Shown here: positions 1-47,715 of the stretch, piece by piece
Layout of the letters: every line of letters begins with the position of its first letter
Numbering within the stretch: the first letter of the stretch is position 1
Assembly (NCBI GenBank): GCA_964351105.1
Contig: CAYGMC010000003.1
Coordinates: 1-47,715, forward strand
From: an uncultured Candidatus Saccharibacteria bacterium
GTDB taxonomy: Bacteria; Patescibacteriota; Minisyncoccia; Phycocordibacterales; UBA2100
Length of the DNA stretch: 47,715 nucleotides
Direction: 5' to 3'
Notes under the pieces: generated by a model
Database searches by the model: none
What the model was told of the DNA's origin: nothing
The model's input: the letters and a program-made list of their open reading frames with translations, nothing else
Translations under genes and position numbers: made by a program

Positions 1-52
1 TTCATCGCCTTCTTCAGTCAAGGCATCCACCACACGCCCTTACTCAGAACTC
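1..52 (-). rRNA. rrl: 23S rRNA gene, extreme 5' end only (gene continues off the left edge)
   Basis: Reverse complement of 1-50 reads GTTCTGAGTAAGGGCGTGTGGTGGATGCCTTGACTGAAGAAGGCGATGAA. This matches the universally conserved 23S 5' region (E. coli ...AAGCGTACACGGTGGATGCCCTGGCAGTCAGAGGCGATGAAGG...). The exact 5' end (about 50-55) is a guess. Confidence 0.7.
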
Positions 53-367
53 CCGTCAGGAATTCTGAGAACCGCGTATTTCAATTCGTATCCACGCACC
101 GCTGCGTTTCCACGAATTATGCGCACGTTCCCTACAAGAGGAAAGCGCGACTTTGTTTTCTTTCTTTGCCCACCATAGCTTTACGCGACGGTGGGTGTGC
201 CGCACCTTTCGGTACAGCATTCCTGCATCTCATTTGGGAAAGACCCTCTCTGATTGCTCAGAGAAGAACCCATTTGAGACGTTTGATTCTTTTTATTGTC
301 GCTCTTCAATTGTCAACGAGCAACCCTCCTTCGCATAAAGCTCCGGACGGATAAGCACATGGGCAAG

Positions 368-390
368 AAAAAAGCCGCTTGTAAGCGGCC
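368..390 (-). terminator. Rho-independent terminator after the nucleotidyltransferase gene
   Basis: On the minus strand: GCCGC-TTACAA-GCGGC followed by TTTTTT. It lies about 100 nt downstream of the stop at 494. Confidence 0.6.
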
Positions 391-493
391 TCGGACGAGA
401 ACAGAGTCTCGCTACCGTGGTCGCTTTTTTAGGTTTTTTCCGAACACCATATGTAGCGGGGAGTATATGCGAGGCTCTGTACCCTGTCAAATT

Positions 494-1219
494 TCACTTC
501 TTGGCCTCAAACGGGGATATTCTGTGGACATCTGGAATCGTGTTTTTAGCAAGAATTTCCTCGACTTTTTTGATGTCTTCTGGTGTAGTTATTTCGTACC
601 AAGACGTCGCCTCAACGAGGTGCAGGGGAATATCCGCTTTGACTAGAGTTTGCGGTAGGCCAAATTCTTCACTGCCGGGACTTTTTGGTACCATCGGGTA
701 GTCGAAAACACGGGTATCGAGGCAGTAGAGACCTGTGTTGAGAAAGCCGGGGCTCTTGTCATAATCTCCCATTTCAAGAACATTCGTAACCTTCTTTGAC
801 ATGTCGAGGACAAGTTTTGCCGCTTGCCCAAGATCGTCGACCGCAAGCCCCACGACCGACCACGGAATACACGCCGCCTTTACCACGTCTTCTCGTGCAT
901 AGATGTTGTCTGCGTGCATTACCAAAAAAGAATTTTTAAGAAAAGGCTTCGCGAGCCATAGTGCTCCCGCAGTTCCATTCAAATGGTGCTGCTCAACGTA
1001 CAATAAGCGCTTGCCGTGGTATTGAGAACCAAAACGCTCTCTAATCATATTACCTCGGTACCCCACGCTAATGATTACTTCATCGACATCGTCCGGGAGA
1101 GCATCAAGTGCATATTGCAGAAGTGACCGACCAGCGACCTCAAGCAAGGGTTTGGGTGTGTGCTCGGTCAGCTCTTTCATTCGAATGCCACGCCCTGCCG
1201 AAAGAATTACTGCTTGCAT
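494..1219 (-). CDS. Sugar-phosphate nucleotidyltransferase (NTP_transferase fold)
   Basis: N-terminal MQAVILSAGRGIRMKELTEHTPKPLLEV is the G-x-G-t-R-l/PKPL signature of glucose-1-P thymidylyl/uridylyl-type transferases. The ORF-track start at 1252 is a TTG; the ATG at 1219 puts the signature at the N-terminus. Confidence 0.8.
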   Translation of the reverse strand: MQAVILSAGRGIRMKELTEHTPKPLLEVAGRSLLQYALDALPDDVDEVIISVGYRGNMIRERFGSQYHGKRLLYVEQHHLNGTAGALWLAKPFLKNSFLVMHADNIYAREDVVKAACIPWSVVGLAVDDLGQAAKLVLDMSKKVTNVLEMGDYDKSPGFLNTGLYCLDTRVFDYPMVPKSPGSEEFGLPQTLVKADIPLHLVEATSWYEITTPEDIKKVEEILAKNTIPDVHRISPFEAKK

Positions 1220-1285
1220 GCGAGCATTGTACCAAAACGAAACGACCGCCAAACACTGGCGGTCGTTTCAAAATACTAAAGACAG

Positions 1286-1975
1286 CTAGTTCTGGTGATG
1301 AGCGATTTCTGACCGAACACGATCGATGGTACGTGTGGCCGCTTCTTTACCACCCAAACCAAACGCGAGACCGAAAGATATGGCCGCCGCAATGACGATT
1401 CCCTGAAAGAGTGTCTGGATGAGGTCGGTGCCAATCCCCAACTGTGAGAGCGCCGCGAGTATGGAGAACACCATAATCGACCACTTTGCAATGGCTCCTG
1501 CAAGATTTGCGCCATGGGCTCCCACTGCACGTGCCGAGTGCACGACAACACCGCGCACAACTTCTGCAGAGATTGCTCCGATAATAATCATCAATGCCGC
1601 AACAATCACACGAGGGAGGTAGAGCAGGATGATCTGTTGGAGGAATACGGTAACATTGCCAAGACCGAGAATGTCGAGAGAGGCAATGAGAAACACGAGG
1701 ATTACGAACCATTCAACGAGCAATCCGAGGAATTTGCCCACATCGAGGGTAAAACCAGCCCGCTGAGCCATTTCATTGAGGCCGGTTACTTTGAGGGCCT
1801 CGTTGACACGAAGCGCCTTCACCACCTCAACGATCACATGATACAGAGCGATACCAATCACCCACCCAATTACAAACCAAATAACGGCCGCGAGCATGGC
1901 CGGAAGAAACGTGCCGACAGTTTGCCAAAGGCCCCAGAACGAGCCCTGCACAACGCCTGCTTGTGTAACAATCAT
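1286..1975 (-). CDS. Integral membrane protein (conserved TM-helix repeat / MscS-N-terminal-like)
   Basis: 229-aa ORF with 5-6 hydrophobic helices and repeated G/A/I-rich helix motifs. No enzymatic motif recognised. Confidence 0.55.
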   Translation of the reverse strand: MIVTQAGVVQGSFWGLWQTVGTFLPAMLAAVIWFVIGWVIGIALYHVIVEVVKALRVNEALKVTGLNEMAQRAGFTLDVGKFLGLLVEWFVILVFLIASLDILGLGNVTVFLQQIILLYLPRVIVAALMIIIGAISAEVVRGVVVHSARAVGAHGANLAGAIAKWSIMVFSILAALSQLGIGTDLIQTLFQGIVIAAAISFGLAFGLGGKEAATRTIDRVRSEIAHHQN

Positions 1976-2086
1976 AAATAAAATCTATGAATAAAAATTA
2001 ATAAAGGTTGCCGACCCTTGTATACCAGCATCATAACCCGTTATTTCAACTGAAAAGACATTTTCCAACAAAAACTGTGGATAGGC

Positions 2087-2710
2087 TTAAAGCAGGTGCG
2101 TGCGATCAAGAAGTACGAGGTGGGGATAGTCGAGCGTATCGCGAATAAGGCGATCTTGAATTGTGAGCCTGTAATGGAACTCTGGTGTTGAGAACGCTGC
2201 ATAGCGAATTTCTCGCCCAAAGAGTGGCTCCAATTCCCGAATTGCTTTATCAAGCTTCCGTTCGTTAACGGTATCAGCGGCGAGGATGAGATCAGCGGGA
2301 CGAGACGGGTCACCCATAAATGAACCCGAAAGTATTACCGTTGCCAATTTGCCCCCTCGTTTGAGGGCCTGCATGACAATATCGTGCTGCACAGGCGATA
2401 CTTCGTGAACAAAAGCGGAAAGTGCTCGAGCGTAGGTAAAATCTGGATTGAAGATCCACGCCGGAACTTTCTGCTTTCCTGCAGTGATTTTGCGGGCGGG
2501 ATCGGCCCCCAGCATAATCGACAGGCTTTCTCGCTTGATTATTTGGTTCTGCTCTAGAAACTTGAAGGGTGCCGCGGCGGCACGCAAAGAAAGGCCAGCT
2601 CGCTTGGCGGCGTCGGCTATGGTAAGCGCCCGAGCCTCACTAAAAACAAACACGCGCAAAAGTCTTGCCCGTCCGGAATCTCCCATGAATTGCGCCAAAA
2701 AATCAATCAC
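2087..2710 (-). CDS. Hypothetical protein with N-terminal winged-HTH-like region
   Basis: 207-aa ORF. The N-terminus GRARLLRVFVFSEARALTIADAAKRAGLSLRAAAAPFKFLEQNQII looks like a wHTH. The track start is GTG; an alternative ATG is at 2686. Confidence 0.5.
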   Translation of the reverse strand: MIDFLAQFMGDSGRARLLRVFVFSEARALTIADAAKRAGLSLRAAAAPFKFLEQNQIIKRESLSIMLGADPARKITAGKQKVPAWIFNPDFTYARALSAFVHEVSPVQHDIVMQALKRGGKLATVILSGSFMGDPSRPADLILAADTVNERKLDKAIRELEPLFGREIRYAAFSTPEFHYRLTIQDRLIRDTLDYPHLVLLDRTHLL

Positions 2711-2768
2711 AGGGGCGATTCTATCACAGATGCCGTTTGACGGCGTAGGTCAAAAAAGAGATACGCGC

Positions 2769-2796
2769 AAAAACGGCTCCAATTGGAGCCGTTTTT
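2769..2796. terminator. Bidirectional rho-independent terminator
   Basis: Perfect hairpin AAAAACGGCTCC-AATT-GGAGCCGTTTTT with an A-run and a T-run. It ends the rplJ-rplL transcription unit on the minus strand. Confidence 0.7.
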
Positions 2797-2812
2797 GCTA
2801 TCCTGGCCACAT

Positions 2813-2830
2813 TTACTTAAGCGTAACTTT
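2813..2830 (-). repeat. Relic copy 1 of the rplL 3' end (AAAGTTACGCTTAAGTAA = KVTLK*)
   Basis: The 18-nt sequence is identical to part of relic copy 2 and encodes the last 5 residues plus stop of L7/L12. Confidence 0.6.
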
Positions 2831-2902
2831 GTCACACATCATTTCCTGTTGGAAATGTGCGCGACCCCGCCTCGCTCGCCTTCGCGAGCTCCGGCCGAAA
2901 AG

Positions 2903-2926
2903 TTACTTAAGCGTAACTTTTCCACC
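2903..2926 (-). repeat. Relic copy 2 of the rplL 3' end (GGTGGAAAAGTTACGCTTAAGTAA = GGKVTLK*)
   Basis: It encodes exactly the last 7 residues plus stop of the real rplL (GGTGGTAAGGTAACGTTGAAATAA at 3005-3028). All 6 nucleotide differences are synonymous. Confidence 0.65.
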
Positions 2927-3004
2927 TTGGCCGCACACTGGTGTGTGCGGCACCTTGCGCGATTTTGCGTTTCTACGGCATCATCGGAGAATTTGGTAGT
3001 TGGA

Positions 3005-3364
3005 TTATTTCAACGTTACCTTACCACCGGCAGTCTCGATCTTTTTCTTCCACTCTTCTGCCTGCTCTTTCTTGACTGCCTGTTTGAGCATAGCGGGAGC
3101 GCTCTCGACAAGCGTCTTAGCTTCCGCAAGTCCGAGTGCGAGCACCTCTTTGACCACCTTGATAACAGCGATCTTCTGTTCACCCATCGCGGTGAGTTCA
3201 ACGTCAAATTCACTCTTCTCCTCAGCCGCAGGGCCAGCTACCGGACCTGCTACTGCTACCGCCGCCGCCGAAACTCCCCACTTCTCTTCGATTGTCTTGA
3301 CGAGCGTGTTGAGTTCGAGCACCGTCATCTTCTCTACTGCTTCGATAATTTGTTCTTGATTCAT
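3005..3364 (-). CDS. rplL: 50S ribosomal protein L7/L12
   Basis: [31 protein letters not shown]...A/P/G hinge...[24 protein letters not shown]...GGKVTLK is a textbook bL12. The track start at 3370 is GTG; the ATG at 3364 is preferred. Confidence 0.95.
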
Positions 3365-3384
3365 ATACACGTATTGATTAACTA

Positions 3385-3900
3385 TTATTTTGTCTCCGCG
3401 ACCTTGCTCAAAACTACCGCAAAACGTTGACGCGGTGAATTGAGAAGTTGCGCAAACATGCCGCGCAAAGCCTGCATGCTTGGTATCGTTGCGATCTCTC
3501 GCATCATGACTGCGTCGACTATTTTACCCTCGAAAATACCACCGAGAATTGAGATCTTCTCTGGGCCAAATTCTTTACTAAACGCGTGAATGCGTTGCGC
3601 AGGTGCCGTTGTGTCCGCCTGCGGTGAGCCGGTCGAATCCGTGCTTGTCTTTGTGTAGCACACAGCAACTTCACCGGGAAGATCAGTGTCGTTCGTATGT
3701 CCCAGACCCTGGAGCGCCCTCCGGATCAAGCTCTTTTTTGCTACCGTGTAGCCGATACCTTCATTGCGGAGTTTCCGACGCATGTTCGATTCCTGCGCCA
3801 CGGTGATTCCCGTGAAGCCCACAAAGACACTCGTTTGTCCTTTGAGAGCACTCTCAATTTTGCTCACGACCTCCTCTTTTTGTTTTCTGGTTTTTGCCAT
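3385..3900 (-). CDS. rplJ: 50S ribosomal protein L10
   Basis: 171 aa, located immediately upstream of rplL. The N-terminal [43 protein letters not shown] pattern is typical of uL10. Confidence 0.9.
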
Positions 3901-4272
3901 ATCGACAAAGTGTAAACTACTAACAAGGCTCCGAAGAGTTTTCGACCTCGGCAGGCGCGCTCTTAAAACGCATTACCACCTTTTTAGGTGACCCACTGTC
4001 TCTAGCCTTATGAGTGCCACTATACTCTCGTATCGATACTCGTGCAAATGTGCAACATTCAGTGTCGCACATTTGGTTAGTGGGCAAGCCAAAGGGCACG
4101 TACCGCAGCTGCGGTCTGTGCCTTTTCTTGCGCAACAGTGTATGTATTGACTGCATACGTAATGCCGAAGGAAAGGGATATAAAAACCAAAAATCCAGTA
4201 AGAAACTTAAAAAACGAATTGGTTGGAGATTGCGGCATGGCATCATTTTACAACAGTATTGACATGTATGCA

Positions 4273-4298
4273 CACGAGCCGGCGTATGCCGGCTCGTG
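4273..4298. other. Strong GC hairpin downstream of the 4318 gene (possible terminator)
   Basis: CACGAGCCGGC-GTAT-GCCGGCTCGTG, an 11-bp stem. On the minus-strand RNA the U-run precedes rather than follows the stem, so it is not a canonical intrinsic terminator. Confidence 0.35.
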
Positions 4299-4317
4299 AA
4301 AAAACCTTATCCTATCC

Positions 4318-5151
4318 TCACTGATGTGCGGCAATATAGGCACGTGTTTTGGCACCAAGATACCCCGCTGCTGGCGTGATACCTGCAGCTTTCTGAAGTT
4401 TGATTAGAGCCGACCTCGTTGCTCCACCAAATCTTGTCGTCTCATTGCCCAAAGAGCCGGGACCCGATGACGAAACTAGGAAGCCGTGTGTGTTGAGATA
4501 CACTTGGAGAGATTTCACGTCATCTCCCGTTGATCCCATTTGCATATCACGTTTAAAAGGCGTACTGCCACCCAACGAAACACCGCCCTGGAGCGTCGCG
4601 ATTTGCGCAAGCAGGCCAGCTAATTGAGCCTGTAGGGACTCCAAGAGACTTGTGCCTGTAGTTGTTGGGACTGGCGCTGTTTGAGCTACTGTATTTACCG
4701 CTGGCGCTACATAACCACCGCCCCCTCCACCACCTCCCGTTGCTCCCGCAATTACTTCTCCACTGCCTCCGGTGCTCGTCCTCGAACTACAGAGCGTCGA
4801 AGATGGCGTTACTGTAACTGTGGTCGTTGCGGCGTTTGCATCGGCGGCAAGGGTGAAGTAGGAATCGGTATCATTGCATCGTGTGTCTGTCACAAACCCC
4901 GTACCGCTCGTAATCGCCATTTGATTCCGTCCAGTCGCGATGACATGCGCCGTAGAACCGGGCGCAAGCGTAATATCGAACGATGACGCACCCACCGCAC
5001 TAGACACGATTGTCCCCGCACTTACTGCCATAGAAATACCATTTACACTGAGCGTGGCGGCGCTGACGGTTACATCATTGTATGCGGCGGCGAAAACGAG
5101 CGCGGGAGAAAGAAACGCCGCGAGCATACCACCAAATAGAAACTTCTTCAT
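4318..5151 (-). CDS. Secreted protein with C-terminal peptidoglycan-binding (PG_binding_1-like) domain
   Basis: Signal peptide MKKFLFGGMLAAFLSPALVFAAA (ATG at 5151; the track start at 5232 is TTG). This is followed by a Thr/Ala-rich beta region, a poly-Gly linker and the heptad-like LLESLQAQLAGLLAQIATLQGG. The C-terminus is GSTGDDVKSLQVYLNTHGF...FGGATRSALIKLQKAAGI, the PG-binding motif. Confidence 0.75.
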   Translation of the reverse strand: MKKFLFGGMLAAFLSPALVFAAAYNDVTVSAATLSVNGISMAVSAGTIVSSAVGASSFDITLAPGSTAHVIATGRNQMAITSGTGFVTDTRCNDTDSYFTLAADANAATTTVTVTPSSTLCSSRTSTGGSGEVIAGATGGGGGGGGYVAPAVNTVAQTAPVPTTTGTSLLESLQAQLAGLLAQIATLQGGVSLGGSTPFKRDMQMGSTGDDVKSLQVYLNTHGFLVSSSGPGSLGNETTRFGGATRSALIKLQKAAGITPAAGYLGAKTRAYIAAHQ

Positions 5152-5254
5152 AGCATTTTTTATAAGCTGATAATGTGTACCTGACTTGCCTCGCTGGTAG
5201 TGTGACTTTTCACGCCACACTACCCAGTTCAAGTTAAGCTAGGACAAGAAGTTA

Positions 5255-5767
5255 CTAGATGGATGGACAGCTACCAAATGCCCAGACAACGAAGCCTCTA
5301 CCTGTCGTACTGGTGAACGTCGTCGTGGCGGTAACGTTTGGAGAACCCATAATGAGCTTGACGGGTGTTGCTGTCGACGTGGCATAGGTCTGAATACAAC
5401 CTACCGTAGCAGTTGAAGTTGCGTCATTCGCCGTTGTTAGAGTCAATACCGAAGATGCTCCATTCATGTTCACGTTCCCGCCAAACCACGCAGTACCAGA
5501 GTTTGTTATCTGGGTGGTGGAAGCGTGCGCAAGAGCCGCGTCTCCTGTAATACTCATCGTGCTGTACCCAATCAATGCGCCTCCCGCCTGCACGGTACTT
5601 GTGGCGTATACACTACCTGTCACTGTCACATCACCGCCAGTAACGATACTGGTGGAGATTGTCGTCGCCGCCGTTACTGCGCCAGTAACAGCAAGCACTC
5701 CCACGATTGTCGCAAGCACTATCGCAAGCCACTCTCTGTTTTTTATAAACTCTATTGCTCCTTTCAT
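5255..5767 (-). CDS. Hypothetical membrane-anchored/secreted Thr/Gly/Ser-rich protein
   Basis: 170 aa with an N-terminal TM/signal segment (WLAIVLATIVGVLAVTGAV), then a T/S/G/A-rich beta-like sequence. No recognisable family. Confidence 0.55.
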   Translation of the reverse strand: MKGAIEFIKNREWLAIVLATIVGVLAVTGAVTAATTISTSIVTGGDVTVTGSVYATSTVQAGGALIGYSTMSITGDAALAHASTTQITNSGTAWFGGNVNMNGASSVLTLTTANDATSTATVGCIQTYATSTATPVKLIMGSPNVTATTTFTSTTGRGFVVWAFGSCPSI

Positions 5768-5807
5768 AATATTATTATTCTACTAAATTAATAAATCCAA
5801 AATTATC

Positions 5808-5823
5808 TCCCGCCGAGACGGGA
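5808..5823 (-). terminator. Weak candidate terminator after the TPR gene
   Basis: Minus strand: UCCCG-UCUCGG-CGGGA followed by GAUAAUUUUGG. The stem is short (5 bp). Confidence 0.35.
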
Positions 5824-5864
5824 CCAACATCGATATTGTACAACCGCAGATGTAACTAATTGAA

Positions 5865-6602
5865 TTAATTCTGTTCACTCTGGGGATAACTCGAGGCGCG
5901 GTCGTCGAGTAGTGTCTGGAGTTCTACCGCATTGGGGTTGGCCGCAATCGCCTTTTTGAGGATATCTTCTGCGGCTGTGGTATTTTGCTTATACAGTCCA
6001 GAATACAGTGCAAAAAGCATGCGATATGCATTGACATCGTCGGGTTTATTTGCAATTTGCTTGAGATAATTTGCCTCCGCCGCAGGATAATCGTGTGTAA
6101 AATTCATATATAAATCACCGAGATTATTGAATGATGTAGCATTATCGGGCCACCTCTTTGAGACAAATTCCCAGATTATGCGCGCACGATTCGTGTCTCC
6201 TGCCTGTAAATGCAAGTTCCCGAGCTCTATCCATGAATAAAAATCGTTCGTGTCCTTCGTGATGTCCCCTTGCTTGATTGCAAGACGTTTATTGAGAGTT
6301 GCACGCTGTTCTGCGCTCACTGATGTAGCAAACGTCAACGATACCATGTGATCTGGGGGGGCGATTTTGGCGGAAGATTGATTCTCTAGGGGGATGACGC
6401 TCACGGTATAATCACCCGTACCTTCTGCAGAAATTAATCCTGCACTCGACGTGGCGGTGGTAGTGGTCGACGTAGAAATCTCTGACATCTCACTATCTTG
6501 GGGAGTATCCAAACCTTTCCTCATAGACACGAGAGCGCCGATAACGATGATCGCACAGAGGACTACCCCTACTACTCGATACATGTTTTTTTTATCGTTC
6601 AT
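5865..6602 (-). CDS. Membrane-anchored TPR-repeat protein
   Basis: N-terminal TM (VVGVVLCAIIVIGALV). The C-terminal half has TPR-like repeats (WIELGNLHLQAGDTNRARIIWEFVSKRWPDNATSFNNLGDLYMNF...AEANYLKQIANKPDDVNAYRML). Confidence 0.7.
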   Translation of the reverse strand: MNDKKNMYRVVGVVLCAIIVIGALVSMRKGLDTPQDSEMSEISTSTTTTATSSAGLISAEGTGDYTVSVIPLENQSSAKIAPPDHMVSLTFATSVSAEQRATLNKRLAIKQGDITKDTNDFYSWIELGNLHLQAGDTNRARIIWEFVSKRWPDNATSFNNLGDLYMNFTHDYPAAEANYLKQIANKPDDVNAYRMLFALYSGLYKQNTTAAEDILKKAIAANPNAVELQTLLDDRASSYPQSEQN

Positions 6603-6633
6603 GGGTCAATCATACCCGAAAAATTGAGAACAC

Positions 6634-6661
6634 AAAAACCCCCTCTTTCGAGGGGGTTTTT
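6634..6661. terminator. Bidirectional rho-independent terminator
   Basis: Perfect hairpin AAAAACCCCCTC-TTTC-GAGGGGGTTTTT between the giant surface-protein gene and the TPR gene. Confidence 0.75.
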
Positions 6662-6710
6662 GTTGCTTACGTTGTCGCCGTAAACGAAACGCACAAGGTC
6701 AAGCGAGAGA

Positions 6711-9700
6711 CTACTCAGAGATAGTCTGCGAGATACCGGAGGCTGGAAGGCCGTCGATACCATAACCGCTTGTCCAGTCGTTCGAGCCGTAGGCCGGCTG
6801 AGTTGTTGTCGAGTTCGGAGACCATACGAAGTTCTTCGCAACGTCCAAGCTGCTTGTTGCAGCGAGCGTGGAAAATGCGGTATCACCAAGTAATCTGGTC
6901 GTAACCGAATCGGTTTGAGTCGAACTCATGCCAGTCATCGTACCCTTCAATTCGAAGTAGTACGTCTCACCTCCTGGGATCAAGACTGATCCGTTCGTCG
7001 CATTGCTTGCAACGAACTTCAGGTTGCTCGCAGTACTCGTGCCGCTGATCGTAGCGGCATTAAACAAGCCGCTTGGAGCGTCGGTCGGATACGTTGAGAA
7101 CCCTGAATCCCTGTAGACATACAGAGTCATTGCGGTGTAGTTGAGATCCTGCGTCGAAGTTGCGAATTGGAACGTCAACTGCTGGATGCTGATAGGATCA
7201 GCCGCCGCCTTGATCGAGAAGCGAAGCAAGCTTCCGTTCGAGATCGTTGGCGAGCTCTGCGTCTGGAGCTGAACACGTGCTGGGTACGATTTGAAGAGTC
7301 GTACACCCGCGACCGTGGTCAATCCAGATGAGTTGCCACCTCGTACTGTCTGACCAGAAAGAAGACCTGTTCCTTGAAGGTCTATGACGTCAACCTTTAC
7401 CAAGTCTCCTGGCGTACCCGTCGGGTTTGTGCCGACCTCTGCAAGGTTACCCTTGATGTAGAGTTCTGTGTCTACATCTTTGGCCAACGTTACGGTGCTA
7501 AACAACGTTGATGTTGCAGTCGTAGCACTCGCGAAACTAACATCACCGACCTTAGTGGTGAGGTCGCTTAGATAGATTCCGACCGAGTTGACGTTTTGAG
7601 CACCTGAAGCACCTGTGTAGGTACCGTTGCCCAAAGTGAGTCCTACGTGCGTAAGAGTAACTGGTTCGTTTGCCGGTCTGAACTTGACAGAGCCGAGAAT
7701 GACACCGTTTGCACCACCCGCAACGAGTGCGTAGGATGGCGAGTGAGTTCCCGTTCCTGAAGTAATCGTACCTGCAGACGCGATGGTCTGGCGGCCAGCC
7801 TGCGAAGAAACTATCGTCGCACTTGCCGATACACCCGAGGTCTCACCCGTAAATGTAAGGGTGTCGCCAGAGTAGGTCTTGAAGCGATACGAGTCGCCAG
7901 CAGTGGCTGAGCTGAGCGTACATTTAAGCACGAGCTTTACTGCCGTTGCCTTCGGAATCGTCAACGAATTGTTGAGTGAGAAGGTCTTGGTATACGTTGT
8001 TGCGGCTGTAGTTGTCGCGTCGTTCAAGCTGGTAAACGAGTTGACGATGTTGGAACCGTAGTTGAGTGTTTGGCCTGTCGAGTCAAAGAGCTGACAAGCC
8101 GACATGCTCGTTACAGTACCCCCTGCCGCTACATACGCTTGGTCGATGTGGAGCGGTATTGAGTTGATGCGGACATTCTCACCCGATGCGTTAGCATCAA
8201 GTTGAATCTCAGCAAAAACAATGTCCTGACCACTTGCAACTATCGTCTGCGCTGGTGGCGTAGGCAAGAGCGAAAGCGTGAGCGCGGCGCCCTTTACTGT
8301 CATCGTGTTCATGTTGAATGAACCCGCGCCAGAGAGGGAGACCGTGTTGCCCGTGTTTTGCCCCGTTACGTTCGCCCAGTAACTCGAGCTCGAAGGGTTG
8401 GTCGAAACGACATACGTTTGGCCGGTCGCTTCTCCCGAACCTACCGTACCTTTGATTGCGTACACTTTTCTTCCTGTTGGGAAGGTTACGGTGTTGCTAA
8501 AGGTGAGAACTTGCTTGCTCGTGCCTTGTGTCGCATTGACAGGACCGGCGACAACAGAGTCATCTGACTCGGCAGTCGTCCCTTTCGTGTCGAAGAGCGA
8601 GACGTTGGTCAAGAGACAGTTTGATGCACAAGCACTTGATGTCGTCGCGACATCAAAGACAAGTGTCTGTACTGATACCGGCTCACCGATAAAGTTGGTC
8701 GCGAAACCACCCAAAGATTGGTTGGGGACGCTGATCGCGATGTTGGTAGCCGCTACTTCCGACGCTTTTGAAATCGTCGTGAGCGTACCACCCTGGATCG
8801 AGACAGTCGAACCTTGGAACCATGGCTGATTCGTACCGAGCATAGCTGTGCCGTGCGTCGAAGCGGTACTAATAGTACCGGTTGTCGTTACGCTCGGAGT
8901 AATACCACGCATGTAGGTCTGACCGACAATGTAGAGATCCGCAACTTTGTCGATGTCGAACTCAGCGATACGTGAGGCAGAGTTGGTGCCCACGAGATCA
9001 CCTTGTACATAGACATCAGCTGAGAATCCTTTCAAAATCGTAAGACCGCCTGGAACCGTCGATGTGAGATAACGGCCATCGGTCGACAAGACTGTCGGAT
9101 ACGAAGTGCCGTTAATCACGGTAACGATATTGGCCATATCCGTAGGAGATACCGAGCCATTCAAGCGCCAACGGATGCTGAAGAATTTAATGTCTTCTGC
9201 AGATCCAGCTGTCAATCGAACACCCGAGAATCTTACCGCGGTGTCGCCGATGTTCTTCGTCTGCGCTGCATTCGGGTCAAAGGACGACAAAGCCGCCGTT
9301 GCTGTACCGATAGTAAGCGTAGAGTTCAGTGTGTGACTTGCGCCCACGATGGGAAGCGAGCCAGCTACTGGAACCGAAGTGTTGACACCGATGACGTTGA
9401 TCGAAGCAACTTGTCCCGCATAACTCGAGAGGGAAGCTGCTGTGTTGCCCGCGACAGTGAATGTCATGGACTGACCAGCACCGATAGTGAACGTGTCACC
9501 GATTGTCGCTTGGTGATTTGCATCGAATGTGCGGGAAACGCCGACCTGAAGACCATTAGAGTCTATAAGGACGACGCCCGAAAACGCTGCATCATTTGCG
9601 AAGCCAGTTCGTTGAACCGAGATTCCGTTTACCGTTACCGCCGCGCCAGAATTATTGGTGAGCGTAAACGTAGTAAAAGGAATTCGAGCGGCACCCTGCG

Positions 9701-10307
9701 GAGCAAGCTCCGAGACGGGCTGGACGCCAGCAGAAATGCTGACACCGGCACCTGTCGGGGTTGTACCCGTTCCGGTTCCTGTACCAGTTCCGGTTCCCGT
9801 ACCAGTTCCTGTGCCAGTTGATGTACACATCGCGTTGGCTGCAGCGCGCGTACCTGCGAACCAGTTACCAGTACCGGTTGTGAGACCGACTGGTGTAAGA
9901 ATCGTAGCGGCGTTGGCGTTCTGGAATTTGATGACAGCCGCTTTAGTCGCGGGACCAAATGTCATCGTTTCATTACCCATACTGCCCGCGCCTGTCGCTG
10001 CGACAGTGAAGCCCTTGCTGTTAAGGAATTTCTGAATTTCCTTCACCTCAGCTCCCTTTGAGCCGACTTTCGCGTTCGTGGTGAAGGTGAAGCACGCACC
10101 ACCAGTAGTCATCGAGCCTGTGCCCGCTGTAGTACCAGTAGTACCGCCCATTGCTGCGATTTGTGCGAGCAATGCCGTAACCTGTGCATTGAGATCGGAA
10201 AGCTGATCAGCCTTCGCGGGTTGCGCGAATGCCAAAGAGAAACCGAGAATCAAAGCGGTGGTCACGAGCACTGTCGCAACATATTTTGTTGCTAAAGTTT
10301 TACTCAT
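6711..10307 (-). CDS. Giant (about 1198 aa) secreted surface protein with an N-terminal PG-binding domain, a (Thr-Gly)n linker and long Thr/Ser/Gly-rich beta-repeat region
   Basis: The ATG at 10307 gives the signal peptide MSKTLATKYVATVLVTTALILGFSLAFAQPAKA (the track start at 10415 is TTG). Then come LSDLNAQVTALLAQIAAMGG and GSKGAEVKEIQKFLNSKGF...FGPATKAAVIKFQNANA (PG_binding_1-like). A TGTGTG... linker follows, then about 950 aa of low-charge beta-rich sequence typical of S-layer/adhesin-like proteins. Confidence 0.8.
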   Translation of the reverse strand: MSKTLATKYVATVLVTTALILGFSLAFAQPAKADQLSDLNAQVTALLAQIAAMGGTTGTTAGTGSMTTGGACFTFTTNAKVGSKGAEVKEIQKFLNSKGFTVAATGAGSMGNETMTFGPATKAAVIKFQNANAATILTPVGLTTGTGNWFAGTRAAANAMCTSTGTGTGTGTGTGTGTGTGTTPTGAGVSISAGVQPVSELAPQGAARIPFTTFTLTNNSGAAVTVNGISVQRTGFANDAAFSGVVLIDSNGLQVGVSRTFDANHQATIGDTFTIGAGQSMTFTVAGNTAASLSSYAGQVASINVIGVNTSVPVAGSLPIVGASHTLNSTLTIGTATAALSSFDPNAAQTKNIGDTAVRFSGVRLTAGSAEDIKFFSIRWRLNGSVSPTDMANIVTVINGTSYPTVLSTDGRYLTSTVPGGLTILKGFSADVYVQGDLVGTNSASRIAEFDIDKVADLYIVGQTYMRGITPSVTTTGTISTASTHGTAMLGTNQPWFQGSTVSIQGGTLTTISKASEVAATNIAISVPNQSLGGFATNFIGEPVSVQTLVFDVATTSSACASNCLLTNVSLFDTKGTTAESDDSVVAGPVNATQGTSKQVLTFSNTVTFPTGRKVYAIKGTVGSGEATGQTYVVSTNPSSSSYWANVTGQNTGNTVSLSGAGSFNMNTMTVKGAALTLSLLPTPPAQTIVASGQDIVFAEIQLDANASGENVRINSIPLHIDQAYVAAGGTVTSMSACQLFDSTGQTLNYGSNIVNSFTSLNDATTTAATTYTKTFSLNNSLTIPKATAVKLVLKCTLSSATAGDSYRFKTYSGDTLTFTGETSGVSASATIVSSQAGRQTIASAGTITSGTGTHSPSYALVAGGANGVILGSVKFRPANEPVTLTHVGLTLGNGTYTGASGAQNVNSVGIYLSDLTTKVGDVSFASATTATSTLFSTVTLAKDVDTELYIKGNLAEVGTNPTGTPGDLVKVDVIDLQGTGLLSGQTVRGGNSSGLTTVAGVRLFKSYPARVQLQTQSSPTISNGSLLRFSIKAAADPISIQQLTFQFATSTQDLNYTAMTLYVYRDSGFSTYPTDAPSGLFNAATISGTSTASNLKFVASNATNGSVLIPGGETYYFELKGTMTGMSSTQTDSVTTRLLGDTAFSTLAATSSLDVAKNFVWSPNSTTTQPAYGSNDWTSGYGIDGLPASGISQTISE
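9765..9818 (-). repeat. Imperfect hexanucleotide repeat encoding (Thr-Gly)x9
   Basis: Minus strand ACTGGC ACAGGA ACTGGT ACGGGA ACCGGA ACTGGT ACAGGA ACCGGA ACGGGT. It forms the linker inside the giant surface protein. Confidence 0.8.
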
Positions 10308-10802
10308 AGTTTGTTTTGACCTTTGTATCTCCGTGTTGCCACAGAGACCGCACACATAATTCTTTCGACAGGAATATCTGTGCGTTTTGTGTGTCCAATC
10401 TAATTGATAAGACAACTGATAATTTTGCTAGCCCCTGATCTTCTTTACCTAATAAATTAAGGTAGATCAGTGGGGGTAGCGCAAGAGAAGTAATTGGGGT
10501 TCCAGTAATTTGCAGAACAACTCCAGAAAAATCGGAGATTCGGATTAAAAACGCTTACGCGTGCGCAATTCGCACGCGCAAGATTCCTCACAATACATTC
10601 ATGATTGAAGAGATGATATCTGAAGATGCGCACATCTTCAGTGTTGTTACAATATTATTTATGTCAACGAACAGCATAGAGCACGCGCAACGCGGCTCCG
10701 ATGTGATGGATCTGAATTACGATACATCAACGAAGCAATTATATACCGCACTCTCCGTGCGCACTATATGCTAATGCTCCGTGTTTTGTGGATAACTTGT
10801 GA

Positions 10803-10826
10803 GCAAAAACGGCTCCTTGCGGAGCT
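10803..10826 (-). terminator. Rho-independent terminator after the 10952-11722 gene
   Basis: Minus strand GCTCC-GCAA-GGAGC-C-GTTTTTGC. It shares the 14-mer GCAAAAACGGCTCC with the terminator at 2767-2780. Confidence 0.5.
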
Positions 10827-10951
10827 TTACTTGTCTCCCAAGTCCACACGGCACAATAGCCTACTACACATCGATAGTCAATCTAAGTTCCAGACCGTTC
10901 AGAAACCATCGTCTCGCAGGAATGCTTTGCTTCAAAAGGTATGTTATACAA

Positions 10952-11722
10952 TCAAATAGTAGATTTGGCAATTTCATAACGACTCCAGCGTTTCGCGCCT
11001 ATCCTCTTAATGAGTCCTTGTGATATAAGTAGAACAAGCTCTCTTTGGATCGACTTCTCACTATATTCCGGTAGATGTGCCGCTATATCGCGAATATTCA
11101 AATTTCCATTACGCTTTAGAATATCCAGAATACTCATGCTTCGCGACGTTACACCGATGAGAGGAGAATCTGCCCCGCCTGTCGCGTGCATGTCCTTTAT
11201 GAGTAATCTGTCCTTTATGTTGGATATGTCTTTTATGTCCTTTATATGTCCTTTATAACTATGAGACTCTCCCAATATATCTTCCTTAGAGAGATTGAAA
11301 CTTTCGGACAAGTTACTTTTTTGAGCCATGTTCATAAAATTCCCCAATTCATCGATAGCGCTTGATATTATTTCGGCATTTTGCTGTGATATGAAACCTC
11401 CGAAAACCAGGATTTTTACTTGAGATATGAGGCGACGGACGATGCTGTAAAAATTCGATACTTCGATTGAACTTATTGCGCGCATTTGATCACGCATACG
11501 AAGAACAGCTGGGAGTAGAGACATTGCAATTCCTCTTGTTTCGTTTCGAATAGATTCCTCTTGGGCAATGTGATTTGTAAGGAGAAAAATCGCCGCAACC
11601 AAGCGCTCTGACTTTCGATACACCTTTTCTGCCGACCGGTTGGACCCAAATGGGTTTGTCTTTACGTCCACATCCAGAAACTTCGAGAAAGACTTGGCTT
11701 GAATGTCCTTTATTTCGTCCAT
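10952..11722 (-). CDS. Hypothetical DNA-binding protein with C-terminal winged HTH and an internal IKD-rich repeat
   Basis: 256 aa. The C-terminus SILDILKRNGNLNIRDIAAHLPEYSEKSIQRELVLLISQGLIKRIGAKRWSRYE is DeoR/MarR-type wHTH-like. The central low-complexity stretch is KGHIKDIKDISNIKDRLLIKDM. Confidence 0.6.
   Translation of the reverse strand: MDEIKDIQAKSFSKFLDVDVKTNPFGSNRSAEKVYRKSERLVAAIFLLTNHIAQEESIRNETRGIAMSLLPAVLRMRDQMRAISSIEVSNFYSIVRRLISQVKILVFGGFISQQNAEIISSAIDELGNFMNMAQKSNLSESFNLSKEDILGESHSYKGHIKDIKDISNIKDRLLIKDMHATGGADSPLIGVTSRSMSILDILKRNGNLNIRDIAAHLPEYSEKSIQRELVLLISQGLIKRIGAKRWSRYEIAKSTI
11192..11256 (-). repeat. Five direct copies of (AT)GTC[CT]TTTAT (coding-strand ATAAAGGAC)
   Basis: Copies at 11192, 11210, 11228 (variant), 11237 and 11248, all inside the wHTH gene. 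Confidence 0.75.
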
Positions 11723-11768
11723 GATATGTCCGTAATATGTCTTTTAAATTTATCAAGCCGTCCTTTAC
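11705..11768 (-). repeat. Four further copies/variants of the same motif around and upstream of the wHTH gene start codon
   Basis: GTCCTTTAT at 11705 (codons 4-6). Variants GTCCGTAAT at 11728, GTCTTTTAA at 11739 and GTCCTTTAC at 11760 lie in non-coding DNA. An in-frame TAA lies 8 codons upstream of the ATG. Confidence 0.6.
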
Positions 11769-11866
11769 GTGGATTATAGTCACTGTGTCCTAAAACAGCA
11801 AACTGGCGCTGGTGCGTAGAAACAGATGCGCTCTAACGTCAAGCACTCACATGGTATGATTGCACA

Positions 11867-14143
11867 ATGGTATCGAGCGATCTGAAAAAAAACAGACAGA
11901 GAAGAAAATCGGACACTGAGAGTGACCTTCCACGCGTACGTTCGATCTCCAACGAAGCCATACGGGGAGTTGGTGCCATTTTCTTTTTCGCTATTGCAGG
12001 TTTTTTGCTGCTCGCTTTAGGAGGGGGGGGAGGGGCCATTGGAACGTTTGCATACGATACTTTGTCGCAATTACTCGGTATAGGATATCTCCTCCTCCCG
12101 CTCTCGTGCATATTTTTGGGAGTAATTGTGTTTCGCTCTTTTGAAAAGAAGTTCGGTTGGATACAGGTTGTAAGTGTGATTATCTTTCTCCTGGCCGCGC
12201 TCGGTCTTATTAACTTGGCATTTCGCGGACACGGGGGGCTATTGGGAGCAATCGTATCGAACCCTCTTATAGTCGCGCTTGATGTAACAGCTACAGCGAT
12301 TTTTTTGATTGCATTTACTGTAGCCGCGCTCGTTATCGCTTTTGATATCCACCTCGGAGCGGTCTTCGACGTGATAGCGGGAAAGATACGAGCATGGCGT
12401 ACCCCGCGAGAAAGTACTTCCGATCTGGACGATGTTGCCGTGGTAGGTTTGCCTGAAGAGGAATCCGAAGACGAGGACGCGAATGAGGACACGCCAGAGA
12501 ATGTAGAAGAAGATGTGGATGCACCAAAACCCGAACCCCAAGTCCGCACCTTTATGTCCGAAAATGGCGAAGGAGGCTTCCCCATCATTGCCGCCTCGGC
12601 AGAGGCTTACGAGCCACCGCCCGTATCCATTCTTGCAAAAAATAAAGGCAAACCAGAAGTTGGCGATGTAAAAGCCAACATGAATATCATAAAACGTACG
12701 CTCCAAAACTTCGGCATACAGGTCGAGATGGACGAGGCATCCATTGGCCCGACAGTGACACGCTATGCAATGAAACCTGCCGAGGGTGTACGGCTCTCAA
12801 AGATTGTCGCTCTACAGAGCAATCTCGAGCTCGCGCTCGCGGCATCCCCCGTGCGCATTGAGGCACCGATACCGGGCAAGTCGCTCGTCGGCATCGAGGT
12901 TCCAAATATCGCGCGTACTACACTTGGTCTCGCGCCTTTGGTGAGCGACGAGGGTTTTGCAGGTTCTGACCGTCCACTTTTGCTCTCATTGGGTCGTTCG
13001 ATCACCGGACAAGCGCACTTTGCTGACCTTTCACGCATGCCCCACATGCTTGTCGCGGGAACGACGGGTGCAGGTAAGTCCGTCACCATTCATGGCTTCG
13101 TTGTATCTTTGCTCTATCGATGTGGACCTGAACGACTTCGCTTCATCATGGTCGATCCAAAGCGGGTCGAGCTCACACTCTATAATTCTATTCCCCATCT
13201 CCTCACGCCAGTAATTACTGATGCGAAAAAAGCAATTCTCGCACTCAAATGGCTCGCAAAAGAAATGGAACGACGATACAATATTCTCGAAGCAGAGCAG
13301 GTGCGCGACATTTCCTCGTACCATGACAATGTTGTGGCCCCATCAGTCGCAAAAGCAAAAGAGGGTCAGCCGGCTCCCCTCGGCAAAAACGGCGGTCCCG
13401 TGGAGGCAATGCCGTACATTGTCCTCATTATCGACGAATTGGCCGACATCATGACCGCCTACCCGCGAGAATTGGAGGCGGGTATCGTGCGTTTGGCTCA
13501 AATGAGCCGCGCAGTGGGTATTCACCTTATTCTCTCCACTCAGCGCCCGAGCGTGAAAGTCATTACGGGCCTTATCAAAGCAAACATTCCAGCGCGTGTC
13601 GCGCTTCAAGTCGCATCCCAGATAGATTCGCGCACTATTCTTGATATGGGGGGCGCCGAAAAACTGCTCGGTTCTGGAGATATGCTCTTTCTCTCGGGAG
13701 AAATGTCCAAACCGCGACGCATTCAAGCGGCATACATTTCGGAAAGTGAGGTGAAAAAAGTCGTCGCGCATGTGGCAAAACACGGCGAAGGCAAGCTCAC
13801 AAACGAGATCGACTTCGAAAGCGCCGGAAAGATCGGGAGCGGCACAGATTCTGTCTTCTCGTCGATGTCGAATGGCGGGGATGAAGAAGACGACGAACTG
13901 TACGCCGATGCAAAACAAACAATCGTCGAAGCCGGCAAAGCATCGACATCGTACTTGCAACGTAAGCTCGGCGTGGGCTATGCGCGCGCAGCGCGCCTTA
14001 TGGACTTGCTGGAAGAGCGCGGTGTTATCGGACCGTCTGATGGTGCCAAACCACGGGAAGTGATCGGCGCCGGCAACGCCGACGAACTCGCCCGCGCGCC
14101 AAAGGAGAAGGAGGACGAAGAAAAATCCGTGTTTGACTCTTGA
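11867..14143 (+). CDS. ftsK: DNA translocase FtsK/SpoIIIE
   Basis: N-terminal TM helices and an acidic linker. Motor domain with Walker A VAGTTGAGKSV and LIIDELADIM. C-terminal gamma wHTH ASTSYLQRKLGVGYARAARLMDLLEERGVIG. Confidence 0.95.
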   Translation: MVSSDLKKNRQRRKSDTESDLPRVRSISNEAIRGVGAIFFFAIAGFLLLALGGGGGAIGTFAYDTLSQLLGIGYLLLPLSCIFLGVIVFRSFEKKFGWIQVVSVIIFLLAALGLINLAFRGHGGLLGAIVSNPLIVALDVTATAIFLIAFTVAALVIAFDIHLGAVFDVIAGKIRAWRTPRESTSDLDDVAVVGLPEEESEDEDANEDTPENVEEDVDAPKPEPQVRTFMSENGEGGFPIIAASAEAYEPPPVSILAKNKGKPEVGDVKANMNIIKRTLQNFGIQVEMDEASIGPTVTRYAMKPAEGVRLSKIVALQSNLELALAASPVRIEAPIPGKSLVGIEVPNIARTTLGLAPLVSDEGFAGSDRPLLLSLGRSITGQAHFADLSRMPHMLVAGTTGAGKSVTIHGFVVSLLYRCGPERLRFIMVDPKRVELTLYNSIPHLLTPVITDAKKAILALKWLAKEMERRYNILEAEQVRDISSYHDNVVAPSVAKAKEGQPAPLGKNGGPVEAMPYIVLIIDELADIMTAYPRELEAGIVRLAQMSRAVGIHLILSTQRPSVKVITGLIKANIPARVALQVASQIDSRTILDMGGAEKLLGSGDMLFLSGEMSKPRRIQAAYISESEVKKVVAHVAKHGEGKLTNEIDFESAGKIGSGTDSVFSSMSNGGDEEDDELYADAKQTIVEAGKASTSYLQRKLGVGYARAARLMDLLEERGVIGPSDGAKPREVIGAGNADELARAPKEKEDEEKSVFDS

Positions 14144-14144
14144 T

Positions 14145-14582
14145 ATGCTCCCCTATCGCGACTCACGATTTACAACTTTGGCACTTATCGTTTTCTTTGT
14201 ACTTGTGGCAGGCTACGGCATATTCGAGGCTCGTGGATTACTCTTCGGTCCTACCATCAACGTCTCCGGCCAAACAGCCACTGTGCAAGATCCATACGTC
14301 GTTATTCAGGGTCGCGCAGATCGGATCTCATCACTTTCAATGAATGGAAACCCTGTGCAAGTGACCGAGACGGGGGTCTTCGCCCAACCATATCTCCTTG
14401 CCGCAGGCTCAAACAAAATCATTCTCGATGCGACCGATCAATATGGGCGGGAACGCTCTCGTGTGATCGAAATCATGTACACGCCGAGATTAAGCGCAAC
14501 ATCTTCCGCAATCATTGCCCCACAAGAGACCCTTGTCTCGTCTACCTCCTCTTCCACAGCGGGGGTGGCGCCGATGCAGTGA
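14145..14582 (+). CDS. Hypothetical membrane-anchored protein with an Ig-like beta domain
   Basis: The ATG lies 1 nt after the ftsK stop (the track start at 14133 is TTG). One TM (TTLALIVFFVLVAGYGIF), then a beta-rich domain. No family recognised. Confidence 0.5.
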   Translation: MLPYRDSRFTTLALIVFFVLVAGYGIFEARGLLFGPTINVSGQTATVQDPYVVIQGRADRISSLSMNGNPVQVTETGVFAQPYLLAAGSNKIILDATDQYGRERSRVIEIMYTPRLSATSSAIIAPQETLVSSTSSSTAGVAPMQ

Positions 14583-14600
14583 ACCGTTATACTGCCCCCT

Positions 14601-15674
14601 ATGACAGGCTTCGGAAAAAAGAAAGAAAAAGCACCTCCAAAGGAAACGGGCAAAGGTACTGATGCCGATATAGAGCGAGCGCTCTCACAAATAAAAACCA
14701 AGTTCGGCGATGAATCTATAATGAAACTCGGTGACGCGCCCAAAGTAGATGTGGACGCTATTTCTACCGGCTCTATCGGTGTCGACTGGGCACTCGGCAT
14801 CGGCGGATTGCCGCGAGGTCGCATTATTGAGATTTTTGGCCCCGAATCGTCTGGAAAAACAACGCTCTCTCTCCACGCGATCGCCGAAGCGCAAAAAAAA
14901 GGCGGCGTGTGCGCTTTTATCGATGCCGAACATGCCCTTGATCCCGAATACGCAAAAAAACTCGGCGTAAAGATAGATGATCTACTCGTATCTCAGCCAG
15001 ATACAGGCGAGCAGGCTCTTGAGATCGTTGAATCGTTGGTGCGAAGCGGCAAGATTGATGTCATTGTCATAGACTCCGTTGCCGCACTCACCCCCAAAGA
15101 CGAGATAGAGGGCGACATGGGCGCACAGCACGTCGGCAAGCAAGCACGGCTCATGAGCCAAGCACTCCGCAAACTGACCGCGATTTGTTCGAAAACAAAA
15201 ACCGTTGTCATCTTCATCAATCAGATCCGTATGCAAATTGGTGTGATGTTTGGTAATCCCGAAACAACCCCCGGCGGCAAAGCACTCAAATTTTATACAA
15301 GCGTACGACTCGATATTCGTCGCATCGCACAGATCAAAAAAGGCGATGAAACAATGGGAGGTAGGCATCGTGTGAAGGTCGTCAAGAACAAAGTCGCCGC
15401 TCCGTTTCGCCAAAGTGAGTTCGACATGCTCTACGGAGAAGGTATTTCAAAAGAGGGTGAAGCACTCGCGCTCGGCGAAAAATTTGGCTTGGTAGCGAAA
15501 TCTTCTGGAGGAGCGTACTCAATTGGAGAAACCAAGATGGGTCGTGGTTACGACGCGGCGCGCACCTATCTCAAAGAGAACAAACCGATACTGAATCAAC
15601 TTTTGAAAGACATTAAGAAGAATCTTAACGAAGGAGGTGTGTTGGCAAAGAGTTCAGCGAACAACGAAGAGTAA
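14601..15674 (+). CDS. recA: Recombinase RecA
   Basis: [19 protein letters not shown], Walker [20 protein letters not shown] and [28 protein letters not shown] are diagnostic. Confidence 0.97.
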
Positions 15675-15680
15675 AAGAAA

Positions 15681-15708
15681 CCGCCGGACCCACGAGGGAG
15701 TCCGGCGG
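15681..15708. terminator. Hairpin between convergent recA and the 15732 gene
   Basis: CCGCCGGAC-10 nt-GTCCGGCGG. On the minus strand it is followed by TTTCTTTT; on the plus strand there is no U-run. Confidence 0.55.
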
Positions 15709-15731
15709 TGCGTCATTAGTTGTCCGCCCTC

Positions 15732-16805
15732 TCAAGTAAAGCGGCGGATGGCAAACGCAAGTGGTGCGCGTACAGGCCACGTGACAAATCGTACGAACCG
15801 TACGAATGACAATGCAGCCAACGTGCAGAAGAGCAAGAGGACCACGAAAGTGGCAAATATGCCCACTTCGCGCGGCACTCCGAGCTGTTCACCCACCCAT
15901 CCGACCGCGATGGCCAGTTGGTCGGGCTGAGTAACGGCCACGTAGAGGAAGGCAAACGACGCTATGATAGCCGCCTTTTTCCCTCCCCCGATCGTAACTT
16001 TGCCGGCGATTTTCGTCAGCGTCCATACTTTGTTGAGCTTGGACGCCGTCGAAACAGTCTTGGCACCTTTGAACAAGGCACCAACACCGCCGGCAATAGC
16101 CACTTCGAGTGCCGCACGTCCGACCTCATTGAGCGTCGGAGAGCGCTCTCGTCTCACAAGAATTTTCTCGAGATGCGACGCTTCCCCAAAGAGGAGGTGC
16201 AGGGTCTCGAAAACAATCCTTGTTGCGGCGCGTGATTTGGCAACGCCGTCGACAATCTCAAATGCGGCAAGGACGGTATATCCGCGCCGATTGATTTCGT
16301 CGATGGCGATGAGGCCAAAGTGATACGGAGTGAGCTCCGGCACTTCTTGCCTTTGCTGACCCGTCCACCGAGCCTTGAGTCTGCTCCATGCCTCTGTCAA
16401 AGCATGGGCAGCCTTCACGTCGCGCGCGCCGTTTTGCCGGAAATACTCCACGACCGGCAGCGCGTCTGGCCTGAAGCGAGAGAGTAGCTCCCCCAAGCCT
16501 CGTCTGGAATCCTCTTCACCGCCATAAGTAGTGAGGAGATCCTTCGTAAGCTGAGGGTATCTCAACATCGCGTCGACCACGGACAAGCCATGTTCGGCAC
16601 ACAATGCCAAGACATCAAGATCCCCTGTTTGGGCAATCTCGGCAGACACAGGGCATTTTGCCCCCTCGCCTCGCGCCGCCGTATGAAAGCCGGAACGAAA
16701 CGATATCTCCTCGAATGGCCGCCTGTCGGTCATAAGGGTAAGCACCCCAGCCCCGACAAGCACGACGACCACACGAAGCAGCCACTTGGTGAGAGCTTGC
16801 ACCAT
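15732..16805 (-). CDS. Hypothetical membrane protein (G+C-rich orphan)
   Basis: 357 aa with an N-terminal TM, a long helical soluble middle and 2-3 C-terminal TMs. My hand count is about 58% G+C against about 46-48% in the neighbours. No family recognised. Confidence 0.55.
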   Translation of the reverse strand: MVQALTKWLLRVVVVLVGAGVLTLMTDRRPFEEISFRSGFHTAARGEGAKCPVSAEIAQTGDLDVLALCAEHGLSVVDAMLRYPQLTKDLLTTYGGEEDSRRGLGELLSRFRPDALPVVEYFRQNGARDVKAAHALTEAWSRLKARWTGQQRQEVPELTPYHFGLIAIDEINRRGYTVLAAFEIVDGVAKSRAATRIVFETLHLLFGEASHLEKILVRRERSPTLNEVGRAALEVAIAGGVGALFKGAKTVSTASKLNKVWTLTKIAGKVTIGGGKKAAIIASFAFLYVAVTQPDQLAIAVGWVGEQLGVPREVGIFATFVVLLLFCTLAALSFVRFVRFVTWPVRAPLAFAIRRFT

Positions 16806-16901
16806 TTGTTGTTCCTTTCATTCTGCTCTAGCGCAATTATATCATACTTACTGCTCTAGGTCAATGCAGACAAAACGGCTTATTTCCTCTACTATACCGC
16901 G

Positions 16902-17468
16902 ATGGCAATGCTTGCATACAATGAAGTACTCCCGAAAAAACTTATTATCGTCGAGGGAGAGCCGTACGAGGTGCTCTCGGCATGGATATTCCGCAAGCAA
17001 CAGCGCAAGCCGGTCAATCAGACCAAACTACGCAATCTAAAGACCGGATCGCAAACCGAAGTTACATTTCACCAACCCGATAAAATAGAAGAAGCAGAAG
17101 TAGAAACTAAGCCAGCGAAATTTATTTATGCACGAAATGGTGAGTGGTTCTTTCACGAAATCGACAATCCATCCAATCGATTTACCATTCCCGAAGAAAT
17201 GGTGGGAGATGCGGGCAAATATCTCACGAGCAACACCGACGTCGATGTGCGTTGGTTTGAAGGCGATCCAATCCAAGTAAAAATTCCGATTAAAATGGAT
17301 TTGAAAGTAAAAGAGGCGCCGCCAAACACGCGCGGCAACACGGCGCAAGGAGGCAACAAAGTAGTAACGCTCGAAACAGGCGCCTCGCTCAATGTGCCGA
17401 TGTTTATCGAAGCAGGAGACGTGGTGCGTATCAACACCGAAACGGGCGAGTACACGGAGCGATTGTAA
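16902..17468 (+). CDS. efp: Translation elongation factor P
   Basis: 188 aa. TKLRNLKTG, three-domain length and the C-terminal GGNKVVTLETGASLNVPMFIEAGDVVRINTETGEYTERL match EF-P. The loop preceding TKLRNL is non-canonical (see findings). Confidence 0.9.
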   Translation: MAMLAYNEVLPKKLIIVEGEPYEVLSAWIFRKQQRKPVNQTKLRNLKTGSQTEVTFHQPDKIEEAEVETKPAKFIYARNGEWFFHEIDNPSNRFTIPEEMVGDAGKYLTSNTDVDVRWFEGDPIQVKIPIKMDLKVKEAPPNTRGNTAQGGNKVVTLETGASLNVPMFIEAGDVVRINTETGEYTERL

Positions 17469-17498
17469 AGAAAAATCTTGTAGGTATTTTTTTATTTT

Positions 17499-17837
17499 TC
17501 AGACGCCGCTCTTTAGATAATCTTTGACTCTCTGGCCATCTTCCAGTTCCTTTTCGCTCTTGTAATAGAGTTCTATGAAAACAATTCGTGTCGACTCTAT
17601 GTGGTGAGCATAAATAACGCGCATCGTCGTAGCCCGCAAATATCGACAAGCAAGGCGGATTTTGTAAATGCACACACCTTCGTCTCTGTAGAGACAATTC
17701 CAGTGTTTGCCGCCCGATTGAGGAGCGGCCCGAGAGAGCGTCAGTTTCAAGCTCTCGAGATCATCCCTTAATGTCAAATATTTCTTGTTTAGTCTCTTCA
17801 ACTCACGAGAAAATTCAGGCAACTCAGCATATTCCAT
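17499..17837 (-). CDS. RelE/ParE-superfamily toxin (HigB/Gp49-like)
   Basis: 112 aa from the ATG at 17837 (the track start at 17849 is TTG). The pattern EFSRELKRLNKKY...YKIRLA...MRVIY...IVFIELYYKSEKE is typical of RelE/ParE-fold toxins. It starts 13 nt after the stop of the antitoxin gene. Confidence 0.7.
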   Translation of the reverse strand: MEYAELPEFSRELKRLNKKYLTLRDDLESLKLTLSRAAPQSGGKHWNCLYRDEGVCIYKIRLACRYLRATTMRVIYAHHIESTRIVFIELYYKSEKELEDGQRVKDYLKSGV

Positions 17838-17849
17838 ATTGGGTAGCAA

Positions 17850-18566
17850 CTAGAGAGGGTCATATTCACGAACAGAAAAGGCATCGGTGCGATAAAATAC
17901 GTGTTCATATTCAAGATTTTTTCCGTCTTCCGCCGCTACATATGGAGTATCTTCATGCGAAAGTCGAGTGAGTTCGGCCGCGCTCTTATCGCCATAACGT
18001 GCAAGCACACTATCGATCATTTCTGTTTCGCGCCCACTGAGTGATGCAAGATCGGCTGATTTGCGCGGTAAGAATTTCCTCTGTTCGTATGCGAAGTAGG
18101 CACTTTTCACTTCTTCCAAGTCGCCATTTTTTTTCATCTCATCCACTACTTTCACGAATTCGCGCGGTGACGGACCGAAATGATTTTTGAAATACGTAAG
18201 ACCCATGAACTGTTCATCGTATTTTTCGTAATAATCGAAATCGATGAAGTAGAGAAGTTTGTAGAGTGCGGTCATGCCGATGTTTGGTTTGCCCGCAGTC
18301 TTTTCCAACATATAAAGGAGCACCTGTTTGAATTTCTCTAATTTTTTTTGAGGCACATTCACGCGTATGTCGCTCACAGAAATTTCGTGCGCCTCCACCA
18401 TACCGAATAATTCGTGCGCGCGTTCTTCCTCCGGCCGTGTCAGTATACGCTCGCCCTTCTCGACTTTTACTAATGTCGGCCGAGACATGCCAAGCTTTCC
18501 TGCGAGATATTCCTGAGTCATGCCGTGCAGTACTCGCTGTTCCTTTATGTTGAGTTTCTGAGCCAT
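17850..18566 (-). CDS. XRE-HTH plus Panacea (DUF4065/SocA-like) domain antitoxin
   Basis: N-terminal LHGMTQEYLAGKLGMSRPTLVKVEKGER is an XRE HTH. The central MTALYKLLYFIDFDYYEKYDEQFMGLTYFKNHFGPSP is the DUF4065 signature. The ATG at 18566 is preferred over the GTG at 18623. Confidence 0.8.
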   Translation of the reverse strand: MAQKLNIKEQRVLHGMTQEYLAGKLGMSRPTLVKVEKGERILTRPEEERAHELFGMVEAHEISVSDIRVNVPQKKLEKFKQVLLYMLEKTAGKPNIGMTALYKLLYFIDFDYYEKYDEQFMGLTYFKNHFGPSPREFVKVVDEMKKNGDLEEVKSAYFAYEQRKFLPRKSADLASLSGRETEMIDSVLARYGDKSAAELTRLSHEDTPYVAAEDGKNLEYEHVFYRTDAFSVREYDPL

Positions 18567-18657
18567 ACAAGAATGATGCCACACAATACACCATGCAGGG
18601 TGAGTTATCAACAGGATGTCCACAATTGTAATATTCTTGTAATAAGTACCGTTATCA

Positions 18658-18685
18658 TTGACATAGACGCACGAGGCACTAAAAT
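18658..18685 (+). promoter_or_regulatory. Near-consensus sigma70-type promoter (TTGACA-16 nt-TAAAAT)
   Basis: -35 TTGACA at 18658-18663 and -10 TAAAAT at 18680-18685. It points toward the small ORF and the terminator at 18907. Confidence 0.45.
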
Positions 18686-18734
18686 ATTACCAACTTGGGT
18701 GACCGAGGATTATCAGCAATAAATCTCAACGCAT

Positions 18735-18866
18735 ATGGCCCATTCAAAAGTGACTAGCAAAGCAGTGGCGAGCAAGGCATCGGCGGTTCTCCGCAATTCA
18801 CACTCGAGTAAAGCGGCGAGGAGCACCGCAGCGAGCGCACTTTCACAGCGTCACCGAAACAAGTAG
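18735..18866 (+). CDS. Candidate small basic Ser/Ala/Lys-rich protein (43 aa)
   Basis: MAHSKVTSKAVASKASAVLRNSHSSKAARSTAASALSQRHRNK. It is below the ORF-track cutoff and has no convincing SD. It is bracketed by the promoter at 18658 and the terminator at 18907. Confidence 0.3.
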   Translation: MAHSKVTSKAVASKASAVLRNSHSSKAARSTAASALSQRHRNK

Positions 18867-18906
18867 CGAAAGTTACCAGCTTGTCGAAAATCTCCAGCTT
18901 TTGCCA

Positions 18907-18930
18907 AAACCCCGCCTTTCGGCGGGGTTT
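18907..18930. terminator. Bidirectional terminator hairpin
   Basis: AAACCCCGCC-TTTC-GGCGGGGTTT between the convergent small transcription unit (+) and the RM gene (-, stop at 18935). Confidence 0.7.
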
Positions 18931-18934
18931 GAAA

Positions 18935-21715
18935 CTATGTCTGAGAACTCAGTTGCTTATACAACCCGAACAAAAACTCTAGCCGCTCGGGCTCGGATTT
19001 GAATACTCGTTTGCTGTGCCCGTCCGAAGCCTTGTGCGGAGGATGGCCGTAACAGGCATCAACGGCTTTATCGAGCGCTTTGTGCGCCTTGAGGAGATCG
19101 GCGGGCATGGTGTTGGGATCATAGAGATCGGCGAGAGTCGAGCTTGGGTACTTCGCCCGCACATCCAGCACTTCCTGCGCCGCGTCTTCCACCGCCTTTT
19201 TCTGCACATCACTCGGCTTCTCCGGCCACGGGAAATTGTTGTAGACGATGTCTTTTGAGTACCGATAGCGACTTTCTAGTCGGCCGGCAACTGCCCGCAT
19301 CCACGCCATGTGCATTTCGCTTTCGAGAATGCCAAAGTGGTAGAGGGTGGCATCGGAAATGACAAATAAAAGGTCGCTCGAAATGGTAGTCCGATTTTCA
19401 AAACCAACGGGAATGTATTTGCGCTTTTCTGATGATACCTTTGGGACGACCAAATAATTTCCTTCGGGCATATTCTCGACATGAAATCGAGTGGGCTTGT
19501 CTGCGAGTTTGCGTGTCGGCGCGCTTTTACTCATTGAACGGAATTGTCGTACTGATTCGATACGTCGCATGACCTCGGGCATTGCTTTCAGGTCTTCTGG
19601 ATTTGCTTTTCCAAGCCACAAACACCATCGTTCCCATCCATTAAGAAATTCGTCCGAGCCAATCCACCGACGAAAGAATTTTGCCGCGTTAGGTTCTTTC
19701 TTCAAAAACTCCTCTTTTTCTTCGGTGCTGAAAAGGTACATCCCGCCATCGATCGGTTTGTTGCCTATGCCGATTTCCGGCACATCGCAAATCGGCTTGC
19801 TGCGACTTTCGAGAAAGATGTCCGGTGCGTCCACAAGATACGGCGCGATATGTTTGGCCGCTACCTCCCGAGGCTCGCCACGAATATCGTCGTATTCGTA
19901 AATGAACAGATGTTTTCCTTCATGCAAGCCGAATCCGACGATGACACAATACACGGCGGCCTTGCCTGGGGCCTCGTTGCTCCACTTGAATGTGCGGTGT
20001 GCGAAGCGTATATGTACACCGAACTTAACCGTAAGCTCTTTCCATAAAATACCTACTTGCTCACCTTGCGTGATGGAATTGGTCGAGACGAATGCGACAT
20101 CGATATTCGTACCTTGAATGTACTGCGCGGCTTTGAGGTACCATCCCGAAACGTAGTCCAGCACGCCACCACCTTTTCCAAAAAGCTCTGCAATTTCTGC
20201 GCGTTGTTCGTCGGACATTATTTTCGAGCCAATGAATGGTGGGTTTCCCAAAATGTAGGTGAGCTTTTCTTTGGGTACCACGGTTTCCCAATCAATTTGC
20301 AATGCACTGACACCACTCACGATGTGTGGCTGTTCGGTGAGCGGAAGTTTGCGGAATGGCTTGCCGAAATACTCGCCGAGTTCAATGTTCATCATGTGAT
20401 CCATGAGCCAGAGCGATAGCTTGGCTATTTCGGCTGGGAACGCTTCTATCTCGATGCCGTACATCCGCTCTACGGAAAGCTTGGAAAGCTTTTTGATGTC
20501 GACCTCAAATGGGAGGAGGCTATGGCCAGCATCCACTTTCGCGCTCCCGTGTTTGTAGAGTCGCTTGATTATCTCGAGCTCTATGCGGCGCAGTTCGCGA
20601 TACGCGATGACGAGGAAGTTGCCGCAACCACATGCCGGATCGAGTAATGTGATCGCCGCGATCTTTGCCCACAGTGCATTCAGTTTTTCGTGATTTGTTT
20701 TTGCGGCTTCGAGCTCGGCGTGTAATTCATCGAGAAAGAGGCCGTTGATCACTTTGAGGATGTTTTGCTCACTTGTGTAATGCGCGCCGAGATCGTGCCG
20801 TTCTTTCTCATTCAAGACCGATTGGAACATCGAGCCGAAGATGGCGGGTGAGATGCGCGACCAATTGAATTCAACGCAGGTCATGAGCGTATCGCGAATT
20901 TCGCGCGAGCCAAAAACGGCGGGAATGGGTACAGCAAAAAGGCCGCCATTTACGTATGGGAGCGCTTTCAGTGCGTCGGGCATAGTGTCTTGACGACGCT
21001 CATCGGGGGTATTGAGTACGTAAAAAATTTGTCCGAGATGTGCGCCGATATCAGAGCCATCTGTTTTGGTGTTTTCTTCGAGGTAGCGGCGCATATCGTT
21101 GCGATTGAAAATACCGGTGTCGTCGGCAAAGAAACAAAACACGAGGCGAGTGAGAAGCGGCGAGATGTGTTCGGTGGGATAGTGTGAGATCTTGAGCGCT
21201 TCGTAGAGCTTTCCTATCGCGCGCACGGCACGCACGTTGATCGGGTCCTCTTCTTTGTACTCGCGCACTTCTTCATCGGTGAGAAAAGCAAAGCGCTGAA
21301 TATTGTCTGAAAGATCCTCCAAAGCAAACTCGAATTCCCTATCCTCTTTTGGTGCTTCGAGATCGTAGATGCGAAATCGGGCGAAATCGGAAACGACGAT
21401 GTATCGCGGTTTTTCATCTTCCGAGAGAGCGTCCATGTAATTTGCCGCCTGCAGAAAAGCACTGTCGAGACTCTTGCCAAGTGATTTGTGCTCGACAATG
21501 AAATTATCGGGTGCAAAAAAATCGATCTTGCCCGCGCCCCCTTTGATCAGCTTTACGCGCTCTTCAAAAATGCCGAGCGAACGTTCGCGCACATCGAAAA
21601 TATCGAAGAAGCGCACCCAAAATGCTTTTGCCCATTTGTCCTCGTCTTTCGCATCCTTCCACTCATGCGAAAAGGCGATCGCTTTATCTTGGATGTCGCG
21701 CCAATTGACCGTCAT
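18935..21715 (-). CDS. Type IIL (MmeI-like) bifunctional restriction endonuclease / N6-adenine DNA methyltransferase
   Basis: The N-terminus MTVNWRDIQDKAIAFSHEWKDAKDE...KIDFFAPDNFIVEHKSLGKSLD parallels the MmeI N-terminal D...ExK nuclease domain. MTase motif I is LDPACGCGNFLV and motif IV is GNPPFIGSK. A long C-terminal TRD completes about 926 aa. The ATG at 21715 is preferred over the TTG at 21733. Confidence 0.9.
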   Translation of the reverse strand: MTVNWRDIQDKAIAFSHEWKDAKDEDKWAKAFWVRFFDIFDVRERSLGIFEERVKLIKGGAGKIDFFAPDNFIVEHKSLGKSLDSAFLQAANYMDALSEDEKPRYIVVSDFARFRIYDLEAPKEDREFEFALEDLSDNIQRFAFLTDEEVREYKEEDPINVRAVRAIGKLYEALKISHYPTEHISPLLTRLVFCFFADDTGIFNRNDMRRYLEENTKTDGSDIGAHLGQIFYVLNTPDERRQDTMPDALKALPYVNGGLFAVPIPAVFGSREIRDTLMTCVEFNWSRISPAIFGSMFQSVLNEKERHDLGAHYTSEQNILKVINGLFLDELHAELEAAKTNHEKLNALWAKIAAITLLDPACGCGNFLVIAYRELRRIELEIIKRLYKHGSAKVDAGHSLLPFEVDIKKLSKLSVERMYGIEIEAFPAEIAKLSLWLMDHMMNIELGEYFGKPFRKLPLTEQPHIVSGVSALQIDWETVVPKEKLTYILGNPPFIGSKIMSDEQRAEIAELFGKGGGVLDYVSGWYLKAAQYIQGTNIDVAFVSTNSITQGEQVGILWKELTVKFGVHIRFAHRTFKWSNEAPGKAAVYCVIVGFGLHEGKHLFIYEYDDIRGEPREVAAKHIAPYLVDAPDIFLESRSKPICDVPEIGIGNKPIDGGMYLFSTEEKEEFLKKEPNAAKFFRRWIGSDEFLNGWERWCLWLGKANPEDLKAMPEVMRRIESVRQFRSMSKSAPTRKLADKPTRFHVENMPEGNYLVVPKVSSEKRKYIPVGFENRTTISSDLLFVISDATLYHFGILESEMHMAWMRAVAGRLESRYRYSKDIVYNNFPWPEKPSDVQKKAVEDAAQEVLDVRAKYPSSTLADLYDPNTMPADLLKAHKALDKAVDACYGHPPHKASDGHSKRVFKSEPERLEFLFGLYKQLSSQT

Positions 21716-21768
21716 GGGGGCATTATGACTCAATTCTCCCGCTTCGTCAGGTTCCTAATTTGGAAACT

Positions 21769-21996
21769 TTATTTCTGTATGTACGGAAGGAGTCCCATGA
21801 AGCGGGCGCGCTTTATTGCCGCTTCCACCGCGCGCTGTTGTTTCGACGTAAGATTCGAGCGTGTCCGGCTCATGATGCGACCATGCGGATTGATAAATTG
21901 CTTCAAGAGGTCTACATCTTTGTAGTCGACATGTCGGATATCATTTTGTGTAAGTATGTTGTTGCTCATATGATTTTGCGAAATTATGCCGCGCAC
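21769..21996 (-). CDS. rpsR: 30S ribosomal protein S18
   Basis: IRHVDYKDVDLLKQFINPHGRIMSRTRSNLTSKQQRAVEAAIKRARFMGLLPY is diagnostic. The start is either the GTG at 21996 or the ATG at 21969. Confidence 0.9.
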   Translation of the reverse strand: MRGIISQNHMSNNILTQNDIRHVDYKDVDLLKQFINPHGRIMSRTRSNLTSKQQRAVEAAIKRARFMGLLPYIQK

Positions 21997-22032
21997 GTCC
22001 TTTAAAGCGCGGCGATTTTCTGTTAATTATAA

Positions 22033-22500
22033 TTAAAACGGTATATCGTCTGGATTTATATCATCTTTTGGATAATCAATGCCAGCTCCCGGGGCTTCGA
22101 CGTGTTCGCCTTCGTCGCTCCGCTGAGCACCTTGTCCTGCACCAGCTGAGCGAGCCGCGCCGCCTCCGGAAGCACGGGGGCCAAATTGTACGCGATCAGC
22201 AACAATCTCGGTACGATACTTTTTTTCTCCACTTGTTTTGTCGTCCCAACTGCGTGTTTGAATACGTCCCTCCACAAAAGCCGAGCTCCCCTTTTTGAGA
22301 TACTGCGCGACGGTATCGGCCTGTCGACCAAATACGACGATGTTGTGAAAATCAGTTTGCTCTTGATTTTTGCCGTCGCGATCCTTGAAAACACGATTGG
22401 TCGCTATCGAGAAACTACACACATTCATCCCCGACGGCAGAGCGCGAAGTTCCGGATCACGCGTAAGATTCCCGAAAATGAATGCTTTGTTGAGATACAT
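22033..22500 (-). CDS. ssb: Single-stranded DNA-binding protein
   Basis: MYLNKAFIFGNLTRDPELR...FHNIVVFGRQADTVAQYLKKGSSAFVEGRIQTRSW, a Gly/Ala-rich tail and the acidic tip DDIPF. Confidence 0.95.
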   Translation of the reverse strand: MYLNKAFIFGNLTRDPELRALPSGMNVCSFSIATNRVFKDRDGKNQEQTDFHNIVVFGRQADTVAQYLKKGSSAFVEGRIQTRSWDDKTSGEKKYRTEIVADRVQFGPRASGGGAARSAGAGQGAQRSDEGEHVEAPGAGIDYPKDDINPDDIPF

Positions 22501-22520
22501 ACATCTGATGATACACTCTA

Positions 22521-23012
22521 TTAGGCGGTAATGACGTCGAGTGCCTTGTCGAGATCTTCTTCAGAAACTGGCTCGGCAGACTCTTCAGCGACTCGCGGAG
22601 CGACTTTGATGATATCGGTACGCTTCACTTCTCGCAATGTTTGAGCCTTGAAGCGAGCGCGTGTCTCCTCACGCACCGTGCGAAATACAATGGAGCGAAT
22701 TACTGCCGGGTTATTTTTTAAACTTTTTTCAAGGAGAGCGGCCGCAGAAGCCGGTGCCTCGATCTTAATCCACCCAAAAAATGCGCGGTCATGCCTGATT
22801 CGTTTTCCTCCTTCTTGTACCTCAATGAGGTAGGCAAGTTTGGTGAGCGAAGGGGCACCTTCGGCAATAAATGTACCTCCCACTTTCTCAATAGCTGAGC
22901 GTATCTCGGAAACAACCTTCTCCACATCCTCTTCTTTTGTGGCGGGCGAGATATGATACCCAATCTCATACACACGAGAAACAACCTCCGCGTCGGTCTC
23001 ATTAACCTCCAT
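22521..23012 (-). CDS. rpsF: 30S ribosomal protein S6
   Basis: YEIGYHISPAT...FGWIKIEA... is the S6 fold pattern, and the gene sits at the head of rpsF-ssb-rpsR. The ATG at 23012 has a GAGG SD 5 nt upstream; the ATG at 23030 has none. Confidence 0.85.
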   Translation of the reverse strand: MEVNETDAEVVSRVYEIGYHISPATKEEDVEKVVSEIRSAIEKVGGTFIAEGAPSLTKLAYLIEVQEGGKRIRHDRAFFGWIKIEAPASAAALLEKSLKNNPAVIRSIVFRTVREETRARFKAQTLREVKRTDIIKVAPRVAEESAEPVSEEDLDKALDVITA

Positions 23013-23040
23013 TACTACCTCATCTGTCATATGTAGCGAG

Positions 23041-23069
23041 ACTCTACCACAAGCATTTCACCCTAGCAA
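23041..23069 (-). promoter_or_regulatory. Candidate promoter of rpsF-ssb-rpsR (TTGCTA-17 nt-TAGAGT)
   Basis: Read on the minus strand in the 55-nt gap between the ATG/stop of the flanking genes. Confidence 0.3.
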
Positions 23070-23085
23070 CAAAACCGGCCCTCAA

Positions 23086-24039
23086 TCATGCTCGCCTCGA
23101 GAGCGTCGTGATTGGGCGACTTTGCGTAATGTAAAACTTCCCTCCCTCGTGCGCCCATTCGACATCTACCGGAAAGCCGTGATGTGCTTCGATTTTGAGG
23201 ACGAGATCGGCAAGCTCGTGAATCTGCTCGTCGGTGAGCACTGGCTCCCCCCCCTCCTTCTTGCTCAATTTTCTCCATTCGTTTCCTCCGGCCTTAGAAC
23301 GCCGCAATAATTTCTCTTGTATCGACACATCCTTCGAGATGATACGACGCGGATTCTTTGCGACAACATACGAATCGGGCGTAATGTGTCCCGACACAAT
23401 AGCTTCGCCAAGACCAAATCCCGCTTCAATAACGAGATGCCGGTGATCTTCTGTTACCGGATGCACCGAAAACGCAACGCCCGAAGATTCACTTTCCACC
23501 ATTTTCTGCACCACCACCGCGACCGATATATTCTTTTCGTGCAAATTGTTTTGGATTCGATAGAAGATTGCGCGCGGAGTAAAGAGCGACGCCCAGCATC
23601 GCCGCACGTTTTCAATGAGCGTATCTCGGGTCGTGTTTAAAAATGTATCAAGCTGTCCTGCCCACGCCGCCGAGGCAGAATCTTCGCTCGTCGCACTGGA
23701 TCGTACGGCCACATGGACAGAGCCCATATCCTCGAAATGCGCTTGTACTTCTTTTTCGATAGCACGTGGTACCTCCGATGCAAAAATCAGGTTTTGAATT
23801 TCGGTAGATGCGTTTCCTATAGTGTCTGTCTTCTCCTGGTCCACCGCTCGAAAGAGCTCCTCAATTTTTGTATTCAATTTCGCTTCTGCGAGGAAATGCG
23901 CAAACGCGCTTGCCAGCACTACAAATCCCGACGGTATCGGTATTCCCGCTTTCGTCATTTCTCCAAGCGACGCGCCTTTCCCGCCAGCAGTGGAAACGTG
24001 TCGCTTGTCGAGTTTGGCAACGTGTCGAACGAATCGCAT
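23086..24039 (-). CDS. PEP-utilising enzyme, stand-alone N-terminal ATP-grasp nucleotide-binding domain (PPDK_N-like)
   Basis: VSTAGGKGASLGEMTKAGIPIPSGFVV...VAVRSSATSEDSASAAWAGQLDTFLN...SGVAFSVHPVT...VIEAGFGLGEAIVSG...VDVEWAHEGGKFYITQSRPIT matches the PEP synthase/PPDK N-terminal domain. The ORF stops after this domain. Confidence 0.85.
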   Translation of the reverse strand: MRFVRHVAKLDKRHVSTAGGKGASLGEMTKAGIPIPSGFVVLASAFAHFLAEAKLNTKIEELFRAVDQEKTDTIGNASTEIQNLIFASEVPRAIEKEVQAHFEDMGSVHVAVRSSATSEDSASAAWAGQLDTFLNTTRDTLIENVRRCWASLFTPRAIFYRIQNNLHEKNISVAVVVQKMVESESSGVAFSVHPVTEDHRHLVIEAGFGLGEAIVSGHITPDSYVVAKNPRRIISKDVSIQEKLLRRSKAGGNEWRKLSKKEGGEPVLTDEQIHELADLVLKIEAHHGFPVDVEWAHEGGKFYITQSRPITTLSRRA

Positions 24040-24041
24040 AC

Positions 24042-25127
24042 TTATATCTTATAGAGATCTCGTAGCCAATACGCCTCCCAGTCTTTTCGTTTTAAGAATG
24101 CCGCATATGTAGGAAACTTCGACACGACGCATCGATCCCCGATTTTTGCTTTCATTACATTTCGTATCATCTCCTCACTCGGTCGCGCATCCATACCTGC
24201 AAGGTGAAACAAAGGCGAACACGAGAAGCACATCCACTCTAGAAATTTCATCTTGAGATCTTGCTTGCTCATCTTTTCGTACGCTGACCATTGTTTGACA
24301 GCGCGCTTACCGATATATTCCATCACCTCCTTCATTTTCTTTTGATCGCGATAAAACACGCCGTCTATTTCTACCGCATATTTCCGAAGCCCTCCCATGA
24401 CATCCCCCTTGTAGAGGGTATGCATGCCGATAAATTCGCATTTCACCTGCACACCTTCGTACATCATGTAAAGCTTCATGTCGGTGTACCTGAAACTTCG
24501 CATGGAAGGCCACAGTGTTGTGGGGCGCATCTTGGGATAGTGCTTAATCACAAGCGCGTGGTCTCGTCCAAATTTCTTGGACACATCATACGGCCCATAC
24601 ACTTCTTGCGATTCATCCACGTAGAAATCTCGATAGAGTGCATACGCGAGTGCCGACGCGCTGTTGCCCAAGCGCGAGATAAGACGCGCAACATCAGAAT
24701 TTCCTTTCTCCCACGGAATTCTTTTTATGAGCTTGTCGACCTCTCCCGATGTATGGATGATATTACTTTTCTGCGCCCAAACATCTTTCTTGAAAACTTG
24801 GCGAGTTAGTTTGTCGAAGTAATCAAATACTTCACGAGCCTGCACGTGTGTCGTGTGGTCGCTCATTCCATATTCGTATGCCGCAAAAGAGAAGGCTGGT
24901 CTGATACTCGATGGCGAAAGGAAATCCTTGGCGACTATGCGCAGAGGTACTTTCTTAGTTTTAAGACGCACCACCGCCTCATGCAATTTTTTGATAAAAG
25001 CACCGTTCAAAGCACGGTACCCTGCATAAAAATCTATTGGACCCCAATCGCCCGGCACCATACCAACGTACGCTTGATGTATCGACTTCGTGTATTCATC
25101 TACCCACTGTGGATGCGTCTTTCTCAT
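24042..25127 (-). CDS. Uncharacterised 361-aa protein encoded between the two PEP-utilising domain genes
   Basis: A long clean ORF with balanced, non-low-complexity composition. The ATG at 25127 lies 4 nt after the stop of the swivel-domain gene (TAAGGTTATG), and its own TAA lies 2 nt before the ATP-grasp gene ATG. The track start at 25169 is GTG. I could not recognise a family. Confidence 0.6.
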   Translation of the reverse strand: MRKTHPQWVDEYTKSIHQAYVGMVPGDWGPIDFYAGYRALNGAFIKKLHEAVVRLKTKKVPLRIVAKDFLSPSSIRPAFSFAAYEYGMSDHTTHVQAREVFDYFDKLTRQVFKKDVWAQKSNIIHTSGEVDKLIKRIPWEKGNSDVARLISRLGNSASALAYALYRDFYVDESQEVYGPYDVSKKFGRDHALVIKHYPKMRPTTLWPSMRSFRYTDMKLYMMYEGVQVKCEFIGMHTLYKGDVMGGLRKYAVEIDGVFYRDQKKMKEVMEYIGKRAVKQWSAYEKMSKQDLKMKFLEWMCFSCSPLFHLAGMDARPSEEMIRNVMKAKIGDRCVVSKFPTYAAFLKRKDWEAYWLRDLYKI

Positions 25128-25131
25128 AACC

Positions 25132-25464
25132 TTATAGTGCCCACACTTCCCCCTTTGTACCGTCGACACGGATACGCATGCCGTTTTTCAAAATCTTCGT
25201 CGCTTTTTTGGTATTCACGACACATGGCACACCTATCTCGCGTGCGATAACTGCCGCGTGTGAAGTGATACCTCCGATATCGGTAACAAACGCGGCCGCT
25301 TTGTTCATAAGCACAATCATCGAAGGCTCTGTGAGTTTGGCTACAAGTATGTCTCCCTCATCAAATTTCGGCATTCTTTGCGGATCGCGCACGATTCGCA
25401 CGGCACCCTCCGCGACACCGCGACTCGCGGCCATGCCAGTAAGAATTATTTTATATTTTTTCAT
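25132..25464 (-). CDS. PEP-utilising enzyme mobile (swivelling phospho-histidine) domain, stand-alone 110 aa
   Basis: GMAASRGVAEGAVRIV...GDILVAKLTEPSMIVLMNKAAAFVTDIGGITSHAAVIAREIGVPCVV is the PEP-utilizers signature, including the catalytic His. Confidence 0.85.
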   Translation of the reverse strand: MKKYKIILTGMAASRGVAEGAVRIVRDPQRMPKFDEGDILVAKLTEPSMIVLMNKAAAFVTDIGGITSHAAVIAREIGVPCVVNTKKATKILKNGMRIRVDGTKGEVWAL

Positions 25465-25488
25465 AGTATGTATATGTTAGCAGTTTAA

Positions 25489-25519
25489 TCCCACGGCGCT
25501 CTCAGCGAACGCCGTGGGA
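25489..25519 (-). terminator. GC-rich hairpin downstream of the G+C-rich orphan gene
   Basis: TCCCACGGCG-11 nt-CGCCGTGGGA, a 10-bp stem with no clear U-run. Confidence 0.4.
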
Positions 25520-25557
25520 CCTTTTGATCACCTCCTTTCAGTCGTTAGAGATCAGGG

Positions 25558-26214
25558 CTAGTCCGGGACTGAATAGTATTTACATTCGACCAAATTTCCG
25601 GCTTCGGTATAGCCGTAGTCGGTGAACGCACCCGATCCGTATCCGTCGCCCGGCAACCAGAAGTTGTTCTCCGCGAAGAGTCCGAGCTTCTGGTTCGCGA
25701 GGCGCGCCGCAGCGTCTGCGAACGGCATGTGCGAACACGCATCGCCGAAATTTCCGAGGCCGACATCGAACGCGATGTCGCGCGCCACGGCGAGGACGCC
25801 CCGGCCACACCGATCGACGAGTTCCGGCAGCAATGCGTGCTGCACCTGAGGAAGCATGTCGTAGGCCTTCGGCAGATCGTCGATAACCTTCCATTCCGGC
25901 TCGTCCTCGGGAAAGATCCCGAGCCTGCTGTCGCGAATGAGAGGCAGATTGATGGTCGGATTCAGCAGCTTGAGCGTCGGCGGCGAGCGGGTCTCGATCT
26001 GCGAAACCCGTCGCTCCTTCGGCTCGTACCCGCCCGGGAAATAGGCGTTCAGGATGCGAGCGGCGATCTTGGGCGAGTCGGGATGCAGGCCCATTTCGAG
26101 TTGCCAGACCCTGCTCTTGGGGTATTCGGGCGGCCGCTTTGCGCGCGGAAAGTGACGCCAGATGCGAGCGTAGGCAAGATCGGTACGAAGAACGATCGGG
26201 ACGACGATTGCCAT
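25558..26214 (-). CDS. Hypothetical protein, G+C-rich orphan (218 aa)
   Basis: The ATG at 26214 is preceded by a perfect AGGAGG 6 nt upstream. Local G+C is about 60-67% by hand count against about 46% in the flanking genes. Long overlapping ORFs in other frames are the usual high-GC artefact. No family recognised. Confidence 0.6.
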   Translation of the reverse strand: MAIVVPIVLRTDLAYARIWRHFPRAKRPPEYPKSRVWQLEMGLHPDSPKIAARILNAYFPGGYEPKERRVSQIETRSPPTLKLLNPTINLPLIRDSRLGIFPEDEPEWKVIDDLPKAYDMLPQVQHALLPELVDRCGRGVLAVARDIAFDVGLGNFGDACSHMPFADAAARLANQKLGLFAENNFWLPGDGYGSGAFTDYGYTEAGNLVECKYYSVPD

Positions 26215-26402
26215 TTTGACCTCCTGGTCTGTTTGGCGTTGCATTACTCCGCAGGCGACCCTTGCGAAGCTTCTCGGCCACTATCTCTATTGACCGTGGG
26301 AGATTGTAGTTGAATAATTTGTAAATGTCAATGATTTTGGACTGAAAATGACCATTTTTATACGTATATTTTGAGATTTCTGGAGCCGTGTTGTCAGAAT
26401 AC

Positions 26403-26430
26403 TTGACAGATGGTGAATTATGGCTATACT
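26403..26430 (+). promoter_or_regulatory. Candidate promoter TTGACA-16 nt-TATACT overlapping the first ATG of the TrmB-like ORF
   Basis: -35 at 26403-26408 and -10 at 26425-26430. If used, transcription would start about at the second ATG (26438), giving a leaderless mRNA. It conflicts with the use of the ATG at 26420, which has a weak GGTG SD. Confidence 0.35.
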
Positions 26431-27187
26431 TCTGCACATGAACCCTTCAGACATACTCAAACAGCTCGGGCTAGGAGATAAGGAGATAGCGGTGTACATG
26501 GGACTCCTTGAACTTGGAGAGGCTTCTGTACTCACAATCTCAAAGAAAGCCGGCATAAAGAGACCTACTACATATTTGATACTCGATGAACTCAAGTCGC
26601 GCGGCCTCGTGTCGAGTACGATAAAGGGCAAAAAAACGCTGTTCTCGGCGCAACATCCGCAAAAAATTCTCGCGGAAGCAGAATTGCGCGTCAAGCAACT
26701 GCAAGATGTCATTCCCCAATTCGAGGCAATGATGCATCGCTCCGACGATCGCCCGCGCGTCAAAATATACGAGGGCAAAGAGGCTCTTGATCGCGCGTAC
26801 GACGACTCTTTCATTGTAAAAGGCGAGATACTCTTTATGAGCAATATGGACATCTTGCAGGATGTCTTTGCGCGTACCTTACAAAAATTCGATTACTCGA
26901 CTCTCTCGCCCGAATTTAGTTCAAGAGAAATAATTGTTGACACTGAAGGTGCGAGAAAATACGCATCGAGGGTCGCTGGTCCGTATCGCAAAGTCCGATT
27001 CATGCCCAAAGAATTTTCACCATTTTCAACCGACATCGGAATCTTTGGCAACAACGCTATCATAACCAACGTCAAACAAGAATTCTTTAGCGTACGGATC
27101 GAGAGCAAAGAAATCGCCGATGCTTTCCGCGCGATGTTTGAGGCGATGTGGCAAATGTCAACAGACCCTACCGAAAAGACACCGTAA
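26420..27187 (+). CDS. TrmB-family transcriptional regulator
   Basis: ILKQLGLGDKEIAVYMGLLELGEASVLTISKKAGIKRPTTYLILDELKSRGLVS is the TrmB N-terminal wHTH pattern, followed by a C-terminal effector-like domain. The start is either 26420 or 26438. Confidence 0.75.
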   Translation: MAILLHMNPSDILKQLGLGDKEIAVYMGLLELGEASVLTISKKAGIKRPTTYLILDELKSRGLVSSTIKGKKTLFSAQHPQKILAEAELRVKQLQDVIPQFEAMMHRSDDRPRVKIYEGKEALDRAYDDSFIVKGEILFMSNMDILQDVFARTLQKFDYSTLSPEFSSREIIVDTEGARKYASRVAGPYRKVRFMPKEFSPFSTDIGIFGNNAIITNVKQEFFSVRIESKEIADAFRAMFEAMWQMSTDPTEKTP

Positions 27188-27193
27188 CTCCCC

Positions 27194-27231
27194 TATTGTT
27201 TAATTTGGCCGACCGTCCAAGATAAACAATA
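27194..27231. repeat. 38-nt imperfect palindrome TATTGTTTA-N20-TAAACAATA
   Basis: TATTGTTTAATTTGGCCGACCGTCCAAGATAAACAATA. It overlaps the region just upstream of a TATACT -10 box (27235-27240) and the ATG at 27249. Confidence 0.7.
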
Positions 27232-27248
27232 AGGTATACTGCGTACGT

Positions 27249-27833
27249 ATGGGAACGATGGAGCAGGCATCGAAGAAACGAACGCGGCGCGGAAATGTAG
27301 AGCGAGCGATTCTCTCGGGGCTCGCCGTTGCTGGTATTGGTCTGGTTGCTATGGCCGCCCCCAACACACTTCAGCTCTTGAAATACGCGGACCCAGACTG
27401 GATCATCAAGCGAGACCCGAAGCAGCGCGTCCGTGAAGCCACGTATAGACTCAAGAAAAAGAAACTTGTCGAATTTGTGAGCGAGAACGGGCACGTACGG
27501 CTCCGCATTACCGACAAGGGGAAGGCGCACCTGCAATCCCTATCCTTCGGCCCGTTACGTAAGCCAAGGCGATGGGATGGAAAATGGCGTCTTGTGATAT
27601 TTGATATTCCGGAAAAGAAACGTGGGCTTCGCAACCGAGCGCGTAGTATTGTTGTGGGTTTTGGTTTTATAAAATTACAACATAGCGTTTGGGCGTACCC
27701 CTACGATTGCGAAGAAGCAATCGCGCTCCTTAAGGCGCATTTGCATATTGGCAGAGATTTGCTCTACATAATCGCAGATGCGATCGAATACGACGCGCCG
27801 CTTCGCAAGGAATTCGGCCTCCGCCGCGAATGA
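27249..27833 (+). CDS. PaaX-like regulator with wHTH and Cas2-fold domain, N-terminal TM segment
   Basis: WDGKWRLVIFDIPEKKRGLRNRARSIVVGFGFIKLQHSVWAYPY is the PaaX/Cas2-like beta-alpha-beta motif. It is preceded by a wHTH-like ATYRLKKKKLVEFVSENGHVRLRITDKG and a hydrophobic N-terminal segment. Confidence 0.65.
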   Translation: MGTMEQASKKRTRRGNVERAILSGLAVAGIGLVAMAAPNTLQLLKYADPDWIIKRDPKQRVREATYRLKKKKLVEFVSENGHVRLRITDKGKAHLQSLSFGPLRKPRRWDGKWRLVIFDIPEKKRGLRNRARSIVVGFGFIKLQHSVWAYPYDCEEAIALLKAHLHIGRDLLYIIADAIEYDAPLRKEFGLRRE

Positions 27834-27838
27834 GGGTG

Positions 27839-27876
27839 TATTGTTTAATTATGACGGCCGTCATAATTAAACAATA
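27839..27876. repeat. 38-nt perfect palindrome TATTGTTTAATTATGACGG/CCGTCATAATTAAACAATA
   Basis: 19+19 nt perfect inverted repeat 5 nt after the stop of the PaaX-like gene. It has the same outer arms as the 27194 palindrome and could also serve as a bidirectional terminator. Confidence 0.75.
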
Positions 27877-27944
27877 ACAGGGTAAGGGCAAACAAGGGTG
27901 CGGGGAGTTGGATATTTTTTATATTTACTGCACGTAGAAACGAA

Positions 27945-28781
27945 TCAGATGCCGAACACGCGTTTTGCGTTGGCGAAGATTTGCTCACGGACTTTTTCGG
28001 GGTCTTCGCCACGAATGGCGGCGATTTTGTCTACTATGAGTGGAACGTGGGCGGATTCGTTGCGTTTGCCGCGATGCGGCACAGGGGTGATGTAGGGAGC
28101 GTCGGTTTCCGAAAGGAGCATGTCGAGCGGTGTATTTTTGATTACCTCATCGTAGTCATGTGTAAAGGTAAGGACTCCGGTAAAAGAAAGGGTGAACCCG
28201 AAATCGAGGAATTTCTTGGCCACAGCCCAATCCCCCGCAAAGAAGTGTACGTCCCCTTTCACCTTGGCGTGTGCCTTTAAAATTTCCAACGCATCATCGT
28301 ATGCATTCTTGCCCGCCATAGCCTCGGCGGAGGGGCGAATGTGCAACATCAGCGACTTCCCGAGCTTGTTCGCAAGCTCGATCTGCTGGATAAATACCTC
28401 TTTCTGAATCTCTTTCGTTTTTTCTTCGAGCCGAAAGTAATCGAGCCCGCATTCACCTATCGCAATCATGCGTTTGGATGCGCCGAGATTTTCGTATGCG
28501 GCGAAGTCGAAGACTTCGCCGCGTGAAGTAAATTCTTTTCCCCCTTCTCCGAGCTCCTTTTCATCGTGATACGACTTGCTGGTATGTATCGGATGCAATC
28601 CGATGGTCGCATACACATGCTTATATTTCTCGGCAAGTTCCACGGCCGCGCGCGAAGTATCGAGCTGTGTCCCCACCACATTCATAATCACCTCCGCCTC
28701 TTTCGCACGCGCAATTGACTCCTCACGATCACTTTCGTAGGCCACAAATTGCACGTGCGTATGTGCGTCGAAGTATTTCAT
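27945..28781 (-). CDS. tatD: TatD-family metal-dependent hydrolase/DNase
   Basis: The MKYFDAHTHVQF start (HxH motif), GLHP, ECGLDY, LHIR, HFF(A)G and ETDAPY motifs are all present. Confidence 0.9.
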   Translation of the reverse strand: MKYFDAHTHVQFVAYESDREESIARAKEAEVIMNVVGTQLDTSRAAVELAEKYKHVYATIGLHPIHTSKSYHDEKELGEGGKEFTSRGEVFDFAAYENLGASKRMIAIGECGLDYFRLEEKTKEIQKEVFIQQIELANKLGKSLMLHIRPSAEAMAGKNAYDDALEILKAHAKVKGDVHFFAGDWAVAKKFLDFGFTLSFTGVLTFTHDYDEVIKNTPLDMLLSETDAPYITPVPHRGKRNESAHVPLIVDKIAAIRGEDPEKVREQIFANAKRVFGI

Positions 28782-29650
28782 ACGGCGAGTAGCGCGATTG
28801 CAAGAAACGATACCACGACTGCGATGAATTTCCGCATGTTGATGTGGTCACGATACCACCAGACCGAGAGAATAATGGGGATGAGAATGTAGTGCGCGTG
28901 AATAACGTATACGAGACTGGCGAGACCCATGCTGAGGGCTTTGAGCATGGTATACGCCGAGAAGAAAGCAATTGCGCCTGCGATTATTCCAAGCTGTAGA
29001 TCTCTTTTTCCAATGGATGCAATCCGTACACGACTGGAGCCTGTTTGTCTGAAAAAGATAACGGCCGAGGAGACTGTTGCGGCAACCTGAGCATATACCA
29101 AAAGCAGGAGAACAGAGGGATCGTATACGGTTCCTTGTTTCATCAAAAGTGCTGATATCGCTGTGAGAACCGTCGAAACGACAACGAACAGGAGACCTTG
29201 ACGAAGATTATTCTGACGATGATGTTCTGCGGACGTAATCAAAAGAAGGGGCACCGATAAGCTGACGGCGATGCCAATGTATTGTATGACCTTCAAAGAT
29301 TCTTCGAACAGAAAAACACCACCGATGACGACGAGAAGTGGGCCCAACATCTTGTTGATCGGAAAATATATAACACTATCGACATACTTGAGTGCTTCAA
29401 TACGAATGAAATTACCGGACGCGTGGAATATTCCTCCGGCAAGCCCAAAGAGACTCGCCATAAACCACCCTCCCGGGAGTTCTCCCTGTAGAAGCAAGAC
29501 GGAAAATGCGACGACGGCCGAAATCCCATACATCATAAACCCGTTGAACGCGGAATTGCGCTTTTCTTCCGCGACAACTTTCTGGAAGAACAATTGGAAA
29601 CCGCCCAACAGAGTCGCGGCAAGCGTCCAGAAAAGCGTTACCTGATCCAT
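28778..29650 (-). CDS. DMT/EamA-like 10-TM transporter
   Basis: 290 aa with about 10 hydrophobic helices in two similar halves. Its stop overlaps the tatD start (ATGA). Confidence 0.65.
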   Translation of the reverse strand: MDQVTLFWTLAATLLGGFQLFFQKVVAEEKRNSAFNGFMMYGISAVVAFSVLLLQGELPGGWFMASLFGLAGGIFHASGNFIRIEALKYVDSVIYFPINKMLGPLLVVIGGVFLFEESLKVIQYIGIAVSLSVPLLLITSAEHHRQNNLRQGLLFVVVSTVLTAISALLMKQGTVYDPSVLLLLVYAQVAATVSSAVIFFRQTGSSRVRIASIGKRDLQLGIIAGAIAFFSAYTMLKALSMGLASLVYVIHAHYILIPIILSVWWYRDHINMRKFIAVVVSFLAIALLAV

Positions 29651-29653
29651 AAC

Positions 29654-31123
29654 CTACTCCTTGCGCGGGAAAAGATTGGCGGGTTTTTTGTTAGCAGCAA
29701 TGGCCGTGATGATTTTGCCACTTGTTTCTGGGATGATTGGCTCCAACATGAGGTCAATACTCGCGAGCTCACGAACTAGTCCTTCTATGAGCACTTTTCC
29801 TTCCTCTGGATCTGTCTTTACCACTTTAAATGGCTCGGTGTGGTTGATTTTCTGATCGAGCGCCTGAATACGACCCCATACGTAGTCAAGCGCCGCATTG
29901 AAATCATACCGACCGAGCGCATCACTAAACTCTTGCGGATACGGGACGAACTCGACTTTCACGGGCTCGGGGAGGTTTTTCTCGGCAAGCTGCATGATGC
30001 GCGCAGAGAGATTGCCGACGCCATTTGCGAGGCCAGCATTATATGCCTCTTTGAATTTCTCCATCGTTACATCGCTGTCTTCAAATGGGTGGACGTGGCG
30101 CGCGAGGAAGTAACGCAGCGCATCGACTCCGTATTCCGCGACGACTTCCTTAGGGTCAATGACGTTTCCGACTGATTTGCTCATCTTTTGCCCACCGCTC
30201 GTTATGAATCCATGGTAGACGATTTTCTTGGTCGTCGGCAATCCCCCCGACATAAGCATCGCTTGCCACATGATGGATTGGAAACGCACTTGGTCTTTGC
30301 CCGCGAGTTGGAGCGTCTCGCCATTGACCCAAAACTTCTCAAATGGATTGTCCGCCAGATTGTCTGCGGGTTTACCCTGAGCGGAGTCGAAGGGCCACCC
30401 GAGTGTAGAAATGTAATTGGTAAGCGCGTCAAACCACACGTACATCACCTGCGTATCGTCGCCGGGCACGGGTACTCCCCACGGCATTTTTTCTTTTACG
30501 CGCGAAATGCTGAAATCTTCGAGTCCCCGCTGTACGAATTGTATTGCTTCTTGCCTGCGCCATTCTGGCACGATGACACCTTCGGTGCTTAAATACGCGA
30601 GCAGTTTTTGCTCGTAGTTCTTGAGCTTGAAAAAGTAATTTTTCTCTTCGATCTCGATCACATCCATCGTCGGATGATTCGGACACTTCCCACCCACCAA
30701 ATCACTTTCTTTCATAAACGCCTCGTCGCCGACACAGTAGAGGCCTTTGTAATTTCTCAATTCTATGTCGCCTGCTTTTTCACACCTGCGCCACAGCTCT
30801 TGTGCCGCCGCTTTGTGACGTGCGTCGGTCGTGCGAACGAAGTGTACGCTCGGAGAGAGTCCGAGTGCGGGAGCGAGCTTTTGGAATTTTGCCGCGTATT
30901 CGTCTACATACGCCTGCGTATCCTTCCCTTCCTCCTGCGCCTTGCGATAAATCTTGAGGCCGTGCTCGTCGGTACCGGTATTAAAGAATACTTCGTCGCC
31001 CGAGAGCGTCCGATACCGCGCAATGATATCTGCCTGCACCATCTCAAGTGCAAAGCCGATATGCGGGTCGGCATTCACGTATGGCAATGTCGTGGTGATG
31101 TAGAACGACTTATCCATGATCAT
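29654..31123 (-). CDS. metG: Methionyl-tRNA synthetase (short form)
   Basis: FYITTTLPYVNADPHIGFALEMVQADIIARY (HIGH region) and KMSKSVGN (KMSKS). The start overlaps the upstream stop (ATGA). Confidence 0.95.
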   Translation of the reverse strand: MIMDKSFYITTTLPYVNADPHIGFALEMVQADIIARYRTLSGDEVFFNTGTDEHGLKIYRKAQEEGKDTQAYVDEYAAKFQKLAPALGLSPSVHFVRTTDARHKAAAQELWRRCEKAGDIELRNYKGLYCVGDEAFMKESDLVGGKCPNHPTMDVIEIEEKNYFFKLKNYEQKLLAYLSTEGVIVPEWRRQEAIQFVQRGLEDFSISRVKEKMPWGVPVPGDDTQVMYVWFDALTNYISTLGWPFDSAQGKPADNLADNPFEKFWVNGETLQLAGKDQVRFQSIMWQAMLMSGGLPTTKKIVYHGFITSGGQKMSKSVGNVIDPKEVVAEYGVDALRYFLARHVHPFEDSDVTMEKFKEAYNAGLANGVGNLSARIMQLAEKNLPEPVKVEFVPYPQEFSDALGRYDFNAALDYVWGRIQALDQKINHTEPFKVVKTDPEEGKVLIEGLVRELASIDLMLEPIIPETSGKIITAIAANKKPANLFPRKE

Positions 31124-32184
31124 GCATTCATCTCTTGGTATACACGTCCGCTTTCGTAATCGCGCGCAAGTTCACGAATAATGGCCGCGATTGGGACGGA
31201 GAGTATTACACCTATAAACCCTGCAAGTTCGGCTCCCACGATAAGCGAAAGAATGACAAGGATGGGCGGCACACCGACGACCCGCGTTACGACCAAGGGA
31301 TAGATCAAATGATTCTCAAACTGCTGTGCAATCACATAGAGCGCGACTGTGATGAATCCGAGTCCGGGGCCACCTGCGGCAAGAGCAATAGCAACTGCTG
31401 GTATCGCGGCAAGTACGGGACCAAATACCGGAATTATCTCAAAGCACGCGGCAATGACTGCGAGCACCAAGGCATGCGGCACGCCGATGATAGTGAGCCC
31501 AAGATACACCAAAACGCCAATGATCACGCCCAAGAGAAGCTGTCCTTGCATCCAAAGACCGATTTTGTGTTGTGAACGACGCCACAAACCGAGAACATAT
31601 TGCTGATGACCGTGAGGTGTAACGATGCGCAAAAAATCGTCGACACCCGTCTCCATAATCGCAAAGTAGAGCGAAAAAACGATTATCAATACAAACGAGA
31701 ATACACCGCCAAAGATCGTTGCGATCGCGGCGAACGTGTTGTTGAAAAGCATGGTAATGCCGAGCGTGTTGCGAAGACCGTCGATGATAGAAGCCGAGGA
31801 TATACTTGTTGCCGACGAAGGTCCACCGACCACTTCAGCGTACTGCGTAAATATTCCCGTAGTAGAAATTGCGTCTATGTATGAAGGAAGCAAGGAAATA
31901 ACAGATGCCAGATCGTTGAAAACCGAAGGGAGGAAAAAATAGAATACGCCAAAAAACGTCGAGAAAAGCGCTAGATACACAGAAACGACTGCGGCCACGC
32001 GCGGCACCTTTCGCTTCATGAGTCCTACTACAGCGGGTTCTATGGCAGAAGCAATGACAATGGCGGTCAGTACGATGAGAACGATGTCGCGCAGTATATA
32101 GATGAGCCATGCCGCGGCAATAATGAGTACAGCCTTCAGTATCGTCCCCGATGTGATAGTAATCGCTGTATCCTGATGCACCAT
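31120..32184 (-). CDS. AI-2E family (PerM/UPF0118) transporter
   Basis: 354 aa with about 8 TMs. The conserved C-terminal-half motif EIIPVFGPVLAAIPAVAIAL resembles the family signature. Confidence 0.75.
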   Translation of the reverse strand: MVHQDTAITITSGTILKAVLIIAAAWLIYILRDIVLIVLTAIVIASAIEPAVVGLMKRKVPRVAAVVSVYLALFSTFFGVFYFFLPSVFNDLASVISLLPSYIDAISTTGIFTQYAEVVGGPSSATSISSASIIDGLRNTLGITMLFNNTFAAIATIFGGVFSFVLIIVFSLYFAIMETGVDDFLRIVTPHGHQQYVLGLWRRSQHKIGLWMQGQLLLGVIIGVLVYLGLTIIGVPHALVLAVIAACFEIIPVFGPVLAAIPAVAIALAAGGPGLGFITVALYVIAQQFENHLIYPLVVTRVVGVPPILVILSLIVGAELAGFIGVILSVPIAAIIRELARDYESGRVYQEMNA

Positions 32185-32225
32185 GCGGCAATCCTAGCAC
32201 GCTCGGCCTCAGCGTAAAACGAAAG

Positions 32226-33431
32226 CTACTGAGAAAGAAATTGGAGTAGATCTGTGATACCGATACGCTCTTGCGCTCCCGTATCGCGATCGCGAACTGT
32301 AACGGTGTCATTTTCGAGTGTCTCGAAATCAATGGTGATACATGCCGGTGTGCCGATCTCATCTTGCCGTCGGTAGCGTTTGCCGATGTTGCCGTTGTCG
32401 TCCCACATGACCTGGGGAATCTGCTTTTTCAGCATTGCGTACACTTCTCGCGCCTTCGCAACGAGTTCGGGCTTGTTTTTGAGAAGTGGAAAAACCGCCG
32501 CTTTGATGGGCGCAACCGCTTTGTTGAATTTGAGATAGGTACGCATTTCTCCGCCCAGCTCATCTTCGGTATATGCGGACACCAGTATTGCAAGGAGTGC
32601 ACGGTCGACACCAAACGACGGTTCAACGACATGCGGTGTTGTAGGTGCCTCTCCCTCCGCATCAATTATTTTGAGCGCGACACCCGAAGCATTCGCATGC
32701 GCCGAAAGATCGAAATCGCCTCGGTATGCGAGTCCAAAAAGCTCTTTGCGGCCAAAGGGAAAGTCAAATTCAAAATCTATCGTGCGCTTGGAATAGTGAG
32801 CACGCTCATTTTCGGGCACTTCAAGCTCATGCATCGCATCACGCGCGATTCCCACCGCATCTGCAAATTGCCAAACGGCTTTCCTCCATTCCTCAAATCC
32901 TCCTTCCCACTCGTGGGGACGTACAAAATATTCAATTTCCATCTGCTCAAACTCGCGCGCGCGAAAAATGAAGTCGCGCGGTGCGATTTCGTTGCGAAAA
33001 GCTTTGCCGACTTGCGCTATACCAAATGGCAGTTTCGGGTGAATAGAGTCGACGACATTTTTGAAATTGACAAAAATACCACCGGCGGTTTCGGGCCGAA
33101 GATAGCTCGTGGTTGCCTCTTCGCCTGCGCCGACCGAAGTCCGAAACATAGTATTGAACTGCGTGCCGTTTTCCATCGGATCGGCAAATCCGGCGACGTG
33201 CCCACTCGCTTCCCACGCGCGAGGATTGAGAATAATCGCGGAGTCGAGTCCGCACATATCGTCGCGTTCTTGCACAAACATCCGCCACCAAAGCTGTTTG
33301 ATGTTATTTTTGAGCTCGACGCCAAGGGGGCCATAATCCCAAAACCCACTAAAGCCGCCATATATTTCACTCCCCGGGTATATAAATCCCCGGCGCTTGC
33401 AGAGCGAGATGATTTTTTCCATTTCAGGCAT
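32226..33431 (-). CDS. glyQS: Glycyl-tRNA synthetase (class II, dimeric GlyQS type)
   Basis: MEKIISLCKRRGFIYPGSEIYGGFSGFWDYGPLGVELKNNIKQLWW is diagnostic. The ATG at 33431 is preferred (the track start at 33437 is GTG; another ATG is at 33422). Confidence 0.93.
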   Translation of the reverse strand: MPEMEKIISLCKRRGFIYPGSEIYGGFSGFWDYGPLGVELKNNIKQLWWRMFVQERDDMCGLDSAIILNPRAWEASGHVAGFADPMENGTQFNTMFRTSVGAGEEATTSYLRPETAGGIFVNFKNVVDSIHPKLPFGIAQVGKAFRNEIAPRDFIFRAREFEQMEIEYFVRPHEWEGGFEEWRKAVWQFADAVGIARDAMHELEVPENERAHYSKRTIDFEFDFPFGRKELFGLAYRGDFDLSAHANASGVALKIIDAEGEAPTTPHVVEPSFGVDRALLAILVSAYTEDELGGEMRTYLKFNKAVAPIKAAVFPLLKNKPELVAKAREVYAMLKKQIPQVMWDDNGNIGKRYRRQDEIGTPACITIDFETLENDTVTVRDRDTGAQERIGITDLLQFLSQ

Positions 33432-33446
33432 GAGCACTATAGTACC

Positions 33447-35408
33447 TCATTTCACCACTTTTGCGTTGATCGAAGAAAACCCAGGATCTCCCACTATATT
33501 TGTCGTTACGTTTTTGGCGTTTTTTGTGATTGGGAGGTCCGTGGATGCGTCGACTCCTGTTACTTTGATATTTTGCACGAGCACGGGTTCTGAACCAATT
33601 TGGGATGTCGATGGAGTAAGACCAACTTCGATAATGATTTGTCGCGGGTCACTCCCGCCCAAGCCTGCTCCGGGGGCGATGTCGCCTACCTGCCACGTAA
33701 AGAGGCCTGTTCTGCTGTCGAAATTTGCTTTTTCGGATGCTGGCTGATACGTGTTGTTGCCCGCAAGTCGTACATAGGGAGGAAGCGCGGCCGTAACCAC
33801 CGCATTCTTAATCATATTGGTGGTGTTGGTGATGGTGAAAACAATCGCGTAAGTGGTTTCAGATTCGGCTCTTGGTGGCATCGGGCCTGCGGCATTGAAC
33901 GGATCGGTGAAGTAGCGTCCTTGCGCGGTAATCTGAAGCTCGCTCGCGACGACGATTTTTTGATTTGCCGTCGACTGCAAATTTTCCGGCACTCCTTTTT
34001 CGTCAATGCGGGCACCGGCGGCTGATACGGATATGTCGAGGACTGGATTTTCTATTCCTTGCAAATCGACCGAGGATGGGATTTGGAACGTGAAACCGAG
34101 CATACCACTATCGCCGGCTGGGATCGACGTGAGTTGGCTAGCCGCAGTTGTCTTGTCCCAAATGACCGAATTGTCGGTGGATCGGTAAAAACCATCGTCT
34201 CCGTGTACTGATGAGCCATCGATCGCCAGGCCAGAAAGCCGTGCAACGATGACGGCATTTTGAATCGCCGTCGAAAGATTGTTTTTATACGACACGGATG
34301 CACGCACTGTGTCGCCGGGCGCAACGGTCAACAATCGAGAGCTGGGTTTGCCATTCACAGAAAATGCGAGATCGAGAAACGGTCGTGTGATATTCACCGC
34401 GAGCGATGTATCCGCAAGCGGCGCATCAACCGACGTAGACGTTGCCGACATCTTAGTACCTGCAACGAATTGAAATATACGATTATCTCCAATCTCGCCA
34501 GAAAGAATCCCATTGATCGTTATAGTTTTTGAAATACCAGGGAAGATCGTGCCCAAATCCCAGACACCCGATTGGTCTTGTCTTGGTTCTGAAGATGCAA
34601 GTTTGAATCCAAATGGACTACTCATTGAGAGCAATACTCCATAGATAGGTTGGTTTGCATTGGAAGATACCGTGACCGTCATTTGCGTCTGTTGACCAGA
34701 TACTGCCTGGGTATTGCCGTCGACAGATATTGATAGTGGTGAAGAGATGAAAACAAAACTGTAGTCAGAAGATGCCACAAATATTGAGTTGGATCTTCCG
34801 AGACGATACTCGAGTTCGGCCGATACCGTGGCATGTTGGCCTGCTCCTCCTGCATATACTGCGGGAAATTTGACTGCATTGGATGTACCTGGTGGCATCG
34901 TCCCGAGCGAAACGCGACACGATCCAGCGGTACAAATATCGGACTTGAGGCGCGTACCTGGCGGAAATGTAACGATGAGTTCTGCGAGCTCCAGATCTTC
35001 ACGATTGCGATTGGTAACGGACACTTCGATATTTGCAAGCTCTCCGCCCGCTATTTGAGACGGACCAGATATTGCGATGTCGATGTTGCGCGCCGAAATT
35101 GCCGAAGCTCCGCCAAAATACAAGTAGTACACAAAAAAAGCGACGGCACACACGAAAAATGTGAGGGCGGCAAAAAAAGCCCATTTCAAGATATTGCGTG
35201 TATACGAAGGTCGCGGTGGTCGCATTATCGCCTCAAGCGGCAATGCGACACTTTTTTCGGAATCCTCATGCTTCCAATCTTCTGGCACCACTGTTGTGTC
35301 TGGATCAAATTCCCTACGCCCCCGCAGTCCCATGTCGTCGGTGTATTTTCGAGAATACATCGCACGGCGCAGACGTCCTATTTTTTCCTCTTCATGATAC
35401 GGAGGCAT
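33447..35408 (-). CDS. Hypothetical single-pass membrane protein with a large extracellular multi-beta-sandwich region
   Basis: A charged N-terminal cytoplasmic tail, a TM (WAFFAALTFFVCAVAFFVYYLYF), then about 550 aa of repeated beta-rich modules (CARDB/DUF11-like feel). The ATG at 35408 is used (the track start is TTG). Confidence 0.6.
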   Translation of the reverse strand: MPPYHEEEKIGRLRRAMYSRKYTDDMGLRGRREFDPDTTVVPEDWKHEDSEKSVALPLEAIMRPPRPSYTRNILKWAFFAALTFFVCAVAFFVYYLYFGGASAISARNIDIAISGPSQIAGGELANIEVSVTNRNREDLELAELIVTFPPGTRLKSDICTAGSCRVSLGTMPPGTSNAVKFPAVYAGGAGQHATVSAELEYRLGRSNSIFVASSDYSFVFISSPLSISVDGNTQAVSGQQTQMTVTVSSNANQPIYGVLLSMSSPFGFKLASSEPRQDQSGVWDLGTIFPGISKTITINGILSGEIGDNRIFQFVAGTKMSATSTSVDAPLADTSLAVNITRPFLDLAFSVNGKPSSRLLTVAPGDTVRASVSYKNNLSTAIQNAVIVARLSGLAIDGSSVHGDDGFYRSTDNSVIWDKTTAASQLTSIPAGDSGMLGFTFQIPSSVDLQGIENPVLDISVSAAGARIDEKGVPENLQSTANQKIVVASELQITAQGRYFTDPFNAAGPMPPRAESETTYAIVFTITNTTNMIKNAVVTAALPPYVRLAGNNTYQPASEKANFDSRTGLFTWQVGDIAPGAGLGGSDPRQIIIEVGLTPSTSQIGSEPVLVQNIKVTGVDASTDLPITKNAKNVTTNIVGDPGFSSINAKVVK

Positions 35409-35431
35409 CACCAAAATTGTACCACGCGCCG

Positions 35432-35869
35432 TTATGTGAGTTTCAAACTGTACGGATTCGTTTCCTTGCGCTCAAAACCAAGCTTTTGGTAGAGTTTGTT
35501 TCCTGCAACGCGCTCCGGCCTGCTGGTAAGGTAGAGTGTTTTTATATGTTCTGTTCGCGCCGTATCAATCAAAGCGCGCATGATTTTTTCGCCCAACCCC
35601 TGTCCCCGATACCCACTATCAACCACGACATCCTCAATGTGGCCACCGCGCTTGCCAAATTTGGTGATCATGTACAGTGTCGCCATGCCGACGATACGCC
35701 CATCATCTTTTGCGACGACAAGTGCCACGTTTTGGTCTTCGACAATGCTCTGCAGGTCACCGATTGAACCCAACTTTTCTTTAGGATTTTCTCGCAATTG
35801 GGGCAACAATTGATTGATCTCCCCCAGCGCCTGTTCACTCACCTCAAGTTGGCGCTCAATGATAATCAT
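35432..35869 (-). CDS. GNAT-family N-acetyltransferase
   Basis: IEDVVVDSGYRGQGLGEKIMRALIDTA...NKLYQKLGF is GNAT motif A/B. The true ATG at 35869 overlaps the kbl stop (ATGA). The 241-aa track ORF is an upstream out-of-gene extension. Confidence 0.8.
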   Translation of the reverse strand: MIIIERQLEVSEQALGEINQLLPQLRENPKEKLGSIGDLQSIVEDQNVALVVAKDDGRIVGMATLYMITKFGKRGGHIEDVVVDSGYRGQGLGEKIMRALIDTARTEHIKTLYLTSRPERVAGNKLYQKLGFERKETNPYSLKLT

Positions 35870-37056
35870 GAAAGTACGCCAAATTTTTTGGCAACGAGCG
35901 TGAACTTTTCTACTGCCGTCGCAATATCTTCTTCGGTGTGCGCCGCAGAGACTTGCACGCGGATACGCGCCTTTCCTTTTGGCACCACGGGATAAGCAAA
36001 ACCGATGACGTAGATGCCCTCTTCGAGGAGCGCTTTGGCCATGTCGACCGCCATTTTTTCGTCGCCCAGCATGATTGGCGTAATCGGGTGCTGTGCCTCG
36101 GAAACGGTAAATCCTTTTTCGCGCATTGCCGTGCGAAATGCTTTTACATTTGCCCACAGTTTTTCACGAAGTTCTGGGTGCTTCGGTAAATAATCGCGCA
36201 CGACCGCGAACGACGCGCCCACGACCGCCGTGTCGAGTGCGTTGGAAAAGAGGTACGTGCGCGAACGATTGCGAAGATAATCCGCTATCTCTGTGCGCGA
36301 GGCGGTAAAAGCACCTCCCGCGCCGCCGAGTGCCTTGCCAAACGTGCCTGTGAGAAAATCGACACGTCCTTTCACTCCGCACGCTTGTGGAGTGCCTGCG
36401 CCCATATCTCCCATCACGCCGGTTGCGTGTGCATCGTCTACCATCACGAGCGCGTCGTATTTGTCGGCCAAATCACAAATTTCTTTGAGTGGCGCGATGT
36501 CACCATCCATGCTGAACACGCCGTCGGTCGCTATTACCCGCAATCGCTTGTCTTTTGTCGCTTTCAATTTTTCTTCCAAATCCGCCATATCCATGTGCTT
36601 AAAAACATGCCGCTCGGCTTTGGAAAGTCGCACGGCGTCGATGATGGATGCATGATTGAGTTCGTCGCTGATGATTGCGTCTTGATCACCAAAAAACGTT
36701 TGGAATAGTCCGAGATTGGCCATAAAGCACGAGGAGTAGAGCACGGCATCTTCCATTTCGGTAAAATCAGCGATTGCACGTTCGAGCTCCTTGTGAATCG
36801 TTTGTGTGCCACAAATGAAACGAACCGACGCGAGGCCATAGCCCCACCTCTGTACTGCTTGTTCAGAAAGTTTTTCCATCTCGGAAGTGCCGGAGAGACC
36901 GAGATAATTGTTGGAACAAAAATTGAGTAACTTTTTCCCACCGACGACAATCTCTCTCCCCTGCGGAGACTCAAGCACACGCTCAGTCTTGTACGTGCCA
37001 TTTTCTCGCATCGCGGCGAGCTCGTCCGAGAGAATTTGTTTGAATTTGCCGTACAT
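35866..37056 (-). CDS. kbl: 2-amino-3-ketobutyrate CoA ligase (glycine C-acetyltransferase)
   Basis: LNFCSNNYLGLSG, DELNHASIIDAVR, VDDAHATGVMG and the PLP-lysine context GTFGKALGG are typical of Kbl/AONS-family enzymes. It is adjacent to tdh. Confidence 0.9.
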   Translation of the reverse strand: MYGKFKQILSDELAAMRENGTYKTERVLESPQGREIVVGGKKLLNFCSNNYLGLSGTSEMEKLSEQAVQRWGYGLASVRFICGTQTIHKELERAIADFTEMEDAVLYSSCFMANLGLFQTFFGDQDAIISDELNHASIIDAVRLSKAERHVFKHMDMADLEEKLKATKDKRLRVIATDGVFSMDGDIAPLKEICDLADKYDALVMVDDAHATGVMGDMGAGTPQACGVKGRVDFLTGTFGKALGGAGGAFTASRTEIADYLRNRSRTYLFSNALDTAVVGASFAVVRDYLPKHPELREKLWANVKAFRTAMREKGFTVSEAQHPITPIMLGDEKMAVDMAKALLEEGIYVIGFAYPVVPKGKARIRVQVSAAHTEEDIATAVEKFTLVAKKFGVLS

Positions 37057-37061
37057 AAAAT

Positions 37062-38288
37062 TTATCCGTTTACTTTAAACAAAATCTTTGGATGTTTGTT
37101 CATCGCCGCTTCAAAACCCTCTGCACTGTATTCGCTCATCGGCAAAATGGTGCCTTCGCCTTTTTTGAGAATCACGTTCCAGATCGCGTCTTGAATGCCA
37201 TTCGTCTTATCGGAGAGCATGCGTTGTGAGATTTGCCATGTTTTGAAAATTTCACGACCGATGACGCCGTGAATGGTGAGTCCACGCACGATGACATTCG
37301 GCGAGAAGTTTGGAATCGTCATGTCTCCGTCTTTGATACCGAAAGCGATCACGTGTCCGCCACGACGAGTTGCGAGAATACAGTTGTTGAGCGAAGCGGC
37401 TGGCCCCGCCATTTCCATTGTTACATCGACGCCCTTGCCATAGGTGAGCTCCATAATGCGCGCGATAACTTCTGGATTGCTGTCTGATTCACCCGCCAGA
37501 CCGGACGACTCCTGTCGTTCGGGCGGGTTTTCGATCAATATCGTCTCGTGCGCGCCGAGCTCTTTTGCCATTTGCAAATTATCCGCATTCACATCGACGG
37601 CAATTATTTTTGCCGCACCAAAATATTTGAGGAGAAGAATTGCAAACATGCCGATAGGACCTGCGCCAAACACGGCGACGCGCTGGCCGCGAAAGTCTAC
37701 CTTGGTCGTGGCGTGCACGGCGTTGCCAAACGGATCGAGAATGGATGCGATTTCGGGGCGGATGCGATTTTGATCCACTGCCCATAAGTTTTTGGCAGGA
37801 ATTTTTACGTACTCCGCATAAATGCCATCGATTGAAATTCCCAAAATTGCTTCGTTCATGCACACGTGTTCTTCGCCAATGCGACACTGGTAGCATCGGC
37901 CACAGGTAACGTGCGAATCGCCAGAAGCAAGCCCGCCCACCTCAATCTTCACCGGATTCTTTTCGTCGAGATCGTTGTAAAGCCGCGGCACCATTGCGCC
38001 CATTTCTACTATCTCCCCCACGAATTCATGTCCCATGATGCGGAGATTCTTTTTTTCACGCTCGAGCGATGAGTGGAGCAAATCGCGAAAAGCGGCACGG
38101 TGCCAGAGCCCCCTGTCGGTCCCGCACACACCTGCGTATTTGATTTTGAGAATGACGGAGAGCGAATCTTCTGGATTATTTGGGTCCAATACTGGCATGG
38201 GTACCTCACGTAGAGTAAAACCTTTACTGGTCGTCCAGCCATCCTTTTCCTTGTCGAATGTAAGCGCCTGTATAGTTTTGGACGTCAT
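37062..38288 (-). CDS. tdh: Zinc-dependent L-threonine 3-dehydrogenase-like alcohol dehydrogenase
   Basis: GVCGTDRGLW, GHEFVGEIVE, the structural-zinc motif CGRCYQCRIGEEHVC and the Rossmann GAGPIGMFAILL. The ATG at 38288 has an AGGTGG SD. It contains an about 20-aa acidic insert and is operonic with kbl. Confidence 0.8.
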   Translation of the reverse strand: MTSKTIQALTFDKEKDGWTTSKGFTLREVPMPVLDPNNPEDSLSVILKIKYAGVCGTDRGLWHRAAFRDLLHSSLEREKKNLRIMGHEFVGEIVEMGAMVPRLYNDLDEKNPVKIEVGGLASGDSHVTCGRCYQCRIGEEHVCMNEAILGISIDGIYAEYVKIPAKNLWAVDQNRIRPEIASILDPFGNAVHATTKVDFRGQRVAVFGAGPIGMFAILLLKYFGAAKIIAVDVNADNLQMAKELGAHETILIENPPERQESSGLAGESDSNPEVIARIMELTYGKGVDVTMEMAGPAASLNNCILATRRGGHVIAFGIKDGDMTIPNFSPNVIVRGLTIHGVIGREIFKTWQISQRMLSDKTNGIQDAIWNVILKKGEGTILPMSEYSAEGFEAAMNKHPKILFKVNG

Positions 38289-38416
38289 AGAGCCACCTAA
38301 TCTTACCGCATTCAAGTCCATGGTACGACATTGTGTTTTATTGTTTAATGTGACATAATGTCGATAGGTACAAACCTGTTCTCGTCTCTTCCCCGCAACA
38401 ACGTGAGGTAAAAAAC

Positions 38417-38932
38417 ATGACGGACCTGACTCGAGTTATATCGGCAATGCGGGCAATAAGCCCCGTAGTCGTCACTGCCGCTCTGGATGCGGTGCAGTCG
38501 AGAGATCCTGAAGCTGGAATTCTCATCGCAAAACTCGAGGAGACACCTGTCTCTGCGGGAAAGCAACTCTATCACTTCTACGTAGCCCGAGTGCTGGGTA
38601 TCGATGAAGGTCAACACTATGTAACTCCACATCTGCATCTCATCGGCGATGAAGCGTACCGGTTTATCGAAGGCCGAGGTGAAATGTACATCGGCATGTT
38701 GATTAACGGAGATGATGTCACGTGGTTGAAGCCAATCAAAACATCGGAAGATGCGGAGTACGTCATCCGCGAGGGTGAGGCGCATTGCCTTCGGAATCTC
38801 GGCAACGAGCCACTCGACTTCATTTTCGCCTGTCCCGAGAGCCACTTGAAGGACGCTAGCCCTCAAGGTGGCGACCGATATATCGTGAAAGATTACAAAA
38901 ACGGTGTGCCGCCACACTTTCCGGAATCGTGA
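38417..38932 (+). CDS. Cupin-domain protein
   Basis: TPHLHLIGDEAYRFIEGRGEM ... VIREGEAHCLRNLG fits the two cupin motifs. A GAGG SD lies 8 nt upstream and a terminator follows. It is preferred over the fully overlapping antisense ORF 38345-38944. Confidence 0.6.
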   Translation: MTDLTRVISAMRAISPVVVTAALDAVQSRDPEAGILIAKLEETPVSAGKQLYHFYVARVLGIDEGQHYVTPHLHLIGDEAYRFIEGRGEMYIGMLINGDDVTWLKPIKTSEDAEYVIREGEAHCLRNLGNEPLDFIFACPESHLKDASPQGGDRYIVKDYKNGVPPHFPES

Positions 38933-38946
38933 CAGCTTCGCCAACG

Positions 38947-38980
38947 CCCGCCGGGGAAACTCGGCGGGTAAACATTTTTT
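38947..38980 (+). terminator. Terminator after the cupin gene
   Basis: CCCGCCG-8 nt-CGGCGGG followed by TAAACATTTTTT. Confidence 0.55.
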
Positions 38981-39551
38981 ATAGTTGTGTTTCTGCGATT
39001 GCTTTATTCACGGAAGACAGGAGCTGGTCGTACATAGTCTTTGCTTCTTCGAGATGCGGAGCTCCGTAGGTGGTGTGCGTGAAGAGCGTCGTCTCGAGAG
39101 CATCATTGGAGAGATAGCCGAGGGTGTATAAGACGCGGGCAACACAAACTATTTCGATAGTCGGCCACAATGCGCCATTTTCCTGCAGTAAGGCATCGTG
39201 CGCTTCCGAAAGAGCGGCAAATAAATACTCATTTTGCTCTTCGCCTTGAACAAGCCTGAGCACAAGTTCTGAAATTCGCGCAAAAGCGGTGAGACAGGGG
39301 GTGCTCGTGAACGACGAATCTGCGGACGACGCTCCTGCAAGTCGCCAACCGCGCTTGCCACGCACAAGCCCTACATTGGCGCGAGCATAATTCTGGAGCG
39401 CGTAGCGCATCTTAGACTTCTCGCCACGCACCGCGCTCGCGCGGGCGCGAATGAGACCAAAATCGTGCGTGAAGAGTGCAAAGGTCTTATCAGCTTCACC
39501 TTGTTCGTAGCTTTTCAATACCAGCGCGTCCGTTTGGTATTTTTGGTACAT
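38979..39551 (-). CDS. recO: DNA repair protein RecO (short)
   Basis: TDALVLKSYEQGEADKTFALFTHDFGLIRARASAVRGEKSKMRYALQ is the RecO N-terminal OB-fold pattern. Confidence 0.8.
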   Translation of the reverse strand: MYQKYQTDALVLKSYEQGEADKTFALFTHDFGLIRARASAVRGEKSKMRYALQNYARANVGLVRGKRGWRLAGASSADSSFTSTPCLTAFARISELVLRLVQGEEQNEYLFAALSEAHDALLQENGALWPTIEIVCVARVLYTLGYLSNDALETTLFTHTTYGAPHLEEAKTMYDQLLSSVNKAIAETQL

Positions 39552-39553
39552 GA

Positions 39554-42436
39554 CTATTCAAATACGATGTCCGTGTTCGTTTCTTTTTGTAGGTGCTCTT
39601 TGTTTTTTTCAATAAAGGCAAAATTATCCGCGGTGCGACCGACGGTGTACGTGCCCTGATCCTTTGGATGCAAATTACTCTCCTTGCGGAATGCTTGAAT
39701 ATCGCGCACCACATCGCGGAGCATCCCCTCTTGGCGAAGATCGTGGGTGATGTTCGTATCAAGCGCAATATCTTGACCCGTTAAGATTTTTTTGACATTT
39801 ACTTCGTCGGCGATGATAGCGATGTATTCATCAGCGAGTTTTACACTTTCTGGCACGGTGAGCGTGGCGAGCGGTTGGCGAACTTTTATTTTGGCTGTAT
39901 CTCGAGCCTCGAGTGCTTTTGAAACGATCTCCCGCGCGGAGCGCATGTGCGCAACGACACTGTCGTCAGCGACCTGCGCGTGAGCCCACGAAGACAAATG
40001 CACGCTTTCTTCGTCCTGTTCTGTTTTCAATTCCTGCCACAATCGTTCGGCCATAAAAGGCGCAAACGGCGCAATCATCTTCGATGTCTCGAGCAGAATA
40101 AAAAGAGTTGTCGAAAGTGCTGCTTTTTTACTTGTCCCGAGCGGAGTCGAGGGATCGCCTACATCCTCCCCCTTGATGCGATCACGCGAACGACGCAGGT
40201 ACCACGTGGAAAGATCGTCGACAAAGAGCGCAAGCGGGCGCGTGGCGGAGGTGAGATCGTATACATCCATTGCTTCGGTAATTTCACCGTGTGTTTGTCG
40301 TAGTCGCGCAATTATCCACCGGTCGAGCACATGCGTACTCGTATCACTCGCGGCATGCGCCACATCCGCCGCATAGAGTGTGTAAAAAGAAAGCACATTT
40401 TCAAGACGCGTCAGGACGCTTTTCCATTCTGCAACCCCTCTTTCGGAGAACGAGAGATTTTCCGCCTGCATAACGGGCGATGCGAGAAGGTAAAGGCGAA
40501 GCGCATCGGCGCCATACTTCTCCACAATATCCATCGGATCGGGATAATTCTTGAGCTTTTTCGACATCTTCTTGCCGTCTTCCGCCAAGACGATGCCGTT
40601 GACGATTACATTTTGAAACGCATTTTTCTCCAATACGGCTCCCCCGAGTACGTGCAAGTAGTAAAACCACGCGCGCGTCTGATCGAGGCCTTCGGCGATA
40701 AACTGCGCAGGAAAAGCGGCATCAAATTGTTCTTTATTTTCAAAAGGATAGTGCTTCTCCCCATATGGCATCGAGCCAGAATCAAACCATGTGTCGAGTA
40801 CGTCGGGAATGCGGCGCATTTCCCCATCACACGTCCAACAAGAAAAAACAATCTCGTCGACGACGTGTTTGTGCAGATCGTCTATTTTTTTGCCACACGC
40901 TTCTTCAAGCTCCGCCGCCGAACCAAACACCTTGTTTGTTTTGCACTTATCGCAACGCCAAATCGGAATGACACTCGCCCAAAAACGCTGACGGGAAATA
41001 GACCAGTCGCGCGCGCCTTCGAGCCATTTGCCAAATCTTCCCTCTTTGATATGTGCTGGCGACCAGTTGATTGCCTCGGCATTTTTGAGCAGATTTTCTT
41101 TTATCTTGGTCACAGAAACAAACCACGAACTCGTCGCATAATTCAAAAGCGGTGTGTCGCAACGCCAACAATGCGGATATGAGTGCGTGATGTTTTCTTT
41201 CGAAAAAAATGACCCTTGCTCTTGCAGGTACTTGAGTACTGCGATGTCGGTACCGAGGCGTGTCTTGTCGTCATCCGAACGGGGCTTCACCTCCATGCCC
41301 ACAAAGTCTTTGACCTCTGGCTTGAACGTCCCATCCATTTCAACATGCTGAACAAACGGCAAATTAACTCTTTTGCCCAATTCCCAATCGTCGGCGCCAA
41401 AAGCCGGTGCTTCGTGCGCAATCCCCGTCCCACTCTCTGCCGTCACAAAATCCGCCGCATATACCTTCCAGCCATTCTCACGATTCTTAAGATTTTTGTC
41501 GTTGACGTAGTAATCAAACGGGGGTTCGTATTCAAGGCCGACGAGTTCGCTCCCACGAACGACTTTCTGATCGTCTCCATCTTTCTTTGCACGAATAAAC
41601 GACGCACCGTCTTGTTCAAACACGATGTATTCAATATCGTCTCCAACAGCCAACGCGACATTCCCCGGCAATGTCCACGGCGTAGTCGTCCATGCGAGAA
41701 TGTACACGTCGCCCGAAAGTCCGATCTTTTCCGGATTTTTCAACTTAAACTTCACCGTTACTGCAATGTCTTTTACGTCCTTGTACCCTTCAGACACTTC
41801 TTGTTGACTAAGCGTCGTCTCGCAACGTGGGCAGATGTACATAGCACGGTAGTCTTCGTACACGAGGCCTTTGTCGTAGAGCTGTTTGAAGACCCACCAC
41901 ACAGATTCCATGAATGATTTGTCCATCGTGCGGTAGGCATTTTTCATATCGGCCCAACGGCCAATGCGCGGGATTATCTTTTCCCACTCGCTCGCGTAGG
42001 TAAGCACGCGTTCGCGGCACGCTTCGTTGAATTTGGCGACGCCGTATTCTTTGATGTCTTTCTTGTGCTTAAATCCGAGTTCTTTTTCAACGATGTTTTC
42101 TATCGGCAATCCATGACAATCCCACCCCCATACGCGCGGCACGCGATATCCGCGCATCGTCCAGTATCGCGGTATTGCGTCTTTGATGACGCTCGCGACG
42201 ATGTGCCCGTAGTGAGGCAAACCCGTCGCAAAAGGTGGGCCGTCATAAAAAACGTATTCGCCATTCGGCGCATCTTTCTCTACAGATTTCTTGAAAATAT
42301 CGCGTTCATTCCAAAACGCGAGCGTAGCTTCCTCCCTTTTCGCAACTTCAGACTTTGCCTCGCCAAAGCCCTGTGCGGAGGCGGGTTTTTCTATATTTTC
42401 AGCCATTCTGAGTATCGTAGCAAAATACGAGCTCAT
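39554..42436 (-). CDS. ileS: Isoleucyl-tRNA synthetase (type 2-like)
   Basis: FYDGPPFATGLPHYGHI (HIGH), the CP1 editing domain, KMSKKLKN (KMSKS) and a length of about 950-960 aa. An alternative ATG is at 42406. Confidence 0.96.
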   Translation of the reverse strand: MSSYFATILRMAENIEKPASAQGFGEAKSEVAKREEATLAFWNERDIFKKSVEKDAPNGEYVFYDGPPFATGLPHYGHIVASVIKDAIPRYWTMRGYRVPRVWGWDCHGLPIENIVEKELGFKHKKDIKEYGVAKFNEACRERVLTYASEWEKIIPRIGRWADMKNAYRTMDKSFMESVWWVFKQLYDKGLVYEDYRAMYICPRCETTLSQQEVSEGYKDVKDIAVTVKFKLKNPEKIGLSGDVYILAWTTTPWTLPGNVALAVGDDIEYIVFEQDGASFIRAKKDGDDQKVVRGSELVGLEYEPPFDYYVNDKNLKNRENGWKVYAADFVTAESGTGIAHEAPAFGADDWELGKRVNLPFVQHVEMDGTFKPEVKDFVGMEVKPRSDDDKTRLGTDIAVLKYLQEQGSFFSKENITHSYPHCWRCDTPLLNYATSSWFVSVTKIKENLLKNAEAINWSPAHIKEGRFGKWLEGARDWSISRQRFWASVIPIWRCDKCKTNKVFGSAAELEEACGKKIDDLHKHVVDEIVFSCWTCDGEMRRIPDVLDTWFDSGSMPYGEKHYPFENKEQFDAAFPAQFIAEGLDQTRAWFYYLHVLGGAVLEKNAFQNVIVNGIVLAEDGKKMSKKLKNYPDPMDIVEKYGADALRLYLLASPVMQAENLSFSERGVAEWKSVLTRLENVLSFYTLYAADVAHAASDTSTHVLDRWIIARLRQTHGEITEAMDVYDLTSATRPLALFVDDLSTWYLRRSRDRIKGEDVGDPSTPLGTSKKAALSTTLFILLETSKMIAPFAPFMAERLWQELKTEQDEESVHLSSWAHAQVADDSVVAHMRSAREIVSKALEARDTAKIKVRQPLATLTVPESVKLADEYIAIIADEVNVKKILTGQDIALDTNITHDLRQEGMLRDVVRDIQAFRKESNLHPKDQGTYTVGRTADNFAFIEKNKEHLQKETNTDIVFE

Positions 42437-42453
42437 CTGCGAGACATCTATTG

Positions 42454-42549
42454 CGGAGAATTTCTTGGAGAAATTCCCCCTGAATCGTCAAATTTTATTG
42501 GATAAAATTTGACGATTCACATCTTCTCCGGTGCAGAGATGCCGAGTAT
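42454..42549 (-). repeat. 96-nt repeat module, copy L (HAD 3' end plus double hairpin)
   Basis: It matches 43295-43390 at 91/96 positions. It contains the last 10 codons plus stop of the HAD gene, the 39-nt palindrome 42481-42519 and the hairpin GAATTTCT-TGG-AGAAATTC. Confidence 0.85.
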
Positions 42550-43167
42550 TTCGAGCGTGAGGTCGGTGAGATTATGGACATTGACATCTGCCGGACTTTC
42601 ATTTTCAGTAACATGAGTAAGTAGCCCGACACAAAACATGCCTGCGGCTTTTGCCCCCATCATCCCATGAAGTCCATCTTCGATAACAACACAGTCGCTT
42701 GGAGCAACTCTTAATCGTTTTGCGGCAAGTAGAAATACGTCAGGGGCGGGCTTGCCATTTGCAACTTCATTTCCACTTGCGATAGCAGAGAACAACGGTC
42801 TTAGTGCCAACTCTTCGAGAACAAAGTCGATGTAGTCGAGTGCTGATCCCGATGCAACGGCCATGGGAATCATACGATCGTGCAACATTTTGATGATTTC
42901 AGAAGCACCAGGAACCACTTTGATATGCGCGCCAGCCATGAGCGCGTTACGTTTTTGGACAATCTCCTCAATTGGCGGCATAGATTGTCCAACCTCTCTA
43001 AACAACTGTCCGAATTGATCAACGTCTGAAACTCCTGAAAATCGTCGCGCCATCTCCTCTGGATCTACGTATATGCCGTATTCCTCCATGACCTTACTTT
43101 CCGCCGCACTGTAAATGTGCTGCGTATCGGAGATAACTCCATCCATGTCGAAAATGACGGCCTTCAT
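42517..43167 (-). CDS. HAD-superfamily hydrolase (beta-phosphoglucomutase/phosphatase-like, subfamily IA)
   Basis: MKAVIFDMDGVISDT (motif I DxDG), ASGS (motif II) and VIEDGLHGMMGAKAAGM (motif IV-like). The C-terminal 10 aa are shared with ArgRS (see findings). Confidence 0.88.
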   Translation of the reverse strand: MKAVIFDMDGVISDTQHIYSAAESKVMEEYGIYVDPEEMARRFSGVSDVDQFGQLFREVGQSMPPIEEIVQKRNALMAGAHIKVVPGASEIIKMLHDRMIPMAVASGSALDYIDFVLEELALRPLFSAIASGNEVANGKPAPDVFLLAAKRLRVAPSDCVVIEDGLHGMMGAKAAGMFCVGLLTHVTENESPADVNVHNLTDLTLEILGISAPEKM

Positions 43168-43207
43168 ACGTAGTACGAAGTATAATATGAAGTTCTATTG
43201 GGTCCTT

Positions 43208-43287
43208 CTACGGAGAATTTCTTGGAGAAATATGGTCCAAGACCCGAATGTGCTCATTCGCCCGTGAATCATCAAATTTTATTGGAT
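43208..43287 (-). repeat. Broken third copy of the repeat module
   Basis: CTACGGAGAATTTCTTGGAGAAAT (43208-43231) and GTGAATCATCAAATTTTATTGGAT (43264-43287) are separated by an unrelated 32-nt insert. Only one arm of the long hairpin remains. Confidence 0.7.
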
Positions 43288-43294
43288 CCTGCTA

Positions 43295-43390
43295 CGGAGA
43301 ATTTCTTGGAGAAATTCCCCGTGAATCATCAAATTTTATTGGATAAAATTTGATGATTCACATCCTCTCCGGTGCCGAGATGCCGAGTAT
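43295..43390 (-). repeat. 96-nt repeat module, copy R (argS 3' end plus double hairpin)
   Basis: See copy L. The 39-nt palindrome is at 43322-43360, and the stem starts at the argS TGA. Confidence 0.85.
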
Positions 43391-45043
43391 CCAGAGGCCG
43401 TTTTTGAGCGTCCGGCGGACGGCATCTACCAGCGCGACTTTATGCGCGGCTTCAGGAGTACCATCGAGAATATGCACCTGCGCGTACCAACTATTAAACG
43501 CGCTCGCAAACTCCAATAGGTAGTTGGTCAGCAAATGCGGCTCGTTGTGTCCTGCGGCGTATTCGACGGCCTCAGGAAAGCGATGCAAAAGGCGTATCAC
43601 GTCATTCGATTCCACAGAAGCATTTGCGGCACCGGTAATTCCTTGTTCTTTGGCCTTCTCCACAATCTGATGCGCACGCGCATGCGCGTATTGCAGATAC
43701 GGTCCCGAATCTCCTTCGAGAGAAAGCGCACGCTCACGATCAAAAATAATGTCTTTGCCAGAAGTCTGTTTGAGTATCTGGTATTTGATAGCGGCAACGG
43801 CAATAACTTGCGCGAGTTTCTCTGGATCATCGGCACTCCGCCTGCTGGCGGATTCAGCGGCGCGCATTTTTGCCGCTTCCGTGAGGTCGTTGATGAGGTC
43901 TTCTCCGCGCACGATGTTGCCGGTGCGCGACGACATCTTGCCATCGGCAAAACGCAACATGCCATTGGTTTTGAAAGAGAGCTTCCCGCGCAATTCTGGC
44001 AAAGCAAGCTCCATTGCTTTCATCAAGACTTTGAAATACTCGCCCTGCTCGTTGCCCGTGATGGTAATGGTGAGATCAAACGGACACGTCTCTGCTTTCA
44101 TCCGCGCAAGCCCGAGCTCTTTGGCTTCATAGGTCGGTAGCCCCTGCTTATTGAGAAACACACGCGTATGAAGGCCGTATTCTTCTCCGCGGAAAATGAC
44201 AGCGCCATCGCTCTCGGGAAAAATCTCGGGATGCGCGCGAACGATGGGTACACCTTTGGGCCCCGTCTCGCTCTCGAAGAAATAGTAATCAAACTTTGTG
44301 CCAAGGACTTTGTAAATTTCCTCGAAATGATCGAGCGAGAGCTTCCTCCCCTTTGCATAGAGGTCGTTTACCTGTTGGTCGCTCTTGTCGTATATCTTTT
44401 TGTTCAACGCCTCGATAGCGCTTTTTGCTGATGGGTCGTCCTCGTATCGCTTTGAGCCTTCCGGATACGCAGTGCTCAAGTCGGCGACGGTGGGGTCTGT
44501 GATGCCGCGCTCGAGCAGGATAAATATGGATTTGGCAACGTGGATGCCCACGTCACCTTGATAATTGGCGCGCTTCACAGAGGCGCCGGAAAATTCAAGG
44601 AGCCGTGCGATGGATTCGCCGAGCGCGTTGGGGACCAAGTGGCCGATGTGAAATTCTTTGAACGGATTGGGGTCGGTGTATTCGACCATGACAACCTTGC
44701 CCACCCACGACGAATTACTCCCCCACATATCCTTTGTACGAGCCTCTTCCACTGCAGACGAAAGCGCCGACGAATCAAGATAGAAATTGATAAATCCCGG
44801 ACCTGCGACCTCGATTCTTTGAATCGAGGTCGGTCCGAGCGAAGTCGAGGACCTGATATGCTCCGCCAATTGCTCCGCAAGCACTCGCGGCGTCATCCCC
44901 GCCTGCTTCGCGTACTGTAGAGCAACGCCCGAAGAATAGTCGCCATTCTTCAAATCCGCGGGATGCTCAAGTGAAATCTCAACACCCGAAATACCCGCGC
45001 TTTCAAGCGCAAGATTGATTGCCTTTTGTAGCTTCTCTTTCAT
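43358..45043 (-). CDS. argS: Arginyl-tRNA synthetase
   Basis: N-terminal Arg_tRNA_synt_N-like region, EYTDPNPFKEFHIGHL (HIGH), the DALR anticodon-binding region and the C-terminal ...ILGISAPERM. Confidence 0.95.
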   Translation of the reverse strand: MKEKLQKAINLALESAGISGVEISLEHPADLKNGDYSSGVALQYAKQAGMTPRVLAEQLAEHIRSSTSLGPTSIQRIEVAGPGFINFYLDSSALSSAVEEARTKDMWGSNSSWVGKVVMVEYTDPNPFKEFHIGHLVPNALGESIARLLEFSGASVKRANYQGDVGIHVAKSIFILLERGITDPTVADLSTAYPEGSKRYEDDPSAKSAIEALNKKIYDKSDQQVNDLYAKGRKLSLDHFEEIYKVLGTKFDYYFFESETGPKGVPIVRAHPEIFPESDGAVIFRGEEYGLHTRVFLNKQGLPTYEAKELGLARMKAETCPFDLTITITGNEQGEYFKVLMKAMELALPELRGKLSFKTNGMLRFADGKMSSRTGNIVRGEDLINDLTEAAKMRAAESASRRSADDPEKLAQVIAVAAIKYQILKQTSGKDIIFDRERALSLEGDSGPYLQYAHARAHQIVEKAKEQGITGAANASVESNDVIRLLHRFPEAVEYAAGHNEPHLLTNYLLEFASAFNSWYAQVHILDGTPEAAHKVALVDAVRRTLKNGLWILGISAPERM

Positions 45044-45078
45044 GTTCCTATTGTACTTGATTCTGCATAAAAACGTCG

Positions 45079-45107
45079 CCCCGGTTCCACTCTATGCGGA
45101 ACCGGGG
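45079..45107 (-). terminator. Terminator after the 45136 orphan gene
   Basis: Minus strand CCCCGGTTCC-9 nt-GGAACCGGGG followed by CGACGTTTTTAT. Confidence 0.55.
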
Positions 45108-45135
45108 GATACACTTCACCTTCGGACGACTAGCC

Positions 45136-45720
45136 TCAATCGGCCTGAAGGTCTTTGATAAATTGTGCGATTACTGCCGCCTCCCTTTGTGCCCTCTCCC
45201 GTGCGTCACTCGCAAGGGCCTCGTCAATCGGATCGAGTATCCGACGGGCGAAGACGGACGCAGTTACGCCCTTTGGCATCTTCAGAACCTGCAGAGCAAC
45301 TTGCGGCGGAGAACCAAGTCCCCAACCTCTCCAATGCAAAACCTTGACCACGCATCGGACGCGATCCGGCTCCTGAAGGGTGAGGATTTTCCGAAACACA
45401 GCCACCGTAAGGGTATCATCCGCTGGTGGTTTCGGCTCAACAACCTCTACGAAGTTGCCTTCTGCATCTGTGAGGTGCAGACGTTCGGCAAGCCAGACTA
45501 ACTTCCCCTTGCCGAACAGCAGAGAATCGTCTATGCGGCGGACTATGGGGTTTTCCGGACCGAAGTACTCGTGAGCTCTTACCTGGTGATAAAGAGGAAC
45601 TAAGCTCTCCAACCCGGGCATCTCCCGCAGGAGAGCTACGTACCTCTCGTCCCTTTTGGGCACTGTGCCCAAAAGGCGCCGAATCCACCCACGCAGAGTA
45701 ACTCTAAGAACTATACTCAT
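45136..45720 (-). CDS. Hypothetical protein, G+C-rich orphan (194 aa)
   Basis: The ATG at 45720 has a GGGAG SD about 6 nt upstream (another ATG is at 45738). G+C is about 58% by hand count. No family recognised. Confidence 0.55.
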   Translation of the reverse strand: MSIVLRVTLRGWIRRLLGTVPKRDERYVALLREMPGLESLVPLYHQVRAHEYFGPENPIVRRIDDSLLFGKGKLVWLAERLHLTDAEGNFVEVVEPKPPADDTLTVAVFRKILTLQEPDRVRCVVKVLHWRGWGLGSPPQVALQVLKMPKGVTASVFARRILDPIDEALASDARERAQREAAVIAQFIKDLQAD

Positions 45721-45896
45721 TGTCGTCTCCCACGGCATCGCGCCGTATATAAGAGAACCGCATCGCGCGGCCCCTTGGAGTTTGCTAAATCGCTCCGTGG
45801 CCTCGCGCCAAAGAACCTTTAGCTGGAAAATTTATACTACAAAAAATGATCTGGCGCAACTTTCCGCACGGTGCAGACGGATTCTCCGTGCTCATA

Positions 45897-46268
45897 TTAT
45901 AGATCCATGAGCCCAAGACTTATTTCAAGCGCGCGGTCGACGCGCATCATTGTCTCATGCCGCAAGACCCCGAGCCTTTTTCCGAGACGACGTTTGTCGA
46001 TAGTGCGTACTTGATTTAATAGAACTACGCATGGCTTTTCGATTCCCCCGTCAGGAGGATTGACATAGACTTCTGTCGGATACAATTTTGTATCAAATTG
46101 CGAGCTCACCGCCGCGACTATAGTCGTGTTGCCATGACGATTACCGATATTGTTTTGCAGAACGACTGCAGGTCTCGTCTTTTTGATTTCTGATCCGACG
46201 GTCGGATCGAATGCCACCACATACACTTCTCCGCGCAACGGGGTTATGCGCTTGGAGATTTTTGCCAT
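45897..46268 (-). CDS. mazF: MazF/PemK-family endoribonuclease toxin (copy 1)
   Basis: RGEVYVVAFDPTVGSEIKKTRPAVVLQNNIGNRHGNTTIVAAVSSQ...VLLNQVRTIDKRRL is the classic PemK/MazF pattern. Confidence 0.88.
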   Translation of the reverse strand: MAKISKRITPLRGEVYVVAFDPTVGSEIKKTRPAVVLQNNIGNRHGNTTIVAAVSSQFDTKLYPTEVYVNPPDGGIEKPCVVLLNQVRTIDKRRLGKRLGVLRHETMMRVDRALEISLGLMDL

Positions 46269-46504
46269 ACTTCTTCCTCAAGAGGAAACCACTCTTCGGC
46301 AATAGAAAGATCGCGCGCCGCGTGGGCAATCGCACCGAGTCGCAACTGTTTCTTGAGATTCACTCGTCCAATTTCTTTTACATAAAAACGGACAGCTTGA
46401 TCAACGAAGCCACTCCTGTCTCCCTTCTGCGCCACTCTATCAAGAAGCCGTAGGGTGTCTTGCGGTAGTGTCATATTGACCCGTTTGATCGTTGGTGTAC
46501 TCAT
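46244..46504 (-). CDS. Ribbon-helix-helix (CopG-like) antitoxin (copy 1)
   Basis: 86 aa. KRVNMTLPQDTLRLLDRVAQKGDRSGFVDQAVRFYVKE is the RHH pattern. It overlaps the mazF start by 25 nt. Confidence 0.75.
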   Translation of the reverse strand: MSTPTIKRVNMTLPQDTLRLLDRVAQKGDRSGFVDQAVRFYVKEIGRVNLKKQLRLGAIAHAARDLSIAEEWFPLEEEVWQKSPSA

Positions 46505-46547
46505 ACCACGGGAGTATACACACTGAACGTGTGTATCGTCAATGAGC

Positions 46548-46901
46548 CTAATGGGTCAGGGCCACAAACAACCCTTTGATGACGCGGGCCAGCTCGTCGG
46601 GCGTGATGCGACCTATCCTCTTGCCTAATCGCTTCTTGCTGATGGTGCGAATCTGAAACGGAATTGCTTCGCCATCTTTCTTCAAACCATTCATGCGGCT
46701 TTTATACAAAAGCACACAGGTGGGATATGACTTTATTTTCGACGTTACGGGCACGACAATAACTATCGGGAGTGCTTCGTTGAGGGTATCGCCCGATACT
46801 ATGACGACTGGCCGTTTTCCTGACTGCTCGGACCCTTTTGTTGGTTCAAGATCGGCAAACCACACTTCGCCTTGTCGCATATCACGAGCGGCCGACGACA
46901 T
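46548..46901 (-). CDS. MazF/PemK-family toxin (copy 2)
   Basis: RQGEVWFADLEPTKGSEQSGKRPVVIVSGDTLNEALPIVIVVPVTS...QIRTISKKRL. The start is at the ATG at 46901 (or 46880). The 174-aa track ORF is an over-extension into the antitoxin gene. Confidence 0.8.
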   Translation of the reverse strand: MSSAARDMRQGEVWFADLEPTKGSEQSGKRPVVIVSGDTLNEALPIVIVVPVTSKIKSYPTCVLLYKSRMNGLKKDGEAIPFQIRTISKKRLGKRIGRITPDELARVIKGLFVALTH

Positions 46902-47127
46902 GCACGTAGTCTTCCATACCCCACTCCGCAAGTTCGAGCATGTCGGGGTCTTGCGCGGCCTTCTCAAATCCTTTTTTGAGCGACTCTCGTACAGAATCAC
47001 GTTGGTAATACTTGATGGCATCTTCCAGAACGGCGCGGCGAGTAGTTTTCTTCGCACGTGCCCGCTTATCAACCCACGCGATAAGTGTGGGCGAGATGGT
47101 GCTTGTAAATGAAAGTGTTGTTTTCAT
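46882..47127 (-). CDS. Ribbon-helix-helix antitoxin (copy 2)
   Basis: 81 aa. TTLSFTSTISPTLIAWVDKRARAKKTTRRAVLEDAIKYY is RHH-like. It lies immediately upstream of and overlapping MazF copy 2. Confidence 0.7.
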   Translation of the reverse strand: MKTTLSFTSTISPTLIAWVDKRARAKKTTRRAVLEDAIKYYQRDSVRESLKKGFEKAAQDPDMLELAEWGMEDYVHVVGRS

Positions 47128-47185
47128 GCTGACTATTCTATACGTATAATCATACGTATCCTAACACAAACCTGGCCGACACCCC

Positions 47186-47605
47186 CTATTCCGAATCAAT
47201 CCCCATACTTCGCGCGGTGCCGGCGATTATCTTTTTTGCTTGCGTCATGTCGTTGGCATTCAGATCTTCCATTTTTTCCGTCGCAATCTCTTCGAGCTGT
47301 TTTTGGGTAAGCTTGCCCACTTTTGTCTGCGCTTTTTGCGAGCCTTTCTCCAGTCCCATCGCCTTTAGAATGAGGCGCGAGGCGGGTGGCTTCTTGACGA
47401 TAAAGGTGAAACTTCGGTCTTTGTATACCGTGAGGAGGACCGGGACGATACTGCCCATCATGGGGCGCGTGAGCGTGTTGAACTGGTTGACGAATTCGCC
47501 GATGTTGACACCCGCAGGCCCGAGTGCGGTGCCAACTGGCGGCGCTGGTGTCGCCTTGCCTGCCTCTATCTGGAGCTTGATGATTTTTGTAATTTCTTTT
47601 GCCAT
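47186..47605 (-). CDS. rplK: 50S ribosomal protein L11
   Basis: [35 protein letters not shown]...[11 protein letters not shown]...AGTARSMGI is diagnostic. Confidence 0.95.
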
Positions 47606-47647
47606 GAAATGGGACTATATCTTCTAATCGATATCTTTTCAACTTAT

Positions 47648-47715
47648 CTACACTCGTTGGACCTGATCGGCTTCGAGCTCCACCGGAGTCTCGCGACCAA
47701 ACATCGGGACTAAAA
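47648..47715 (-). CDS. nusG: Transcription antitermination factor NusG, C-terminal 21 codons only (gene enters from the right edge)
   Basis: The minus-strand frame reads LVPMFGRETPVELEADQVQRV*. This matches the NusG KOW-domain C-terminus (E. coli ...IFGRATPVELDFSQVEKA) in the canonical position upstream of rplK. Confidence 0.7.
   Translation of the reverse strand, partial: LVPMFGRETPVELEADQVQRV

What the first reader, a model, noticed from the sequence alone, without database searches (positions are those of the whole stretch)
23086..25464. Split three-gene PEP-utilising phosphotransferase operon built around an unrecognisable 361-aa protein
Seen in the sequence:
- Three minus-strand genes are translationally coupled. 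The order is a 110-aa stand-alone swivelling phospho-His domain (GGITSHAAVIAREIGVP), then a 361-aa protein of no family I can recognise, then a 317-aa stand-alone PPDK_N ATP-grasp domain.
- The junctions are TAA-4 nt-ATG and TAA-2 nt-ATG.
- No PEP/pyruvate-binding TIM-barrel domain is encoded here, so this is not a normal PEP synthase or PPDK.

Established knowledge: the ATP-grasp, substrate-binding and swivel-His domain logic is that of dikinase-type small-molecule phosphotransferases such as rifampin phosphotransferase.

Inference: the middle protein is the substrate-binding or acceptor module of a three-component ATP-dependent phosphotransferase with unknown substrate. The operon abuts and points into rpsF-ssb-rpsR.
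Basis: partly seen in the sequence, partly recalled or inferred. Interest (0 to 1): 0.72.

Follow-up and report, generated by a model that had tools for sequence, protein, structure and literature searches.

The report
Split dikinase with unknown acceptor protein
Three adjacent genes in a Patescibacteria (CPR) genome encode a split ATP-driven phosphate-transfer enzyme: an ATP-binding protein, a small free-standing histidine phosphate carrier, and a 361-aa partner from an undescribed family of about 400 sequence clusters that matches no known family or fold and most likely holds the still unknown substrate.

Summary
On the minus strand lie:
- a 110-aa stand-alone swivel phospho-His protein (PF00391, E 5.5e-28)
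- a 361-aa protein with no Pfam, NCBIfam, PADLOC or PDB match
- a 317-aa stand-alone ATP-grasp protein (PF01326, E 1.1e-95)

The junctions are TAA+4 nt+ATG and TAA+2 nt+ATG.

The middle protein ("X") gives a confident AlphaFold2 model (pLDDT 89.5). The model has no fold relative in PDB or BFVD. X belongs to a family of about 402 clusters at 50% identity.

In all 20 distinct loci examined, X is immediately preceded by, or fused to, a swivel domain. The ATP-grasp gene is adjacent or fused in 8 of 18 informative loci. One locus, probably archaeal, encodes a single swivel–ATP-grasp–X polypeptide. Fifteen swivel–X fusions and one X–ATP-grasp fusion also exist.

This rules out a frameshifted ppsA.

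The substrate is unknown. The clues are TrmB-family regulators in 9 loci, a translationally coupled sodium:solute symporter in 2 loci, and phosphatases of several superfamilies next to or fused with X.

I classify it as a new variant of a known kind. All evidence is computational.

The parts
25132..25464 (-). Stand-alone swivel phospho-His carrier protein, 110 aa. Catalytic His69 lies in the motif GGITSHAAVIARE.
   Evidence: PF00391 E 5.5e-28, residues 34-105 against profile positions 1-72 of 72. Best NCBIfam match is PEP synthase PRK06464, positions 353-461 of 798. The sequence was read.
24042..25127 (-). Protein X, 361 aa: the proposed second catalytic (acceptor) module, from an undescribed family.
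   Evidence: - No Pfam, NCBIfam, PADLOC or PDB sequence hit.
- AlphaFold2 model with pLDDT 89.5 and pTM 0.88.
- Best Foldseek E-value 0.38 against PDB and 0.12 against BFVD.
- 402 family representatives.
- Family-wide conserved residues: R76, D115, N122, Y165, D167, E175, G178-P179-Y180, W206, Y223, H236, K292.
23086..24039 (-). Stand-alone ATP-grasp (PPDK_N) nucleotide-binding subunit, 317 aa.
   Evidence: PF01326 E 1.1e-95, full-length match. NCBIfam scores: PEP synthase PRK06464 324 bits, RPH 295 bits, PPDK only 59 bits.
25488..25520 (-). G+C-rich hairpin between the upstream 228-aa gene and the swivel gene. It is probably the terminator or attenuator of the upstream gene.
   Evidence: Read (CCCACGGCG...CGCCGTGGG). 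The same position in L001, L003, L005 and L006 carries a hairpin with compensatory changes followed by a T-rich tail. In the window the T-tail is degenerate, and the terminator scan does not list the hairpin.
25558..26244 (-). Conserved upstream gene 'up228' (228 aa, or 218 aa from the second Met). Function unknown. It may be an accessory of the system.
   Evidence: - Orthologues lie directly upstream of swivel-X in L001, L003, L005, L006 and L007, with E-values from 7e-50 to 6e-22.
- The conserved FRHGPR, SQIxRS and CSH motifs recall histidine phosphatases, but no statistical test supports this.
- The single-sequence AlphaFold2 model is unusable, with pLDDT 34.
26420..27187 (+). Divergently transcribed TrmB-family regulator, 255 aa. 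It is the candidate regulator of the cluster.
   Evidence: - PF01978 E 5e-14.
- A homologous TrmB gene lies next to swivel-X in L001, L006, L007, L016, L017, L018, L019 and L021.
- Back-to-back promoter-like sites, each matching 11 of 12 positions, lie at 26331..26303 (-) and 26403..26430 (+).

Best explanation
The three genes encode a three-polypeptide, His-mediated dikinase-type phosphotransferase. The steps below are established for PEP synthase, PPDK and RPH and are inferred here.

1. The 317-aa ATP-grasp subunit binds ATP. His69 of the free 110-aa swivel protein takes the beta-phosphate, and AMP and Pi are released. This assumes water-dikinase chemistry, because the ATP-grasp scores as PEP-synthase/RPH-type and not PPDK-type.
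2. The phospho-His carrier then docks on X.
3. X binds the acceptor and catalyses transfer of the phosphate to it. It probably uses the family-wide conserved cluster R76, D115, D167, E175, the GPY 178-180 loop, H236 and K292.

X thus takes the place of the PEP/pyruvate TIM barrel of PEP synthase. The carrier is a separate diffusible protein rather than a tethered domain.

The acceptor is unknown. The best guess is an imported small polar metabolite, such as a sugar-like or nucleoside/cofactor-like solute.

What the data show: domain identities, gene coupling, conservation, fusions, and the absence of known relatives of X. What is inferred: the chemistry, its direction and the substrate class.
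For: Domain identities and completeness.

Catalytic His motif: present in the window and in all but four of the X-linked swivel proteins or domains examined. The fixed motif pattern found no match in L015, one of the two X-linked swivels in each of L017 and L018, or the stand-alone swivel of L019, and I did not inspect those sequences by eye.

Swivel-X linkage:
- Adjacent or fused in 20 of 20 distinct loci.
- Often a 4-nt overlap between the two genes, for example in L001 and L003.

ATP-grasp linkage:
- Immediately downstream of X in the window, L005, L006 and L010.
- Immediately upstream of the swivel gene in L012 and L013, where X is only 22-24% identical to the window protein.
- About 1 kb away in L003.

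Fusions:
- 15 swivel-X, 1 X-ATP-grasp (P0117) and 1 swivel-ATP-grasp-X (P0136; on 3 contigs, next to TopoVI genes).

Cognate pairing:
- X-linked swivel proteins form their own group. They score 101-169 bits against the window swivel.
- Non-X-linked swivels score 26-88 bits, even within the same genome: L003 156 against 54-86, L010 131 against 75. The swivel next to the X-HAD fusion in L013 scores 93.

X looks like a catalytic site:
- A confident fold.
- Conserved Asp, Glu, Arg, Lys and His residues typical of a phosphoryl-transfer site.

Substrate clues:
- An SSF symporter gene lies directly upstream of the ATP-grasp gene in L012 and L013; in L012 the two genes overlap by 4 nt.
- TrmB regulators in 9 loci.
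- Phosphatases next to or fused with X: an X-HAD fusion in L013 (HAD_2 E 1.6e-11), Metallophos in L019 (E 4.8e-7) and IMPase in L003 (E 4e-36).

Precedent for split dikinases: HpeHI, CreHI and PpsAB (PMC12167813).
Against: - There is no biochemical evidence of any kind.
- The ATP-grasp gene is missing from the retrieved flanks (6-10 kb on each side where the contig allowed) in 10 of 18 informative loci. These include the closest relative on a long contig (L001/L009, 65% X identity), where X is followed directly by rpsF. ATP-grasp dependence of swivel+X is therefore not universal in cis.
- The two fusions that contain the ATP-grasp are each a single cluster.
- I could not obtain model coordinates or a complex prediction. 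The clustering of the conserved residues into one pocket, and docking of His69 onto it, are therefore untested.
- The neighbourhoods are heterogeneous and do not converge on one pathway.
Confidence: 0.7

Rival explanations
1. The machinery is the same but runs the other way, or X is the donor site. X would bind a high-energy phosphorylated metabolite and load the swivel His. The ATP-grasp would then make ATP from AMP (as PPDK does in anaerobes), or the carrier would pass the phosphate to a different acceptor.
For: - Swivel+X occurs without a nearby ATP-grasp in 10 of 18 informative loci. X could therefore be the entry point for phosphate.
- From general knowledge, CPR organisms are fermentative and energy-poor, so substrate-level ATP gain would be useful.
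- HpeH alone catalyses phosphotransfer between phospho-substrate and substrate (PMC12167813), which shows that such sites are reversible.
Against: - The ATP-grasp scores as PEP synthase or RPH type (324 and 295 bits), not PPDK type (59 bits). Water-dikinase chemistry is effectively irreversible.
- No candidate alternative acceptor is conserved next to the pair.
Confidence: 0.12
2. X is not an enzyme module. It is a protein target or regulator that receives the phosphate itself (for example on the conserved H236) or is controlled by binding the phospho-carrier, as in a small phosphorelay.
For: - H236 is conserved in 82% of family members.
- The carrier is free-standing like HPr or NPr.
- X has no recognisable catalytic fold.
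- TrmB regulators are nearby.
Against: - The most conserved positions are Asp, Gly-Pro-Tyr, Trp and Tyr rather than the His.
- X is fused to a HAD hydrolase in L013, and its operon includes a solute symporter in L012 and L013. Both point to small-molecule chemistry.
- Tandem swivel-X pairs (L017, L018) and X-X fusions look like diversification of substrate modules.
Confidence: 0.1
3. The flanking genes are fragments of a decayed or frameshifted ppsA, and the middle ORF is an unrelated insertion or a spurious ORF.
For: Both flanking proteins score best against PEP synthase models.
Against: - The gene order, swivel-X-ATP-grasp, is not the ppsA order.
- Both domains are full length.
- The same split genes are intact in many genomes.
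- X is a conserved family with 402 representatives and a confident fold.
- No TIM-barrel remnant is present in the three genes.
Confidence: 0.01
4. The three genes merely share an operon and do not work as one enzyme. The swivel and ATP-grasp would serve some other acceptor, and X would be functionally independent.
For: The ATP-grasp is not always adjacent. Clusters in L003, L005 and L010 hold several other swivel-bearing modules that could be the true clients of the ATP-grasp.
Against: - Swivel-X linkage in 20 of 20 loci.
- 15 independent swivel-X fusions, plus X-ATP-grasp and swivel-ATP-grasp-X fusions.
Confidence: 0.05

Closest known systems
Phosphoenolpyruvate synthase (PpsA; pyruvate, water dikinase)
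   Same: - The ATP-grasp and swivel proteins score best against PpsA models: 324 bits over model positions 5-341, and 127 bits over positions 353-461 of 798.
- The GGxTSHAA motif around the catalytic His matches the PpsA consensus quoted in PMC12167813.
- In the distant loci L012 and L013 the gene order is ATP-grasp, swivel, X. That is the PpsA domain order, with X in the position of the C-terminal domain.
   Different: - There is no PEP/pyruvate-binding TIM barrel. X is unrelated in sequence, and its predicted secondary structure is a helical N-terminal part, an antiparallel-looking beta region and C-terminal helices, not a (beta/alpha)8 barrel.
- The enzyme is three separate polypeptides.
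- The gene order in the window is permuted (swivel, X, ATP-grasp).
Two-component small-molecule dikinases: HpeHI, CreHI and phenylphosphate synthase PpsAB
   Same: The ATP-grasp is a separate subunit that charges a swivel His, which then phosphorylates a small molecule bound elsewhere (PMC12167813). CPR loci L003, L005 and L010 also carry such RPH-like [partial substrate domain-swivel] genes next to a single PPDK_N gene.
   Different: - In HpeH, CreH and PpsA the swivel is fused C-terminally to an RPH-like substrate-binding domain.
- Here the swivel is free-standing, and the putative substrate module follows it as a separate protein.
- X shows no similarity to the RPH, HpeH or PigC models (0 NCBIfam hits). 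The best Foldseek E-value against PDB is 0.38, with no dikinase entry among the 50 matches shown.
Rifampin phosphotransferase (RPH)
   Same: The three-part logic is the same: ATP-grasp, substrate-binding part and swivel His (PMC4844700). The ATP-grasp scores 295 bits and the swivel 90 bits against the RPH model.
   Different: - RPH is a single chain ordered ATP-grasp, rifampin-binding domain, swivel.
- X does not match the rifampin-binding domain region (model positions about 314-760) in any search.
PTS phosphocarrier logic (Enzyme I swivel domain; HPr/NPr as free carriers)
   Same: A small diffusible phospho-His protein shuttles phosphate from a donor enzyme to substrate-specific modules. The swivel matches the PTS Enzyme I models weakly (50 bits). 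Some loci hold one ATP-grasp gene and several carrier-module pairs.
   Different: The donor module is an ATP-grasp, so the donor is ATP and not PEP. The carrier has the swivel fold rather than the HPr fold. No EII-type components are present.

Membership tests
PEP synthase / PPDK (PEP-utilising dikinases) | N-terminal ATP-grasp nucleotide-binding domain (PF01326) | tested here: met
   E 1.1e-95, profile positions 3-315 of 328
PEP synthase / PPDK (PEP-utilising dikinases) | Swivel phospho-His domain (PF00391) with the catalytic His in a GGxTSHAA-type motif | tested here: met
   E 5.5e-28. GGITSHAAVIARE with His69.
PEP synthase / PPDK (PEP-utilising dikinases) | C-terminal PEP/pyruvate-binding TIM-barrel domain (PEP-utilizers_C) | tested here: not met
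   None of the three proteins matches model positions 462-798 of PRK06464 or any such Pfam domain. The predicted secondary structure of X is not (beta/alpha)8.
PEP synthase / PPDK (PEP-utilising dikinases) | All domains on one polypeptide | tested here: not met
   Three ORFs separated by stop codons. The split is conserved in L006, L010, L012 and L013.
RPH-type small-molecule dikinases (including PigC/RedH) | Central substrate-binding domain homologous to the RPH rifampin-binding domain, lying between the ATP-grasp and the swivel | tested here: not met
   X has 0 NCBIfam hits, although the RPH, PigC and PRK06241 models are in that library. Best Foldseek E-value against PDB is 0.38, with no dikinase entry among the 50 matches shown. 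The gene order also differs.
Two-component dikinases (HpeHI/CreHI/PpsAB) | Separate ATP-grasp subunit | tested here: met
   317-aa stand-alone PPDK_N protein
Two-component dikinases (HpeHI/CreHI/PpsAB) | Second subunit made of an RPH-like substrate domain fused to a C-terminal swivel domain | tested here: not met
   The swivel protein is 110 aa and consists of the swivel domain alone. X is separate, lies downstream and is unrelated to RPH. Where fusions occur, the order is swivel-X, not substrate domain-swivel.
Dikinase mechanism (any of the above) | ATP-dependent phosphorylation of the swivel His with release of AMP and Pi or PPi, followed by transfer to an acceptor | not testable with these tools
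   Requires biochemistry. Inferred only from domain homology and fusions.
Histidine phosphatase superfamily (for the upstream 228-aa protein) | RHG motif with significant similarity to the fold or profile | tested here: inconclusive
   RH(G) and SQIxRS motifs are conserved. There is no Pfam, NCBIfam or PDB-profile hit. HHalign against the L016-type upstream protein gives probability below 1%. The AlphaFold2 model has pLDDT 34.

The most novel reading that the evidence does not exclude
X defines a previously undescribed catalytic domain. Together with a free phospho-His carrier, it would form a modular hub-and-spoke phosphorylation system in small-genome organisms (CPR bacteria and probably DPANN-like archaea).

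- One ATP-grasp 'charger' would load several diffusible swivel carriers.
- Each carrier would be dedicated to its own acceptor module (X, X paralogues, RPH-like modules).
- The system would be under TrmB control and paired with dedicated phosphatases.

In effect this would be an ATP-powered analogue of the PTS, used to capture or activate scavenged metabolites.
Probability: 0.25. Interest if true: 0.8.

Novelty: new variant of a known kind. Interest (0 to 1): 0.62.

Why it matters
The PEP-utilising/dikinase superfamily is a textbook case of a swivelling phospho-His domain moving between two active sites. Only a few second-site modules are known to me:
- the PEP/pyruvate TIM barrel
- the RPH-like domain
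- the glucan-binding parts of GWD

X would add a new, structurally unrelated second site. It would also add an architecture in which the carrier is a free protein.

The family is sizeable, at about 400 clusters at 50% identity, yet it has no Pfam or NCBIfam model. It is kept in organisms with very small genomes, where retained genes tend to matter.

Identifying the substrate could reveal a missing salvage or activation step in CPR/DPANN metabolism. The conserved TrmB regulator offers an independent handle on the ligand.

Tried and rejected
What led nowhere:
- **Known family for X.** Pfam, NCBIfam, PADLOC and PDB phmmer on the single sequence found nothing. A 75-sequence profile against PDB and Pfam scans of all 75 members found only noise.
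- **Fold search with the confident X model.** The best E-value was 0.38 against PDB (BamC N-terminal domain, TM-score about 0.14-0.22) and 0.12 against BFVD. Neither is meaningful.
- **Phage origin.** The IMG/VR scan found no relative.
- **Riboswitch or leader RNA as a ligand clue.** Rfam at E<=1 gave only two sub-threshold chance hits.
- **Upstream 228-aa protein as a histidine phosphatase.** The motifs are suggestive, but every statistical test failed. The homologue search returned only the protein itself. The single-sequence AlphaFold2 model was unusable.
- **The 330-aa N-terminal domain of the P0066-type fusions.** It is neither a diverged X nor a known structure.
- **A Thr at position -2 from the catalytic His as a marker of X-linked carriers.** It is not consistent.
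- **Broad-alignment locus searches.** Two failed for lack of a conserved stretch. The profile run of the word-indexed search added only 2 proteins.
- **Literature.** No paper describes this family. One search was uninformative.

Explanations rejected: a frameshifted ppsA, and a chance ORF.
Full report
**Observation**

The minus strand of the window carries three tightly packed ORFs.
- 25464..25132 encodes a 110-aa protein.
- After TAA and 4 nt, an ATG at 25127 opens a 361-aa ORF that ends at 24042.
- After TAA and 2 nt, an ATG at 24039 opens a 317-aa ORF that ends at 23086.
- rpsF-ssb-rpsR follow on the same strand, 55 nt downstream.

Pfam assigns the first protein to PF00391, the PEP-utilising enzyme mobile (swivel) domain (E 5.5e-28). 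It assigns the third to PF01326, PPDK_N, the ATP-grasp domain (E 1.1e-95, essentially full length).

Against the 798-position PEP synthase model PRK06464, the third protein covers positions 5-341 and the first covers 353-461. Nothing in the three genes covers the C-terminal PEP/pyruvate domain. The catalytic histidine is His69, in GGITSHAAVIARE.

The middle protein has no credible hit in any sequence search:
- Pfam, NCBIfam and PADLOC
- PDB sequences

**The middle protein X is a real, conserved and unrecognised family**

The word-indexed search of 5.8 billion proteins found 11 full-length relatives of 39-100% identity. Those that carry names come from Patescibacteria or Paceibacterota.

A profile search of 1.84 billion cluster representatives found 402 proteins at E<=1e-3, and 111 at E<=1e-30.

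AlphaFold2 with the 11-sequence alignment gave a confident model (pLDDT 89.5, pTM 0.88). It has a helical N-terminal part, a central region of consecutive beta-strands (about residues 175-259) and a helical C-terminal part.

Foldseek found nothing meaningful. The best E-value was 0.38 against PDB and 0.12 against BFVD. A 75-sequence profile found nothing in PDB sequences, and no member has a Pfam domain. AlphaFold DB was not available, so I can only say that X has no relative in PDB or BFVD.

Across 146 aligned family segments the best conserved positions are as follows:

| Position (window numbering) | Conservation |
|---|---|
| G178-P179-Y180 | 99 / 87 / 97% |
| D115 | 94% |
| D167 | 92% |
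| W206 | 92% |
| Y223 | 92% |
| H236 | 82% |
| Y165 | 81% |
| R76 | 79% |
| N122 | 76% |
| K292 | 73% |
| E175 | 89% counting E or D |

This mixture of acidic, basic and His residues is what one expects at a Mg-dependent phosphoryl-transfer site. That these residues lie together in space is an inference, because I could not inspect the model coordinates.

**Genomic context**

I examined 20 distinct loci: the window plus L001, L003, L005-L008 and L010-L022. They were reached through, and scanned with the window proteins.

In every locus X is immediately preceded by a swivel gene, often with a 4-nt overlap, or is fused to a swivel domain.

The X-linked swivel proteins form their own group.
- They score 101-169 bits against the window carrier.
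- Non-X-linked swivels score 26-88 bits, even in the same genome (L003: 156 against 54-86; L010: 131 against 75).
- The swivel next to the X-HAD fusion in L013 scores 93 bits.

This argues for a dedicated carrier-module pair.

The ATP-grasp gene is found as follows:
- Directly downstream of X in the window, L005, L006 and L010.
- About 1 kb away in L003.
- Directly upstream of the swivel gene in L012 and L013, where X is only 22-24% identical to the window protein. The order there is SSF symporter, ATP-grasp, swivel, X, which is the PEP synthase domain order.
- Fused in L020.

It is absent from the retrieved flanks (6-10 kb where the contig allowed) in L001, L007, L008, L011, L016-L019, L021 and L022. 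L014 and L015 are too short to judge. That makes 8 of 18 informative loci.

**Fusions**

A census of the 161 retrieved proteins gave these architectures:

| Architecture | Count |
|---|---|
| X alone | 134 |
| swivel-X | 15 |
| N-domain-swivel-X | 2 |
| N-domain-X | 3 |
| X-X | at least 1 (P0017; P0014 also has two matched X stretches) |
| X-ATP-grasp (P0117) | 1 |
| swivel-ATP-grasp-X (P0136, 764 aa) | 1 |

P0136 is seen on three contigs. Its context includes topoisomerase VI genes, so it is probably archaeal. Several swivel-X fusions were confirmed as single ORFs in six-frame translations of L014-L016.

Most fusion clusters are singletons. Individual fusions could therefore be assembly artefacts, but their number and independence make the link solid.

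**Interpretation**

The data exclude a decayed ppsA. The gene order is wrong, all parts are intact and conserved, and X is a family in its own right.

The data support a three-polypeptide dikinase-type phosphotransferase.
- The ATP-grasp subunit loads His69 of a free carrier.
- The carrier delivers the phosphate to a site on X.

The ATP-grasp scores like PEP synthase or RPH (324 and 295 bits) and unlike PPDK (59 bits). I therefore favour water-dikinase stoichiometry: ATP + H2O + S gives AMP + Pi + S-P.

The closest characterised systems are the two-component dikinases HpeHI, CreHI and phenylphosphate synthase PpsAB (PMC12167813), and single-chain RPH (PMC4844700). In all of these the substrate domain is RPH-like and precedes the swivel on the same chain. 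Here the carrier stands alone, and the putative substrate module is unrelated and follows it.

Loci L003, L005 and L010 also hold several RPH-like [partial substrate domain-swivel] genes beside a single PPDK_N gene. This suggests that one ATP-grasp may serve several carrier-module pairs. That would also explain why swivel+X can sit far from any ATP-grasp gene.

**Substrate clues (weak)**

- A TrmB-family regulator lies beside the cluster in 9 loci spanning distant subfamilies. In the window it is divergent from the upstream gene, with two promoter-like sites matching 11 of 12 positions.
- In L012 and L013 a sodium:solute symporter gene lies directly upstream of the ATP-grasp gene; in L012 the two genes overlap by 4 nt.
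- Phosphatases of different superfamilies lie next to or are fused with X:
  - an X-HAD fusion in L013 (HAD_2 E 1.6e-11)
  - a metallophosphoesterase directly upstream in L019 (E 4.8e-7)
  - an IMPase-family gene between X and the ATP-grasp in L003 (E 4e-36)
  - a sub-threshold His_Phos_1 protein upstream in L014-L016 (E 3.8e-4)
- Nucleotide or cofactor genes appear in some neighbourhoods: NAPRTase in L010, NadE in L020, a pyrimidine 5'-nucleotidase in L016. There is no consistent pattern.

These clues fit a small imported metabolite that is phosphorylated and later dephosphorylated. They do not identify it.

**The upstream 228-aa gene**

Window 25558-26244 is conserved directly upstream in the six closest loci. 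It carries FRHGPR, SQIxRS and CSH motifs.

Nothing links it statistically to histidine phosphatases or to the upstream genes of other subfamilies. Structure prediction without an alignment failed.

A hairpin with compensatory changes and, in relatives, a T-rich tail separates it from the swivel gene.

**Verdict**

This is a genuine, well-supported finding. It is a known mechanism class (swivel-His dikinase) in a new arrangement: three polypeptides, a free carrier, and a second-site module from an undescribed family with no fold relative in PDB or BFVD.

It is a new variant of a known kind, not categorically new. The function of X and the direction of the reaction remain inferred. The substrate is unknown.

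Noticed in passing
window 17499-21733 (-): A defence or mobile island lies between rpsR and efp. It holds a complete MmeI-family type IIL restriction-modification enzyme (932 aa; MmeI_N, hel, Mtase, TRD and C domains; E down to 9e-89), an HTH+Panacea (SocA-like) antitoxin (257 aa) and a 116-aa ORF that may be its toxin. The syntenic relatives L001 and L006 have no such genes after rpsR.
   Followed up: partly
window 27249-27833 (+): A 194-aa protein with a PaaX-like central Cas2-like domain (PF20803, E 2.5e-19) lies between the TrmB regulator and TatD. It is absent at this position in L001 and L006.
   Followed up: no
L003 8093-11914; L005 9000-13090; L010 1-2364: CPR loci hold one PPDK_N gene followed by several swivel-bearing genes. 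Some of these carry only the C-terminal part of an RPH-like substrate domain (NCBIfam alignments to RPH/PRK06241 model positions of about 690-860). This suggests multi-module split dikinase clusters that share one ATP-grasp.
   Followed up: partly
P0066, P0082, P0042, P0057, P0059 (N-terminal ~330 aa); L019 8001-9000: A second unrecognised domain of about 330 aa is fused N-terminally to swivel-X or to X. It has no Pfam, NCBIfam or PDB-profile hit and no HHalign similarity to X.
   Followed up: partly
L012 4315-5685; L013 4266-5642: A sodium:solute symporter (SSF) gene lies directly upstream of the ATP-grasp-swivel-X genes in two distant loci; in L012 it overlaps the ATP-grasp gene by 4 nt. The subfamily cannot be assigned; the best equivalog hits are PanF or PutP, far below their cut-offs.
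   Followed up: partly
L013 12027-14103 (-): A second module sits in the same locus: a 113-aa swivel protein followed by a 591-aa fusion of an X-like domain and a HAD hydrolase.
   Followed up: partly
L017 6649-9458; L018 4149-6949: Tandem duplicated pairs, swivel-X-swivel-X, with the two X copies belonging to different subfamilies.
   Followed up: no
window 25488-25520 and the homologous positions in L001, L003, L005, L006: The intergenic hairpin is conserved through compensatory base changes. Relatives have a T-rich tail, but the window copy does not. Termination may therefore be leaky here, and the swivel operon may be read through from the upstream gene's strong promoter-like site at 26331..26303.
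   Followed up: partly
window 35866-38321 (-): Adjacent genes for a class I/II aminotransferase-fold protein and a zinc-dependent dehydrogenase. They resemble a Kbl/Tdh threonine-degradation pair. This rests only on the Pfam hits and my reading of the N-terminal sequences.
   Followed up: no
window 45897-46268 (-): A PemK/MazF-like toxin gene (PF02452, E 9e-32).
   Followed up: no

What the first reader, a model, noticed from the sequence alone, without database searches (positions are those of the whole stretch)
42447..43390. HAD hydrolase gene bracketed by 96-nt direct repeats that copy the argS 3' end plus a double hairpin
Seen in the sequence:
- 42454-42549 and 43295-43390 are direct repeats 841 nt apart (91/96 identical by my alignment). 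A broken third copy lies at 43208-43287.
- Each module contains the last 10 codons plus TGA of the upstream gene: ILGISAPEKM* for HAD and ILGISAPERM* for ArgRS.
- Each also contains a perfect 39-nt palindrome whose stem begins at the stop codon (TGAATC[G/A]TCAAATTTTAT-cca-ATAAAATTTGA[C/T]GATTCA), and a second 8-bp hairpin.
- Two of the five differences form a compensatory pair (G:C to A:T) in the long stem, which argues that the structure matters.

Established knowledge (from memory): ...PE[KR]M-COOH is the usual ArgRS C-terminus.

Inference: the HAD gene has borrowed its last 10 codons from a duplicated argS end. The HAD gene therefore looks like a cassette inserted at the argS 3' end with duplication of an att-like, terminator-containing site.
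Basis: partly seen in the sequence, partly recalled or inferred. Interest (0 to 1): 0.65.

Follow-up and report, generated by a model that had tools for sequence, protein, structure and literature searches.

The report
argS gene-end duplicated behind neighbouring HAD
A 96-base piece holding the last ten codons of the arginyl-tRNA synthetase gene and a conserved double hairpin has been copied onto the end of the neighbouring HAD hydrolase gene; the HAD gene is an old resident of this spot, so this is most likely a local duplication and not an imported mobile cassette.

Summary
Two 96-nt direct repeats (91/96 identical) bracket the HAD gene. Each holds the ArgRS C-terminal ten codons, TGA, an 18-19-bp perfect palindrome that starts in the stop codon, and an 11-bp hairpin. 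Three independent assemblies show the same structure.

The cassette/att reading is only partly supported:
- HAD lies between argS and ileS, or after argS-PIF1, in distant relatives, so it belongs to an old syntenic block.
- The window holds no recombinase.
- HAD composition is ordinary.
- The module occurs nowhere else in the window, or in a relative's MAG.
- Two other lineages where HAD abuts argS also carry ArgRS-like tails on HAD. The tailed HADs are not monophyletic.

Close relatives have argS joined directly to ileS through the same twin hairpin. Its stems have changed on both sides at 20 of 30 pairs, while both CCA loops are invariant.

Best reading: recombination or template switching between the argS and HAD 3' ends, in a deletion-prone interval, copied the argS tail and its twin hairpin. 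Whether HAD was inserted or lost in relatives is unresolved, and the hairpin's function is untested. Interest is moderate.

The parts
43358..45043 (-). argS (arginyl-tRNA synthetase, 561 aa), ends ...GLWILGISAPERM*
   Evidence: Pfam Arg_tRNA_synt_N, tRNA-synt_1d and DALR_1; ORF
43295..43390 (-). Repeat copy A: the argS last 10 codons plus TGA (43358-43390), then the long palindrome and hairpin 2
43321..43361 (-). Long hairpin A: 19-bp perfect stem, loop CCA. The stem includes the argS TGA and the G of the last Met codon.
43296..43320 (-). Hairpin 2, copy A: GGGGAAUUUCU-CCA-AGAAAUUCUCC, 11 bp with one G.U
43180..43295 (-). Tandem partial units M2 and R3, in order: spacer GTAGCAGGAT; second copy of the right arm (43264-43282); 29-nt insert with a small hairpin (43245-43260); hairpin-2 remnant (43212-43231); spacer GTAGAAGGAC; decayed third arm (43180-43201)
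   Evidence: The spacer is orthologous to the M1-M2 spacer of L009 (no shuffle as good).
43168..43200 (-). HAD 5' leader. It begins with CAATAGA, which also follows repeat copy B, and it resembles the ileS leader (19 of 27 positions by my count of the alignment).
   Evidence: p about 0.0002 with the shared ends, 0.09 without them. Suggestive only.
42517..43167 (-). HAD-family phosphatase (216 aa). The last 10 codons, ILGISAPEKM*, are copied from argS.
   Evidence: Pfam HAD_2 and Hydrolase; homologues
42454..42549 (-). Repeat copy B: HAD tail plus TGA (42517-42549), long hairpin B (42481-42519, 18 bp, loop CCA) and hairpin 2 (42455-42479)
42407..42453 (-). ileS leader, holding the box TTGCTACGATAC (42412-42423). 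That exact 12-mer recurs in L027, and close variants (TGCTACGATAC, GTTACGAT) sit at the same place in L009, L019, L022 and L023. Probable ileS promoter or leader.
39554..42406 (-). ileS. The start ATGGCTGAA at 42406, at or near the start seen in relatives, is more likely than the ORF's first ATG at 42436.
   Evidence: Pfam tRNA-synt_1; alignment of relatives

Best explanation
The organism is a Patescibacteria (CPR) bacterium. HAD is a native gene of an old argS...(PIF1)...HAD...(alr)...ileS block that is being eroded by deletions.

In this lineage the argS stop codon is followed by a conserved, locus-specific twin hairpin, which I call M:
- a long perfect hairpin anchored in the stop codon;
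- an 11-bp second hairpin;
- a CCA loop on both.

M sits just upstream of the ileS leader. It probably acts in the transcript as an argS 3'-end, insulator or processing structure.

A recent event copied a 96-nt tract onto the 3' end of HAD. The tract is the last 10 argS codons, TGA and M. The event was ectopic recombination, gene conversion or replication template switching between the 3' ends of argS and HAD. It was helped by short similarity between the ArgRS tail (...LGI...) and the native HAD end (...IGL or L-L-x-L). It replaced the last few native HAD residues, gave HAD the ArgRS tail and gave HAD its own copy of M.

The long palindrome stays perfect because its arms are corrected against each other (quasipalindrome template switching), by selection for the hairpin, or both. 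The resulting direct repeats make HAD deletable. Recombination between them would give exactly the argS-M-ileS junctions seen in relatives.

What is shown and what is inferred:
- Shown: the anatomy, the synteny, the covariation and the locus specificity.
- Inferred: the copying mechanism, the direction of change (insertion or loss) and the function of M.
For: - Anatomy and reality of the repeat.
- The tail is ArgRS-native and foreign to HAD. All but 2 of the other 119 HAD homologues listed lack it and end 3-5 residues after L-x-x-E.
- HAD is syntenic. L027 has argS-orf-HisPhos-PIF1-HAD-alr-ileS, and the P0004 contig has argS-PIF1-orf-HAD.
- The interval is plastic among relatives with 76-82% ArgRS identity: argS-PIF1 (L021, L024), argS-M-ileS (L022), argS-ileS without M (L023). 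L009/L019 (argS-M-M2-ileS) and L029 (argS-M-M2, where the contig ends) add two more.
- Both copies in the window share lineage-specific residues (Ile and Ser in W-I-LGI-S), as expected for a local, recent copy.
- L005 shows the same effect: M-L-G-I is encoded by identical codons in its argS and its HAD.
- Tailed HADs occur only where HAD directly abuts argS (window, L004, L005). They are not monophyletic on the HAD body: 0 of 500 bootstraps for P0001+P0002+P0007 against 413 of 500 for P0002+P0007. This suggests recurrent local copying.
- No recombinase among the proteins scanned from the window, while RecA, RecO and SSB are present.
- HAD GC is 0.481 and GC3 is 0.461, against window means of 0.507 and 0.541.
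- M is locus-specific. The covariance model, with filters off, finds only these copies in 47.7 kb. CCA-loop hairpins occur nowhere else in the window except one 7-bp chance-like match inside the HAD coding sequence. The hairpin-2 20-mer occurs only on the argS-ileS contig of the L009 MAG, out of 185,579 species genomes.
- M is conserved by structure: 98.9% of cells paired, 20 of 30 pairs changed on both sides, 0 of 500 shuffles as good, and loops invariant.
- Template switching is a published way to create and maintain perfect hairpins (PMC8794818, abstract).
Against: - The relatives that carry M (L009, L019, L022) have no HAD at the junction. ArgRS-closest L021 has PIF1 after argS. A true insertion of HAD into an argS-M-ileS ancestor therefore cannot be excluded.
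- No relative of intermediate distance exists in the databases. The next HAD is only 56% identical, so the direction of change is unresolved.
- The 95% identity of the repeats, against about 20% divergence of ileS from L009, shows a recent event. It does not say whether that event was conversion, duplication or integration.
- No single-step mechanism is demonstrated.
- M has no U-tract, whereas canonical terminators with T-tracts exist elsewhere in the window. Its terminator or insulator role is therefore conjecture.
- The HAD tree is neighbour-joining on 205 columns at about 50% identity, which is weak evidence.
Confidence: 0.6

Rival explanations
1. HAD was truly inserted or re-acquired. The ancestor had argS-M-ileS, like L022 and L009. 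A DNA molecule from a relative carried HAD already fused to an ArgRS-like tail plus M. It integrated through RecA-dependent single crossover (Campbell-type), or through homology-facilitated illegitimate recombination, using the conserved argS tail and M as the homology. This duplicated the 96-nt tract. No dedicated recombinase is needed. The conserved argS end acts as a homology 'address'.
For: - Empty junctions exist in L009, L019, L022 and L023.
- Copy B plus the ileS leader resembles the L022 and L009 junctions, and copy A plus M2 resembles the M1-M2 of L009.
- L009 and L019 are 98.6% identical, yet 31 of their 32 mismatches lie in the argS end and the long palindrome. Inter-lineage recombination therefore has a breakpoint at M.
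- RecA, RecO and SSB are encoded in the window.
- HAD carries ArgRS-like tails in three lineages.
Against: - No donor-like sequence exists; the next HAD is 56% identical.
- HAD composition is ordinary.
- Re-insertion at exactly the ancestral syntenic position needs a relative that kept HAD, which reduces this rival to allele exchange at a native locus.
- Both tails share this genome's own Ile/Ser signature.
Confidence: 0.25
2. M is a recombination site, att-like or attC-like, read as a folded single strand. An unidentified hairpin-specific recombinase or HUH nuclease encoded elsewhere recognises it. HAD and other genes downstream of argS are cassettes exchanged at this site.
For: - Both CCA loops are strictly conserved while the stems change freely.
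- M units are duplicated in tandem.
- The right edge of the repeat coincides with the end of hairpin 2.
- The L009/L019 breakpoint lies at M.
- Gene content after argS varies among relatives.
Against: - No integrase, transposase or HUH protein was found among the proteins scanned from the window.
- M is single-locus, not dispersed.
- The repeat includes 33 nt of coding sequence with a ragged left edge in a region of ordinary homology.
- HAD and PIF1 are syntenic in distant relatives that lack M.
- M contains no GTTRRRY core or extrahelical bases. The long stems are perfect in five of six sequences, with one mismatch in L022.
Confidence: 0.07
3. Assembly artefact: a shared 96-nt repeat caused a chimeric join that placed HAD between argS and ileS.
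For: Contigs L002 and L003 break inside the repeat region.
Against: - L001, a k141 assembly of another sample, spans argS-HAD-ileS at 99.93% identity with both copies and their five differences.
- The 96-nt repeat is shorter than that k-mer.
- Three independent assemblies agree with the window wherever they overlap it.
Confidence: 0.02

Closest known systems
attL/attR of integrative elements that rebuild the 3' end of their target gene (tRNA, tmRNA or protein-gene integration by tyrosine integrases)
   Same: Direct repeats flank a DNA segment, and one repeat restores the 3' end of the upstream gene. Relatives have an empty site.
   Different: - No integrase is present.
- The 'insert' is one native, syntenic housekeeping-type gene.
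- The repeat is read as the C-terminus of the bracketed gene.
- The repeats are 95% identical rather than identical.
- The same tail is found, diverged, in other lineages.
REP/BIME-type extragenic palindromes and hairpin clusters downstream of stop codons (mRNA 3'-end stabilisers or terminators; hairpin-cluster termination is proposed in PMC8355165)
   Same: Tandem stable hairpins lie immediately after a stop codon, are duplicated in tandem, have no U-tract and sit between two genes.
   Different: - M is single-locus, not dispersed.
- The stems are not sequence-conserved.
- Both loops are an invariant CCA.
- The first stem is anchored in the stop codon.
- The need for a U-tract in at least some RNA polymerases (PMC3993855) leaves terminator activity doubtful.
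Quasipalindrome template-switch homogenisation (template switching creates and maintains hairpins, PMC8794818; arm homogenisation, PMC8604942)
   Same: The long arms are perfect in five of six sequences (one mismatch in L022). All changes are on both sides, and there are no one-sided intermediates among 19 pairs. The arm copy in M2 is identical to that in M1 in the window and in L009.
   Different: The mechanism is not demonstrated here. Selection on an RNA hairpin would give a similar pattern, and hairpin 2 keeps a G.U pair on the sense strand.
Ectopic gene conversion or segmental duplication between neighbouring genes (concerted evolution of short tracts), and homology-facilitated illegitimate recombination
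   Same: A short tract is copied between nearby loci and carries lineage-specific substitutions in both copies. One edge lies at a short similarity.
   Different: The donor and recipient genes are unrelated (an aminoacyl-tRNA synthetase and a HAD phosphatase). The product is therefore a chimeric C-terminus plus a transplanted intergenic element. The event appears to recur in separate lineages.

Membership tests
Site-specific integrative cassette (att sites, integron attC) | Direct repeats bounding the inserted DNA | tested here: met
   96-nt repeats, 91/96 identical
Site-specific integrative cassette (att sites, integron attC) | Cognate integrase or recombinase next to the site or in the element | tested here: not met
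   No recombinase, transposase or HUH domain in 43 proteins scanned from the window. The rest of the genome could not be tested.
Site-specific integrative cassette (att sites, integron attC) | Inserted gene is foreign to the locus | tested here: not met
   HAD lies in the argS...ileS interval in L027 and after argS-PIF1 in the P0004 contig. GC and GC3 are within range. No phage or plasmid match.
Site-specific integrative cassette (att sites, integron attC) | attC features: imperfect palindrome with R/L boxes, GTTRRRY core, extrahelical bases | tested here: not met
   The window's palindromes are perfect and M contains no GTT on either strand (read).
Canonical intrinsic terminator | G+C-rich hairpin followed by a U-tract | tested here: not met
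   The terminator scan does not call M, and no T-run follows either hairpin. The first stem is A+T-rich. Canonical ones exist at 2767-2798, 6632-6663 and 45079-45107.
Canonical intrinsic terminator | Transcript 3' ends map to the site | not testable with these tools
   No transcriptome data are available.
REP/BIME or MITE-like dispersed palindromic repeat | Many dispersed copies in the genome | tested here: not met
   Found only at this locus in 47.7 kb. The hairpin-2 20-mer is on a single contig of the L009 MAG and in no other CPR genome of the species collection. The window's own complete genome could not be tested.
Known RNA families (T-box and other Rfam models) | Match to a curated covariance model | tested here: not met
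   No hit at gathering score in the window. Only noise, at E of 0.3 or more, in 42350-43450.
Local segmental duplication or ectopic gene conversion | Donor sequence adjacent, and the tract includes non-coding flank | tested here: met
   The tract holds 33 nt of argS coding sequence and 63 nt of the argS-downstream element, lying 841 nt apart.
Local segmental duplication or ectopic gene conversion | Both copies share lineage-specific substitutions | tested here: met
   ILGIS is present in both copies, whereas most relatives have LGIP. In L005 the M-L-G-I codons are identical in both genes.
Local segmental duplication or ectopic gene conversion | Direction shown by phylogeny (recipient gene vertically inherited at the locus) | tested here: inconclusive
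   Synteny in distant relatives supports it, but the nearest M-bearing relatives lack HAD.
Structured cis-element conserved by covariation | Compensatory changes exceed the controls | tested here: met
   20 of 30 pairs changed on both sides, 98.9% of cells paired, 0 of 500 shuffles as good, and slid controls reach 31-58% paired. Only six sequences from five lineages were available.

The most novel reading that the evidence does not exclude
The stop-codon-anchored twin hairpin, with two invariant CCA triloops and freely covarying stems, is a previously undescribed cis-element of a Patescibacteria lineage. A factor would read it as a folded single strand (RNA or DNA). It would also act as the breakpoint for gene gain, loss and allele exchange downstream of argS. 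HAD with its ArgRS tail would then be one product of a recurrent, hairpin-guided recombination process, not of a one-off duplication.
Probability: 0.1. Interest if true: 0.75.

Novelty: new variant of a known kind. Interest (0 to 1): 0.4.

Why it matters
- It is a clean natural example of a gene's last codons and its downstream structured element being transplanted onto an unrelated neighbouring gene. The result is a chimeric C-terminus, and it appears to have happened more than once.
- Direct repeats that rebuild a gene end look like att sites, but here comparative synteny argues against a mobile cassette. This is a useful caution for island and cassette prediction in metagenome-assembled genomes.
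- It documents deletional erosion and inter-lineage recombination in a small CPR genome at single-locus resolution.
- It flags a locus-specific twin hairpin with invariant CCA loops that is absent from Rfam and could be tested as a new regulatory, processing or terminator element.

Tried and rejected
- Genome-wide REP-like element: rejected for the sequence available. Motif searches, a CCA-loop hairpin scan and a covariance model with filters off find M only at this locus. The species-genome scan finds it on one relevant contig.
- Known RNA family or T-box leader of ileS: no Rfam hit.
- Canonical terminator: no U-tract.
- Phage or plasmid origin: no blastn match. The palindrome is absent from viral contigs.
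- Recombinase nearby: none found.
- Foreign composition of HAD: not seen.
- Single origin of the tailed HADs: not supported, 0 of 500 bootstraps. The tree is weak.
- A switch in which the left arm pairs alternately with right-arm copies 1 and 2: considered because folds that way, and both copies match the left arm in the window and in L009. L019 and L029 have a second copy that does not match, so it was not pursued.
- Homology between the HAD 5' leader and the ileS leader: only suggestive (p 0.0002 with the shared ends, 0.09 without them).
Full report
**1. What is in the sequence**

All genes in this region lie on the minus strand, in the order argS (43358-45043), HAD (42517-43167) and ileS (39554-42436 as an ORF). 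Pfam confirms all three identities. The direct repeat is real: 42454-42549 and 43295-43390 are 91/96 identical.

Read on the coding strand, each copy has five parts in this order:
- the last ten codons, ILGISAPERM for ArgRS and ILGISAPEKM for HAD;
- the stop codon TGA;
- a perfect palindrome whose stem begins in the stop codon (19 bp after argS, 18 bp after HAD, loop CCA);
- one base;
- a second hairpin, GGGGAAUUUCU-CCA-AGAAAUUCUCC, of 11 bp with one G.U pair.

I call the two hairpins together M.

The five differences between the copies are one synonymous change, one Lys/Arg change, one compensated stem pair, and one base after the stem.

Between copy A and the HAD start lies a tandem partial unit. 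It consists of a spacer, a second identical right arm (43264-43282), a 29-nt insert with its own small hairpin, and a hairpin-2 remnant (43212-43231). A decayed third arm follows at 43180-43201.

Motif counts exceed every shuffle. Three independent assemblies from other samples agree with the window at 99.9-100% identity. L001 spans argS-HAD-ileS, L002 and L003 cover HAD into ileS, and the five differences are kept wherever both copies are covered. This is not an assembly artefact.

**2. The tail belongs to ArgRS, not to HAD**

Nearly all of the 120 ArgRS homologues listed end in ...LGIxAPExM. HAD homologues normally stop 3-5 residues after a conserved L-x-x-E, for example ...LSVEKLLKL...LSIENLIA and ...LPLERIGL. 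In the window the tail starts exactly there. HAD therefore lost a few native residues and gained nine from ArgRS.

Among the other 119 HAD homologues listed, the nearest is only 56% identical. Two also carry ArgRS-like tails: P0002 (...LDMLGIPAPKRM) and P0007 (...LEMLGIADPK).

**3. Comparative loci**

| Locus | Relation to the window | Order downstream of argS |
|---|---|---|
| L004 (P0002) | HAD 52% identical | HAD directly after argS, start overlapping the argS stop; no hairpins; next gene not ileS |
| L005 (P0007) | HAD 48% identical | HAD directly after argS, 6-nt gap; no hairpins; next gene not ileS |
| L027 | distant | orf - HisPhos - PIF1 helicase - HAD (no tail) - alr - ileS |
| P0004 contig | distant | PIF1 - orf - HAD (no tail) |
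| L021 | ArgRS C-terminus 82% | orf92 - PIF1 |
| L024 | ArgRS C-terminus 77% | PIF1 |
| L023 | ArgRS C-terminus 76% | 47 nt, then ileS; no hairpins |
| L022 | ArgRS C-terminus 80% | M - ileS |
| L009, L019 | ileS 79.5% nt identity | M - M2 - ileS |
| L029 | ArgRS 83% | M - M2, then the contig ends |

Three conclusions follow:
- HAD between argS and ileS is old synteny.
- The interval is very plastic.
- 'Empty' argS-ileS junctions carrying the same twin hairpin exist.

The box TTGCTACGATAC lies just before ATGGCTGAA. It recurs exactly in L027 and as close variants in the other ileS-bearing loci. This marks the real ileS start at or near 42406.

**4. The twin hairpin is a conserved, locus-specific structure**

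Six M units from five lineages align without gaps over 72 columns. For the two-hairpin structure:
- 98.9% of cells pair;
- 20 of 30 pairs have changes on both sides;
- no shuffle does as well (0 of 500), and slid controls reach only 31-58% paired;
- the long stem shows no one-sided changes;
- both loops are CCA in every unit.

Three parts of the long stem are fixed: the stop codon TGA, the preceding G of the Met codon, and their complement TCAC. Coding constraint explains this.

The element is not in Rfam. A covariance model built from the alignment, run with filters off, finds only the two full copies and the partial unit in the 47.7-kb window. It finds only the M and M2 units in the fetched loci. 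A direct scan for CCA-loop hairpins agrees, apart from one 7-bp match inside the HAD coding sequence that looks like chance.

The hairpin-2 20-mer occurs in just one relevant contig among 185,579 species genomes, and the 22-mer in one relevant metagenome contig. M is therefore not a dispersed REP-like repeat.

M has no U-tract, while canonical terminators with T-tracts occur elsewhere in the window.

L009 and L019 are 98.6% identical. Yet 31 of their 32 mismatches lie in the last 75 nt or so of argS and in the long palindrome, which has a wholly different stem sequence in the two. Only one mismatch occurs in the following 2 kb. A recombination breakpoint between divergent lineages therefore lies at M.

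**5. Relation of the two window copies to relatives**

- Copy A and its tandem unit match the M1-spacer-M2 layout of L009; the spacer similarity has no shuffle as good.
- Copy B and the following leader match the M-leader-ileS junctions of L022 and L009, with p of 0.01 or less.
- CAATAGA follows both the tandem unit upstream of HAD and copy B. The HAD 5' leader weakly resembles the ileS leader. An older duplication of the whole argS-ileS spacer, later homogenised over the 96 nt, is possible but not shown.
- Recombination between the two 96-nt repeats would yield the L022 layout. Recombination between the hairpin-2 copies would yield the L009 layout. The reverse direction, insertion into such a junction, fits equally well.

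**6. Evidence against a mobile cassette**

- No integrase, transposase or HUH protein among the 43 proteins scanned from the window. RecA, RecO, SSB and FtsK are present.
- HAD GC is 0.481 and GC3 is 0.461, against window means of 0.507 (sd 0.033) and 0.541 (sd 0.063).
- No phage, plasmid or viral-contig match.
- Tailed HADs are not monophyletic on the HAD body: 0 of 500 bootstraps for P0001+P0002+P0007, against 413 of 500 for P0002+P0007. The tree is weak.
- Tailed HADs are found only where HAD abuts argS.
- In the window and in L005, the two tails share lineage-specific residues or codons. This fits local copying or continuing conversion between the two gene ends.

**7. Best explanation (confidence 0.6)**

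A recent local event copied the argS tail and M onto the native HAD gene. The event was ectopic recombination, gene conversion or template switching. It was probably seeded by the short similarity between ...LGI... and the native HAD end. It took place in a deletion-prone interval.

The palindrome stays perfect through arm-against-arm correction (template switching; PMC8794818 and PMC8604942, abstracts), through selection for the hairpin, or both.

M probably works in the transcript as an argS 3'-end, insulator or processing structure ahead of the ileS leader. Two points favour the sense RNA: the G.U pair in hairpin 2, and the constant CCA on the coding strand. Hairpin clusters without U-tracts have been proposed as terminators (PMC8355165), but at least mycobacterial polymerase needs a U-tract (PMC3993855). 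The function is inferred, not shown.

**8. Rivals**

- Re-acquisition of HAD by homologous or Campbell-type recombination from a relative (0.25).
- A true hairpin-specific recombination site with an unknown enzyme (0.07).
- Assembly artefact (0.02).

**9. Verdict**

The inference that the tail was borrowed from argS is supported. The cassette/att inference is not supported as stated.

This is a new variant of known processes: short-tract duplication or conversion, and intergenic hairpin elements. Two features are unusual:
- recurrent transplantation of a synthetase C-terminus onto a neighbouring enzyme;
- a stop-codon-anchored twin hairpin with invariant CCA loops.

Interest is moderate (0.4).

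Noticed in passing
L009 1-113 versus L019 182-294: Two strains are 98.6% identical overall, yet 31 of their 32 mismatches lie in the argS 3' end and the long palindrome, whose stem sequence is completely different. Only one mismatch occurs in the next 2 kb of ileS. This is a recombination tract ending at the twin hairpin.
   Followed up: partly
window 42406 versus 42436: The longest ileS ORF starts at ATG 42436. The start shared with relatives, ATGGCTGAA preceded by the TTGCTACGATAC box, is at 42406. An annotation from 42436 would add 10 spurious residues.
   Followed up: yes
window 27839-27876: A 38-nt perfect palindrome with no loop (TATTGTTTAATTATGACGG/CCGTCATAATTAAACAATA) lies between the convergent PaaX/Cas2-like gene (27249-27833, +) and the TatD gene (27945-28781, -). 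It is as long as the argS palindrome but unrelated in sequence.
   Followed up: no
window 45897-47127: Two MazF/PemK toxin genes (45897-46268 and 46548-47072), each with a small upstream ORF (probable antitoxin), lie between rplK and argS. L004 and L026 also have toxin-antitoxin genes next to HAD.
   Followed up: no
window 3385-3900 and 47186-47605: Ribosomal protein genes L10 and L11, normally neighbours in one cluster, lie about 43 kb apart at opposite ends of this contig, both on the minus strand.
   Followed up: no
window 17850-21733: An MmeI-family restriction-modification fusion gene (18935-21733) lies next to an HTH plus SocA/Panacea antitoxin-like gene (17850-18623).
   Followed up: no
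L029 623-757: This relative carries two tandem M units whose second hairpins have different stem sequences from each other (GCAGGACATTT and GTCGAATCCTT), both with CCA loops. The second resembles the hairpin 2 of L022.
   Followed up: partly
L009 79-117: The left arm of the L009 palindrome contains ACCTCCT (an anti-Shine-Dalgarno-like sequence) and the right arm contains AGGAGGT. In L022 the same segment is flipped, with GGAGG on the left and CCTC on the right. This is probably coincidence.
   Followed up: no
window 43245-43260: The 29-nt insert that interrupts the second hairpin-2 copy carries its own small hairpin, CGAATG-AGCA-CATTCG. Its origin is unknown.
   Followed up: no
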